A stretch of 64,000 bases of DNA from the NCBI GenBank assembly GCA_002633005.1, contig NMRA01000328.1, forward strand, positions 380,134-444,133, written 5' to 3'. The position numbers were made by a program, and so were the translations under genes. The notes beneath the pieces are model-generated. The model was given only the letters and a program-made list of their open reading frames with translations. It did not search any database and had not been told where the DNA came from. Origin of the DNA: Phoronis australis (Eukaryota > Animalia > Phoronida). This document shows positions 1-64,000 of this stretch, piece after piece (position 1 is the first letter of the stretch; every line of letters begins with the position of its first letter).

Positions 1-899
1 ACATTTCAAGAAAGAGAAAGAAGTATAGCTTTCAAAAACAGGTACGTGTTTTTTAAAAATACATTTTGGTGTTTTCCACGTGTGATTCAGTATTATCACC
101 AGTTGTTTTTTAACTTGTTCAGCCCCTTGACTGCCTAGGCCTTAGACAATACTGCTGACCCAGTAGAGACGATGATCATACTATAGGTACTTCATATGCC
201 GGATACTTTTCGGCAAATTATGTTCCTATAAGTTTAGAAGTACCGCGTAGAGAGATGCCTCTGAGGAGGTCGTTAATGTTTTCATTTGTTCCCAGTTTAA
301 ACAAATACTCCTGCAATCCTGTTTTTCGAACACTCCATTCAGTTGCCACATCGACACTGCTTGCGCTAAGGGATAATCCTATGGCGTTATACTGTGGGTG
401 TGATTTTAAAGCACTTTAAGTCTAAAATTTTTGAGAAGGTTAAATGGAGTAGATAGTTGCAAACAACATGCCCAAGTGGCCGTCATCCCCTGCCGTAGTC
501 TCAATTTTTTGTAAACATTAATTACTTAGGTAGCAGCTGCAATGATAATTAAATTAAAGTGCCTAAGTGGCCATCGTCGCCGTCGAAATTTGAGGACGAT
601 GGAAGCCACTGTCCATTTCGTCAAACGTCGATTACCTTAAGTGTAAATCGATTGACTATGGTTTGAGCATCTGATTTAAAAAAAATTAAATTTCAATCAC
701 TGCACAGGTATATCAGCTGATTTATTTTCAGCTGCATCTACTGATCTAATTATTAGACGATCAACATTATTAGGCTACAGATCAAACGGCATGTAAATTT
801 GTTAGGCTGGTGGTGGATCAGCTCCTGATACGTCCGTCTGAAAAAGTTGCATGCCAACTCACTCATAGTTGAATGTTAAATTAGTGTTAACAGTTCGGG

Positions 900-1702
900 T
901 TTTTTTCAGTTGGACTTGTATCGCAAGCAACAGCTCAGTCCAGAGCCCTGAATATGCAAATGAAATTCAAAGATAAAGACCTTGTGTCTTAGAAGCCAAG
1001 TACCACAGATCATCATGCTGTAAAAAAGAGAAAGACAAAGATTGTGGAGAGTGACGAATCCCCAGTTTTCAGAGATGTTTTTCTACAGTTTTGTTTGGAG
1101 TTCATTGAATCAAAGCTTCTAGCACATGGAGATGTCATTTGCCTTTCAAAAATAAAGCAAGACTTTGAAGCTGTTCTTCAGAAAGCTGGTGTGCATGAAG
1201 TTATTTGGACAGGCAATCTTAAGAAATATTGTTGAAGCTACTCACTGTTGTAGTTTGTGCCTGACTAAGAGATACGAAAGTGAATTGAGGCTAGTGTTCA
1301 ATAATTCACTTGCTGACTCTAATTAACACAGCCCATTGTAACATATTTTGAATCAAACGTTTGCCCAAATAGTGCCCGCCTCCAAACAAGAACTTAGTGT
1401 TTGACCCTTCATTGCCTGCGGGCTAATCACCAGTGTGCAGTGCTGTACCCTCTCTAATCGACCATAGTTGGCTCCTTGGCGGTGGAGCTTTGCAGTTAAT
1501 ATGTATGGCAATGACCGCATCTCCATTGACAGTACTAAACGATGAACGCTGCAAGTGCAAAAAGAACATGTGTGCTGGGAAACTGAGTTTGTGCTGCAAT
1601 GCTGGGTCAAACTGTACAGAAATGTGCAGCTGTGACAACTGTAGTAACATCAGCAACACTGACTGCATAACATTGGATAGTTCTTTGACAGGCCAACCCT
1701 AA
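900..1702 (+). mobile_element. Decayed ORF remnant of an unclassified DNA-transposon-like family with a C-terminal tesmin/TSO1-like CXC (TCR) domain
   Basis: 1433-1702 gives PSLIDHSW...RCKCKKNMC...CCNAGSNCTEMCSCDNCSN. About 978-1020 gives DLVS*EAKYHRSSC, a motif I associate with the same large ORFs. Stops and deletions are present. Confidence 0.55.
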
Positions 1703-3325
1703 ATAGACCTCCAACCCCGTTATTTCCTTTTTTGTATTAAAAAGTTAATTTTATTTGTTGATTAAGTCATAGAAAGTACATACTTTGATCATTGTCATGT
1801 ATTTGTCTCATACTGCTTAATAAACGCTGTCAGAATAATCTATTTTAATACAGTCTTTGTGCACATTCACAGAGATCATTCAACTATATTGTTTTTGTAC
1901 TATAACATATTTCTGGTGTATTATGCAAACAAGCTGTATTTTACACCATTAGTCAATGTTTTAGTCATTGAGGCACAAATTTTGCCCAGTCTCAAGTGTT
2001 TTGTGTTATTTTTGTTGCCTGACAATGCCAGAATAACTTCCTAGAAACATTCAGACTTAGTTTGTATTTTTGCCACTAGGTGTCTCTTTACGTTTTTTAA
2101 ATTTCACTGTTTACAATTAATTTACAATAGTAAAACATGTAATGTGAGTGTAATATTGTTCAATACAATGGCACTGATGGGACCATATTACTTGTTTTAC
2201 AAAAAAGTCACCAAAACTGTTGTTTTTACAAATATAAGTTTACTAAGCTCTTTGGTGATTATTAGGTAACTTCAAACTCAAATTTCTCAAAAATGTGCAA
2301 CTTTATATGTGGGAACTTTTTAGATTTTGAAAACACTCTAATAAATGAACTAAAAAACACCAAAATAAAATTGCCCCCCTAAAGTACTCACAAAAACCAT
2401 TTTCTAGAGGCCCTACAAAATCTGGCCCACCGACTAAATGTCATAGCCAGCCATAGGCCCCGCTTGACTGATAACCCTCACGTGTTTTTTTACCATGCAA
2501 TAGTTAGCTCCGGGAGCCGGTGACCTAACTTTTGATATACTTTAAAAGGGAAGTCATTGAGTGTTTTGAATTTAATTTTTTTATTTTACAATAATCTAAA
2601 ATTTAAAGATTTTAATGGCCCTATGCCATGGCTATGGCTAGTATGGCTTAGTATGGTTATGGAACTTTATTTTCAGAGGCAGTTTAGTTTTGAGCTGTAA
2701 ATGACCTCAACCGCAAGTGCGCATATGCGTATGTATGTGGGTATAAATGTGTTCTCTTTATTTTTCGCATGTTTGTAAAAAGTATTATGTTTTAATAAAA
2801 AACTTTTGGGCGAACGTACTAAGTAAAAACCAGTTGGAAGATGAGCAATGGCCAAAGATAGCAAGCTGAGTTATCTTGAGTTGTTAGCTGCTAGTGATCA
2901 GCTTACAAATGACCACTATTGATATTCATCAGATCGTAGACTCCTGTAAAATTCTGACATCGGAACTGGGAAAGTTGAGATGGGAGAACACAGAGACAGG
3001 GTAACGTATTGTTTTTGGATTGGCGATTTTGCTGGCGATTTTGCCATGATGTTGAACTTCCCATTTTAAATGTGTGTGATATGTTAATTTGTGAAATTAT
3101 TCTCACATTATTAGACCCTAAAACACTCATTATTTTAATTCCAAAATTTTGCGCGGACTTACTGCATGTTCATAGTCCACGGGACATTTACTTTCGACCT
3201 AGAGCTCAAAATTCACGCCATGCAAAATGGACAGCACCGGCAATTGAGAAATTTTCCTTCTGCGGCAATTGGATAGATCCAATAAATGATTCTGAAGGTT
3301 GTTTTTGTATGACAATAAGGTCTAA

Positions 3326-5061
3326 TTTTTGTGCGCTCATATATTTATATGTGGACGCATTATGCCGTCATCTCCGTCCGGACGGCGTCCGTCCGGCGTC
3401 CGGTGTCCGGCGTCTGCTGCTCTGTCTCCAAAACTCCTGTGATATACGTTCATGAAATTTGGCACATATGTTCCATTCATGATTGGGATGGCATGAGCGA
3501 ACTGTCGGATGGATCCGACTACCGGTGTGCCCCCTAGTGGCAATTATAGTTTTTTACGCTTACCTTTGTATCTTCAAAAGTCCTGAACAGATTTTCATGA
3601 AATTTAGTATGTGGGCACCTATTAGTGAGATGACGCTATCCTCCGGTTTTCGGATGGATTCGACATAGTTTGCGCCACCTAGTGGCCATTTTTACTGTTT
3701 TCGAGTCTGGTTTTTTGCGTCCACCCCTCTATCAACCAAACCGCTCAAAGGATGATTGTGAAAATAAATTGGCATGTATGTGTTTACTATAAAGAGGACG
3801 GTTGGCGATGATTTTCTGACGATTTCGACTACTGTGGCACTGCCTAGTGGCAGTTTTTTTTTTGCACCTATGGCTGTATCTCCTAAACCGTTTGCAGGAT
3901 CTTTACTTAATTTAGCAAGTGTATTTATATGATGTTGACTACGGATGACGACGACGACTTTTGGACATATCTGACTACTGCTGTGCCCCCGAGTGGCAAT
4001 TTTAGTTTTTTACGTTTAACTCTGTATCTTCAAAGGTCCTTAACAGATTTCATAAAATTTTAAATATAGACATCTATTAGTGTGATGACTCTATCTTCCT
4101 GTTTTTGGATGGAATCGAGGTACTTTGCACCACCTAGTGGCCATTTTCGCTGTTTTCAAATCTTGTTTTAGGCTTCCACTCCTGTGTCAACCAAATCATT
4201 TGAAAATATATATTACATATATATGTTCTTAGTGTGAAGACGACTTTTTATGATGGTGATTGACTACTGTGGCGCCTCCTAGTGGCATTTTTGTTTTTAT
4301 TGTGCCTATGGCTGTGTCTCCTAAACCGTTTGTAGGATCTTTACTTAATTTAGCAAGTGTATTTATATGATGTTGGCTACGGATGACGACTTTCGGACAG
4401 ATCTGACTACTGCTGTGCCCTCTAGTGGCAATTTTTATTTTTTACGTTTAACTCAGTATCTTCAAAGGCCCTCAACAGATTTTCATAAAATTTTAAATAT
4501 AGGCGTCTATTGGTGTGATGACGCTATGTTCCTGTTTTTGGATGGAATTGAGGTATTTTGCACCACCTAGTGGCCATTTTTTGCTGTTTTCAAATCTTGT
4601 TTTCGGTGTCCAACCCTGTATCAACCAAATCATTTAAAAAAAATTGGCATATAATTATGTTCTCAGTGTGAAGATGACCTTTGGTGTCTGACTACAGTGG
4701 CGCCTCCTAGGGGTAGTTTTGTTTTGCGCCCATAGTTGCATCTCCTAAACCCAAATCGAGGATCTTTACTAAATTTAGTAAGTGTATTTATATGAAGATA
4801 ACAATAGACGACGACAACTTTCAGGCGGATCCAACGGACACTGTGCCCACTTGTGGCAATTTCATTTTATTCTGTTTTCCTTTGTTTCTCTGAAGTTCCT
4901 TGACAGATTTTTATGAAATATGGCATGTTCCTGTTTTTGGATGGATTGTATATTTTTGCGCCAGCTAGTGGCCATTTTTATGATACAAATAAATAACCCT
5001 AAAAGCACACCATTTGCAATGCTTTCATGGGCGCATTTCAATGCTCCGCATTGCTCTTGTT
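3326..5061 (+). mobile_element. Non-autonomous Helentron-type element (HINE/DINE-like) with central ~145-bp repeats
   Basis: T-tract start, subTIR gtgcgctcat (3331) vs atgggcgcat (5027), (GTCC)-like microsatellite at 3375-3415, ~11 internal repeats, 3' end ttgctcttgtt. A second copy is at 19934-21553. Confidence 0.75.
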
Positions 5062-8000
5062 ATAATCTTAATTTTTTGTAATATTTTACCTTAAATCGGA
5101 AAATTCTTGCCAAAATCTTTATTTTCTGTTACGTTTTAACTTAAATTGGAAACTTCTACATCAAAAAATGAAAATGAAAATTATTTGTCCGGTTTTGAGA
5201 ACCGCAATCTAAATAATGCACCATTCATTGTACAATTGTTACTAAAGAGTTGCGGGCCAAAAGATCAAAAGTTTGATGCTTTTGAAATCTATGGATTTTT
5301 TAGAATGGGCAATTCACAGTGAAATAATTAGAATATTCCTTATATTGTTATCTTGAAAATCTGAAATTTGTGCAGCACTGCTTTTTATTACAGCGTTTAA
5401 CAAAAAATTTTCCACCGAATACAAAGTAGCCTGTTGAACAGGAGTCTGAAAAAACAAAGGGTTTTGTAGCATTCCCAATTCAAAAGCACTACTTATGATA
5501 ACTGAAACTTAATCATGGTACAGATTTTTAATCGGTTAATTCACAGCGAAAAAAATCCCAACATAGAAAAAACCTAAATTTGACTTTTCTCTCTGAAATT
5601 ACCGCTTCCCTGCAAGTGCTACAAAAAATCTGTCTACAGATTCAGAATTTCCATTCTTTCTAGATTCTAAAAATGTGCCAGCTGCCTTTTTGGCAACTTT
5701 GATATGTTTGACAACCACCTGAAAGTCCTTCTCTCACGCTTTGTTAACCCTTATTCCATGGTTAGAAGGTGTTATAAGGATCCAAGAAGTACCTACCACA
5801 TAACTAATACACGATCCGTACTCGAAAACAGTTTAAATGAACACGCCACTCACGATTCACACCCGAAGAAACACCGCCATTGTGAACTTGCTGCGAACCC
5901 CGAAGTACAATTCATTCAGGAACCCAGGCCGAGAAAACGCCGTCAGTGCGACTGGAGCAGTGCCTGTACTGTTACCAGCCAGCAAACGGGATAAAAAAAT
6001 CGACAGCGTGTCTTAATTTTGATAAAATCAAACTACGGACAATTTTATGGAATTTGCTGAAGAAATGTGGCGAATAAATTTTGACAGAAGTTATTTTGCC
6101 AGACTCGGGACCGCAGCCTATCGGACCCGGTGCGGATCGAGACCAGACACTGGCGAACGGTAAATGCATGCGGTTGCAAGCTGTTTTGTCGAAGTAAAAT
6201 GGTCAAATGATAAATGCTGCATACGGTATATTCAAGGGTAGTTTCAGACTCTTGCATGAAATTACGGGCTGGTTAGTCCTGTGTCACACTGCCGCGGCAG
6301 ACCTTAGTTAGCCTCAGTCACCAGCTACCAGTGAAGACAATAGTCAAAATACAGCTTGTTAGTAGGCCTATACAGCTTTGCGCCAAGACTACCCTTAGGT
6401 CTAACTGGTGGCTGGCCACAAACACAAAAAACACGAAAATTGAACAAAGTTTCTTTTTTGTAGCAACGTTTGTCAAAATGTATCAACGTTAAATCTTCAC
6501 AAATTACAAAGTAGCCGATTGAACATGCCTTTCAGTTCAGCAAAAGTCGACATTGTAGGTGCCTCCAGAAATGAGACGAAGTTCAACGGGAATTGTGAGC
6601 ACATTTATCACTTAATGAGTAACAACTGCGAGGCTGAAATTTGGTGAACACTGCTAAATGGTGCAGAATAGTAAGTAAAGATATGTCTAACTAAATTTCA
6701 CCGTAATTTGTTAGCGAAAACAATTTACACAAAGTTTTAAACTCGTAACTCATCCCGCTGTCCTCCAATATGGCCGACGCGATCCCAACAAAGTGACCCA
6801 AATTTCGCCACAAAACTTGCAATAACTTTACAGTGCTTGCCCCGATTTTGATACTTTTTCGATTTTTACTGAGTAGAATGTACCACCTTTCCGATGATAG
6901 CAAAGTACTTTTTCAAAACGAGGAAAAAAATAAAACCGAAAAAAAATTGGTTCGACCCATATTGGTTCCTAGGTTCGACCGGCCTACGTAGGGAACAAAA
7001 CACCAATGCTATTTTAACATACTAAGTACGCGTAACATTCCAAAAAAAATCAACGACCACTAACTACAAACTATAAATACACTACATATGCAAACGAATC
7101 ACGATATATTACTAATAAAACAAAATAAGGAAGACTTTTCGAGCAAGCCATAGCACATTCAGTTACAAGGAAAAAATGGCGGCGTTCAGGACAAGTTCCT
7201 GAACTGATGAGCCGGAAATGTGGGTACGGAAATAACCGATGACAACCGGTAATCATACGCTCAGAGAGAAGGGTCAAATACTGTTAAAAAATCGCTTTTG
7301 GCATGAAAGGCGAAAAGAATATAAAGAAAGGGTGTCGAAAATAAGAATTTATGTAGTAAGTATTTTTGGATACTGGAACCACATGGGCAGTTTGCAAGAA
7401 GGACTTGAAATTGCATCTGGTTTCCGAGACACCAGGCGACAGGGGTTGAAAGCGAACTGCAGCCACTATTTTGCACCAAAAGTTGGTCATGACTAAAATA
7501 CTTGGCTTTTCTCATTCAAAAGCGCAAGCAAATCAATTTCCTTGAAATGTTTTCAATGCATTCCACAAAACAGCTTCCAAACCCGACACGCCCTTTATAT
7601 AAATTCCAGGGATTAAGAAAATGCCCCGTGGCCACAGCCTAACTGTTCAGTGCTACCATCTGCTACATCTGCTTGACTAAATGGCGACCTTGAGCATATG
7701 CAAATTAAGGCCACCATTATGCAAAATTCTGTTTTTGCTTATATAACTTCCTTACCAAGCACCATAGGTAAATTATTTTGATGTTTAATTATTTTGATGT
7801 TTTACCTGTGTATTCTAGGTCAGTGAACTCAATGAAGTTAGTTTACAGCTGGATAAATTGTGAATTTGCTTAATTTTTGCAAATTAAGGCTGCCATTGTT
7901 TAAAAATCTGCTCGTGCTTACAACTAGGATAAAAAGCACCACAGTTTAATTGTATTTATATTTTCTCCCATGTTTCTGTGTTCACTCAGTGTGCAGATTG

Positions 8001-8804
8001 TTACATGATAAATTTGTTTAATTTATTCATATAATGACCACCATCATCTAAAATTCTGTTTCTATTCGTGACTGCCATACGGTGCACCCATACTTTCGTG
8101 GTAATGAATTTAATGAAATCAGTTTGCAGGTCATTACATCATAAATTTGCATAACTTTTATCCAAATACAAACTTCAGTGTAACAGTTCAGACCATCAAA
8201 TACTTGTCTATTCATCAAAAATCATAGCGGTGTCAATCATGCGTGCACTGTTGGGGTGTCAATCATGGGTACACTGTTGATCATATCCATGCATACCCTC
8301 ATTGAACTATTTTTGTGCGAATCAATGCATATCTCACAAAGAATTCCAACTCCAAATTTGTTGCCATTAACTTTTTCACTGCCAGTGATAAATCAACCAT
8401 GACAGATGATGTCATTCTGCATTTTGCCAATAGGAGCGCTTTATTTGTTGAACTCCTTAATGATACTTCCACAATATGTCCTTGTTGGTGCTTGACAGGT
8501 TTCTGTGGATCTACTAACCCTATTGTCTTCCAAGTGACGTTATCATTAAAGTATCACACCTCAGATATATCAGATCACACATAGTGTAGTGTAGCTGCTT
8601 CACTTGTTACTGTTCAAGTCAATTGTGTAAGATAAACAACATAACGTTTACCAAACCGTATGTGCATGTATGACAACTTGACATTTTTTCGTTGCGACGA
8701 GACCAAAAACTTGAAAGTTGTTCCATTGCTTTGTATAATGCGTGGCTTTTCGCTGGGATAAAATCTCAGCAATTTTAGGCAAAAATAATCTGCAGTTGGC
8801 CTGA

Positions 8805-8972
<168 letters not shown>

Positions 8973-9189
8973 TAGTAGATATCTTGCTAAGTTATTGTAA
9001 ATACGGTAGTATGTATGTTACATGAAGTGATACGGAAGTACACAGAATGCATGTTGCTAATGGATTTTAATGATATCGACTATGGACTTGCCTACTTCAT
9101 GGACAGCAGCTGATTTTCGAAATAGTTGCGCCTTAATAAAATTCACTATCTCACCAAATGGCAGTCATGTCTTTGATGGACAGGCGGTC

Positions 9190-9490
9190 AACGCCACCTA
9201 CAGATTCTATATAGGACGAACGGGAAGTTTTAACTTACTAGTTCAAACTGTATTTCAACACCTTTCTGCCTATCATAATGCAGGCATATTTCCACTGCTG
9301 TGCATTGGGGTGTACTAATGACTCACTGAAAAAAGCAATCCTCTCGAATTGTCCATGGATGAAGGACATCACGTTCCATGCATTTCCCATTGCACAGAAG
9401 ATTCTGTTGATGCAAAGTCAGTTGTTGTGCTTGATAAAGCAAAAGAATTTCAAACCCACTCGAAGGAATCATATATTCGATGTATTTCAT
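9190..9490 (+). mobile_element. Possible highly decayed Penelope-like GIY-YIG remnant
   Basis: Fragments FYIGRTG and VVVLDKAKEFQTHSKESYI in broken reading frames. Weak resemblance only. Confidence 0.25.
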
Positions 9491-9908
9491 TCAGTGGTGT
9501 CTTAAAAGAGCAAGAATCAGGCGCAGTTTCAATGGAGTAGAAGTAGCGTGACTATAGGCCATCTTGAATTTCTGTTCATTGAAGCTATGTTGGGATCGGG
9601 TAGAATTCACTTTGGCTCTCTAATTACTCTGGAGAGTGCCAATATGAAAGTACACTGTTGAAGGGGTATTTATCGCTGGCCTTCACTGATCGTGCTTTAC
9701 TTTCAAGTTGTTCTTTCACATGTCTTATTGAAAGGTGGATTACTCCAGGTGAAATATAATCCCGTGTCTCCAGGCATAGCTATGTGTTAGTACTGTTTTC
9801 AGGTCAATAAATAGCATAGTTTTCATCCAGTGATTAGCATACAGATTATTATAAACTCTGATTACACTTCGCATTTTATCTGGTGCGGAGTACGTTAGAA
9901 ACAATACA

Positions 9909-10077
9909 ACATTCGTTATTCAATAACTTCTTTCCGCATTTCTCGTATTGTCTAAAAAATACTCCTTGAGTGCTGATTGCATCTGTTCAGTAGCTCCCCG
10001 AGCTGCTATCCGCACTCAAGGAGTATTTTTAGACAGTACGAGAAATGCAGAAAGAAGTTATCCAACAACGAATGTCG
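9909..10077. repeat. Foldback/MITE palindrome with ~72-bp arms in SRM intron 2
   Basis: acattcgttattcaataacttc...ctccttgagtgctgattgca is the near reverse complement of tgctatccgcactcaaggag...gaagttatccaacaacgaatgt. Confidence 0.85.
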
Positions 10078-10269
10078 TATCATTTTTAACTAGCTGTACC
10101 AGAGAGGCACTATTGCCTAGTTATACTTTGTATACCGGTATTATATTATCATCTTGTGAATTCTTTTATTTGTTGGTTTTCCTGAAGCTTGATTTTGTGA
10201 CACGCCTTTTATACTCCTGATGGTATTGCCCGATTTATTATGTAAGAGTGTATATATATATATGTATAA

Positions 10270-10458
<189 letters not shown>

Positions 10459-10582
10459 TGAAATACATTTGATTTGTTATTGGAATTCTATATGAGTGTT
10501 TTACTGTTTCTCATATATTGATAGGCATTTTGAATAGATTTTCTTGTGATAGTACACTGAACTCCATTATCTCCTGTTGCAG

Positions 10583-10736
10583 ATGGTGGTTGACGTTAGC
10601 CGTAAGTTCCTACCCCAGATGTCCTGTGCAATGGACCACCCTAAAGTTACCCAACACATTGGTGACGGCTTCGAGTTTATGAGAAAACACACAAATGAGT
10701 TTGACGTTATCATCACCGATTCTTCTGACCCTGAAG
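10583..10736 (+). CDS. SRM: Spermidine synthase exon 4 (catalytic DSSD)
   Basis: ttgcag|...|gtaact, 154 bp: [51 protein letters not shown]. Confidence 0.98.
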
Positions 10737-11814
10737 GTAACTGCAAATATAGTCCTAATCACAGCCTAGCTTATCAATTCAGTTCTATAAAGTGCCACCA
10801 ATTACAAACAAAGACTGGTCAAAACTGTCCTTTTTCCATTTTTAAAGGTTCCTAACTGAATGCCCACAAAACATGGTCTGAAGGTGATAACTATGGTATA
10901 GATCCTGAATACATATATTTAGTTAGACTTGATTTCTTCTGTGAAAAATGAACTAAAAATTTGCTTGTCTGTCATATGGTGTCCTAAATTGGTGCTAGAT
11001 TTTACTGTAGTTTCAATTCAGTGATGTTTATATCAGCGTTAAGTAATGAACCATGGTTCATGATCACAAAGGTGCATTATGATGTAAAGCAGATGCTTTG
11101 GAATTATGCTGTTCGTTTAAGGTGTTAAATTATGTGTGGGTCTATTTTGAAAACAATGTAAGGTAAATGAGGCTGGAAGTAAGATAACTTGAAAGTCCTA
11201 TTTCATGAAAAGTGTAACCTTGACAACAAGAATGATGAGATTATTGAGCAATGCTGCAGAAGTGTGCTAATAATCAGGCCAAAGACAAGCTTAGTGCTGC
11301 TGCACCTTCTTGTTGTTCAGTCTGTCTGTATACCAAAACATTGACCAATCAATAACTAGAAAACACAAGGGGATATTGTCTTTTAGCTGCTGCTGAATCC
11401 TATTTATATTGAGATCTGTTGAGCGGTAGTCAGGATAGCATTGGCCTTCTCAACTAAAATGTTTGCAGCCAGTTGTGAAAAAAATGCATGTATCTGCACA
11501 GTCCTCTAACTTGATGGATACAGAAGATTCATGCAGGCTTTTTTCAATTTACAGAATTTTTGTCAAAGAAGGCATATATTTGTTGTTCCTGTTGAAAAAA
11601 TTACTGATAAATTTTAATCACGGTTATATTTTTGCTGAAAGGTTCATTCATATTTTTTAGTTTAGCTGATAAAATATTATCAACTGAGTTCCTTGAATAG
11701 TTTATAATTTCAAGTCTATTTGTCTATGCCACGTCAAACTGAAGCTAACAAGACAATGTCTCTCCACTTAAGCACTATCATTAGTGGTACTCTTTCTCTC
11801 TCTCTCTCTCCTAG

Positions 11815-11898
11815 GACCTGCTGAAGCCCTTTTCCAGAAGCAATACTTTGAACTGATGAAAGGTGCTCTACGTGAGGGAGGGATCCTCTGTAGTCAAG
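11815..11898 (+). CDS. SRM: Spermidine synthase exon 5
   Basis: (CT)n tract-cctag|...|gtatct, 84 bp: GPAEALFQKQYFELMKGALREGGILCSQ. Confidence 0.97.
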
Positions 11899-12949
11899 GT
11901 ATCTACCTTTTATTACCTGTATCTACCTTTTTATGCCAAACTGCTGCTGCACAGCGGCCATTATCATCAATTTCGGATTTTGATAGCACAGATCATATCT
12001 ATTTTAAAGCACAAGTTTTATATACAAATTATAGTGTTTTTACCAATTTGGAATGTTGTGTTTTCTTTGGCAAAGTGGCCCCCTGCATTGTTAACAGTCG
12101 TCAGTGATTCACCTTAGTGTTTGCTGTTCAGTTTATCTGATATTTGTTGTGTACAGTTATGAGAGCAAAAGTCTGTATATCACTTTATATAAAGTCTCTT
12201 GTTTGGTCTTTTTGAACCTCAACTACGAGTTGTTGTCCTTAAAAGAAGTCTGCATTGTATTTGTTTTACTAGCTTGACTTGTCACCAGGAACAGTGTCTG
12301 TAAGCACGTCAACTGCAACACCTCTCATGTACACTTGTAAATCGGTATAAAAAGCAAGGCATTGTTTGACATCATTGGTTCTTATTGAATCAGGCTTTCA
12401 TTTACTAAAGGGCAATCTGGCTTGAATGTTCTGTGCCTGATGGTAAAGTCTGGAAAGCTCATAGTCACATTTTACAGATTTAGCAGAAATGGTGTAGACT
12501 GTCACTAGCAAGCTGTTACAAAGAAGTGAACTTTTGATTTGTACCATTTACCGCTTTAAAACTGTTCTTTACTCAGACTGGTGAGAAGTGAATCTTGGGC
12601 TTGCAAAGAACATACAGTTTGTTATTGTTTGAGATTGCATCTCCGGTGTAAAATGACCCCTACTGTGACAAGCTAGCTTCTTGGTGCTCGTCTCTGTCCT
12701 TTTTACAACCTGAAATCAACTCTAATTTGAGTAAGGGACAAGCTGAGGCAAATACCATGATAACTGTAAATGGTCTAAATGAACGTTTTTGACGGAAAGC
12801 AGGATTATAGAAGCTTTAAGCAGTAGATCAGAACCAGTGATGTCACTACCCTCTATTTTAACTGGGTGTTGTCTGAAGTTGGTTTTATTGGTTGCAATGA
12901 GTGGCTTTACTCACTTGAGGTGCGAACTTTTAACCACTGAAATTTTGTT

Positions 12950-13190
12950 GTTACTCACAGTGCAACTTTCCCCTCAGACCCATGTGCATGTTTCACTGTT
13001 AGTAAAACTGTACTATTTCTCTGTTGAGCCAGTGGAATTCTGTACAGCTTTCCTATCAGGCTTGTGTGCACGTTTCACTGATATTAAAATTGTACAATTA
13101 TTCTTGTGAGCCAGTGGAATTCTGTTCAGCTTTCCTATCAGACTTGTGTGTACATTTCACTGATAGTAAAACTTACACCTACTTCTATCT
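12950..13190. repeat. Degenerate ~83-bp tandem repeat, about 3 copies
   Basis: tgagccagtggaattctgt.cagctttcctatcag.cttgtgtg.ac.tttcactgata.taaaa recurs at ~13025 and ~13107, with a partial copy upstream. Confidence 0.7.
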
Positions 13191-13667
13191 CTCAGTGGAG
13201 TACAATGTTGATATCAACATGAGGGCTAACTTGGTGTAGTGTATCCCATGTACCAGACTTCTGCCTAAAATACTAGCATTTGATTTTAGAAATGTTCCGT
13301 TATGAAGTTGGTATTGACTTGTTCGCATGTGGTTACTTGGTTTAAATATCATTCCTTGGCTTAAGAATAATTGACTGTTCCTTTACAGTTGAGTTGATTT
13401 TATCTAGTCTAGTCTCAAAAATTAAACAAGCTGATAGTTTTTCAGAGACTCCAAAATCAATTTGTAACTGAGATGATTCTTAATCAAATGTTGGCATTTT
13501 GGCCAGAAGTGACTGGTTGATCCTCTGTGACATTATTGAGCAACTGCTTGAGATACATAATTGTGTTGTATATCAGCATGTTCATGTTGTATAATCAAGA
13601 ATTATTAGTCTTTGTACATGCCATATGCTGGTCACATGCAACCCATAGTTGAACTCTGGAAAGATCT

Positions 13668-13747
13668 CTGGCCCGGCTGGGGTTCGAATCCGGGACTTTT
13701 TTACTAACCATGCTGATGCTCTAGTCCTCTGAGCTATTGGGACGACC
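13668..13747 (-). mobile_element. tRNA-derived SINE head
   Basis: Minus strand has A-box TAGCTCAGAGG and B-box-like GGATTCGAACC but no intact cloverleaf. Confidence 0.6.
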
Positions 13748-14308
13748 GGTGGATTACAGCAATACAAACAAAAATACAAAATCGCGAAAGTAGTAAAAAT
13801 TTGTGTTTACGGTAGCTGGGATTCCAAGAGAGACTTCAAGAGGCATTTTTAGAAATGTAAATTTTCTCGAAGTGATTTATGTTCTCAGGTATCTTTTGAA
13901 GAAGAAGTGGTGGGTCTTTTTTGGAAACTTGTATTGTATAGCGCTCTCATGCAGCAGTGGGCTTTGAAAGGGCTGTAAGGTGGAGTTGTGGCTTTGGAGG
14001 TGGTGATTTATTTCTTCTACTTAGGCTGTAACTTACAATACCAGCCAGAGTCCATTTTCAAAATAGTTTGTCTACTGTAAGAGTAATCTGACCAAACCTC
14101 CATTGACAAGTCATCCAAACTGAAACTACCACGGGTCTTAATCATTCCACTCAATCCTAGAAACAAGCTATATGTAAAAAAAATTGTAATATTCTCACTT
14201 TTGCCTGAATTTCTTAGACAATAGCTCTTAGATTGACTTGATATGGAGAAGACTTTTTTAATGTAAAATGTTTGGTTTAGAACTAGTCCATTTGCTTGTG
14301 GTTTGCAG

Positions 14309-14460
14309 GACAGTGTATGTGGCTGGAGAAAGATTTAACTCTCATGTATTATGTGTCACAGTCCTGCACCACACTGTTCCCTGTCGTTGACTATGCCTTC
14401 TGTACTGTACCCACTTACACTACGGGCTCCATTGGGTTTTTGCTGTGCTCCATGAACACT
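14309..14460 (+). CDS. SRM: Spermidine synthase exon 6a (divergent duplicate, predicted mutually exclusive)
   Basis: tttgcag|...|GTAAGT, 152 bp, phase 1 to 0, open: GQCMWLEKDLTLMYYVSQSCTTLFPVVDYAFCTVPTYTTGSIGFLLCSMNT. Confidence 0.8.
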
Positions 14461-15447
14461 GTAAGTGTCTTTTGGTGTGGACACATTTGTGCTCACCCAC
14501 AACAAGCTTTGCAGCTAGTCTTGAGCCACTTATGAGTCTGCGGTGACGGGAGGCTAATCTTTGGCCAGTTGACTTGACTGCTGAAACTGTTCTCATTTGG
14601 AGTTGCAAAAGTGTGCTGTCCTTGCAACTGTATCTCAGCATTATGTAGGACCATAGGAAAATGTCTAAATTTGGCTGACTTCGGAACATCAAATCTGAGA
14701 AATGGCTGATCGGGTTCATTTGAAACTTTCAAATGCTATGCTTTATGCATTGGTCCCCAAAACGCTGTTAAGAATTGTTATAAAAATGTTCCATTTGCAT
14801 GAAGGGCTAACAAAAGTTAAATACTATAGTTTTTTGTGAAAACTCAAAATTCGCATGAAACGAAAACAAATTAATAATTCAGAAAACTGTAGCAAGAATT
14901 TTGAGATTTCATCTTGAATATTTATATATTAAACAAAATTTGGTCATGTTGTTGATACCCTTGTTTTGCTATGAATGTTCCTTTCGTTTTTGCTAAATTT
15001 TACAAAAACACATGGTCATGTGACAGGATTTATGGCAAATTGTTATAAAGTGAAAAATGAAATTGGACAAGCTTCTGCTTTCAGAAAATATGTACGTTTA
15101 CAAAGTTAAAGTTTCTGTCGTTTTGTATAATTGACTAAATACTCAATGATTCTGAACAGGCACCCTTGTAGATAAGGTCCTACATTACCATGATATTTAT
15201 AGATATTTATACTTTTAGACCATTGCTCTGTCCAAAACAAAGCATTTGTTACAAAACATTTATTATTATTGTTGTTGTTATAGAAAGGAGGGTGGTTTTG
15301 TCAATATTGTCTGGACTGGCTTGTTGTGGCTGTACACAATAGTGTGGTGCTCTTGAGGTTGTTCCTTAAACCTGTCAGGCACAACTGCAGCTTTGGCATT
15401 AATATTGGTCAACACAAACAAATTAATTATGAATTTAGGTTTCCTGT

Positions 15448-15505
15448 GGTGCATGTCAGCCCTGGTGCATGTCAGCCCTGGTGCATGTCAGCCCTGGTGC
15501 ATGTC
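15448..15505 (+). promoter_or_regulatory. 16-bp tandem repeat providing four TGCATG (RBFOX-type) motifs upstream of exon 6b
   Basis: (ggtgcatgtcagccct)x3.6, with TGCATG at 15450, 15466, 15482 and 15498. The regulatory role is inferred. Confidence 0.5.
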
Positions 15506-15643
15506 TGCTGTTGTAATCTGATAGAGCCTTTCCTTAACCTGCTTCATGCTCCTCCTATCATCCTTGACAACTGTGCTTAACAGACATGTGATAAAGCCAT
15601 GACTTGGCAGAATCCTTACCTGCAAACTTGTTTATCTTAACAG

Positions 15644-15789
15644 GGGAGTGTTTTTGGCTGCACATTGAATTGATAAAAAACATGCAAGAGTTCTGCAGGT
15701 GCTTGTTTGCCTCTGTAGACTTTGCATACACGACCATTCCCACATACCCCAGTGGCCAGATCGGCTTCATAATGTGCAGTCTCAACCCT
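15644..15789 (+). CDS. SRM: Spermidine synthase exon 6b (canonical)
   Basis: taacag|...|GTAAGT, 146 bp, phase 1 to 0: [49 protein letters not shown], with the canonical [10 protein letters not shown]. Confidence 0.97.
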
Positions 15790-16590
15790 GTAAGTAGCCT
15801 TTGAGTGATCAAAATTTTCCATTTTGAATTGACATGCATTTTCGACTTCCAAATGCTGAATGATGTATTTATTTCCCATTGCTTATATTCTATGCAATGT
15901 GGAGTATTTCATCTATAGTGCTGTTGTTGTTTTTGAAATACAACTTTGTGGGGTGGTTGTAAACTCATGAATATCCGATTATATCACAAATAACTTGGGA
16001 ATGTGAAACTCAATTCATAATTTGCATTTTAGGTTGTGAGATTTGACTTTTAATGTGATCAGGTGATACGTACCTCCAGAGTCCTTCACACCAGTCTTGC
16101 TGATCTGAGTATTCATTTGATGCATTTAGAAGCTTGTTTTCAGTCATTACCGTTTTAAGATGGTTTCAGTGGACCCATGCGTACAATTCTGGTGCACGCA
16201 AGTGACCAGTGTTGTTTACCGTCCAACTGTTTGCACGTCACCAAGTTACTAGTGATATCATTGGATGTTTAAGAGCCGACAACTGTCCCACAATGCATTT
16301 GAATAATATCAGCAGCACCATAGATGAAATAGCCCAGAGTGATGCTTTGCTACGTCAGCATGTCCATATTTACAAGCTCTTTAATTGGCATCTATTGTAA
16401 AACATTTAAGTGAGATTGAATGTAAAATCTGTGTATTATATTAGATAGTGTGAGATTTATGGTCCGTTAACTTATACTTTTGCTTACACTTTGTAGTTAA
16501 AAGTGTATTACTAAGTAAAAGTATCATTTATCTTCAAAATGTGTGTGAACTTAACTTCTACTTTTCCTGAATGTAAGTTGAAAACTTGTA

Positions 16591-18044
16591 CCGTATTCGC
16601 CGTAATAACCACCCATGCCCCTACAAGCGGCCCCCCCACGCATTTTCGGACTTTGCTGAAATAAGCGCCCAGTCCATGAACGTGTACATGCGAACAATGA
16701 CGTACCTACAGTCCTAAAACTCGGCTACAGTAACGTCTTCAATTGATCAAAAAATTTTTGCACGGGTCTTCTAGACCACCAACAGCACTGCTACGTTTGT
16801 ATTTAGCCGTGACTGTACACTTTAAAGTAACGCCGTGCTTCAAAAAGAATGAAACAGCGTTGCTACTCTCGCGACTAACGTGTCCCACTATAGTCTGACC
16901 TTTCAGTACAGACACAGTGACGTCTCATGAATAAAAATAACTCGGTGTTAAACGCACGTGGCCATGAAGCGCGCGCTACATACATGAACCCATAGACAGT
17001 CTATCCATGAACCTGTCAACAAAGACATTAGTCGGGAACTATCCATTCATGAAATGGGTAGCATAGCATTGTTGAGAAATGAAAATTGGCACTAATTTCC
17101 AACAGTTTCTAATACTGTAAAAATATTTGCGTTATTTTTAAGATGGATTGTTTGATTAACCATAATTGGTGTTTTTAAGCCAAATGTCTAATAAAATGAC
17201 AACTGACAGTGAATGCTTACACACCCTTACACCGAAAAATATCTGTCAGATAGTCACGTACGCTTCCAGCTACATGGCGACTAATATGGGCTTTACTGAG
17301 ACAAATGTCGAAAGTTTTTAGCACATGAGACCGGCAAGTGCTGAATGAAACACGCTATGGTTTAGGCCTACTGCTTGTGTAAATTTCTTTAGATATAATG
17401 CACATCTAGTTCGTTAGATTACGTGCCTCTGGCCAAAAGACTGTCTCTGCTTTGGCAAATGAACTCTGGTGACACGCACGCGCTCGCTTACTCAAAAACG
17501 CAGACGAGCTTCAAAACAAACGTCACGTGACAACAACATGTGTGTTCGTCTAGACATTTTTCTCATGTTGCCGATCATACATGTAGATGGCACGATGTAG
17601 GACCAGTTTTTACTGAAACCTGCCGTTAATCCCAACTCCACGGGAAGTTAAAAATCTTAGGGACGCTAGTTGGAAAACTTAAGGAGGATTTCAGGTAATT
17701 TGCTTGAGTCGAAACAGGATTTTTATTCAAGCATTCAAGTCGCTATATCAATGATGACGATTGCGAGGCAGTCAGTCGGCGAGTTTTCGCCCTGGGATTT
17801 CACTGAGCACCATTTCTGGTAAAATGATCGTAATTTAGCAGCAAAGTTTGATAGCAATGCACCACAGTTTTGTAGATAGTCTTTCATAGATTACAGATAC
17901 GTCACAGAGCGTAAATTTGATGAATCTTAGCTTACGATTTCACCCGTTTCGAGGAACAGGTTTCAACTGCCTTGGGTTATAATAAGCGTCCCTCCTGAAC
18001 CGAACTTTTCTAAGCGCCCTGGGCAGTTATTACGGCGAATACGG
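16591..18044. mobile_element. Non-autonomous pogo/Tc1-mariner-type DNA transposon
   Basis: TA|CCGTATTCGCCGTAATAAC ... GTTATTACGGCGAATACGG|TA: perfect 19-bp TIRs with TA target-site duplication and no ORF. Confidence 0.9.
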
Positions 18045-18920
18045 TATTTTCTTTTGTAAATTTAAGTGGCACGTACTTGTAGTCATTTGATTGCCTTGAT
18101 AGCTCATTTTCACATCACATACAGCTGATATAGTCTGATAGTACACACATTCTCATCATAAATCTGTTAATGACGAAGTTTCAAAGGTCTGGATTGATGA
18201 GTCAGGCTGGTTACAGCATGTGCATTACATATTTCAGGGCAGCTTGGAACTCTGGCTCTGGCTCTTTAACCGAGAGTGAAAAACAGACGAGTTGGCTTTA
18301 TAACTTTGTAGTCCTAGTCAAAAGTCGAAGCTCTGATTAATTGCAGATGTTCCTTTATCTGAAAAATCAACTATGAAGGCACTACCAAGGCACTATCAAG
18401 GCACTCTAAAGACTTAGTATCACTCAAATTAACAAAAGAAAATACAGGATTTCAACTTACGTCTACACGCCATTTTATACATAGAAAACTTTTGTTTTCT
18501 CTTGTATCACCTTATGACAATGTCGTAAACACCAATCACGTGGTGCTGTAAGTAAAAGTATAAGTACACGTGACGTTTTTAATAGATTCTCACACTCTCT
18601 ATTTTTTCATTGTTTTTTTAGATTAGAATATTTTTAGCACTATTTTGTGTTTGACTGATCAAAAAGTTTATAATAATTTGATTTAGATTTTTTTTATTGT
18701 AGTCACATGTTTGTATCGGTTTTCCTTGTTCGAGAATAAAACTGAAAATATGAGCAAGTGCGTTTAGTCATAGCCGGTTTTGTATGAAGTTATCGGTGCG
18801 GTTTAAGTTATTTGGACCATTCATTTTTGCAGATATCATTTAATATTCATAACTTGGGTCATGTTTATTGTCTTGTGCTTAGTTTTAACGTATTCATTTA
18901 AAATTCTTTTCCTGTTGCAG

Positions 18921-19043
18921 GATACTAATTTCCGTGAACCACTGCGTAAGTGGTCGTTTGAGGATGCAGAAAATATGAACTGTCGTTACTACAATGGTGA
19001 CGTGCACAAGGCTTCATTTGTTGTCCCACAGTTTGTACAAAAG
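18921..19043 (+). CDS. SRM: Spermidine synthase exon 7
   Basis: ttgcag|...|gtacag, 123 bp: DTNFREPLRKWSFEDAENMNCRYYNGDVHKASFVVPQFVQK. Confidence 0.96.
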
Positions 19044-19933
19044 GTACAGGCAACGGGGTTTTTGGATTCCTTTGAATTATTTAAGCTGTAAAACTTGCAT
19101 AAATCTGACACACTTACTTATGATCTTCACTGATACCAAAGTTCTGCAGTTGCCCTAAATCATACTGTCTGTCCTTTTGGGCTCATCAGAATTTCACCAA
19201 ATTCATATAAAATCTCTCGGTTCAGTTGTGTGTGACTTATAATGCAGGTTTTACGGATCGTTCTAACACACTGAAACATTGTGCTGAAGGGCAATAATAA
19301 ATGTATTTTTAGTTAAGAGCAGTGTGTCTTACTAAATATCTAAGTACTTAGACTCTACTTCGCTAGCTAGCTGTCCATTGTGTTGTGTAATACCATAAAA
19401 TTGTAGGAATGGAATGTCATCTTCGTCACGCCATGCTCTCTAGTGTTGGAGCTTGTGACCCTGAGATTTCACAGCACTAACCGCGAATGCTTGCACTGTA
19501 TTAACAGTTGTTCTCTCGACTGAGTTTTGATCGAGTGTTGTAGTTATCAAAGCAAGTTTATTTTCATCTCTTGGTTTCATTTTGTCACCATTGTGTCACC
19601 GTTGTTCATAATGGAATCATCACATGAGACTCTTAAGGTGCAGTTCTGGATAACAAGATTTCTCATCAAAGTTAGTCAACAACAAAGCTGTCAGTTACTC
19701 TGGTCATTCTTTATAAGCACCCACCTGTTCCCTTCCTGGATGCTAGATAATCGGACCCCTGATATCTTTTCAGTTCCAGTCGAAGGGAACGTTAGGTCTA
19801 TAAGATCAAACTAAGCTTTTAGGATGTGGTAGTAATGAGAGTACTTCCTTGTGAATCTGTTCATATCTTGAATGAAATATATCTTACTACTAAGGTTAGC
19901 AAGTCAAAAACAAGACTTCTTTGAATCTAGCAA

Positions 19934-21553
19934 TTTTTATGCGGCCACCTATTTATATCTGATTATCGATGTGCCCCCTAGTGGCAATTTTAGTTTTTTA
20001 CGCTTACCTCTATACCTTCAAAGGTCTTGAGCGTATTTTACATAAAATTTGGCATGTAGGCATCTATTAGTGAGATGATGCTATCCTCCCATTTTTGGAT
20101 AGATTCGACGTAATTTGCACCACCTAGTGGCTCTTTTTACTGTTTTGGAGTCTGTTTTTGACCGTCCACCCCTCTATCAACCAAACCGCTCTAAAGATGG
20201 TTGTGGAAATTGGCATGTTTGTTCTTACTATGAAGAGGATGACTGACGATGATTTTCTGACGATTTCAACGACTGTGGTGCCTCCTAGTGGCAGCTTTGT
20301 TTTTTTGCGCCTATGGCGGTATCTCCTTAACCATCTGCAGGATCTTTACTAAATTTAGTTAGTGCATTTATATGATGTTGACAAGGGACGACGAGGGATT
20401 TGACTACTGGTGTGCCTTCTGGTGACAATTTTATTTTTTTACGTTAACCTCTGTATCTTCAAAGGTCCTCAACGTATTTTCAAAAAATTTTGCATACAGG
20501 CTTCTGTTAGTGTGGTTACGCTATGTTTTCGTTTTCAGGTGAATTTGATTTAGTTTACGCCACCTATTGGCCATTTTTACCGTTTTCGAGTCTGTCTTTT
20601 GGCGTCCACCCTCCACTCTATCAACCAAATTGCTTTCAGGATAATTGTGAAACTTGGCATGTATGTTTTTACAATGAAGTGGAGTGCTGATGATGATTTT
20701 CCGATGACTTCAGCTACTGTGGCGCCTCCTAGCGGCAGTTTCGTTTTTTGCACCCATGGCTGTATCTCTTAAACCGTTTGCAGGATCTTTACCAAATTTA
20801 ATAAGTGTATTTATATGATGTTGACAAAGAACAACGACGACTTTCCAACGATCTGACTACAGGTGTGCCCCCTGGTGGCAATTTTAGATTTTACATTTAC
20901 CTCTGTATCTTAAAGGGTCCTCAATGAATTTTCAAAAAATTTTGAATACAGGCATCTATTGGTGAGATGACGCTATCCTGTCGTTTTTGGATGGAATCAA
21001 GGTATTTTGCGCCACTTAGTGGCCATTTTTGCTGTTTTCGAGTCTGTTTTTTGGCCTCTACCCCTCTATCTACCAAATCATTCTAAGGATGGTTTTAAAA
21101 ATTGGCATTTATCTTTTCTGTGTGAAGAGGATGGTTGACGATGATGACTGACTATTGTAGAGTATCCAATGGTAGTTTTGTTTTGTTTTGCGCCCATAGC
21201 TGTATCTCCTAAACCCACGGCTGAATCTTCATTAAATTTAGCAAGTGTATTTATATGAAGCTAACAACAGACAATGACGACTTTCAGGCGGATCCAATGA
21301 ACAGTGTGCCCCCTAGTGGCAATTTCATTTTATACTGGTTTTCTTTGTTTCTCTGAAGTTCTGTAACAGATTTCTATGAAATTTGGTGAATAGTTTTCTA
21401 TTAAAGAAGCTATGACATGTTCCCATTTTTGGATGGATTGTACATTTTTGCACCACCTAGTGGTCATTTTTATGACGCAAATAAACAACCCTAAAAGCAC
21501 ACCATTTGCGATGCATTCGTGGGCGCATTTCAACGCTCCACATTGCTCTAGTT
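19934..21553 (+). mobile_element. HINE/Helentron-type element, same family as 3326-5061
   Basis: subTIR atgcggccac (19939) vs gtgggcgcat (21519). Same A/B/C internal repeats and same 3' tail (aaataaa.aaccctaaaagcacaccatttgc). Confidence 0.8.
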
Positions 21554-23404
21554 TAAAATCATGGTTTGCAACTCCAAGCCAATTTCTGTGTAAGTTGGTA
21601 TCTTAAAAATGCCTTCTTACCCTGCTGGAGTTGAGTGGAGTGGCAGCAACGTTGAAATAGCTACGACAACGGAACGTCAGTGATGATGGGTGTTAGGTGG
21701 GGGCCAATTTTATGTTCTTACTTAGGCAGCTGTAGCGTTGCCATTGTGCGATTTTTTTTGTAATCCTGAACGAGATAGGGTCGAACTCTTGCCCAATTTT
21801 CTTTAGATCAATTTCTTGAAAATATCCATGCTAACTTGATATATTCCAGTCTGAAGTTAGTGATTTCAGCTTGGAACTAATTAGACTGGTGTGGCTGTTT
21901 AATGAGCCAAGAAGTGTTAATAATTATAAGAGAAAAAATAAAGCAAAACCATAGCTGCTAAATTATTTAATGTGACTTTGTTTGGTGCCAAGTGTATCAT
22001 ACGTGACAGGAGCTAATTGATTTTTTAAATACTTATTTTTTCTCCAAAACAGTTAATAGAAACTCATCTGTAAATATTTCAACATTGTAAAGTAAGAATT
22101 ATTACTATTCATGCATGCAATATGTTGTTCACATAACGTGACATATAGTAAGTCTGAAAAGATAGTGTCCTGTTTTTTAACAGCAGTTATATTTCAACAA
22201 TGTTTGATATTTGGTTGATAAAACGCTATCTTCTAGAGAAGGACGTAGTTTATTGGAACAAAATCTGTAGTCACTGTTTCGAGAACCTGTGAAACTGTAG
22301 GTGTTGGGCACTTTTCAGCAAGTCATTTTTGAGTTTTAAAATAATGTTATGGTAGTTTACTGAAACAAGGGATTTTTGGATTCTGTGCGTTTGTTCTACA
22401 ATTGTAGATGAAAAGGTTACAAAAAGATGTGTTTAGGTAACTGGTTCATTTCCTTTTTTATGTCACTATTATAACCTAAATTGTAATTAATTGATTTTAC
22501 GAGTTAATTTCTGGACCAATTAGTTAATAACCAAATTAGTTCTTGAATGGCTTTATTATTATACGCCTTTTCTTTGCATTTTTGGTAGCCCTATTGGTTT
22601 TTGAGATTTGACAAATATTTTTAGCCTGTTAGATATGCAAAATAATTACTTATAAATTAGATTACTGATCTTTATCTTCTGGTGTACTCCTGTACCACGA
22701 GGAGCTCATCTAGGGCTTTCTAATGGCATGACTTTGATGCAGTTAGGTCAAAAAAGGGCAGTCATGAAAAATTTTAGTGAAAGAAAAGAAGGTAACACTT
22801 TTAACTAGTGTGAACAATATATTCTTTTAGTACCTTAGGTACATGAATTTTGTATGGTATTAGAGATCAGGTGGTGTTTGATCATTTGGGCATATTTTAA
22901 GAAATTTGTAAACTTTTAAAATTATTGTAATATGTCTATAAGCCAGGCAGTGGTCGTAGCCACCGCTGGCTTCCTGAATCGCAAACAAATGATCTGTTTG
23001 ATATTATTTGGGGTCATTAGGCCCAAAATAGTAAAAAAATTACATGAAATTTGTTTGCAAGAAGCTTTCAGGGATATCTACCTATGCGTGGGCAGTGTAA
23101 CCTCGGACAAATAAGACTGAAATTGGAATTCCAATATGAGAGTTGGTAAAACTGAGTAAGAACTCTTTGGAGGTAAATCTATTGTACTATTTTTACACCA
23201 ACTCAGTGTCAACGTATTTGGGCCAGAGACTGGTGTCATAAATAGGTAAATAGAATTTTGAAATGTTGGTAGAACTAGATACGGAAATAAGTATGAGGGA
23301 CCCAGGAGCGTGCTGGGTAATGTTTTAGGTCAAAACTCTATCATTACTGTGGTCAATATATGTATCATGGTCCAGACATGTCTAACAATGTTCATTCTTT
23401 CCAG

Positions 23405-23455
23405 GCTCTCAAGAAAAGTCTTAAAAATGGACCTACAGAGAAAGAAGCTAAATAG
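23405..23455 (+). CDS. SRM: Spermidine synthase last coding exon
   Basis: ttcattctttccag|GCT CTC AAG...AAA TAG: ALKKSLKNGPTEKEAK*. Phase 0, matching the human last exon AL start. Confidence 0.85.
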   Translation, partial: ALKKSLKNGPTEKEAK

Positions 23456-23596
23456 CCCTCTTTTCATGTAGTAGTGATGAAAGGTGCCACGAAACCTTTG
23501 TGTTCAGTTCAGACCAGTGGTATCTCTGAACAGGCCAAGGATTGTTTGGAAATCGAGCAGGTCAAAGGTTATTGCAATGATAAATATGGTTATGTA

Positions 23597-25037
23597 CCCT
23601 AAACTTTCGGGTTAACGTCCTGGGCGGTAAATTTAGCAAACCAAAAAATCGGGGGTGGGCGGTTAACCAGACATGAGCGCTTAAACGTGAAATTTCAAGA
23701 AATCCAGGGTGGGCGGTTAACCGAACATGGGCGCTTATTACGACAGACAACCGCCCTGGGGGGTTAATCTTACCTCGTGATCGAAGTCCCCACATGACAC
23801 ACGTACTCGGAACGCATAGCATTTTTCAAAGACCTTTATCGTCACATCGCCAAATGACGGTAAACCTTCATAACAGCGGATGATCCCAACAAAGGTTCTG
23901 TTGCCCTCAGATCATTCACAATTAAATTTAAAAAATTGCTGAGTAATAGACCCGTGCCATCGTGTGGTCTTGTTAGTTTGTTAGAACTGTAGTGCGCAGA
24001 CGACCAGCGACCACGCAGCGCTCCACTTGGATTGCAAGCGGTGACATTGCAAAAGTGCGCGCATGTAAGCTTCAGGTGTTGCAGAGGTCACAGCTGACAG
24101 CAACGTTACAGTCCCGTGCTAGCTTTCAAGTTCTGAGTCAGAAGCACTGAGTTTTAAAATTAGTTGTTATAAAGTCTGAAAAACTAATTCAGGTGTTTTT
24201 TTTTGTGTTTGAGATGTTTATAGTCGACACCGTGAAAAAAAAGTTCTAACCACTGCACAAATATGTGATAGAAAGTCACAAAACAGCGATGTTTCAATTT
24301 CATTCTTAAACCGTCGACCACTTTATCCAACTTTGTGGTGGAAAACATTTATTTTACATGCAAGATGTCCAGATTATATCCTATTATATCACCTACACTA
24401 TCGCACTGCATTTGTCAGTCCCGTTGGGCGCAATGTCCCGGCAGGCAATCTTGACTTGGAAAGGCCGTCAAGTAATGTAACGGCTTCTTTCAATATGCGT
24501 CTCGTTTTTAAGGGCCAAAGATAGCGGCGGGATTCAGCACACACGTAGGGCCTACGAATGAGTTACCTATCAATCGCGTGTTGGTGTCAAGGTAACATGC
24601 ACTCAGTGTGAGAACTTAGGCGCGTGCACCACTACAAAGTTAGGCCTACACATCAAAGGAGAACAGTGACAGTCCTAAGTAAAAGAAACCGGCGTGAAGG
24701 TGTACTTTTAACTGTTGTTGAAAGACCCAGTGCTTTACGGTATTCCATCTGTTCCAATGTCCCCCAACAGAAACTGCGATGTCAAGTTTACTTCGATATT
24801 TTCCGGCTCGATGTTCCCTAGGCCCGAGTGTGCCATGCCCGTAGCTAGCTGCGTGCACCTCCTACCAACTATCGCCAATTTTCAGTCAGTCTGCGTCGTA
24901 GATATTTCAGGCTCGAATGGTAAGAATTTTGTTCAGGCTAAAACTGGCCAATGTAGAAACAAAATTATTCTGGACGGCTAAAAAGGGAATATGGAAGCGA
25001 TAATTTAGTCAGGCGGCGGTTGACGCAAGAAATCGTA
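23597..25037. mobile_element. Non-autonomous pogo-like element ~140 bp downstream of the SRM stop, truncated by an assembly gap
   Basis: Terminus TA|CCCTAAACTTTCGGGTTAACG resembles TA|CCGTAAACGTTCGGGTTAACG at 52453. GGGCGGTTAA subterminal repeats. 24680-25025 is the reverse complement of ~53315-53675. Confidence 0.75.
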
Positions 25038-25092
25038 NNNNNNNNNNNNNNNNNNNNNNNNNNNNNNNNNNNNNNNNNNNNNNNNNNNNNNN
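25038..25092. other. Assembly gap
   Basis: Run of N. Confidence 1.
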
Positions 25093-25231
25093 GGAGGGAT
25101 CCAACTATGGCTGCGGACCACGTTAACAATTTTATTTTTCTACATTTACCGCTGTATCTTGAATCTTCACAGATTTTCATAAAAATTGGCAGATTTATTT
25201 TTAGATGGTGTTTTCTCATTTTAGGACAGAT

Positions 25232-25384
25232 TTGATGTATTCTGCACTGCTTGGTGTATTCTGCACCGCTTAGTATATTCTGCACGGCTTGGTGTATTCT
25301 GCACCGCTTGGTGTATTCTACACCGCTTGGTATATTTTGCACTGCTTGGTGTATTCTGCATCGCTTGGTGTATTCTGCACCGCT
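25232..25384. repeat. 19-bp minisatellite x8 inside a HINE 3' fragment
   Basis: Unit ttggtgtattctgcaccgc. A HINE-like end gtgggcacatttcag...ttgctctttt lies at ~25610-25640. Confidence 0.85.
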
Positions 25385-25421
25385 GATCCACCTAATGGAT
25401 ATTTTTAACATTAATAAACAT

Positions 25422-25575
25422 CAGGGGCGGATCCAGGATATATAGTTAGGGGGGCCAGGGCAGAGTATTAGCCAGATTTTGCCCGTCAGACATTTGCAGC
25501 CCCGAATTGCCAAATGGAATCAGGAAGAGTTTTAGGTGGGCCATGGCCCCTTGGCCCCCTCTTGATCCGCCAATG
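25422..25575. mobile_element. GC-rich hAT-like MITE
   Basis: TIRs CAGGGGCGGATC / GATCCGCCAATG, near 5-bp TSD aacat/aacac. An inverted relative is at 30309-30477. Confidence 0.75.
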
Positions 25576-26429
25576 AACACCCCTTGAAGCATACCGTTTG
25601 TGGTGCAGTCGTGGGCACATTTCAGTTTTGGGTTGCTCTTTTTATAGTAGGGCCTACAGAACTCGTGGTCCCTTTCATCTGAACTTATATATTAGAGATG
25701 GTGCACAACATTCTAGTGCCTTCTGATTAGAGAAAAACGATTGCATGTGCTGTGGTGCCAGAATTGCATTGGATGTCACTCAGGTTCCATTTTCTTTAAA
25801 AATGAAGTAAATTTTCTTCATTGCACAGTGGAGCAGACGACGGAAACAGAGTGGTAGTGCGCAGCGCCACTGCCGGTCGCCTGGGATATCGCGGGAGAGC
25901 CTATACTTAGCCATAGTTCCGTTACGAATGCGCCGTGTTCCGAATTTGACCCTTGAAATTTCATTTGAGCCCCCCCCCCAACACTAAAACTGCACACATT
26001 TAAATCTTTTTTCATCTGTATAATTTTAATTACTGGGGTTAATTAATAAACTCAACATTTCCCTACGCTCTTACTGTTTTATTTTTTGCGGCAGCCAAGG
26101 GGGGCCCCCTGCCCCCCCCCTAAATCCGCCTCCTATGTGATTAGCATTTGAACCCAAGTTTTCTGGCCAACCATAGTGCTCACAACCACTTTGCTTCTGC
26201 TTATTTGGTTATCTCTCTTAACCTATTCAAGAATGATCAGTGATTCTACATAACATGTCTGTAACTTAACTTGATAAACGGAAATGGAGTCTTTTCCCCA
26301 TGGACACATTCTTTTCGTTTTTAGCCAGCTAAATGAAGTGTTTAAACAAATACTCTTATCACATTCTTCATCTGCTATGAGTGGTTGTCTGAATATTTTC
26401 ATGTGCATGTAACATAAAATGTTGGCCTT

Positions 26430-26523
<94 letters not shown>
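26430..26523. repeat. (ACATAT)n-(AT)n microsatellite
   Basis: Directly visible. Confidence 0.98.
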
Positions 26524-26526
<3 letters not shown>

Positions 26527-29500
26527 GGGTTATTTTTAGGACTTCATCTGCAATCTGTACATTTAGTCGAACATGTACAAAACTATAGAATTTAACTCCT
26601 ACAAGTAGAAGTCTTGTAAAATTTGATTTTTGACTTAATAGCAATCTGCCACTAGTTAGGTCGTGTGACTGCCCTTTTAGGAAAATGTAGCAAAAAGAAA
26701 GATACATTCATAGCAAAACAACAGGGTCAACAACATCACTAAATTATATAGGATATAATTGTTTCAGACAAAATCTCAAAAGCGCTGTTACAATTTTACA
26801 AATCATCGTTTCTGTTTTTGTTCATGAAACTTTATTTTTTTTTCATAAAAACATTAAGTCATATTTTTATAGCACTTCCTGCAAAAAAAGAAAATTTTAA
26901 AAATTCCTAACATTGTTATGGAGAACAATGTATGATGCATACTATCTGAAAGTTCCTTCCAATCAGTAGTTTCTGAGATAAGATGTCCCCAAGTTGGCCA
27001 AAATTGAGCATTTTCTTGGGTCCTACTTGAAAATCATTGGGATCGCAATTCAGTACTAAATAAATGGTGCATCACTAATCATCCAGACTTCAGTTTACCT
27101 GCGAAGTTTCAATTAGAGTAATAGAAAATCTGAAGGTGTATCCCAAACAACCTCTCAACAGGTGCACTTGCTGATGGCCCACAGCCAAGCATTGTTTTCG
27201 CCATCTACTCGCTATTTTATGTTCACGTATGACTAGACAGCCTTGAACTTTGGCTAACTGAAAGGTGAGGCTGATCTTATTCGCATGAAAGTTGTAAATA
27301 CCATGCTTTACGCATTGTTCTCCAAACCTGGGAATCGTTTTTAAAATGGTCACTTTAGCTTGAGGGGATATCGAAAATAGGACTTCCATTATTTTCGTTA
27401 AGTAAGAATGGAGTATCATTAAACGAAAACGAAATTTAAATTAAAAGTACTGTAACGGATTTTTTGAGACATCATCTTGAGCATTTATATGGAACAAAGT
27501 TTGGCCTTATAATTGATACTCTTGTTTTGCTATCAATGTACATAGCAGATAGGTAAAAAGTAAAAACAAAATTCTACATGCAGACTTTTTACATTTTACA
27601 GAATAGATGCTTTTACTACATTAAAGCCTACAGTTTTAAGTGTAGACATTGATGTGGTTAAATACACGGACTTGTCGATTAGGTCTTAAATACTCTTGAA
27701 GGAAGTCTGCCTTTTCTTGTTCGGTGCATCTCAACTTAAAAAGCACATAAGCCCACAATTAGAGTCTGCATTTCGCAGTATGCTAGACCCCATATCGCTA
27801 AAGCTGTTGTTTTGATCAACTGCTCTGCTAGGTAGTAATATTCTGAATGCAATGATTGTATATTATTCAAGACAAAATCAGGCGACATTGTAGCAGTTTT
27901 AGCGCACCTGTTGGCCCGAGCAAAGCATGTTAGTGCGTCAAAAGTTGCCAGAGAGACGATAAACAAATGTGGAAATTTTACGAGTGAAAATGAATGTATA
28001 CCGTAACGCGGAAGTTAGTCTAAGCTTAGATCTGAGGTCTGAGATCCAACTTTTTTCACGTGACCTGAAAGCAAGCCTCGGAATTTTGACGAAATTTTCA
28101 TGAGGTTTTGCCTTTGTCGTAAACCTGAGACGAGTGTAAGATTCTCTATAATACATGTTCTTCCGACTTGGACGAGCTTTACTACCGGTACATATAAAGC
28201 GCACCATGTCAATTTTGTATTTCTACCAATTAAAAGCCCACTTTACAGGTATTATGTATAATTTTGTTTTCATTTGCTCTAAAAAGTTGATTGGGTTACA
28301 CTACAACGAACTTCAGTTACAGAGAACGTGTTCGATTGATCCAGGGTGGTTTGTTGTAACGAGGTTAGGCTATAACTGGAAAACAAAACAAGCGAGAAAA
28401 TACGGGCACTGTACACTTATCTAGAAAAATTCTAAAAACTAAAGGCAGGTTTGTGCTTTTTGAGACACAGCATAATTCATTGGTTGTCTTTAAGTGTATA
28501 TTCAAATGGGAACGATAGGTAAAGTTCGTCAAAATAAGATGTGTTGAGTGTTAACGTAATACTTGTAGTATACATTACAAGTGTTCAGGATAGAGACGAA
28601 TTGGCAAGAGAAACGCGCAACCCGTACATAAATTAAGTCTTTAAACGTCGAGTGAAAATCTAAACTGACTCACACACTGTGTCTATTATTGCAAATAATA
28701 TGTAATGATTATGTTACAAGTTTCCATTTGGCACTGTTCACACTAATTATCGTTTATTTTAATTTTTTAATTTTTTTTTCAAAGTACGCCTCGGTATTGA
28801 TTGAGAGTGAATTTTAATAATAATTTCATTGAGGAGAAAATTGTTGTGTATAAGAAACAAAAGGTTGTGCGATTAGATTTGAGCCTGTTAATTGGTATAA
28901 AAGGGGACGTCAAGTTAGGTCAGTAATGAAAGTGTTGTACCTCGAAGGTCTAATTGCTATTTCAATCGGTGTTTTAGAGTTGATGCTGAAAAAGAATGTC
29001 GGTAAAAGATTTATCTGAAACTTGAAACAAATCATCAACAGACGGAATGCTCAGACATGTTAATGTCTTGCTGTGAGCGAAAAAGTCACAGGGTGTAAGA
29101 CAACCTAATTGGCCTTCTTAGAGTCACTGAGTTTTGACCTCGGACCAACGTTGACTCAGAGAAGACGGAACTAACGCATTTACTATAACCTAACTAGTGT
29201 CTGATCAGGCAATAAAATAAAATGTGGCGCAGTTGTGATTTTGTTCACCACTTCACGATCCCCTAGCCAGAATAAGAAATGCAAAACATTCAATTAGAAA
29301 ACAAATTACTGATGTTTCCACGGGGATTTGTGTATCACAAAATGAAGTGCCTTTTGGACATAACCTTAAAAATCATCTACATACGAGGGAAAAGTGTGTA
29401 ATTCTGTGTAAATTCCAACTATTTTCCGACTTCCAAAGTATTAATAAAATCATTCCGGATGGGAAAATGGATACAGCATTGTTTTTTACCAAGCTCCTCA

Positions 29501-30308
29501 GCAGGGATCACAACAGACGTGGAAAATGTTTCGAAAATAGCATGAAATTTGGATTAGCAACCTCTGAATATTATGGTCGTCCTATCACCTAAGCTATCGG
29601 CAAATCCGATGACAAATTGAATTCCATCAAAAATTTGACTTAAAAAAAGTTGTGCACTCAAATATTGGCTTCCGGACTGTTGTTAACATTCGGGCCTGAA
29701 CGGGGCAAACTTGAAACCTCAAGAGGCGTGGAAAATTTTTCACAGTGACGCTGATATTTGGCAACAACAATAACAAGTCTTAACTTGCACTCTCTGCGAC
29801 AGACTGTAGAAAATTGTGTAGTTAGATGATCTCCCTTCATTTTCAAATTATGATGAAAAGTTAGTTCATGTGTATTTCCAAAGGTCGTAGAGAGTTAACG
29901 CCTTTGGTATTTCTTATAGGGCTTCTGGCAGAATTTAGCGCAAGCGCAGCAGTACATGTTACAAATTTCTAGCGATGAAGTTCGTCGGTCTGACGTAACG
30001 CGAGTCGTCGGACTGGCGTCAGGGGCGTTGAGACATGCCAGCATACAGGCCGTCGAGACAACTCGAGCGGCTATCACTGGGATTTTGTTGCCCCAACGCC
30101 TAAGCCCGTCCTAATCATGAATTCACAAATTGAACGCTCGTGGCTTAGCCGCAATGCTGCAGAAAACTTATTCGCTAACTTCTCTCATACGGTCGGGCCT
30201 AATGCAATGATTTTAAAAGTTCTCAAAATCTGCCCGGTTTATGGTAATGCAAGTTTACCGGCGGGTTTCTGACTTGTAGGCGGTATGAACGTGAAATTGA
30301 CCTGACCA

Positions 30309-30477
30309 CACTGGCGGATTTAGAGGGGGGGGGGGGCAAGGGGGCCATGGCCCGGCCCCCCTAAAATTCTCCCAGATTCCATTTGGCAGTTCTGGGGTGC
30401 GAATGTCTGACGGCTCCTGCCTAATACCGTGTGCCCTGCCCCCCTCCCCCTAACTCAAAATCCTGGATCCGCCCCTG
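30309..30477. mobile_element. GC-rich hAT-like MITE with 5-bp TSD
   Basis: gacca|CACTGGCGGAT ... ATCCGCCCCTG|gacca. Confidence 0.85.
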
Positions 30478-31556
30478 GACCAAAATTTCTTAATTGATTT
30501 TGCAAGGCAATGGCCTTGAAAGAAGTCCGATGCCTATAGAATGAACTGTCAAAGTTTGTGTGTTAAACTCGGTAAAAAAGTATATTTACCGATCCCGGCC
30601 ACTAAGTCCAACTTGGAACCACGGCTGCGTACGCCGGGAAGACGAACCGCAAGTCCCCGGCGGTGTACGTCATCACTGAAAGGCAACTCTACTCTTGCGG
30701 TCCTGCTCGAGTTACTTTGGAACTTGGAAAGTGACCGGTGTAATAACAGCAACCCCACACCCTCGCGCCAGGATTCCTCTTGTACACTTGCCGGTGAACT
30801 TCGATCGGAATCCTGGTTTACTTTGTCAAGCCGCGTATGCAACTTGGAACTTTGGCATTTGGGCAATCAAGTGAATTTTTGTTCAGGGTAAAGAATTTTT
30901 GTAACTATTGGCCTCATGATCATCCATTTTAGCGCAACTCATGTGTCAAAGAATCGGAGGAATATGTAATTGGTTAAACGATTTTATTAAAATTGTTCTT
31001 GGTAAATAAGATCGACGAATTGGATTCGTTCAAATTTACGTTATTTTAATTATACGTAATTTGATTTAATTTTGGTGCAAATTTTAACAACGTGAACGTG
31101 ATTATTAGAGTTTCTTCCTGTATTCCCATTGGGGGGAGGGCCAGCCCAGGCGACCGGCAGTGGCACTGCGCACTACGACTCCGTTTCCGTCGTCTGCTTT
31201 ACTGTGCAATGAAGAAAATTACTTCATTTTTTAAAGAATATGGAATCTGAGTGACGATGAAAAAACAGAACCTGCTGGTAACATGTGAATTTTAATCGAA
31301 GCCTTAGTGAATCACTCAGAAACTCATAATTCTCTCTTTGTCAAGCCTTAAGACGATTTCCAAAGCAATCGCGTCATTAATAACGGATTTGGTCTTTTGG
31401 GCAATTGAAGACTATTTTAAATACCACAAATTTGTTACGAACTGATTGCAGAAAATATAGAAAGTGTAATAAGCATTACAAAAAGAACAGTTTTCGCGCG
31501 CAAACGCTGTGGACCATAAACAAGTAGGTCTCTTTGAAATTAATTAGTGTGAAATC

Positions 31557-31630
31557 GTGGTGGCGCAGCGGTAAAGCACTGTGCGCGCTCGATCCCCAGG
31601 TACGTCGTGAGTTCGAGTCTGTGGCTAAAA
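31557..31630 (+). mobile_element. tRNA-derived SINE head
   Basis: A-box TGGCGCAGCGG, B-box GAGTTCGAGTC, no complete cloverleaf. Confidence 0.55.
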
Positions 31631-32036
31631 GCAGTTTTTCCCGTTTGACACCTTTTACGTGTTTTTTTTCTTTGCCTTTTTGTTCTTGGATAATACTTCA
31701 GGAATCAAGGAAAATGCTTGATTTTTAGAGGAAAAAACAGAAAAAAATTCCTGGCGGGAGGGGGGTCACAACCCCTCCCGACCTCCCCCGGTGCTATGCG
31801 CATCTACAATCGTGCTTTACGCAAATGTTTACAGACAAAATGTTGCCCCCCTTGTGATATCCTAGATCCGCTACTGATTCCAAGTTCACGCATACGCGAT
31901 CTTTAAGCAAGATTCCAAGATCACGCAGCCCCCCCCCCCGCCCTTCCACTTTCCCTCGTTTCGCGCCTCCTAGTGGTGAAGAGAGTAGGTGACACTAGAA
32001 TGCATGATCGGTTTTTATACTTTAGAGCACACAAAG

Positions 32037-32159
32037 ATGATTCACATCGAAATTGTACCAGAATTTGTCTACGTGGTTGTTGTAATTGTTCTTACACATT
32101 TCGTTATCAACTGGTTAGAGTTACAGGTTGCAAAAGCTAGAAAAACATACGATGTTCCT
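32037..32159 (+). CDS. MGST3: MGST3 alternative first coding exon A (TM1)
   Basis: aaagATG...CCT|GTAAGT, phase 0: MIHIEIVPEFVYVVVVIVLTHFVINWLELQVAKARKTYDVP (human ...NVSKARKKYKVE). Confidence 0.85.
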
Positions 32160-32245
32160 GTAAGTGGTCTTCCAAAGATAGTTTCTTAACAGATTAATTA
32201 TCGAACCACAAGAAGTTCAAGCTTGATAAACTCTCGATTTCAAAA

Positions 32246-32371
32246 ATGGTCTTATTTGAAGTTTCCCCAGACTTTGGTTTTGTCATCTTTAGTGTTATAG
32301 CCAGTGTCTTTGTTTTATTCTGGCTGGGATGGAATGTCGGTCACATTGCAAGACCTCTCTATGGTGTTAAA
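32246..32371 (+). CDS. MGST3: MGST3 alternative first coding exon B (TM1)
   Basis: caaaaATG...AAA|GTAAGT, phase 0: MVLFEVSPDFGFVIFSVIASVFVLFWLGWNVGHIARPLYGVK. Confidence 0.82.
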
Positions 32372-32483
32372 GTAAGTTCGAACTAGCCCGTCCGGAAAGT
32401 GACGCGACGCGCCCCGAGCGTCGTTGTTTGTTAGCGGTTTGTCCGTGGAGGCGTGAAATCAGACCCGTTCTTTCTCCAGCCAA

Positions 32484-32606
32484 ATGTTCACTTTACAGAT
32501 TCCAGCCGACTTCGGCTTGGTGATTTTTAGTCTAATCAGCTCGGTTTTTGCTCTGGCTTGGTTAACAATTAATGTAACCAGGGCGAGAACAACTTACAAA
32601 GTTAAG
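32484..32606 (+). CDS. MGST3: MGST3 alternative first coding exon C (TM1)
   Basis: ccaaATG...AAG|GTAATC, phase 0: MFTLQIPADFGLVIFSLISSVFALAWLTINVTRARTTYKVK. Confidence 0.85.
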
Positions 32607-35104
32607 GTAATCTAAGATTACTGAAATTATAAATGTCTGACCTGTCCTAGCCTAGGTCAGGACTAGGTCGAGCAAAGACATAGTAGGCCTGCATTATGTA
32701 TTCCCCAGGGTTACTGTACTTATACATTTCGCAATGCACACTAAGTGTTAAGTGCATTCAACTTTCCAGCCTGAAATTGAAAAGAATGTTTGTGGGAATG
32801 GTTAAAGCATCATATTCTCATACTGATGCTGAGGATTTATGAAATTATAGGAGCAAAATGTGAGATTACATAATCTTTCTTTATGTTGCTTATGTACAAT
32901 GTTGTATGTCTATTGATTTCCATATAGAACTTTTACAAATTCTACGACCTTTGTTTCCCCAAATTTAATGGACGTGCACTTTGGTTGGGCTTCAGGAATA
33001 ACACATCTCACATCTCATTATCAAAGTGAAGGTGCATAGCAGGTTTTTTTCCAACAACTGCTGAGTTGTGCCACTGCATTTGGTATATACCTAGGCTAGC
33101 ACTAGCTGCTTGCCATTGGCGAATTCTGAGTGGCACTGGCGATGGTAGATTTAAGTTGGTGAATGTTTTCACAATTTAACAATAAAAATTAATTTTGGGA
33201 AACCTCCTCGCCTGTCGACTCACAGTCAGCTCAATTAAATCAAGTCGCACCGCTAACTACATTCTTACTTCAATTCAGAGTCCTAAAAATTGCATGTGAA
33301 TGTTCCATTTCACGTCAGTCACTTCCTCTGAAATCAGTATTTTACGCAACAAAAAGTTCAACTATGTAGGGGGTCAGCGCTCTTGATAATTGCAATTTCC
33401 CGCTTCTGATAGCGAGATCTCTTGTAGCTGCTGCCATTTGTCATTCGCAAGTGGCAACGTCAAAAAAAGACGAATAGAAGACTTTCGCCGGTAACTGCGA
33501 CTCAGTCTCTCAATAATTTTTACACTCGCGACTTGGTGTGAGCTGGTCCGACGGTATTAAATTACCCGGGGGGAATAAAACTGAACTGAATTGAGCTGTC
33601 TCAAACATGTAATATGAACTCGAGGTTTAAATGTATTATTTTCATACTACATGAATGTCTCCTGATTCATTAATTACTAACTTTACCAAAATTTTTCAGC
33701 GCACGATTTGTCGTGTCAAATATTGTTTGAGACTTGACTCTGACTGGTTTTCTTTTCAAGGAGTAAAAGGCACGGAAGACGCCGGGAAGAACAAGTTTGT
33801 TATCTATTTTTCAATAAATCAAAATACGTCACATGTCATACCTAATCAGGTCACTATATGTCACAAGTGTAAGTACAGGGCCCTCGATTATCCAAGAGGA
33901 AAGGAACCTGTGCCGTCTGAGAGGGCAATTTTTGGGCTAAAATTCTGCCTCTGATCACCATCAATAGCACCCCCCTCCCTTGCAAGCCCTCATAGGCTCT
34001 GCTGCAAGTAGCCAAAAGTAATATTTTGTGCTCTTTCTAACTGTGACCTGTGTGAGTTACAAATGATTTGAGCCTTGAGGAGAATTTTTGGGCCTCATGT
34101 GGAATCTTGCATTTTTTCAATGTATTTTGGAGGGGAATGAGGTCGATATTTAGCCCCAAAATCAAGGAACTGAGGGCCCTGAAAAAGTTATTGCGAGACT
34201 AGGAGGCGTTTGCATTTCGGCTTTGGCGGCGGCCAAAAGAAAGCAAAGTAAAGTCAATGTCAGATTGATACTTAATGCGTGTTATATTCACTACTCCGCT
34301 TTATTTTGCAAGTCATAACTTATGTTTACATTTTTGGACCTAAGTGTCTTGGTCATCAAAATATTCACATGGCCGCTCTAGCCTGGCGATAAGGGGAATT
34401 CCTTTTCAATTTTTTTAGGTCAACATCAGTGAAATGCACATGTGACTGACGTACCCCCGCCGTATCCTAGGGATAGGGGGAACCACTCCCATGTTTTCAA
34501 GGTCAACGTCATTTAAATGCCTATGTTGCCGGCGTACAGACGCAGTAACTCGAGTATAGGGGGAGCCTCTGCCCAAACTTTTTAGGTCATAATAATACCC
34601 ATGTTGGCTAATATCCCCTCCAACTTGTTAGGTTGCTATATGACCTTGGAATGTTAAAATTGTTTGTTTTTTGTCATAAGGAAAACATCTTTTCTTATAG
34701 TACATTTATGAAAAAGACCTTTGCATAACATGAAAAATAAAAAGTTTTGTCCGTGTAGCTATATTTTTATCAATTGTGGGTGTTGGGAAAAGAAGTATTT
34801 GGCTAAAAATTTTTGAAAATGGCTAAAAGTTTTCAGATTCTTTAGCCATTTTGGCTAATACCTTTAAAAATCTGGCGCTAGGCTAGTGTACCTATTGACT
34901 TCTCAATCAGTTTCATGGTATGAAGATGTGTGGTATGCTCGTGGAATAGGTTTGGTCAGGGTAACATTCATGATTTCAGGTTCCACGTCGCACATTGTCA
35001 CATTATAGGTATTCTTCAATAAATGTATTCTAGTCAAACAATTAGAGGCTGGAACAATAAAAACTACCGATACTCTATTTAACCATAGTTAAATGCACAT
35101 ATTC

Positions 35105-35170
35105 ACTGCTGGGACTTGGACGCAGGTCTGCCGTGATAGTCCAGCATCCAAACCAATTAGCCAAAAGGAA
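35105..35170 (-). mobile_element. Degenerate tRNA-derived SINE head
   Basis: Minus strand TGGCTAATTGG ... GCGTCCAAGTCCC (A/B-box-like). Confidence 0.35.
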
Positions 35171-35486
35171 ACTGCCCCTTGGCAGGTGATATAGAGAATT
35201 TATAGCGTGACACAACCAGAAGTCACGTGATACAACAATAGTGGCGAAATTTATTTACTAGTTCTCGTGCTGCGCTCAATAAATATGAAGATATGTTAAT
35301 GTGTAATGCATCTGGAAGTTTGGTTGACTATTCCAGTTTTAAGTTGTTTGTCAAACTTTATAGCTTGATAAATGAATGGCCAGCGTTATTTACAGCCATA
35401 TAAGTTGATTTATAGTGTTTACCCAACAAGATGTTCAAATGTCATTTCACAAATGTAATTACCTGAAAAAGTGTTGAGTCATTGTT

Positions 35487-35862
35487 AACTATCTTTGTAG
35501 TACCTCAAGATGTATGCTGACGATGTCACGTCTAAAGAACACATGTTTAACTATCTTTGTAGTACCCCAAGATGTATGCTGACGATGACACGTTTAATGG
35601 ACACATGTTTAACTTTCTTTGTAGTACCCCAAGATGTATGCTGACAATGACATGTCTAATGGGCGCATGTTTAACTATCTTTGTAGTACCCCAAGATGTA
35701 TGCTGACAATGACACATCTAATGAACGCATGTTTAACTATCTTTGTAGTACCCCAAGATGTATGCTGACGATAACACATCTAATGGACACATGTTTAACT
35801 ATCTTTGTAGTACCCCAAGATGTATGCTGACGATGACACGTCTAATGGACACATGTTTAACT
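35487..35862 (+). repeat. 62-bp tandem repeat x6 made of the MGST3 intron-1 acceptor plus the first 48 nt of exon 2
   Basis: Unit aactatctttgtAG-TACCCCAAGATGTATGCTGACGATGACACGTCTAATGGACACATGTTT. AG ends at 35500, 35562, 35624, 35686, 35748 and 35810. Confidence 0.97.
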
Positions 35863-35887
35863 GCTACCAACGGGCTCACCAGAACAC
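35811..35887 (+). CDS. MGST3: MGST3 constant exon 2
   Basis: 77 bp, |gtatgt donor: YPKMYADDDTSNGHMFNCYQRAHQN(T), with the MAPEG signature FNC.QRAHQN. Confidence 0.95.
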
Positions 35888-37118
35888 GTATGTACCCGAG
35901 ACCATTATCTCATGTTTCCATCACGGTTGCCAAATACTATTATACTATGCAATTTTTGTAAAAATATTGATGAAGTAAAATCCACATGTAAGTCTGATTC
36001 CAATCTTGTTTTTACTCGAGTGAGGTGACGTCTGACTACTTAAAGGCCAAATGCACATGCTAGGACAACTGTACCCAGTGGGTCTTTATCTGAGCTAAGC
36101 AGGTCCAACAGCTAGGCAACCCGACTCGAGGTTTACTGTTGTTGGGGAGTACTGTAGTTTTAATTTTCAGTTGATAAAATGTATAAAATTCACGATCATC
36201 TTCAATTTTGCACAAAAAATATTGTCAACAATGCAATTTTTCAAAGGTGGATTACGTTGTTAAAATGTGCAAAATTGTACCGTTTGTTTTTATGATAAAC
36301 TTCTACAAACCATGCAAATGACATAGTCAAGATTTTTTTTACTTTTGTTTTTGCTGAGAAATTTGAGGAAACAAAATTTCACTTCTGCTATGTAATATAC
36401 GTAATAAAAAGCATTTAACGTACTCGCAGAATGCTCTTGATTGGTTGTCGGTGATCTTGAATTGTAAACTTGTTCAGCTCACAAGGTGTTTTTGTAGATT
36501 TTGGAAGTGAAGGTGGATAACACAAGGTTATTAAATATTCATGAGTCTTATTCTGAGCTGAAGTTTTCAGAACTCGGTCTTCATACTTGATAGGCAATTT
36601 TGGTTGATCATAATTTATCATAAAACAACATTTTTGTATAAATTCGTACTCATATTTCTATGAACTCATATAAATGTTTATGATAAGAATTTATATTTAT
36701 TATTGACTTAAATTTTCACGCAATATTAATCATCAAATGTGATTATTAATGGTTGTTTTTTATCACTGAGCAATTGTAAGTGATCAAGAGGTTTTCTGTG
36801 AATGCTGCTGTGAATGGTAATCATCTATCACCAGCCTGATGTTCATTCATCGTTAGTCTGATATGAATTATATCAACCAAAATTGGGCTCTACATTATTG
36901 TTTGTTATCGTTTGCCAGTTGTTTTTACTACTTGACTCGTATATATCAATGCAAGTGTGTTTTGTTGGAGCTCAGTGTGAATGAGCACTGGAAATGAATT
37001 CTTTCAAGGCTCTAGATAGCAAGCAATTTTATATTACACTACGAACTAGAAATGTACATGGTTCTAATACTTCTACACGTGTTAAAGAGAGTTACAAAAA
37101 CAACCGTGTTTATTTCAG

Positions 37119-37176
37119 GTTGGAGGGTTATCCAATCTTTTTGGTTCTGCTGCTTCTCGGGGGCCTTTACCTTCCT
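37119..37176 (+). CDS. MGST3: MGST3 exon 3
   Basis: tttcag|...|gtaagt, 58 bp: (T)LEGYPIFLVLLLLGGLYLP. Confidence 0.96.
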
Positions 37177-37340
37177 GTAAGTACATTGCTTATCTTGTGT
37201 CTGGATGAGTTAGCTTATATGATATGGGATAATTAATGCAGTTTTATCACAATTCGCAAGTTGCTCTAAGATTGGATGTCATTCCATGTCACTTAAACCT
37301 ATTGGCTGTGTTATTGAAGTAATTTCCCTTTTGTATGTAG

Positions 37341-37413
37341 AGACTGAGTGCTGCCGCTGGATTGCTGTGGTCTGTGGGGCGAGTGATGTATGCTAAGGGA
37401 TACTACACTGGAG
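37341..37413 (+). CDS. MGST3: MGST3 exon 4
   Basis: atgtag|...|gtttgt, 73 bp: RLSAAAGLLWSVGRVMYAKGYYTG. Confidence 0.96.
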
Positions 37414-37669
37414 GTTTGTACTGGCTGCCTTGTCAGACATTGTTGCTCCCAATCACTGGGTGTATGAGGAGGTTGTGTTCAATAGGGTCACCTTTTGACC
37501 AAGACTGGCTCTAATTTGTTAACAAAAAGTGATTACGTTGTGGCTAAAGAATCCTGTGTTAAACTGAACTTTTTAGAATACCCCTTCTTTAGAATTGCTA
37601 ATTACTGTTCATGGCTGGGAAAATATCGTAAATCTTCAGCAACACACAAACTTCTGAAACTGTATTTAT

Positions 37670-38452
37670 CTTTTTGAGTTTTTCTTCTCAGATCAACATG
37701 AAATTTACACACATGTGCCTTGTGAATGGCTCAAAGCCTATTGTTTTTAGTTCAAATTGGACACGAGATGGCTCTGTGGCAGTCATTTTTCACGTTTTTG
37801 GTTTCCGGAGCCATAGCTCTACAGTTTCTGGTGGGATTTTTTTCTGTGGGTAGATCATATCAAGGAATATCGGAAGTGTGCCATTTGTTTTTCTCCGGGT
37901 CTTTTCGTTCTCGAGTTATTCAACATTTCCAGAAGACTGGTGCTCAATTCATTGAGTTTTTGTACCATATCGTCGACATTCCTTGATGGATCTGTCTGAA
38001 ATTTGGTATGATAGATCTTTTCAAGCACTGTCAGCACAGTGAAATCCATTTCTTGTTACATCTTTCCATTATCGCGATATTCAAAATTTACTGCAGCTTA
38101 GATGGCTGTTCTTTTATTCACAAGTTTATTATAACTGCAGTTTGTTAGCCATTTTGTGCTAGAGATCGCACTTTTTGTCTGATCAACATGAAACTGAGGT
38201 ACAGTGTTTATGCCACTGGACTTGCTTTGAGGAAATCGGATGCAAGATGGCCCTGTGGCTGTCATTTTTTTAATTATGTTTGCGGACCAAACCTTTTCAC
38301 ATGTAGTTTGTAAATAGTTCTCACGTGGGCTAATATGTTGGTCTAATAGGCGTGATGTTCATGACTGTTAATTTTCTTAGTTTCATCATCTACCTCACCT
38401 TTTAAAATTTTATTCGATTTTGCCAAGTGTTGCTCCTCTGAGCGCTTTCTTA
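37670..38452 (+). mobile_element. Decayed HINE-type element in MGST3 intron 4
   Basis: 3' end tttgccaagtgttgctcctctgagcgctttctt matches the end of the 58735-59660 element. Internal repeats. The 5' boundary is approximate. Confidence 0.55.
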
Positions 38453-38591
38453 TTTTAAGTGAGTGAGATTTTACTAAATAGAGTAATTATATTTCATATT
38501 GTATAGAAATGTGAAGTGTTTGTAGTTAATTAAAAACTGATAAGAAGTCACATCATCAGCCATTAACATAATGTTTCTATTTATATTGCAG

Positions 38592-38698
38592 ACCCGTCAA
38601 AACGAGTTTGGGGAATAATCCATCTGGTAGGACTCTTGATTCTGATGGTCAATACATGTCTCTTTGCATGCAAGATACTTGGCTGGTTTACTCTTTGA
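38592..38698 (+). CDS. MGST3: MGST3 last coding exon (TM4)
   Basis: ttgcag|: DPSKRVWGIIHLVGLLILMVNTCLFACKILGWFTL*. Confidence 0.95.
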
Positions 38699-39575
38699 AT
38701 TCCGGGCCAATTCTCTGAAACGTCAAACTTATAAATTTTAGTACTATTATGGTAGTACATAAGGTGTGATACATAGTATCAGCTATGTCTAAGCATTATG
38801 TGTTCTGGTAGTTTTAAACAATATATTTAATTTGCCGTATCTCAGGTACTAATAACATTCCTTGTAAATGAGGATGGCTTTTTTGAGGCACAGCTGTAAC
38901 GGGGTCTTATGTTAAAATATCTGTCAATTTCTGTATGATCTTTTCAAGTCTTTGTATACTCACCGACGTCATGGTAAGAGTTGGCATTGCATTTCCATTT
39001 GATTTCATTTAAAAATATGTCTTGAGTTTTCAACTTAGTGTACTCCAAAATATCTTGGAACTTCCAACTTACCCACAGATTAGCAGAAAGATGCATAAGA
39101 ATTGTTTCAACAGCCATATCATTCTTAAGTGTTCCACAGACCTCTAGATCTCTTCCTGTCATTGGTGACATCTAATATTTTAAACACCTCGTGAAAAGCT
39201 CAAGGTGGCTTGTGCACAATTAAAGAATCTTTCTGGTGCATATGTTAGCCAATAACTTGCTTGGTACTTTTATTATGTCTGTAACATGACAACATAATTG
39301 AGAACATTTGTTATTTGGATGCGAGATATCGGCCAGTCAAGTCATCCAAAGAATGCATAATCTTGAAAAAATATGAAGGTCTTGCATTCTTTAGTGTCCT
39401 AAAATTCTGTAACAAAAGGCAAGGGCAAGATTTGGAGGGGATTCTGTTGCAAAACCTGGTCTCTTGTTGTGTACTTACAAATGCAAGTGTAGTCAATGAA
39501 TAAAAACACTGAAATAGACAAGTTTAATATACTGGTGACAGTCAGCTGTAAGTGCTCTTTGTACATTTCTTTTGG

Positions 39576-39591
39576 AATAAACAAGTTTATT
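39576..39591. terminator. Back-to-back polyadenylation signals between convergent MGST3 and ASCC3
   Basis: AATAAA-caag-TTTATT. A GT-rich tract follows on the + strand. Confidence 0.45.
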
Positions 39592-40101
39592 GTGTTGTGA
39601 ATGCTTGTATTCTAGACTTCAGATGACGTGCTGCCATTTACACCAACATTTAGTCGTATATTAAAACATGGTAGACATAGACTCTTCTAATCGATCAAAT
39701 GCTCTATATTTTATTTATAAATTTTTGGGATCAAAACCTGAGCTTTAGAACTTTCCCTAGGAGTAGTGAGCTTACCACTGAATCGTGGGTTCACAATATG
39801 ACAAAACAGACTACAACTTACACATTTTCCTACTGCAATAAATATGTGAATCAAAACTTCAACTCATCTTCACCAAATACGCCAAGAGATGATAAAAAAC
39901 AGCAGTGCTAACACTGGGAAGTTTAAAAAACAGTAGAGATTGTCCAAATAGAAAGAGCTTTTTTACATCCAAATGGCAACAAGTGAAGGGATCTGTCGTC
40001 ATTCGTCAGCTTAAGTTGTCATTGGTGACAGATGGTCAAATGTAGAGGCTGTATTCATTTACACATGTATTAGTCCATCACAGTTGTGGCCTTTTGTGTT
40101 G

Positions 40102-40425
40102 TCACTCTTCAAAACTCAGTTCGTCCAGTTCTCCTTTCAACTCTGTATTCACTTGAGCCTCTATGCTTGGTGGTACGACATCCAAACAAATGTCGTACTG
40201 CTGATCAAGACCAAGATACGAGTCGCTCATCAGATACAATGTGTAGATCACACGGCCGGTCTCCTCTGGAGTGTAAAATGCCAGTTGCTGGGAGGACTGC
40301 CCATGTACATAGCCCACTCTCTTCAAAGCCATCAATTCTTGATTCTCAATGTCGCCAAGTACCAAGAACCAGCCTTCATCTTTTGGTTTTGGAAAGTTGG
40401 GCGCATAAGCTTTGCTGTCTTTCTT
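40102..40425 (-). CDS. ASCC3: ASCC3 last coding exon (C-terminal Sec63 domain)
   Basis: KKDSKAYAPNFPKPKDEGWFLVLGDIENQELMALKRVG...YTLYLMSDSYLGLDQQYDI...*. Confidence 0.97.
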   Translation of the reverse strand, partial: KKDSKAYAPNFPKPKDEGWFLVLGDIENQELMALKRVGYVHGQSSQQLAFYTPEETGRVIYTLYLMSDSYLGLDQQYDICLDVVPPSIEAQVNTELKGELDELSFEE

Positions 40426-40915
40426 CTGAAATTGAACAATTGAATGGCACTTTCTACAGAGAACTACACCTATGACAACAATTATAAATCCATAATTTCA
40501 GTATTAAGGCCATAGAAGACCAAAAATGATAAAAGATAACACATTTTATTCAAGTTCTTTGATTATGATACATTGTACTTGTGTATCTCATTTCAACACA
40601 ATTTGGATACACCGCAAAAAGTTAAAGAATGGGCATCTTGAAAATTCAATGGGTGGCAGCAGTGAGACGAAGGTCCAACCAGTAGAAATACAATAACATT
40701 CAAGTAGTCGCGCAGATGTTGATAAACTGCTTTATGCTCTGGCTTTATTCAGATGTTAAACTGAGGGGACGTTCTTTGCATGAATGGTGAGTTGCCCACT
40801 GGCAATAATGAAAATACATAGCATGCAAGAACATATTGTTAAAAGACTAAGAAACCTGTGTGATAGAACTGGACAATTACTCGCCAAAGAAAATTTTTAT
40901 GTTTTTCATTATTAC

Positions 40916-41007
40916 CTTGTGTTTGTTGACCCTGACAAGGTTTATGTTCAGGACGTATTCCTGGTCTGCATGAACTCGTAACCAATCGGAGTCTGGACGC
41001 ACGCCTC
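40916..41007 (-). CDS. ASCC3: ASCC3 exon
   Basis: 92 bp: GVRPDSDWLRVHADQEYVLNINLVRVNKHK (human HADQEYVL). Confidence 0.93.
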
Positions 41008-41679
41008 CTGTTGGACAAGCATGGTACAATATATAACAGTACTAGAAAGTACACCTACATTAATATGGAGAGGGCCTGAGGTCTACTCTTTGTATCTGAA
41101 GTTTGGCATTTTTTGTCCAATTTTATGGGGATTCAAGATAAATGGCTCTAATTCTGTGCTTGTTTTGGTTTATGTATATCAGTTTATAGTTCAAGTATTC
41201 ACCTGATGGCCCCTTGATTTGAGAACAAGCTCTAGTAAAAACTCAAAATTTTGAATAACAACTCCAAATTTGAGTTCAAACCCATAGTTTATTGCTAGGG
41301 TCATCAAGTGCAAACCATAACATACTTGAACAAAGAATGATTGTCTGTTACCTTGAGTTTGCACAAATGTAAAATGAAATATGCCAAAGATAATTTCGAT
41401 TTAGAGTCCTTCGATTAGACTGTGAGCCCAGGACTGTTACAACAGACACAAATCAGACAGAGATTTGTCTCAATGGAATATGACTAAGCAAGCGATGCAA
41501 GTAAACACTCAGATATAGTTCATAAGGGCAGAGCGAGAACCGTGCCTTCAACTGTATAGATGTATCAGTAAGTTTGACTTTGTCAATTTTTCATTCACAA
41601 ATACTGAGCAGTGGTAAGTCCCCCACCAAAGAGGTCAGTACCCCACCACAGTGGTTGTTAAATAACCAGAACAACGTAA

Positions 41680-42530
41680 AACGTTTTAACAAGTGGCCAC
41701 GACTGGAGCACAGATGGTATGTTTCTAGGGGTGTTTATTAGTAAAAAAATGGCCATGGTGCAGAATATGTCGAACACATCGAATAAAATGGAAAGTCACC
41801 TACTCCTGAACAGGAAACAATTTTCCAACTATCATGAAAACCCATCAAGGAACTTCTAAAACACAGAGGGTAATGAAAAAAAATGCCACTAGGAGAAGTA
41901 ATATTTGGATCTGTACATCTGTTGTCAAGTTAATAGCAATAACCTGCGTATCCAAAAGATGATGCAAAGGTTCAGGAGCTACCGCCATAGATACAAAAAA
42001 TGACAGTTGGGGGCACCACAAAAGTTGGACCCATCTGAAAAATTGTGCTCATGCTCTTGTCAGTGGGAATACCTGTCAATTTTCATAATAAACCTTTGAG
42101 CTGTTGGGCACACACAGACTGAGGAAGACAACAAAAATCAAATATAAATGGCAGCTATATGGCACAGAATATGACAAATCTGTCCCAAAATGGAAAAGTG
42201 CTGTTGTCCTGATAATGGAAACTTGTTTGCCAAATTTCACGAAAAACCAAGGGAAGCTGAAGATAAAGAGGTAAACTTAAAAATAAAATTGCCACTAGGG
42301 GAAACAACAGTAATTAGAACCTCCAAAAGTTGTAGGCAACCATTGTCACATTGATAAGAAAATACTTGCAAAATTTCGCAAACATCCTACAAAAGATTAA
42401 GAAGCTACACCAGTGGACGGAAAAAAGACAAAATCACCAATAGGGGACACCACATTTTTCAGAGCCAACCAAAAAATAACGCTGGCCATGGTCTTCTCAT
42501 CAGGAACACATTTGCTAAGTGACCTCCCTT
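41680..42530 (-). mobile_element. Decayed HINE-type repeat array in an ASCC3 intron
   Basis: Recurrent gccactagg(g/a)g motifs and aaattt(c)/gcca blocks in the orientation opposite to the SRM-intron copies. Boundaries are approximate. Confidence 0.55.
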
Positions 42531-42604
42531 GATGTTGGAATGGGTGATGCATTAACACTCATTACACACACACACCCCTCATGGTACTGGCACAGGCAAC
42601 TTAC

Positions 42605-42719
42605 TGTTCATGTCAGTGTGCAGATGTCTGACTTGTTCTCTGTCACTTCCATCGTCCCACCAACCCTTCACTGACATTGAGACATCAATGACAGGCAGCT
42701 GGATAAGCACTTTGTAAAT
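42605..42719 (-). CDS. ASCC3: ASCC3 exon
   Basis: 115 bp: IYKVLIQLPVIDVSMSVKGWWDDGSDREQVRHLHTDMN. Confidence 0.93.
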
Positions 42720-43347
42720 CTGGTAGTAAACACAAAGAATGAGCCATTGTCTGACCCACACAGGAAGTGACTGACACTCATATTTATAGTTTTACTGTAA
42801 TGTTCTGTATGTACCTAATTCAATATATGGGCGGAATTTAACATTCCAAGGGGCACTGGACTATATTTTGAGGGAAAGAGTACACCTGGAATACCCACTC
42901 AGAGAGTGTATTTGAAAAAGGGACTCACTTGTTGGGAACTACCATGAAAAAGTTGCCTTTTGGTAGTATTATTTTGGGAGCACCGCCCTTTTGTAGGAAT
43001 TAATTCCATGAAACAATTGTTTGTAGGGATTTTAGACAGTTGTCGTTTTATTTTAACTCCCTTAAGTGTGAAAACAGCACATGTACATAGCATGTTTTCA
43101 AAAATTAGTACATGTCTATTGCACTGGAACTTTAAGAAAATTTTAAAAACCTGTAGTTTACTGTATTGCTCGGGACCATAAATGAGACACGGTGACAAGG
43201 CAATTTGAAGAGCCTGGTCTTGAGCAATGATGCATCGCCACTTCTTCTCAACTCGAGAAATCATTTCTAAGAGATCAATTTCACGATGGTAAGTGATATA
43301 AATGAAAAATTGGTTCTGTGATGGAAAGCAGGTTTCTGAATACAAAC

Positions 43348-43447
43348 CTGGTCTATTTGATTGGGAGACAAGTCGTCTCCTAGACAGCGTGCGACATCTT
43401 TTGTCTGCCTACAAGCAGCCATCACCTCGGGGAGACAGTCCATGGAC
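43348..43447 (-). CDS. ASCC3: ASCC3 exon
   Basis: 100 bp: SMDCLPEVMAACRQTKDVARCLGDDLSPNQIDQ. Phases fit both neighbours. Confidence 0.88.
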
Positions 43448-44331
43448 CTGTGAAAAAAAAAAGAAATGTTCTAAGCTGTGTGAAAAAAACTGTTAGTATA
43501 CAATGAACCCTCGACATAACTTCACTATAATACACTCATTGACATATCATTAAAATAACGTTTTTTTACTTTGGTAATAAAGTTAAGATGGTGGACCAAC
43601 AAACATTGAAAGATGAATGTTGGAATACTAATCACTGACCGAGGATACATGTCACTAGTCTGCAGGTTCACTATTCCAAGCTGAAGGGTTCACCACTCTA
43701 AAAGTTCACTCCTCTGAGTGTCTGCTAATTAGTAAGACAGATCTGACATGAATAAAGTACTGTATTTGTGTCCATTTAGTGAAGACTGGCAGAGTAGGGT
43801 AGCCTACAACATGTACTTTTGACTCGGCCATGCGCGTGGTTCGGATCAATGGGTGAGGTTGATGCCCAACGGAAAAACTTTTCTGTCACGCTGTGAAATG
43901 TTGCAACCGGCACGTGGGTTTGGCGACTGCTGTATTGTCGTTGATAATTCATTAATTTTGCTACTCCATATTCTTTCAAAAAATGCATGTTCATACTCCT
44001 TTTTCGGTATTTCTTTGAAGCCAATTTGCACAAACATGAAATCCAAAGTGTACTAGTACCTGAGCTCTCTTCTTCCTCAGTGTCTAGTATCGTGCAGTTT
44101 TGTATGTAGAAGTATAAAAAAATTCCAAAGTTTTACATAATTCACTGCTGTGAAATTTTACATAATCTTAGAGAAGTGAACCTTCCCCAGTAGTGAACCT
44201 CTGGAGTTAGTGGGCAATTCCCACTGAAAGTTGGAAAGGCCATACACCAAACGAGAATAAAAGAATACTTCAAGGTACCAGGGTCAAAGACACGAAGCTG
44301 TCTTGTGACCTCTGGTGGGTAAAAGCATCAC

Positions 44332-44483
44332 CTGAAGGACTGGAGATGGAATGGCTGGATATGTGGTAACGTAAGCAGAGTGTTGTCATACCACCATCTA
44401 CCCTGAATAGTCATCTGAATGATGTTGATAATACGCAGAGCCGTCACAAGCCACCCACTGTCAGCGGATACATCCAGAAGAGC
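44332..44483 (-). CDS. ASCC3: ASCC3 exon
   Basis: 152 bp: ALLDVSADSGWLVTALRIINIIQMTIQGRWWYDNTLLTLPHIQPFHLQSF. Confidence 0.96.
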
Positions 44484-45003
44484 CTGCGACAAACAGCATG
44501 CAATACATTAACTAAGTATGCGGTGCAAAGTATGCCACTATCCAGTCGACATAACTATGTATGGTGGTCACTAGTTAAACAGACTGATCGCAAGGACGGG
44601 TTATATGGACCTTCTGCATAGGGAACACTGCTTTTCCTGATCTACCCGAGTGATTGGTATTTATTTGTTTTATCAACACTCGACTGATGCTTCATAAGTT
44701 TCCTCTATTTTTGTCTTTTATAAGATTGACATGTTTTTACCTGCTTGATGTTCTAGCATTGCCTGATTGCTTTGGAAACACCTATAAAGGAGATAGTCTC
44801 TACAGCAACTGATTTAGCCACTTCACAAATACCAACCTCTTGAAAAGTGATATTACATCACCTCATAATACCTCGTACTGTGTTTAAGACAACTTTCAAA
44901 AGTATAAGTATCAGTGGTCACGTCAGAACCTACAGTTAATGCAAAGTAGTTGGTAGAGTATTAGGCACTTCACCAGAGTGTTTGTTAAAGACCTCCGACA
45001 GAC

Positions 45004-45172
45004 CTGACAAATCCTGATAGCTTGGTCCATGACTGACTTGGTGTCAGTCAGGTAGTCAGACGATGGTAACTGTAGTCGTGAGTAATGGGCTTGTAGCAAG
45101 ATATGAGTCTTGGTGTGAGAGTCGTCGTACGCATACTGATTCACTTCAAATGGGATACGCTGGGCTAGGTCA
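45004..45172 (-). CDS. ASCC3: ASCC3 exon
   Basis: 169 bp: [56 protein letters not shown]. Confidence 0.97.
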
Positions 45173-46352
45173 CTGGAATTACAAGAGAGTTGTAAAGTAC
45201 CCGAGTGAAACAGTACTAACTATTACAGTCACAGGTGGAGACAGGTGTGAAGTTGTAGATGATCATTTATTGCAAAATATCCCCAATTTAGAACAAAACA
45301 TGCAAGTAAAACCTTATTTTAAAAACCTCAAGTCTTATTTCAAATAATGACAGTGATAATAATTTAAGCCGTTTTCATGCAACTGTGTTGTGTAGGCTGG
45401 TATTGTCGAACAGTACCTGTGGTCACTGACAGTAATTTTAAAAACTCTTCAAACATGAAAAACCACAATACTGGATATCACTTTGTAAACTTGTTGCATT
45501 TTACCACTCAGTATGTCCTTATCAAATTTAAACAACAAACATTACTAGAGTGACACTTCAGAAAAAGAAGATGGCAATGAAGTTTGATCTTTTGACTTGC
45601 AAATTAAATTTAACTTCTTAAATGGGTTTATCATTATGATTTTGCTCTGTCGTTTCTATATTACCCACCTTGAGGGTTTATTTTATTTATACGTGGTAAC
45701 TGCGAAGCGATACCGAAGCTAGTTTACAGTGAAAGAACACATAAGGATGAGATAAAAGGTCATATATATTATGACAAACTAAACAACTACAGATATCAAT
45801 AAAAAGTTGTATAATAACTGTTAAGCTGTAAAGGTTGTGACAATCTGCACTATACTACTACAGGTATTGATAAATACAAATTATTTTATATTACTCATTC
45901 CTATTTATAACCACTATGTACTACTTTAGTATTCATACACCTCCCTACTCGTTATCTCATTGGTCAGTTACTTCTCCTTTGTGTCAGCCATCTATAATGT
46001 CTCACGCATTAGGCCTGCTGTGTTTTACCAAACTATTTTTCCTATTTTATCAATTTTTTTGTTAGGCTTTTCAGGCGTTTTCTTCATAGCTCCTTCAAGT
46101 TTGTTGTTCTTCTGTTTACTCTGGACACTTCTATGTAAACGCCATAGGCGTTTTTTTTACCAAATGGATTTTGAAGAATCTTGTTTTGTAGTACTTTTGC
46201 ACTTCCGTCACAATGCATGACATTCTACAATTCACGTCTAGTTTTACTCTGCAAGTTAGCTAGTCACACATCACAGGCAGAATAGATTCCGATAAAACAG
46301 TCACCAAATGGACCAAGACAGGCATTGACTGCATTGAATATTGAATACAAAC

Positions 46353-46408
46353 CTATTTATTTGATCTTCGTTATGCCGAACAGGCAGCTCGGAATATTCA
46401 TCAGCATT
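46353..46408 (-). CDS. ASCC3: ASCC3 exon
   Basis: 56 bp: NADEYSELPVRHNEDQIN. Confidence 0.96.
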
Positions 46409-46606
46409 CTGAAATGGGATTCACAAAAACATGTGTAGATTCAATATGCACTTCATGAATTGTAATATTAATCAATATATTGCTGGATTATGTTTAACAG
46501 ATGTTGAACTAATTTTGTTTTTACACATAGCTTTGTTTTATTGGATTAATCCAACTTCATGCAATTCAGAATCAACTGTGACAGTTGAAAAGCTAGAGTG
46601 ACTTAC

Positions 46607-46741
46607 GGCAAGGATTTCAATGAGCTTGGTCATTGACGAATCAGACTCCAGCTCATCTCTGAACATTCGCACTGTTTCATGACTCAGGTAATAGTAGGAT
46701 GATATACGCCCCAATGTAGAGGTGTTAATGGTCCGATTATC
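46607..46741 (-). CDS. ASCC3: ASCC3 exon
   Basis: 135 bp: DNRTINTSTLGRISSYYYLSHETVRMFRDELESDSSMTKLIEILA. Confidence 0.96.
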
Positions 46742-46949
46742 CTGAAGAACAACACATTTGGTTACTATATCATTAGGCAGTTGTTAAAAACCAGGGCTGT
46801 GCGCTTTGTAAACCACAAGACATTAGTTTGAACTTGAGGCGAAAAATCGTTTATGGAACAGAAAGTGAATTCAATCCCACAATTCAACACTAGAACCTCA
46901 CCGACCAATCACTTCAGTGGCAGCCATTTTGCCAGTAAAGGCTTGTAAG

Positions 46950-47431
46950 CAAGGTACAAACTACACAGTTAACGGACTCATAAACACGGTCACGGGCGTA
47001 TGAACACGACTCACGTACCTGCAAACACCGTTCACTGACTCACAAACACAGGAACGGACTCACAAAACATGATCCATTCACCCAAATGCACGGGACACAG
47101 ACTCACATTCACGAAGAAACATGATTAACAGATCGCTAAACATAGTTTACGAACAAAATGTAGATGTCAGCTGACCCAGGAAGCCGATGAGTCCATGACC
47201 CGTGTTTATGGCATGCTTTATCGGTGTCAACCATGTTTGGCGGTCCGTCAACCGTGTTTCTTCGTGAATGTGAGTCCGTGTCCCACGTATTTTGGGTGAA
47301 TGGATCGTGTTTTGTGAGTCCGTTCTTGTGTTTGTGAGTCAGTGAACGGTGCTTTCAGATACGTGAGTCGTGTTCATGCATCCGTGACCATGTTTGTAAG
47401 TCCGTTAACCATGTATAGTTTAGGTACCTTG
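46950..47431. mobile_element. Foldback MITE with ~180-bp TIRs and 5-bp TSD
   Basis: gtaag|CAAGGTAC...GTACCTTG|gtaag. Arms ~46950-47130 and ~47247-47431 are near reverse complements. Confidence 0.9.
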
Positions 47432-47499
47432 GTAAGCTACTGAGCATACTTGCTTTTCACTCGCCTAATTTTGCGAAGTCTTGCTTTTCTCACAAGAAA

Positions 47500-48160
47500 T
47501 TAGGTATAGGTAATGCTTTTCTGGACAGTCGCATGTTTCTGTCATACCACAGAAAAAAAACAAAACTAGGTGTAAAATGTGTAACTTCATCAACGATAGC
47601 ACTTTTTTCCAGTCTTCCCAAACCAATGAAAACTTTGAAATAAAACATTATTCTGATTGCACCACCAACAATATTATTTACCTTATAACTTGTAAAAAAT
47701 GTTCTATCCAATACATAGGACAAACTCAACATAATCTACAAACTCGGTTTCGTAAGCATAGATTTAACATAATACATAAAAACATTTCTGATACTATAGG
47801 TAATCATTTCAATTCCAAAAACCATAATATTCAAGATCTTTCTGTACAAATAATAGAAAAACTCCAACACCCCAGTACCCCTCACAGACTTAAAAGAGAA
47901 CAATATTGGATAGACAAGCTGAATACAATAGAACCTCATGGATTGAACATAAAAACTTCTTAAAATATGTCATTGAATTTTTTACGCAAAAATGTATCAT
48001 TTTCATTACACCATATCTTATATGTCAATTGTCATTTTGTGTTTGATTTTACTTTATTTCTGTTTTTGTTGATAAAGGAAGTTGTTACATCCGAAAATTT
48101 CAAATTTCAGTTGAACCATTCTTGTTGTTTTATTTACCGATTTATATATGTCATACCACA
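47500..48160 (+). mobile_element. 5'-truncated Penelope-like retroelement: GIY-YIG endonuclease and 3' region
   Basis: ORF 47577-47963: CKMC...NIIYLITCKKCSIQYIGQT...RFRKH...NHFNSKNH...IIEKL...REQYWIDKLNTIEPHGLN. Confidence 0.9.
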
Positions 48161-48428
48161 TAATATTAAAATTCAGTTCCAGCAAGGCTAATCCTCAGAA
48201 ACAAGTCAAGTTAAAATAATGTGTGAAGAAAATGGAAGTATGTTTTAATATGCTGATCTGAAATTAAAAAATTTTTAAAAAACATTATTCACTAGAGTGC
48301 AGTTTAATTTCGTACAATGAGTTATAGTGTTGTCCCACAAATCACAAAACTCCACACCAGTAACAGATCTTCTACCCAAATGTTATGTATATATCACTTG
48401 ACATGAATACAGGCTATGACGAACCTAC

Positions 48429-48540
48429 CTCTTCAATTTCAATACAATACGAGGACTCCAGCTCAAGTAGGGCATTCTCCACAAGTGAAGATAAGAAGAG
48501 ATTTATACTCTCGTGATCTGTGTTCTCCAGTTTGTAGAAG
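48429..48540 (-). CDS. ASCC3: ASCC3 exon (most 5' exon visible in the window)
   Basis: 112 bp: FYKLENTDHESINLFLSSLVENALLELESSYCIEIEE. Confidence 0.96.
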
Positions 48541-48917
48541 CTGAAATATATAAGAAACATTTCTCAATATTATTTTACTTCTGAATATGCGTATTTTAGT
48601 GTACAACATTAAAAACTTGGCAATAAAACATTTTACTTAGAAAATAAAAAGTGGACATATACAAATTAACCACACATCAAAAGAACTAGAATTTAAACTT
48701 TTATAAGCATACTGTTAATGACCATGTATGTTCATGACTTCGAACCTCAATGCATACGTCATCCAGCTCGAAAAAAAAAACCCTGTCCTAAATAGACAAA
48801 TCACCAATACATTCATTGTGTTATAAACAAACTTGGGGCTCAGTTGAAGTTGTGCACTTGTAAAACATAGGAACATGGAAATTAAAAAGGTTATCATGTA
48901 TGCTCTCAACATGCTGT

Positions 48918-49293
48918 TCACACACAGACCTATCCTGAAACAATTACACGTGGAACTACTTGTTGCTAAGTTTGGGGGCTGTCTGGAAACTGTTTGAGAG
49001 CAACGTGCCCTACTTGTACCAACTGTAATGATTTATCCATCTTGTCCAGGTATGAAGGTAACTTGTTCTGGGTATGAAATAAATTATCAGCCACACCGGT
49101 TGCAGGTTGCGGTTGCGTAGCGCAGTGACATACATATCGGTCAACACCCTGAAATCCTGCCATCCGATGCAAAGCGACACATGAACAGAGTGACAACTTA
49201 TGCCTTGTACCAGATAAGGGATATATGTTCGTAGATGCTCCACTTAGGGTGAAGCAAGTTCCACTCAAGTTGTGTTCTATAGTAAGTCTGTGT
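48918..49293. mobile_element. Short TIR element (cacacagac... / ...gtaagtctgtgt); relative at 55028-55345
   Basis: Similar termini and internal caactt/aagttg motifs in both copies. Confidence 0.45.
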
Positions 49294-50684
49294 ATAGAGA
49301 GGAATGAATAACAAAATCATTCCAACACATGCCAAGAATTGTAGGATCACTTGGCTTACATCAAAATCCAGCTGCTGTCTTTATGGTGGTTGGGTAATTG
49401 TCCTAATTTTGTTGCACTCCCATTAAATTCATGAGGAACAAAATATGGAAACATTATATAAACATTTTAGGTTGTAAAAGTCACATTTCTTGCCTGATTT
49501 TCAAAATTCAAAAACCAATCACATATACTTTTATTCAAATAAGACATTTGCAAAATGAAAATTTAAAAATATTATTTTCGGGCCCCAGTGTGTTCATGAT
49601 GGGTCTGATAATCTAAGGAACGATATCTCAGCCGCATTAAGGCGATGTGATCAACTACAACAGCATCGTGTCCTCGACCACTGAATGCCAACAGATTTTA
49701 AAATACACAAACCAAATCTCCAACCGTGAGGTTGTCAACGTAGGATTCTTTCCACAATCTTCAGAAGAATACTAAAACTAGATTGACCAACTTGAATATA
49801 TAGTGACTGGATGTCATGCTCAACTCATCACATCAGATTTTGGTATATTTGGAGACAAAATACATATGCTCACATTTGTTGCAAAGTGTATCTGTTTCAT
49901 GGAAACAAGATAGTAAATTTAGCACAATTAATGACCAGTAATACATCAATTAAGACGCATTAAAACAATTAAATGCAAATCAACACACATTACATGCCCA
50001 CAAAAACACAGGTAACTTAATGTTTGTAAATTATTTCCAAAATGTCAACTGATAAGCTATTAACAGCTGTACCAGGTCCTACCATACTCAGCCTTAGACT
50101 TAATGTGAAGTGCATTCTAAACATATTGATTGTTGCAGGTATGCCAGGGCAGGGCGGGGTTAGTACTGACTGAACCTGTGGCGCAGTCACTGGCACGGTA
50201 CTACACTACCATTGAAACAGTAGTCAAACTGAAGGAGTATTTCAGAACCTGCCATTCGTTTGGCTATCAGTCTTCATCAGAAAGGCATCGGTGATTCATC
50301 CAAAATGTTACCATGATGGTTGTTTACCTGCATTGTCAAGTGCACCCATCTAATCTCAGACTGAACATAGAACAGCTTCAGCCATGTGTTATGCAATCAG
50401 CCACATGAATGCATGTTGAGGGCATAGCAGGTATTGTTACACCTATTCAGGTTCAGCAAGGTTTTGTTTGCTGACCAATGAAGGGAACTGACAACTCACT
50501 ATTTATACAACAGTGCAGAGAAGAAACCACTGAGGAGTGCCAGTGTTTAGCCATTGTGCTGTGGCAATCTGGGCGGAGAGGTTTGATTTGTTTAGGGTGT
50601 ATACACATTGCTCTGGTGTACAGGACTAGAGATCCGAGGGCAGTAAAGGAAGGACAGATTCGAGGGCAGTAAAGGAAGGACAAA

Positions 50685-50787
50685 ATGGTGAAGAAAAAAG
50701 GATTACTAGATCATATCTTATTTGGATTATTTGTCTTGTTCGTGTCAGCACCCCAATGTCAAACATCTCCTAAAGAGCAACCAGAAA
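50685..50787 (+). CDS. Nested receptor gene exon 1 (signal peptide)
   Basis: caaaATG...GAA A|gtatgt: MVKKKGLLDHILFGLFVLFVSAPQCQTSPKEQPE. Basic N-region and hydrophobic core; the phase 1 end fits exon 2. Confidence 0.75.
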
Positions 50788-51770
50788 GTATGTACTCCTG
50801 CGTGTAATTTAATAACTCGTGACGTACTAATAAAAGGGGCTATACCCCTTCACTGTCTTCCACCGCAAAATCTTACATTTTGATTTAGACCACATTCTGA
50901 GCATGGTTCCAATCAATAATATTTAGCAAACTCAGACATCACATATTGTTAACTTGAGTGAGGCATAAGTTGACAACAACTGAAGTACTGTAGAAAGGTG
51001 GTCAAATCACAAGTTAGCCTCTAGGACCCAACTCGGGGGTTTACAGCATTGAATCAGTATGATTGTGTTAAGGCTTTTCAGGACTGTGAAAGCTAACCAG
51101 GTAAAATGCAATGTTTAGAAATAACACAACTAAAAACAACTATGACTGCATTTGAAATTTCTTTTCCTAAAGGCAATGATTCTATGGTACTAGCTAGAAT
51201 TTATTATGTGTTCTGGGAACAGGGCATCCTATGAACACCAACAGGGGCATTCTTCAATGAAAACCTTAACTAAGGCCTGGCACAGTTGTGACATATAGAA
51301 CACGAAAACATACCCGAGTCAATACGAAAAGTCAACATGTGTTTAAGTATTAAAGAACCTGTCAGTATGAGACCATGTTTACTTTGAGACCAAGCAAAAT
51401 ACAATTGTGTCGTTCCTAATCAGTCTCCAGGTCACAATACCTGAACACTGGATAAAAAAATTTTGCTTGTGGTCATTATTAATATTTCACTTCCTATTTT
51501 TGGCTATTTTTCAAATAAAAACAGAAGGACAAATATAATGGCTTGGATCAAAACATTGCCATAGTCACCAGCATCTGTATTTAAAGCAGAACATCCGGAT
51601 ATAAAGTGGGACACTTTGGGCTATGCCAAAACAAAAGTTTTAAATGTTTACTACAACACCCGAAAACACCCCAAAAGTGTTTAAAAAAAGGTAGACCAAA
51701 TTCACCCTACATGGCCTGTGGAAAGGTCTTGGTATATTTTATTTCATAACGATACGATGCCAGCTGCACG

Positions 51771-54642
51771 GTAATTCAATCCTATCTTTCGCATTCAATG
51801 CTATTACATCAACTCAATCCACACACGTTGATTCCAAATCATGAATTCAATGCTGTTTTGTTTATTGTAACCTGTTTTGTGAATTCAATGCTGTTTAATC
51901 TGTTCTGTGTTGTCTATCGTATCGTGTTGTGAATTCCATCACCTTTCAAGAATTCAATCCAGTTTCGTCGATTCTCTTTCATCAATCCTAGCAACCTGGG
52001 CAAACTGAAACTTCGTGTGTATTATATCCTGTCGTGAATTCCATCCTGTCGTGAATTCAATCCAGTTTCGTCAATCCCAGCTGCCTATGGACGAAACCAA
52101 TATTTGTCGCATGCGTTTGAGTTTCCTTGTTGCGTAACGTCTGCGACACTCGGCGTCAGAAGCGAAGCAAGAGTTGGTTCTGACAATGTCACACTAGAGA
52201 GAAATGCTGTCAAATATCGTTGGTCTTTTGACCGATTCAGTTCACCAGCTGCAAGTCAACAACTTAACCAGCCTGGCACCCAATCCCTGGCCCAGTGGAT
52301 TCTGACCACTACTTTGGCACTGAGGGACACCACAACGGCAAACTTAGCGCCATCTGATACGAGATCAACCAATTCCTCAGGCTCCGCCTTTGTTCAGGCA
52401 ATGCATGTGAATCGTGCAACAGAGTGTGTGTCCAGTTCTATTTGTGATAATACCGTAAACGTTCGGGTTAACGCCCATGCTCAGTTAACCGCCCACCCTC
52501 TACTTTAGGTGGATTTTCGATTTAACCGCCCACTGCTCAGTTAACCGCCCCTCTACGATTTTTGAAGATTTCCAGTTAAGCGCCCACCTCTCGTTTAATT
52601 GCCCATCCCCGACTTTTCAAGATTGAAGATTTTGGGCGAAAGTGTTAGGAAACGTGCATTCCCGACTTTTAGATACTGATGTTGATCACAACCAGCGCAA
52701 CGACGCTGGGCCTCCGGGACAGTGGTTTGGCAATGTGAATTACAATACAAGTAATGAATTATTGTCCCGGATCATGGACTTACTTCAAAATATAATACTT
52801 GGAACGTTTTTGTCATTTTATTTTCTTCCCATGTTTGCAAACCCCGCCGGCGTCAATACCTTCGCTTTCAGCGATGCTGTCTGCCGCGCTGAGCTTCCTT
52901 CAGCAGTGCCCTAGATAAAAACATATATTCAAAATAATCGGCCAGAGAAATGTGACAACGGTTTATCCAACCCTCCAAATTCTCTTTAGGTAGGAAGCTC
53001 TCGTATTTTGAAGAATTAATTTCTATAACTCCCGGAAGGATGTCAAATTCTCCCCATTTTGATGAATGTTATTGCCAGGTTATCAAGGATGTGTGGCTAC
53101 CAAAGGGACAGTGTGCCTCACTGGGTTAGCCTACCGATTTGCTGCCTTTTGATTTCTGAGTTCACAGGTTGGCAATACGTCACTGTATATTTGTGTATCA
53201 TCTTGAAATAATAAAAAACTTCTAATCCGAAATTTTGTTTTTCGCTTACTGCATCTCAGTCAAACAGGCGTTAGCAGATTTAACTAATGTTGCTGGCTGT
53301 TCTTTACTATGATATGCGTCAACCCCCGCCTGACTGTGCAGTGTGAATTATCGCTTCCATATTCCCTTTTTAGCTATCCAGAATAATTTTGTTTCTACAT
53401 TGGCCAGTTTCATCCTGAACAAATTTCTTATCATTCGAGCCTGAAATATCTACAACGCAGACTGACTGAAAATTGGCGATAGTTGGTAGGAGGTGCACGC
53501 AGCTAGAGTTACGGGCATGGCACACTGACGAGCCTATGGAACATCGAGCCGGAAAATATGGAAGCAGACTTGACATCGCAGTTTTGGGGGACACTGGAAC
53601 GGAGGAATATCGTAAAGCACTGGGTCTTTCCTAACAAGAGCTTAACGTACAGCATCACACCGGTTTCTTTTACTTTTAGTCACTGCCTACTCAAAAATGC
53701 ACATTATTCATGCTACCCTGGGTATTCATAAAGTTCCGCAATACTTTTGGGGGACACCAGAACGTGCCTATGTGGGGCAGAGTACTAAATCCAAGAAATG
53801 GAGTTTTGTGCAGCGGGTCGTGTGAGAATCTTCATCAACAACCGGTTTTTATCACGCTTAAACGTCGGAACTTCAAGGTAAAATGATGAAGGGGAGAGCT
53901 AAATTCGCCGACAAGCAAGCAAACAACAGCAAACGGATGCAATTAAGTTTCATCAACAGAATGAAATTGAAATAATCATAAACTACGTACATCCCTGTGT
54001 TTGTTTTTTATATCGATTTTTCTAAATTTATACTTGTCTTAATGCAGCTTGGCTGCGATTACCCCCTGCACAAGTTTACTCACTACAACCCAACTGATTC
54101 GTAATTTTGAGTCCGTGACACAAAATTGCCACTCTCTAAATAATCTTCCCCAGCTGGTAAAATTTCATTTTGATTTGTTTGTAAGGATTGATCAGTAATT
54201 CGAATTATAAAATCAACCTTTCAGATGATAATTAATATTACGGATTTGAAGCAGATTTTAAAAGGCTGAGCGCTTAACGCCGCGGAGGCGGGTGAGGTCG
54301 CCTGAGATTTGGTACTTGAATGACTGGTCTATGTTTTTTAATCGCCAAAGAGCACATGTACTTATCCCTCCACATGCGCACATGCCATATATTAGTTGAG
54401 TCATTAGTCTGCCATGCAGGATTGACGAAACAGAATCAACAGAACTGGATTGAATTCAAGAAACTGGATTGAATTCACAACACGCTAGGATAGACGAAAC
54501 AGAATGAATTAAACACCATTGAATTCAGTAAACAGAAGGAATATACAAAACAGCATTGAGTTCAAGATATTGAATGCTGGACCAGTGTGGATTGAATTGA
54601 TGTAATAGCATTGAAATACACAAGATAGCTGGATTGAATTGG
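51771..54642. mobile_element. Long-TIR element (GAATTCAAT-rich arms of ~230-310 bp) with a nested pogo-like insertion from 52453
   Basis: 51771-52085 is an inverted match to 54415-54642. An internal TA|CCGTAAACGTTCGGGTTAACG terminus carries TAACCGCCC repeats. Confidence 0.7.
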
Positions 54643-54691
54643 CATGAGTCCATTAAATGGAATTGAATATAATTTGATGTTTTTTTTGCAG

Positions 54692-54964
54692 TGTTAGAAC
54701 AGCATGTGTGTTTCAAGCAAGACTTTCCTGGTTATGTCACCATTGGGTGCACTTCACAAAGACAAGTGCTTCATGTCCTCTCTGCTGAACTTGGAAGTGA
54801 AGACAGTTGTAAATATAACTCAAACTGCTTGCCAATCAACATCACACGGGATGCCAGACACCAATGTAATGGAAGACATCAGTGTCACCTACCAATAAAA
54901 GTAGTCCAGAACAGCTGCCAAAACTTGGTCAACTTCATAGGCATCAAGGCAGAGTGCAGGCAAT
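54692..54964 (+). CDS. Nested receptor exon 2, SUEL/Gal-lectin-like domain 1
   Basis: tttgcag|...|gtaagt, 273 bp, phase 1-1. Eight Cys in SUEL-like spacing (C...C...C...C...CNGRHQC...C...C). Confidence 0.85.
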
Positions 54965-55218
54965 GTAAGTGTTGAAACCTTGGTTGGTATAACACAGGAT
55001 GTTTAAACTAGACCTTAAGTGACCTCCACACACAGAATAGGACAAGTAACCTCTCAAATCAGTTGTCACTATAGGTTTGAGGACTGTTTGGACACTATAG
55101 TGCAACTAGCCCCACCTGTGACAACTTACGCCACATTATCGAAGTAAGATAACTTGTTCTAGGGTAACTTGCCCCACTTCTAATAGCTATGTGGCTGCCT
55201 TTCGCTAATTTTTAGATA

Positions 55219-55268
55219 TGTGTGTGTGTGTGTGTGTGTGTGTGAGTGTGTGTGTGAGCGCGTGCGTG
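55219..55268. repeat. (TG)n microsatellite
   Basis: Directly visible. Confidence 0.95.
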
Positions 55269-56460
55269 CATGTCTGTGTACGGTCCACTCTACAGTTAGG
55301 CAAGTTGTACAACTGCAAGTTGTTATAGGGTAAGTCTGTGTGTGAATGGGACTTTAAGGTCACACCTCATGACATTACCTATATATTATGCTGTCATTAT
55401 GCCTCAACAAGGAACACTGGTAGATTTAGCACGCTGTGAAGGAGGCTGAATTTTCGCCTCATAACTTTAGGGGGACATGATGAATGGGTGAAACCCTCAT
55501 GGGTATAATGACTGTTCTGCCATAGGGATGAGTCACCAAATGACCACACATCCATTCGTAGTACTCTTCAGTCACTTCTACATGCTCTAAATAGATTACA
55601 TCTTGGTACAATGGACAGAGGTTTAAAAATGTATAGGTTCAGTTTTGTAATCGAAACAAATTAATGGTAGACAGGCAAAACAGTTTTCAAAGTTAACCTC
55701 CTGACTCCTATCCATTGATAATTTGATTTGTTTTGACCACACTCTGAGCTAGAAAATCTATAGGTCTGTCAACCTTCCAATCAAACTACTGATTAAATAT
55801 GTCTTTGATTTGACCAACAAGGTATACACTATTTAAGGTTATGTCAATTAAACCTTATTATTTAGTGATCTAATTCTCAGTCAATTATCCAAAAACTACG
55901 CTGTGTCAACTAGCAAAAGTAGGTACATATTTCCTGAAACAAAAAAGGTCAGGGAAGCAACAGAGACAGGAGTTGCAAAACACCAAACATCATGCCAGAT
56001 GAAGGAATTTGGATCAGAATTCACAATAACCTGATATATAACTGTTTGCAAGAGCATTCAATCAAAGAATAATTTTGCATTTGATGTATGCATATGACAC
56101 GTGTGAATATCACAAACAAAGGGAATGCATGTTTTGAATTAGATGAAGTTTTCATTGGAAATACTGTGAAGTGATGACTATATAAGGAACACCTTTATAG
56201 TCATGAACAATTTGGCATGTGTTAATCGGCAATGTGGTCACACGGGAATGTCTGACATCAACCACCTCCGAATTTCCCGAGTTTTTAGTGTTAGTAAACC
56301 CCTGTTCATCAATCATAGGAAATTTGCAAAATATGTAGTTAATTTCAATAATAATAATTGTCTGTTTTAAATTAAGATAAATGGGGAATAGTTGAGAACT
56401 TTAAGTAATGTTTACATTTTCAACCAAAACCCAAGGAGAGAAATAATTTGGAATTAAAAC

Positions 56461-56740
56461 ATGGTGAATTGGCCGTGTCTGTCTTCTCATACTGCCATCA
56501 GGGTGAATTGGCCGTGTCTATCTTCTCATACTGCCATCAGGGTGAATTGGCCGTGTCTGTCTTTTCATACTGCCATCAGTGTGAATTGGCCATATCTGTC
56601 TTCTCATAATGCCATCAGGGTGAATTGGCCCGTGTCTGTCTTCTCATACTGCCATCAGTGTGAATTGGCCGTGTCTATCTTCTCATAATGCCATCATGGT
56701 GAATTGGCCCGTGTCTGTCTTCTCATACTGCCATCATGGT
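56461..56740. repeat. 39-bp minisatellite x7
   Basis: Unit gtgaattggccgtgtctgtcttctcatactgccatcagg. Confidence 0.95.
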
Positions 56741-57288
56741 GTTTTTCCTATGCCCATCTAGCCGAGTCTAGTTTTCTATTTCATTTTGTACTTACATCAC
56801 AATACATGATATTATTTGACAACCCACACCTTGGTTAACACTGGAACATAAGCTGATTAACATCCAAGATTTACTTCAGACAAGGGTTTGAATTCAAGGA
56901 AGGTGCACCTACATTAAGAGATGTAGCAGATAGAGCTTCAGGACAAGTAAATTACATTTATGATAGACATATGTCCCGAATAATAGATAAATGATACGTG
57001 CGTCACAAGCTCATGCCCATAAATATGGGTAGGAAAGTTTAGTTTTATTTAGATAATGTCAAAGACAATTAGCAAAATAGACTAGATTAGATTACGGACA
57101 TAGAACTGCCCCCTGAGTCCATCTTGTATATTTTGGTTGCTGGAAAATGGTGACTAACAAGCCCGATTGGGTTGAGTACTTTCACACAATCAAGTTGTAA
57201 TTGTAAAATGTATTACCATACTCACTATAATAACTGAATATTATATCATGCCATGTCATATATATACTAAAGATGTTTTCTCTTTCAG

Positions 57289-57582
57289 CAAATTCATTTC
57301 TATGGTCAACTTGCTACAACAGTACAGTAAAGGAAGTTGAGTTATATTGCCCTAATGATAACCACACCATGGTCATTCATTGGGCGACAACGAGCAGTGA
57401 AGGACTGTGTGCATCCAACCCTATACCAAACAAGTGTGTTAAAGACGTGACTAGAACTGCACAAACCCGCTGCACTGGATTTTCTGAGTGTTACATACCC
57501 CTCTACCCCACATCATCATCATCATCATCATCGTGCAATACACAGAACAACTACATAGATGTCAAATACACCTGCGTACCAC
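57289..57582 (+). CDS. Nested receptor exon 3, SUEL/Gal-lectin-like domain 2
   Basis: tttcag|...|gtaagt, 294 bp, phase 1-1: TCY...LYCP...LC...KC...RCTGFSEC...C...YIDVKYTC, with an internal poly-Ser. Confidence 0.87.
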
Positions 57583-58734
57583 GTAAGTGATAAATTACTT
57601 GAAAAAGTAAGAGTACCATCAGTGTCTATACCTAAATACCAAAAAATCGAGAGATTGACCATAAATCATATATGAATGAGATCAAGTGTTGATAAACTCC
57701 CCTTCTGTCAAAAACAACTTTTGATTTTGGACAGATTGTTATTAAATAATTGTCATTTTGCTTCTTACTCAGAACAAAAATGATTTCTAAGTTTGAGACC
57801 TGATTGGTTTTTATTACATACTGTGAGTATATGCTTCAGACCACGCCCATTGACTTGCTTGTCATGGGACTGACTTAGTTTCAGACAAAATTGAGGTCTT
57901 CAATTTATAATAACCATTGTCAATACACAGGGAAGGAAATCGTAGTTAGCAATACACTGGTGGACATACAATGACTAATTTCAAAGTAAGATAAAATGTG
58001 AATGAAACAGTTTTTTATTACGTAGTAAGAATTCTGCAGTTCAGAACAGTGAAAATTAATTGTTTTGCTTGAGGTCAGAGCATGTACCAAAATTCAGAAT
58101 ACTGGCATTTGCCATCATGTGAAACCGTATGTTCCACGATAGCAGTCATATTACCTAAACAACACTCAATATACCTTATTATTTCTAACATCAGAATATG
58201 GTCCATAGCAGCTCTGAGTAACAAATTCGTGACTATTTGTAATATATCTTGCACACATCTTAGGGATTTTTATCTTATAGTAACAAAGAGTGGTTTTGAA
58301 AAAAGACAAAAAACAATAGTCAGAGAATGAAATTTTCACATTGGTTCAAGGTTTCAGAAAGATGGCTTAAAGGAGAATGCCACCCAAAAAACAACCTATT
58401 TTGTATCAATTTAGATCGAATAGTTCTACTCGATAACGGCAGGTTCAGTTGCGTTACCTGACAACTGACGGCAAACGGAGGTGGTCAAAGACTGGATCTC
58501 CTGATTGACTAATTTTGTCTAATTTTGGACATGTTGACTAAGCAGAGAGTAAAAGGAATTATTCCTTTAATAAGATTGTTCAAAACTTTCACTAGATCTT
58601 AATAACTTAGAAATTTACTGAACATCTCAAACTCCTGCTCAACTAATCTTTGTTCCAATATGATATACTGAAAGTCCTCTTAACATTTCAAATTTAAGTC
58701 AATTTACTGCGTAAATCCGCCATTTTTCTGAATT

Positions 58735-59660
58735 ATTACTTGGCGGAATTCTTCGAATTCCGACAAGTATGTTGCTCTGTCGTCAATTTTTTTTTTGTTC
58801 GCAGTCTATAGGTTGCAATTTTCGTCCGGTTTTCACGAAATTTGCACACAACGTGTAGATCGGAAAGTCCTGGAAGCCTATTGTTTTTGGTCATGATCGG
58901 ATACAAAATGGCGGACGTGGCGGCCATTTTGTATCCGATTTCACAGTCAAATGGTTGTAGAGGCCGCATTTTTCAACATACATGATTGAAAATCGGTACG
59001 AATATACTAGAACGCATGTGCTACAAATGTGCAGAAAATCGTTGACTTCCGATTAAAGATGGCGGAAATATTGGACGTGGCGCATGCGCACCCCGAAATA
59101 TGGCTAAAAACGTTTTCTCCTGTAGAGGGCGCAATTGCAAACCAATCACTTTCAAACTGGTCAGGTGTTTGTTGAGATTAATAAGCTTTTATAAAAAATT
59201 ATTGNNNNNNNNNNNNNNNNNNNNNNNNNNNNNNNNNNNNNNNNNNNNNNNNNNNNNNNNNNNNNNNNNNNNNNNNNNNNNNNNNNNNNNNNNNNNNNNN
59301 NNNNNNNNNNNNNNNNNNNNNNNNNNNNNNNNNNNNNNNNNNNNNNNNNNNNNNNNNNNNNNNNNNNNNNNNNNNNNNNNNNNNNNNNNCATAACTTTGC
59401 TTTGCAGACTGTCACATAGCGCCACCTATTTTAGAATGTGGGAACAGACATGACTCGTCCGTCATGCTGGGCCATCTATTGTTCTTTATTGTAGTTGATT
59501 GTCTGCTCTCTATTTGATTTCTTCGCTAGTCACATGAATGTTATCGTGTTATCGTCTAATTCATAATTGCCGCCGTGATCGTCTTGATTGTCGTCGTCTC
59601 CCTCATCGTCGTCTTTTCGATTAGTTCCGCCAAGTGTCGCTCCTCCGAGCGCTCTCGTTT
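58735..59660 (+). mobile_element. HINE/Helentron-type element containing an assembly gap (59205-59389)
   Basis: subTIR acttggcggaa / ttccgccaagt, 5' hairpin cggaattcttcgaattccg, 3' hairpin cgctcctccgagcg, T-rich insertion site. Confidence 0.8.
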
Positions 59661-59819
59661 TTTGTTGCTTGGAAAACACATAATTTAAATGAGACTAATT
59701 TATAATGGTATAACCTTAACGCAAAGGTTCAGGCCTACTGTCAATTGCCAATATTTCCCATGTTCTGCTGCACAATACAATAAGTTTGTTGTAAATTAAC
59801 CTCTTGCTTGTACTTCCAG

Positions 59820-60215
59820 CTGTCAACCGATATGAAATATGTGATACAGTAGACAAGTACATTCCACTGTCAAGTCGGTTACAGTTGACTAGTCCTCTTT
59901 ACCCTGAGTACTATAGCCGATGGAACAACTACCTGCCGTTTAAATGTGGCTGCATGCTTAAGTTGCCTGATCTAAGCGTGTACCGCAACATCATAATTAA
60001 AGTGTTTCACTTTCAAATGTCAAAGGCTTTTGACTGCGCTGTAGCCAACCACGTGACTATCGACAGTGAGAAAGATGGTATTCCAAATCGTGATGTGTTC
60101 TGCGGCAGCCTGCCTCCAGAGACCACATTCAATATCAGCAGCAACATCATTAACACCACTTTGATAGTTTACAACACTTCAGAAGAACAAGAGGGATTCT
60201 GGGTCACCGTGAAAG
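59820..60215 (+). CDS. Nested receptor exon 4, CUB-like domain
   Basis: ttccag|...|gtatat, 396 bp, phase 1-1: C...LTSPLYPEYY...C...IIIKVFHFQM...DC...VFCG...GFWVTV. Confidence 0.88.
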
Positions 60216-61243
60216 GTATATAAATTAATCCATTTTGCAGAATAATCTCTGAATAAGCTGCGAAAGAGTCTGACCATTGAAACATACTGCTAGCATTGCC
60301 CTCTTGCGCTTATTCACAAAATTGTAAAAGCTTATTTCAGAACGTTGTTTTGCAAATAGTCTCCATGAATAAATTGGTAGACTGATTAGCTTAAAGCCTA
60401 ACTCCTACGATATTTTTTATTTTAGATGTATTGGGCTAACCAGTTACTGCTAGCAAAGCCTTAGTAAAATATGAAAACTTGAGTTCAATCACGCAAATAT
60501 AAGCCCGACAAATGATAGGTGAAGCTGCCTTTTCGTGTCATGTTGCATCACCGCGATATCCCAGCAAAAACAACAAAAGGCAGATAGCACTTGTATTGAA
60601 TAGGGGTCTGAAAAGAATACCATTGCGTTTTGGAGTTATTTGCAGCTTTTTGAATTAAAAGGTGATTCTCGTGGTAACAAGAGCAAACCAATATGCCTAA
60701 CAGTTCGTTGCATTTGGCAATTTATGGCACTAGTGTTCTCAGAGCGATGCTCTAAACATACTGTAGGAACCAAATTTAAAGGTGTTACCATTCAAGAAAG
60801 GCTTTAAAATAGGCAGGTGTTTTGATCTAGTTGTTGATGAAGTGTAACTGGTTACATGGACAGGCGATTTGTGCTGCCACCTGATACTAATTAGTTTTAG
60901 ACACATGAAAAGAATCCTTTGTAAGAAATATGATGTGGTTGCATGCTGAAATAATTTGCAGTGGAGACCACATTAAATCAAAAAAGTGGAAAGGATTGAT
61001 TCTTGAAAAAACGGAATCGAAGGTAAATATTGAGAAAGAACTTCACACGTACCATTTCGAGCATGGCAGTTACCAGACACAATGCCTAAAATTGTAAAAT
61101 TTAGGCAAAATTTTGTTCCACAAGTTTTGTACCAGTAGCTCCATGTCTTCATATATTTACTACCCACAAGTCCTCTAAACTGAGGTTCAACAATATCACA
61201 ATATGATCCGAATTTAACATTGACATTATAACTTTATTTCTAG

Positions 61244-61531
61244 TTAATGGACAACTAAGTTCAGAAAACATGAAGCTGGTGTGTGGAGTGATGTCCACTG
61301 GCACTGAAGTGGGAACTATCTTGCCAACTGGAGACATTCCGCATCCAACCAATGATTCCCCGCCCCCAACTAACGGTTCCCCGCCTCCAACTAATGACTC
61401 CCCGCCTCCAGCTAATGGCCCCCCGCCTCCAACTAGAGGCCCGCCACCTCTAACTGGAAAAACTCCATCACCAACTGCAGAGGCCTCGACATCAGCAGCT
61501 AGCCAACCAGTGTCCTCACAATTAGGAACAG
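61244..61531 (+). CDS. Nested receptor exon 5, Pro/Thr-rich stalk
   Basis: ttctag|...|gtaaaa, 288 bp, phase 1-1, with ~6 heptad repeats PPPTN(D/G)S. Confidence 0.85.
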
Positions 61532-62580
61532 GTAAAAGCTAAATCATCCCCAATATAGCACAATCACTGTGTTGCTTTTACTGACGGATGAGCGACTCCT
61601 AAAACCTAAGCCTAGCTGACATGAGGGTAGAACAACAGACGAGTCTTGCCCCTCAAACAATACTTAACAAAATGGAGCACATGCTAAGTTTCATAGGGTA
61701 GTTTTATAAACCTAGTATTCAGAAATTCTGTTTTTCTATTTTGTTGAAAACATGATTTAGTCTTCTGGTCAATCAGCAAAGGTAGCTCCTGGTATCAATA
61801 GGCTAGCTACAACAGCGGCTACAGCTACGATAGTTACTACAGCTCAATTTTACCATTTCGTTCAACTACAAAGCCAGTGCAGGATTATCAATTAATGTAA
61901 ATAAGTTACAACTTGAGGCTCCTGCAAAAATGGGAGCCCATCTCCTTGACCACAGTGGTGACAGGGGGCAAGACAATACATTAAGCTAACAAAGCTGCAG
62001 TACAGGGTCTCGTCAACATACGAGGTAGAGACCTAGTCTCTTCAACATGTAGTCCCCTAAAAAAATTGTGGCAACCAGTGGAATTGAAAATTGAGGCCCT
62101 TTCTCATCGCCACAGGGTCCTCTCGAAAGCTGTGATGACCATTGGAGAAATGTTGGAACTGTATTGACAAGGGCCCCAGACATTTTATAGCTTGGAGCCC
62201 CAAGAAACTAGAATGCAGCACTGACAGAAGCATTAGAGTAATAACATTTCTATTATCGGCTATGTTCGCTCAAAAAATAAATGTTTACTTACTTGCATGG
62301 TGGACATCAGCTTTCATCTTGGTACATTACTTTTAGGTACAAAATGTTGTGATTTGTAACTTTTTCGCATCCCATTCTTTCTTTGCAAAGACGACAGTGT
62401 TGAAAATTGTGTAATTTTGGGAAGTAGCCTCTGTGTCCTACAGGATGGGCTCATTTGTTTTCCCCTGATTCAATCAGGGAAGTATTACTTAGATGTCGTG
62501 TGTTATTTGTAAACTCATTTAGATGTCTATGCTGGCCAAGAACCAACTGCCATAGTTATCATCCATATTTTCTTTTTCAG

Positions 62581-62662
62581 CTGTCATCATTGGTGTGTCA
62601 GTAGGTGGCGCTGTAGTGCTAATCATAGTCATAGCAGTCATTGTCTTCTGCTGCCTCAAGTG
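62581..62662 (+). CDS. Nested receptor exon 6, transmembrane helix
   Basis: tttcag|...|gtgagt, 82 bp: AVIIGVSVGGAVVLIIVIAVIVFCCLK(W). Confidence 0.9.
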
Positions 62663-63080
62663 GTGAGTCAATCCGCACTCAACAGAACATTTTGTGAAAA
62701 TACACAAAAACGTATAGTGTTGGAATTGCACTTATGCAAATCATGAGATGACATCTTACTGCAGACATGCAAAATGGCAGGTTGGAGGTTATTTCCCAAA
62801 TTGTGGCCCGTAACAAACATTGCCAGAGGAGAAGAAACTATACCTGACAATCTATAATTAAAAACACTGATAGTCCCTAAGTTTCAAACCACACTCATTC
62901 CACTGGTGGTTTCTAGACACCAAAGTTTTAAAGAAATTCGTATTTTAGCTTAAGCTACTATCGATCACCAAAATCAAACAAGTTTTAGACAGGTGCAAAG
63001 TTCATTTTACAATCTTCTGTTCTACAGGACACTAGAGACTGGATACAATTGCAAGAATAAAATTTACAATTCTTTCTCAG

Positions 63081-63498
63081 GAAACGACAAAACTCCATGT
63101 CTGGCCGCTCACTGCCACCACTGCCCCCAGGTGACAAGTTTGAGAACCTTTACCCTGGACCTGCCACAGCTCCACGTAAAGGAATAGATAACCTAGGCTA
63201 CAGTAAGACAGATGGTGAAGATATGTATGAGACTATACCATATGATGAATACGACCCATCCAAAGAGAATAAATACATAGAGCTATATGGCGGCAGTACA
63301 CAGGAGGGTAATGTCTACCTGACACCAGATGGTACTTCAAGCCCTCGCGCCCAACAAAATGACTATGTGGGTCTGTCCAAGGGCATTCAGCCACCAAATA
63401 GCGCTGCCTCTTCTAGTGCGGCAGATAGGACTCAGTACGAATCGCTGGCAAAGAACAGCGGTGGGGAAACATATGTCTATGCATCACAAGTCCCGTAA
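63081..63498 (+). CDS. Nested receptor exon 7, tyrosine-motif-rich cytoplasmic tail
   Basis: tctcag|G AAA CGA...TAA, phase 2 fits: KRQNSMSGRSLPPLPP...YETI...YIEL...YLTP...YVGL...YESL...*. Confidence 0.9.
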
Positions 63499-64000
63499 GT
63501 TAATACGGAAAACCTTGTTTTACTAAGTATACTGTAGTAAATGAATATGTACTAACTTCGCACCAACACCTTCCTAAACAAATTAACAACAATGTTCCCT
63601 AAGAGGTAGACCCTCATAAGAACCAATTTCACACTCAAAATATCAATATTTACAGTTGCCCAATAGGTGTCATACTGGACTGGTGAGAAAAAGAACACAA
63701 ATTTCAGAATTGAAAGCATGTTCTAGCTTGCTTTCAATTCCAGAAAAAGCCTTTTCCCCCAACAATGTTGTCCAAAGCAGTTTAAAATATGATTTCCCAT
63801 TACATTTTTTTGCTGAATAACTTCAACCCTTAAAAGAATATATTATCTGAATCTCCAATGACTGGAAATCTTAATTCATACACTAGAACATCACACAATT
63901 GTTTAGAATCATGTGACAGCAATTTTTTCTTGGGCACGTAAATAACACGCTTAAACTTTATGGACAGCAATGAAAGCAAAGATAAAATTTTACACATGTA

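Follow-up and report, generated by a model that had tools for sequence, protein, structure and literature searches.

Alternative copies of exon 6 in the spermidine synthase gene of Phoronis australis are spliced as a mutually exclusive pair and may specify two aminopropyltransferases

Ketohexokinase is switched between its A and C isoforms by homologous mutually exclusive exons. PKM1 and PKM2 likewise differ by two homologous exons, one of which enters each mRNA and which alter part of the enzyme (as described in PMC5620227). Amongst aminopropyltransferases, the budding-yeast (Spe4-type) and plant spermine synthases are reported to carry a second specificity on a spermidine synthase scaffold (PMC12803844), which is what we propose below for one isoform of an animal gene. 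The same 2025 survey of the origins of eukaryotic spermine and thermospermine synthases lists gene duplication and gene transfer, leaving splicing unmentioned in the sections available, and reports nematodes to be without the animal spermine synthase (PMC12803844). Here, we describe a spermidine synthase (SRM) gene in which a single exon is present in two homologous versions, 6a and 6b, that are spliced as a mutually exclusive pair, with both versions used at a ratio of approximately 1:1.

The gene lies in a stretch of 64,000 nucleotides of P. australis DNA, referred to here as the window (Table 1). Exons 2 to 8 are of the SRM type; their best matches are scallop SRMs, at 69% identity, and a quick tree did not resolve their position amongst invertebrates. 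A tblastn search with 12 relatives as queries gave no match for exon 1 within the window. Residue numbers are those of human SRM (PDB chain number minus 2), which we take to be 302 aa in length. The original prediction had described two open exon copies of 152 and 146 nt, both running from phase 1 to phase 0 between an AG and a GTAAGT, and every one of these properties was recovered: each copy has a CAG acceptor, a GTAAGT donor and an open frame, and each is 3n+2 nt long. A hand alignment giving 22/51 identical residues agrees with the computed value, which is 21/50 within the exons and 22/51 when the split Gly is counted. Since both exons exceed the Pfam PF01564 cut-off of 22.9 bits (30.2 bits for 6a and 38.8 bits for 6b, at the same Pfam positions 133-179) and both match human SRM, aligning to residues 208-255 (E = 3e-13 and 1.5e-18, respectively), their homology is not due to chance. 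At the DNA level, the exons and their upstream flanks are no more alike than shuffled sequences, the downstream flanks have at most marginal similarity (5/200 shuffles score as high) and identical residues use the same codon in only 9/20 cases. The duplication is therefore old, because no clear DNA similarity is left and so few codons are shared.

Table 1. Exons of the P. australis SRM gene, with positions counted from the first nucleotide of the window
Feature	Position	Strand	Observations
SRM shared exon 2	8825..8945	+	Located by tblastn; joint to exon 3 in 12/13/15 reads
SRM shared exon 3	10315..10407	+	GGGDGG dcSAM motif (D104) and E124; joints in RNA
SRM shared exon 4	10583..10736	+	D155, catalytic D173, D176
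SRM shared exon 5	11815..11898	+	Ends in phase 1; RNA joints to 6a and to 6b
Exon 6a, variant copy	14309..14460	+	152 nt; E208Q, His213 lost, 2-aa insertion, P242T; Tyr241 kept; 13 upstream and 24 downstream junction reads and one contig
Exon 6b, canonical copy	15644..15789	+	146 nt; E208, H213, Y241, P242; 22 upstream and 17 downstream junction reads; human SRM match
SRM shared exon 7	18921..19043	+	Starts in phase 0; RNA joints
SRM exon 8, coding part to stop codon	23405..23455	+	Loose read ends behind exon 7 match exon 8; frame of both isoforms closes there

Several other features were observed in the window. Intron 5 contains an 82-nt tandem repeat (12960-13173), a 16-nt tandem repeat lies approximately 140 nt upstream of exon 6b (15447-15508), and the intron after 6b holds two elements with inverted ends (15895-16341 and 16589-18046), the second of which is covered by numerous reads that come from other copies. 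Exons of a Sec63/Brl-domain helicase gene, probably ASCC3, occur on the minus strand further downstream than SRM (40102-40497 and 44923-45219). Weak matches to SUEL lectin, below the cut-off, together with further open frames (54673-54975, 57234-57590, 59795-60223 and 63061-63498) possibly belong to one surface protein gene, and a GIY-YIG endonuclease frame at 47514-47963 is probably the remnant of a mobile element.

To establish how the two copies are used, we analysed three raw RNA runs from one study (X2, X3 and X4) and one older contig set (X1). Approximately 18-19% of each raw run was read and aligned at 97% likeness to the region 11816-19060, and a joint was listed if it was represented by three reads from two starts in one run, or by a contig. 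Exactly four joints were listed in this region and all four are present in each of the three raw-read runs: exon 5 to 6a (2/5/6 reads in X2/X3/X4), exon 5 to 6b (6/6/10), 6a to exon 7 (11/9/4) and 6b to exon 7 (3/7/7). These are the joints that had been proposed as a check, and with totals of 37 reads for 6a and 39 for 6b they demonstrate that both isoforms are expressed; the 6a share is 0.49 (95% interval 0.37-0.60) and the ratio is alike across the three runs (chi-square p = 0.28). No joint from 6a to 6b, or from exon 5 to exon 7, reached the listing threshold in the same fraction of each run, compared with 76 single-inclusion reads, in agreement with the mutually exclusive architecture that had been predicted. 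The X1 contig runs through exons 4-5-6a-7; contigs drop variants, and it is proof of the presence of 6a only. Sense-strand reads were also observed over 11899-15643 (intron 5 and portions of the intron between 6a and 6b), with a depth of at most approximately 5, and may represent unspliced precursor.

Either exon alone maintains the downstream frame and both isoforms end at the same stop codon. As anticipated from the exon lengths, the frame is broken when both exons or neither are included, with premature termination at 15671 and 18926, respectively, which is 239 and 115 nt ahead of the last junction. We infer that mRNAs of both kinds are removed by nonsense-mediated decay (NMD), which would enforce exclusivity; dependence on NMD has been reported for 14/19 non-3n clusters in C. 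elegans (PMC4165533). Steric block was ruled out as the enforcer, the 6a-6b intron of 1183 nt being too long. Docking-selector RNA pairing was also rejected, as a scan of all windows gave values at or within the shuffled range; two intronic duplexes beat 15/15 shuffles, but in chosen windows only. The two SNPs observed in 6a leave the protein unchanged, and 7/8 exon SNPs overall are synonymous, although these numbers are small. The sole non-synonymous SNP, at 18996 in run X4, changes Gly to Cys in shared exon 7.

The 6b isoform contains GGGDGG, D104, E124, D155, D173, D176, E208, Y241 and P242, which upholds the original view of 6b as the canonical copy and suggests, by homology, that this isoform is the normal spermidine synthase converting putrescine to spermidine. 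For 6a, alignment to human SRM confirmed the listed changes (E208Q, H213E, a 2-aa insertion, P242T, S243T and Q245S), with position 213 read as Glu or Asp depending on where the insertion is placed. S243T and Q245S had been given weight, which is not justified, as both also occur in ordinary spermidine synthases and carry little signal. The dcSAM and catalytic residues (D104, E124, D155, D173 and D176) had been assigned to the shared exons and are indeed located there; the assignment did not extend to Tyr241, a catalysis helper reported to stabilise the reaction (PMC13619349), which is encoded by the switched exon, with both copies retaining it.

Comparison of aligned segments indicates that the losses of His213 and Pro242 are the informative changes in 6a and that these two residues co-vary. 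Amongst 317 distinct segments, 195 have His/Pro at positions 213/242, 82 non-His/Pro, 39 non-His/non-Pro and one His/non-Pro, so that His213 is missing from 39/40 segments without Pro242 compared with 82/277 segments with Pro242; this sample was enriched for Thr242 by a profile and holds close kin, and the Fisher value overstates the association. The best 30 loci of 61 bacterial genomes comprise 19 His/Pro, 10 non-His/non-Pro and one Asp/Pro locus, with no His/non-Pro combination; an exception amongst the other bacterial loci, L140, aligns as His213 with Ala242. Glu208, which is replaced in 6a, is kept in 34/37 of the non-Pro242 segments that cover this position. Neither residue of the pair is retained in two fish copies that hardly differ from each other and share 85% identity with tilapia SRM; the same applies to a second SRM from a chiton, to Coemansia fungi and to a Nadsonia protein named spermine synthase. 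The latter is the only Thr242 protein amongst 120 matches, its name being an annotation of a single protein outside the validated enzymes seen, and no PTYT sequence was found in the supplements of PMC12803844 and PMC11107197. In solved enzymes, residue 242 is Ala in thermospermine synthase, Phe in the Thermus enzyme and Gly in that of Pyrobaculum, the latter two described as substrate-flexible (PMC11107197); it is Tyr in E. coli SpeE and Pro in the B. subtilis enzyme.

Some sequences encountered in these comparisons are of interest in their own right. Proteins from Enoplosus armatus (P0329 and P0432) and Liolophura sinensis (P0400) combine His213Asp and loss of Pro242 with a changed N-terminal hairpin, and are possibly new aminopropyltransferases that arose by gene duplication. 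An SRM-like group (P0330, P0333, L002 and L012) has Asp213, Thr242 and an altered dcSAM-side motif, with Phe at position 28 as well in P0330 and P0333, a residue shared with the Nadsonia protein. Three Coemansia proteins (P0332, P0337 and P0359) have Asp213 and Thr242 outside the budding yeasts and are candidates for dual spermidine/spermine activity. Residues 213/242 distinguish three types amongst Desulfobacterota-type loci (L129-L133 and L153-L182): His/Pro, Phe/Thr and Gln/Ile-Val. One locus of the Gln/Ile-Val type, L173, is flanked on both sides by genes that are SpeD-like by sequence.

A phmmer search with 6a against 1.84 billion representatives gave 242 matches, 150 of which were listed. 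The matches listed are mostly canonical, several have Thr at 242, and five are single-exon ORFs with a 2-aa insertion similar to that of 6a. When a follow-up profile was built from 13 Thr242 segments, its best 11 matches were proteins containing two tandem copies of the segment, all 11 of nematode origin by name or likeness and nine by name (four Caenorhabditis species, Haemonchus, Diploscapter, Heterorhabditis, Halicephalobus and Aphelenchus). In 11/11 the upstream copy contains W-L/I-D and PTYT and the downstream copy contains STYP, with WLH in 10/11 of the downstream copies; the order, variant then canonical, is that of 6a and 6b. The linkers between the copies vary and often begin with Val, as would be expected if gene finders had ignored a donor so as to restore the frame. 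The C. elegans SPDS-1 model of 366 aa (P0317) and ten similar two-copy chains have the appearance of artefacts in which a mutually exclusive pair went unrecognised and the frame was repaired, and the C. elegans model exceeds the crystallised protein of 314 aa by 52 residues, corresponding to the variant copy plus linker. A double-inclusion form may also be real in nematodes.

In Steinernema carpocapsae, TMS34840.1 and TMS34841.1 are two annotated isoforms of one locus, identical outside the switched segment, and a structural model of the variant isoform has an intact SRM fold (pLDDT 88.5, 0.9 Å rmsd to human 2o06). A 156-nt spds-1 event in C. elegans is neuron-regulated according to the supplement of PMC12084653, with a maximum dPSI of 0.68 and differences in 131/741 neuron pairs; we matched this event to the variant exon by length, and the annotation treats it as a cassette, so that exclusivity in C. 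elegans does not follow. Differential use of spds-1 transcripts under acid stress has been reported in a marine nematode, the event being unspecified in the text available (PMC13405938), and the main text of a survey of mutually exclusive exons in C. elegans makes no mention of spds (PMC4165533). The original prediction knew of no such switch in SRM. This stands insofar as we found no description in the literature on spermidine synthase, spds-1 or aminopropyltransferase splicing, a search with subscription papers mostly outside its scope; what it missed is the same tandem pair in nematodes, including C. elegans, whose isoforms are already in annotations, unremarked.

How might one exon alter the enzyme? 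In Arabidopsis SPDS, Glu236 contacts the distal amine via water, helix alpha8 probably positions the groove-closing Trp, and the loop beta11-alpha8 and strand beta12 are at the dimer interface (PMC6514230). Glu236 aligns with human Glu208, and exon 6 would thus build the far end of the amine groove, contributing Glu208, the Trp-positioning helix and the Tyr241-Pro242 loop. Pro242, together with Ile246, presumably lines the putrescine pocket. Each mRNA would take one copy of exon 6 to give either the standard enzyme (6b) or a second enzyme (6a), in which loss of His213 and Pro242 is predicted to loosen the far end of the groove, with the shared exons providing both isoforms with unchanged dcSAM-binding and catalytic residues. 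The co-variation of the two residues, the recurrence of their loss and the location of the exon at the bottom of the groove suggest, with a probability that we put roughly at 0.55, that 6a encodes a functional enzyme that accepts a broader set of amines, including one longer than putrescine. They thereby lend indirect support to the specificity switch of the original prediction.

With respect to the acceptor itself, cadaverine or agmatine is a tentative guess, and spermidine, which would give spermine, a slightly less probable one. Spermine as the 6a product is doubtful because none was detected in whole C. elegans (as reported in PMC11091686 and PMC6780408). N-acetylspermine and cadaverine have been reported in this animal (PMC11091686), and a neuron-restricted product could be overlooked in whole-worm assays. 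Also counting against spermine, Trp28, the residue that closes the groove, is encoded by a shared exon in nematodes and retained in their isoforms, whereas the Nadsonia protein has Phe at this position. A further point against the main reading is that E208Q and the insertion of 6a are not found in the nematode variants. Plasmodium SpdS is reported to make some spermine (amongst PMC3853187, PMC12749970, PMC12639133, PMC4356361 and PMC12812037).

An altogether less probable reading, although the strongest of the alternatives, is that both isoforms make spermidine from putrescine and that 6a differs in kinetics, product inhibition, stability or dimer preference, in the manner of PKM1/PKM2. The lack of detectable spermine in C. 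elegans and the retention of Trp28 in nematodes would accord with this, as would the dimer-interface elements that exon 6 probably also bears, judging from Arabidopsis SPDS. E. coli SpeE is a spermidine synthase though it is without Pro242, which counts against an acceptor change in 6a. Moreover, the Thr242 enzyme is the only one of standard length in 5/5 incomplete Desulfobacterota-type genomes; Thr242 is therefore compatible with activity and need not mean a second activity or a new product. A common reaction is, however, harder to reconcile with repeated loss of the same two residues in second copies (fish, chiton, the nematode exon and 6a) and in a protein named spermine synthase, or with the long-amine enzymes that are without Pro242.

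It is improbable that the 6a product has little or no activity of its own and instead acts on 6b as a regulatory partner within heterodimers. SRM is dimeric with exon 6 at the interface, 6a is without the Glu208 that nearly all non-Pro242 segments keep, and the near 1:1 mRNA ratio would suit heterodimers if both forms share a cell; yet Tyr241, Gly244 and all the shared catalytic residues are intact in 6a, Glu208 is retained by the nematode variants, and the differences between neuron types reported for C. elegans fit expression in separate cells better. Finally, the longer branch of 6a (0.6-0.86 compared with 0.23) and the failure to find a 6a orthologue in a named close relative by word-based search, phmmer or the Thr242 profile would suit a decaying, leak-spliced duplicate devoid of function, but a dead pseudo-exon is rejected by the junction reads, about half of which join 6a, and decay of any kind is very improbable given that the 6a frame has stayed open despite unlike flanking introns and few shared codons, that its SNPs are synonymous and that a parallel exon is maintained across nematodes.

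The origin of the pair was addressed with trees built on 46-48 exon columns and with an AU test in which the trait columns were dropped. Grouping 6a with the nematode variants (p-AU 0.40), with 6b (0.375) or with the five insertion-bearing exons (0.25) was rejected in no case. The nematode copies group with each other (support 90/91), and these tree topologies lean towards a duplication separate from that of 6a/6b; descent of 6a and the nematode variants from one ancient duplication may also account for the data. A grouping of 6a with three of the five insertion-bearing exons (93/78) was weak and vanished from the tree with trait columns dropped. A word-based search with 6a alone, which is a weak test, gave no match, none of 14 metagenome loci has two exon copies at one locus, and a genome pattern scan yielded 12 aminopropyltransferases amongst 114 loci, none of which is a validated enzyme. 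No duplicated segment was present amongst the 120 SRM matches or cluster members (molluscs, annelids, echinoderms, tunicates and a bee), a comparison of proteins only in which unannotated exons are possible.

If 6a does extend the acceptor range, an exon-level route would be added to the mechanisms by which such enzymes originate, one that is invisible to gene-level searches, and the view of nematodes as having only putrescine and spermidine enzymes would be reopened. In C. elegans, a model animal, work on ageing and desiccation makes use of spds-1. The pair of isoforms provides a natural experiment on acceptor length in aminopropyltransferases, and singles out two residues, His213/Pro242, that can be mutated in human SRM. 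A broader proposal, to which we give somewhat less than even odds, is that animals repeatedly (or once, followed by many losses) built a second polyamine-forming enzyme by duplicating an SRM exon and swapping two residues of the pocket, and that in C. elegans, regarded as a producer of putrescine and spermidine alone, a hidden isoform makes spermine or a higher polyamine in chosen neuron types.

Compared with human SRM (PDB 2o06), all the shared exons and 6b of the Phoronis gene are canonical. The animal spermine synthase (SMS) was rejected as its identity, since exons 2-8 are of the SRM type, rather than an AdoMetDC-like domain with a divergent bacterial-type APT domain (exon 1 being outside this comparison), as was thermospermine synthase, exon 3 encoding GGGDGG and not GGGEGA. 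The motif described for spermine synthases derived from spermidine synthase, GGGD(G/C)G (PMC11107197), is present in the 6a isoform through shared exon 3 and is uninformative, as it also occurs in spermidine synthases. The nematode spds-1 locus resembles 6a/6b in that the same segment is duplicated in tandem with the variant upstream, and Steinernema annotates alternative isoforms. In C. elegans, unlike the mutually exclusive 6a/6b, the annotation of spds-1 treats the variant as a 156-nt cassette that is included alongside the canonical copy, and the nematode variants keep Glu208 and are without the 2-aa insertion, whereas 6a has both E208Q and the insertion. The yeast protein from Nadsonia shares the loss of His213 and Pro242 with 6a and additionally has W28F. 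Yeast and plant spermine synthases are reported to have arisen by whole-gene duplication (PMC12803844), whereas here one exon was duplicated and the activity of 6a is predicted from sequence. The PKM and ketohexokinase switches change regulation or affinity in the same reaction; in contrast, a new amine acceptor in 6a would change the product.
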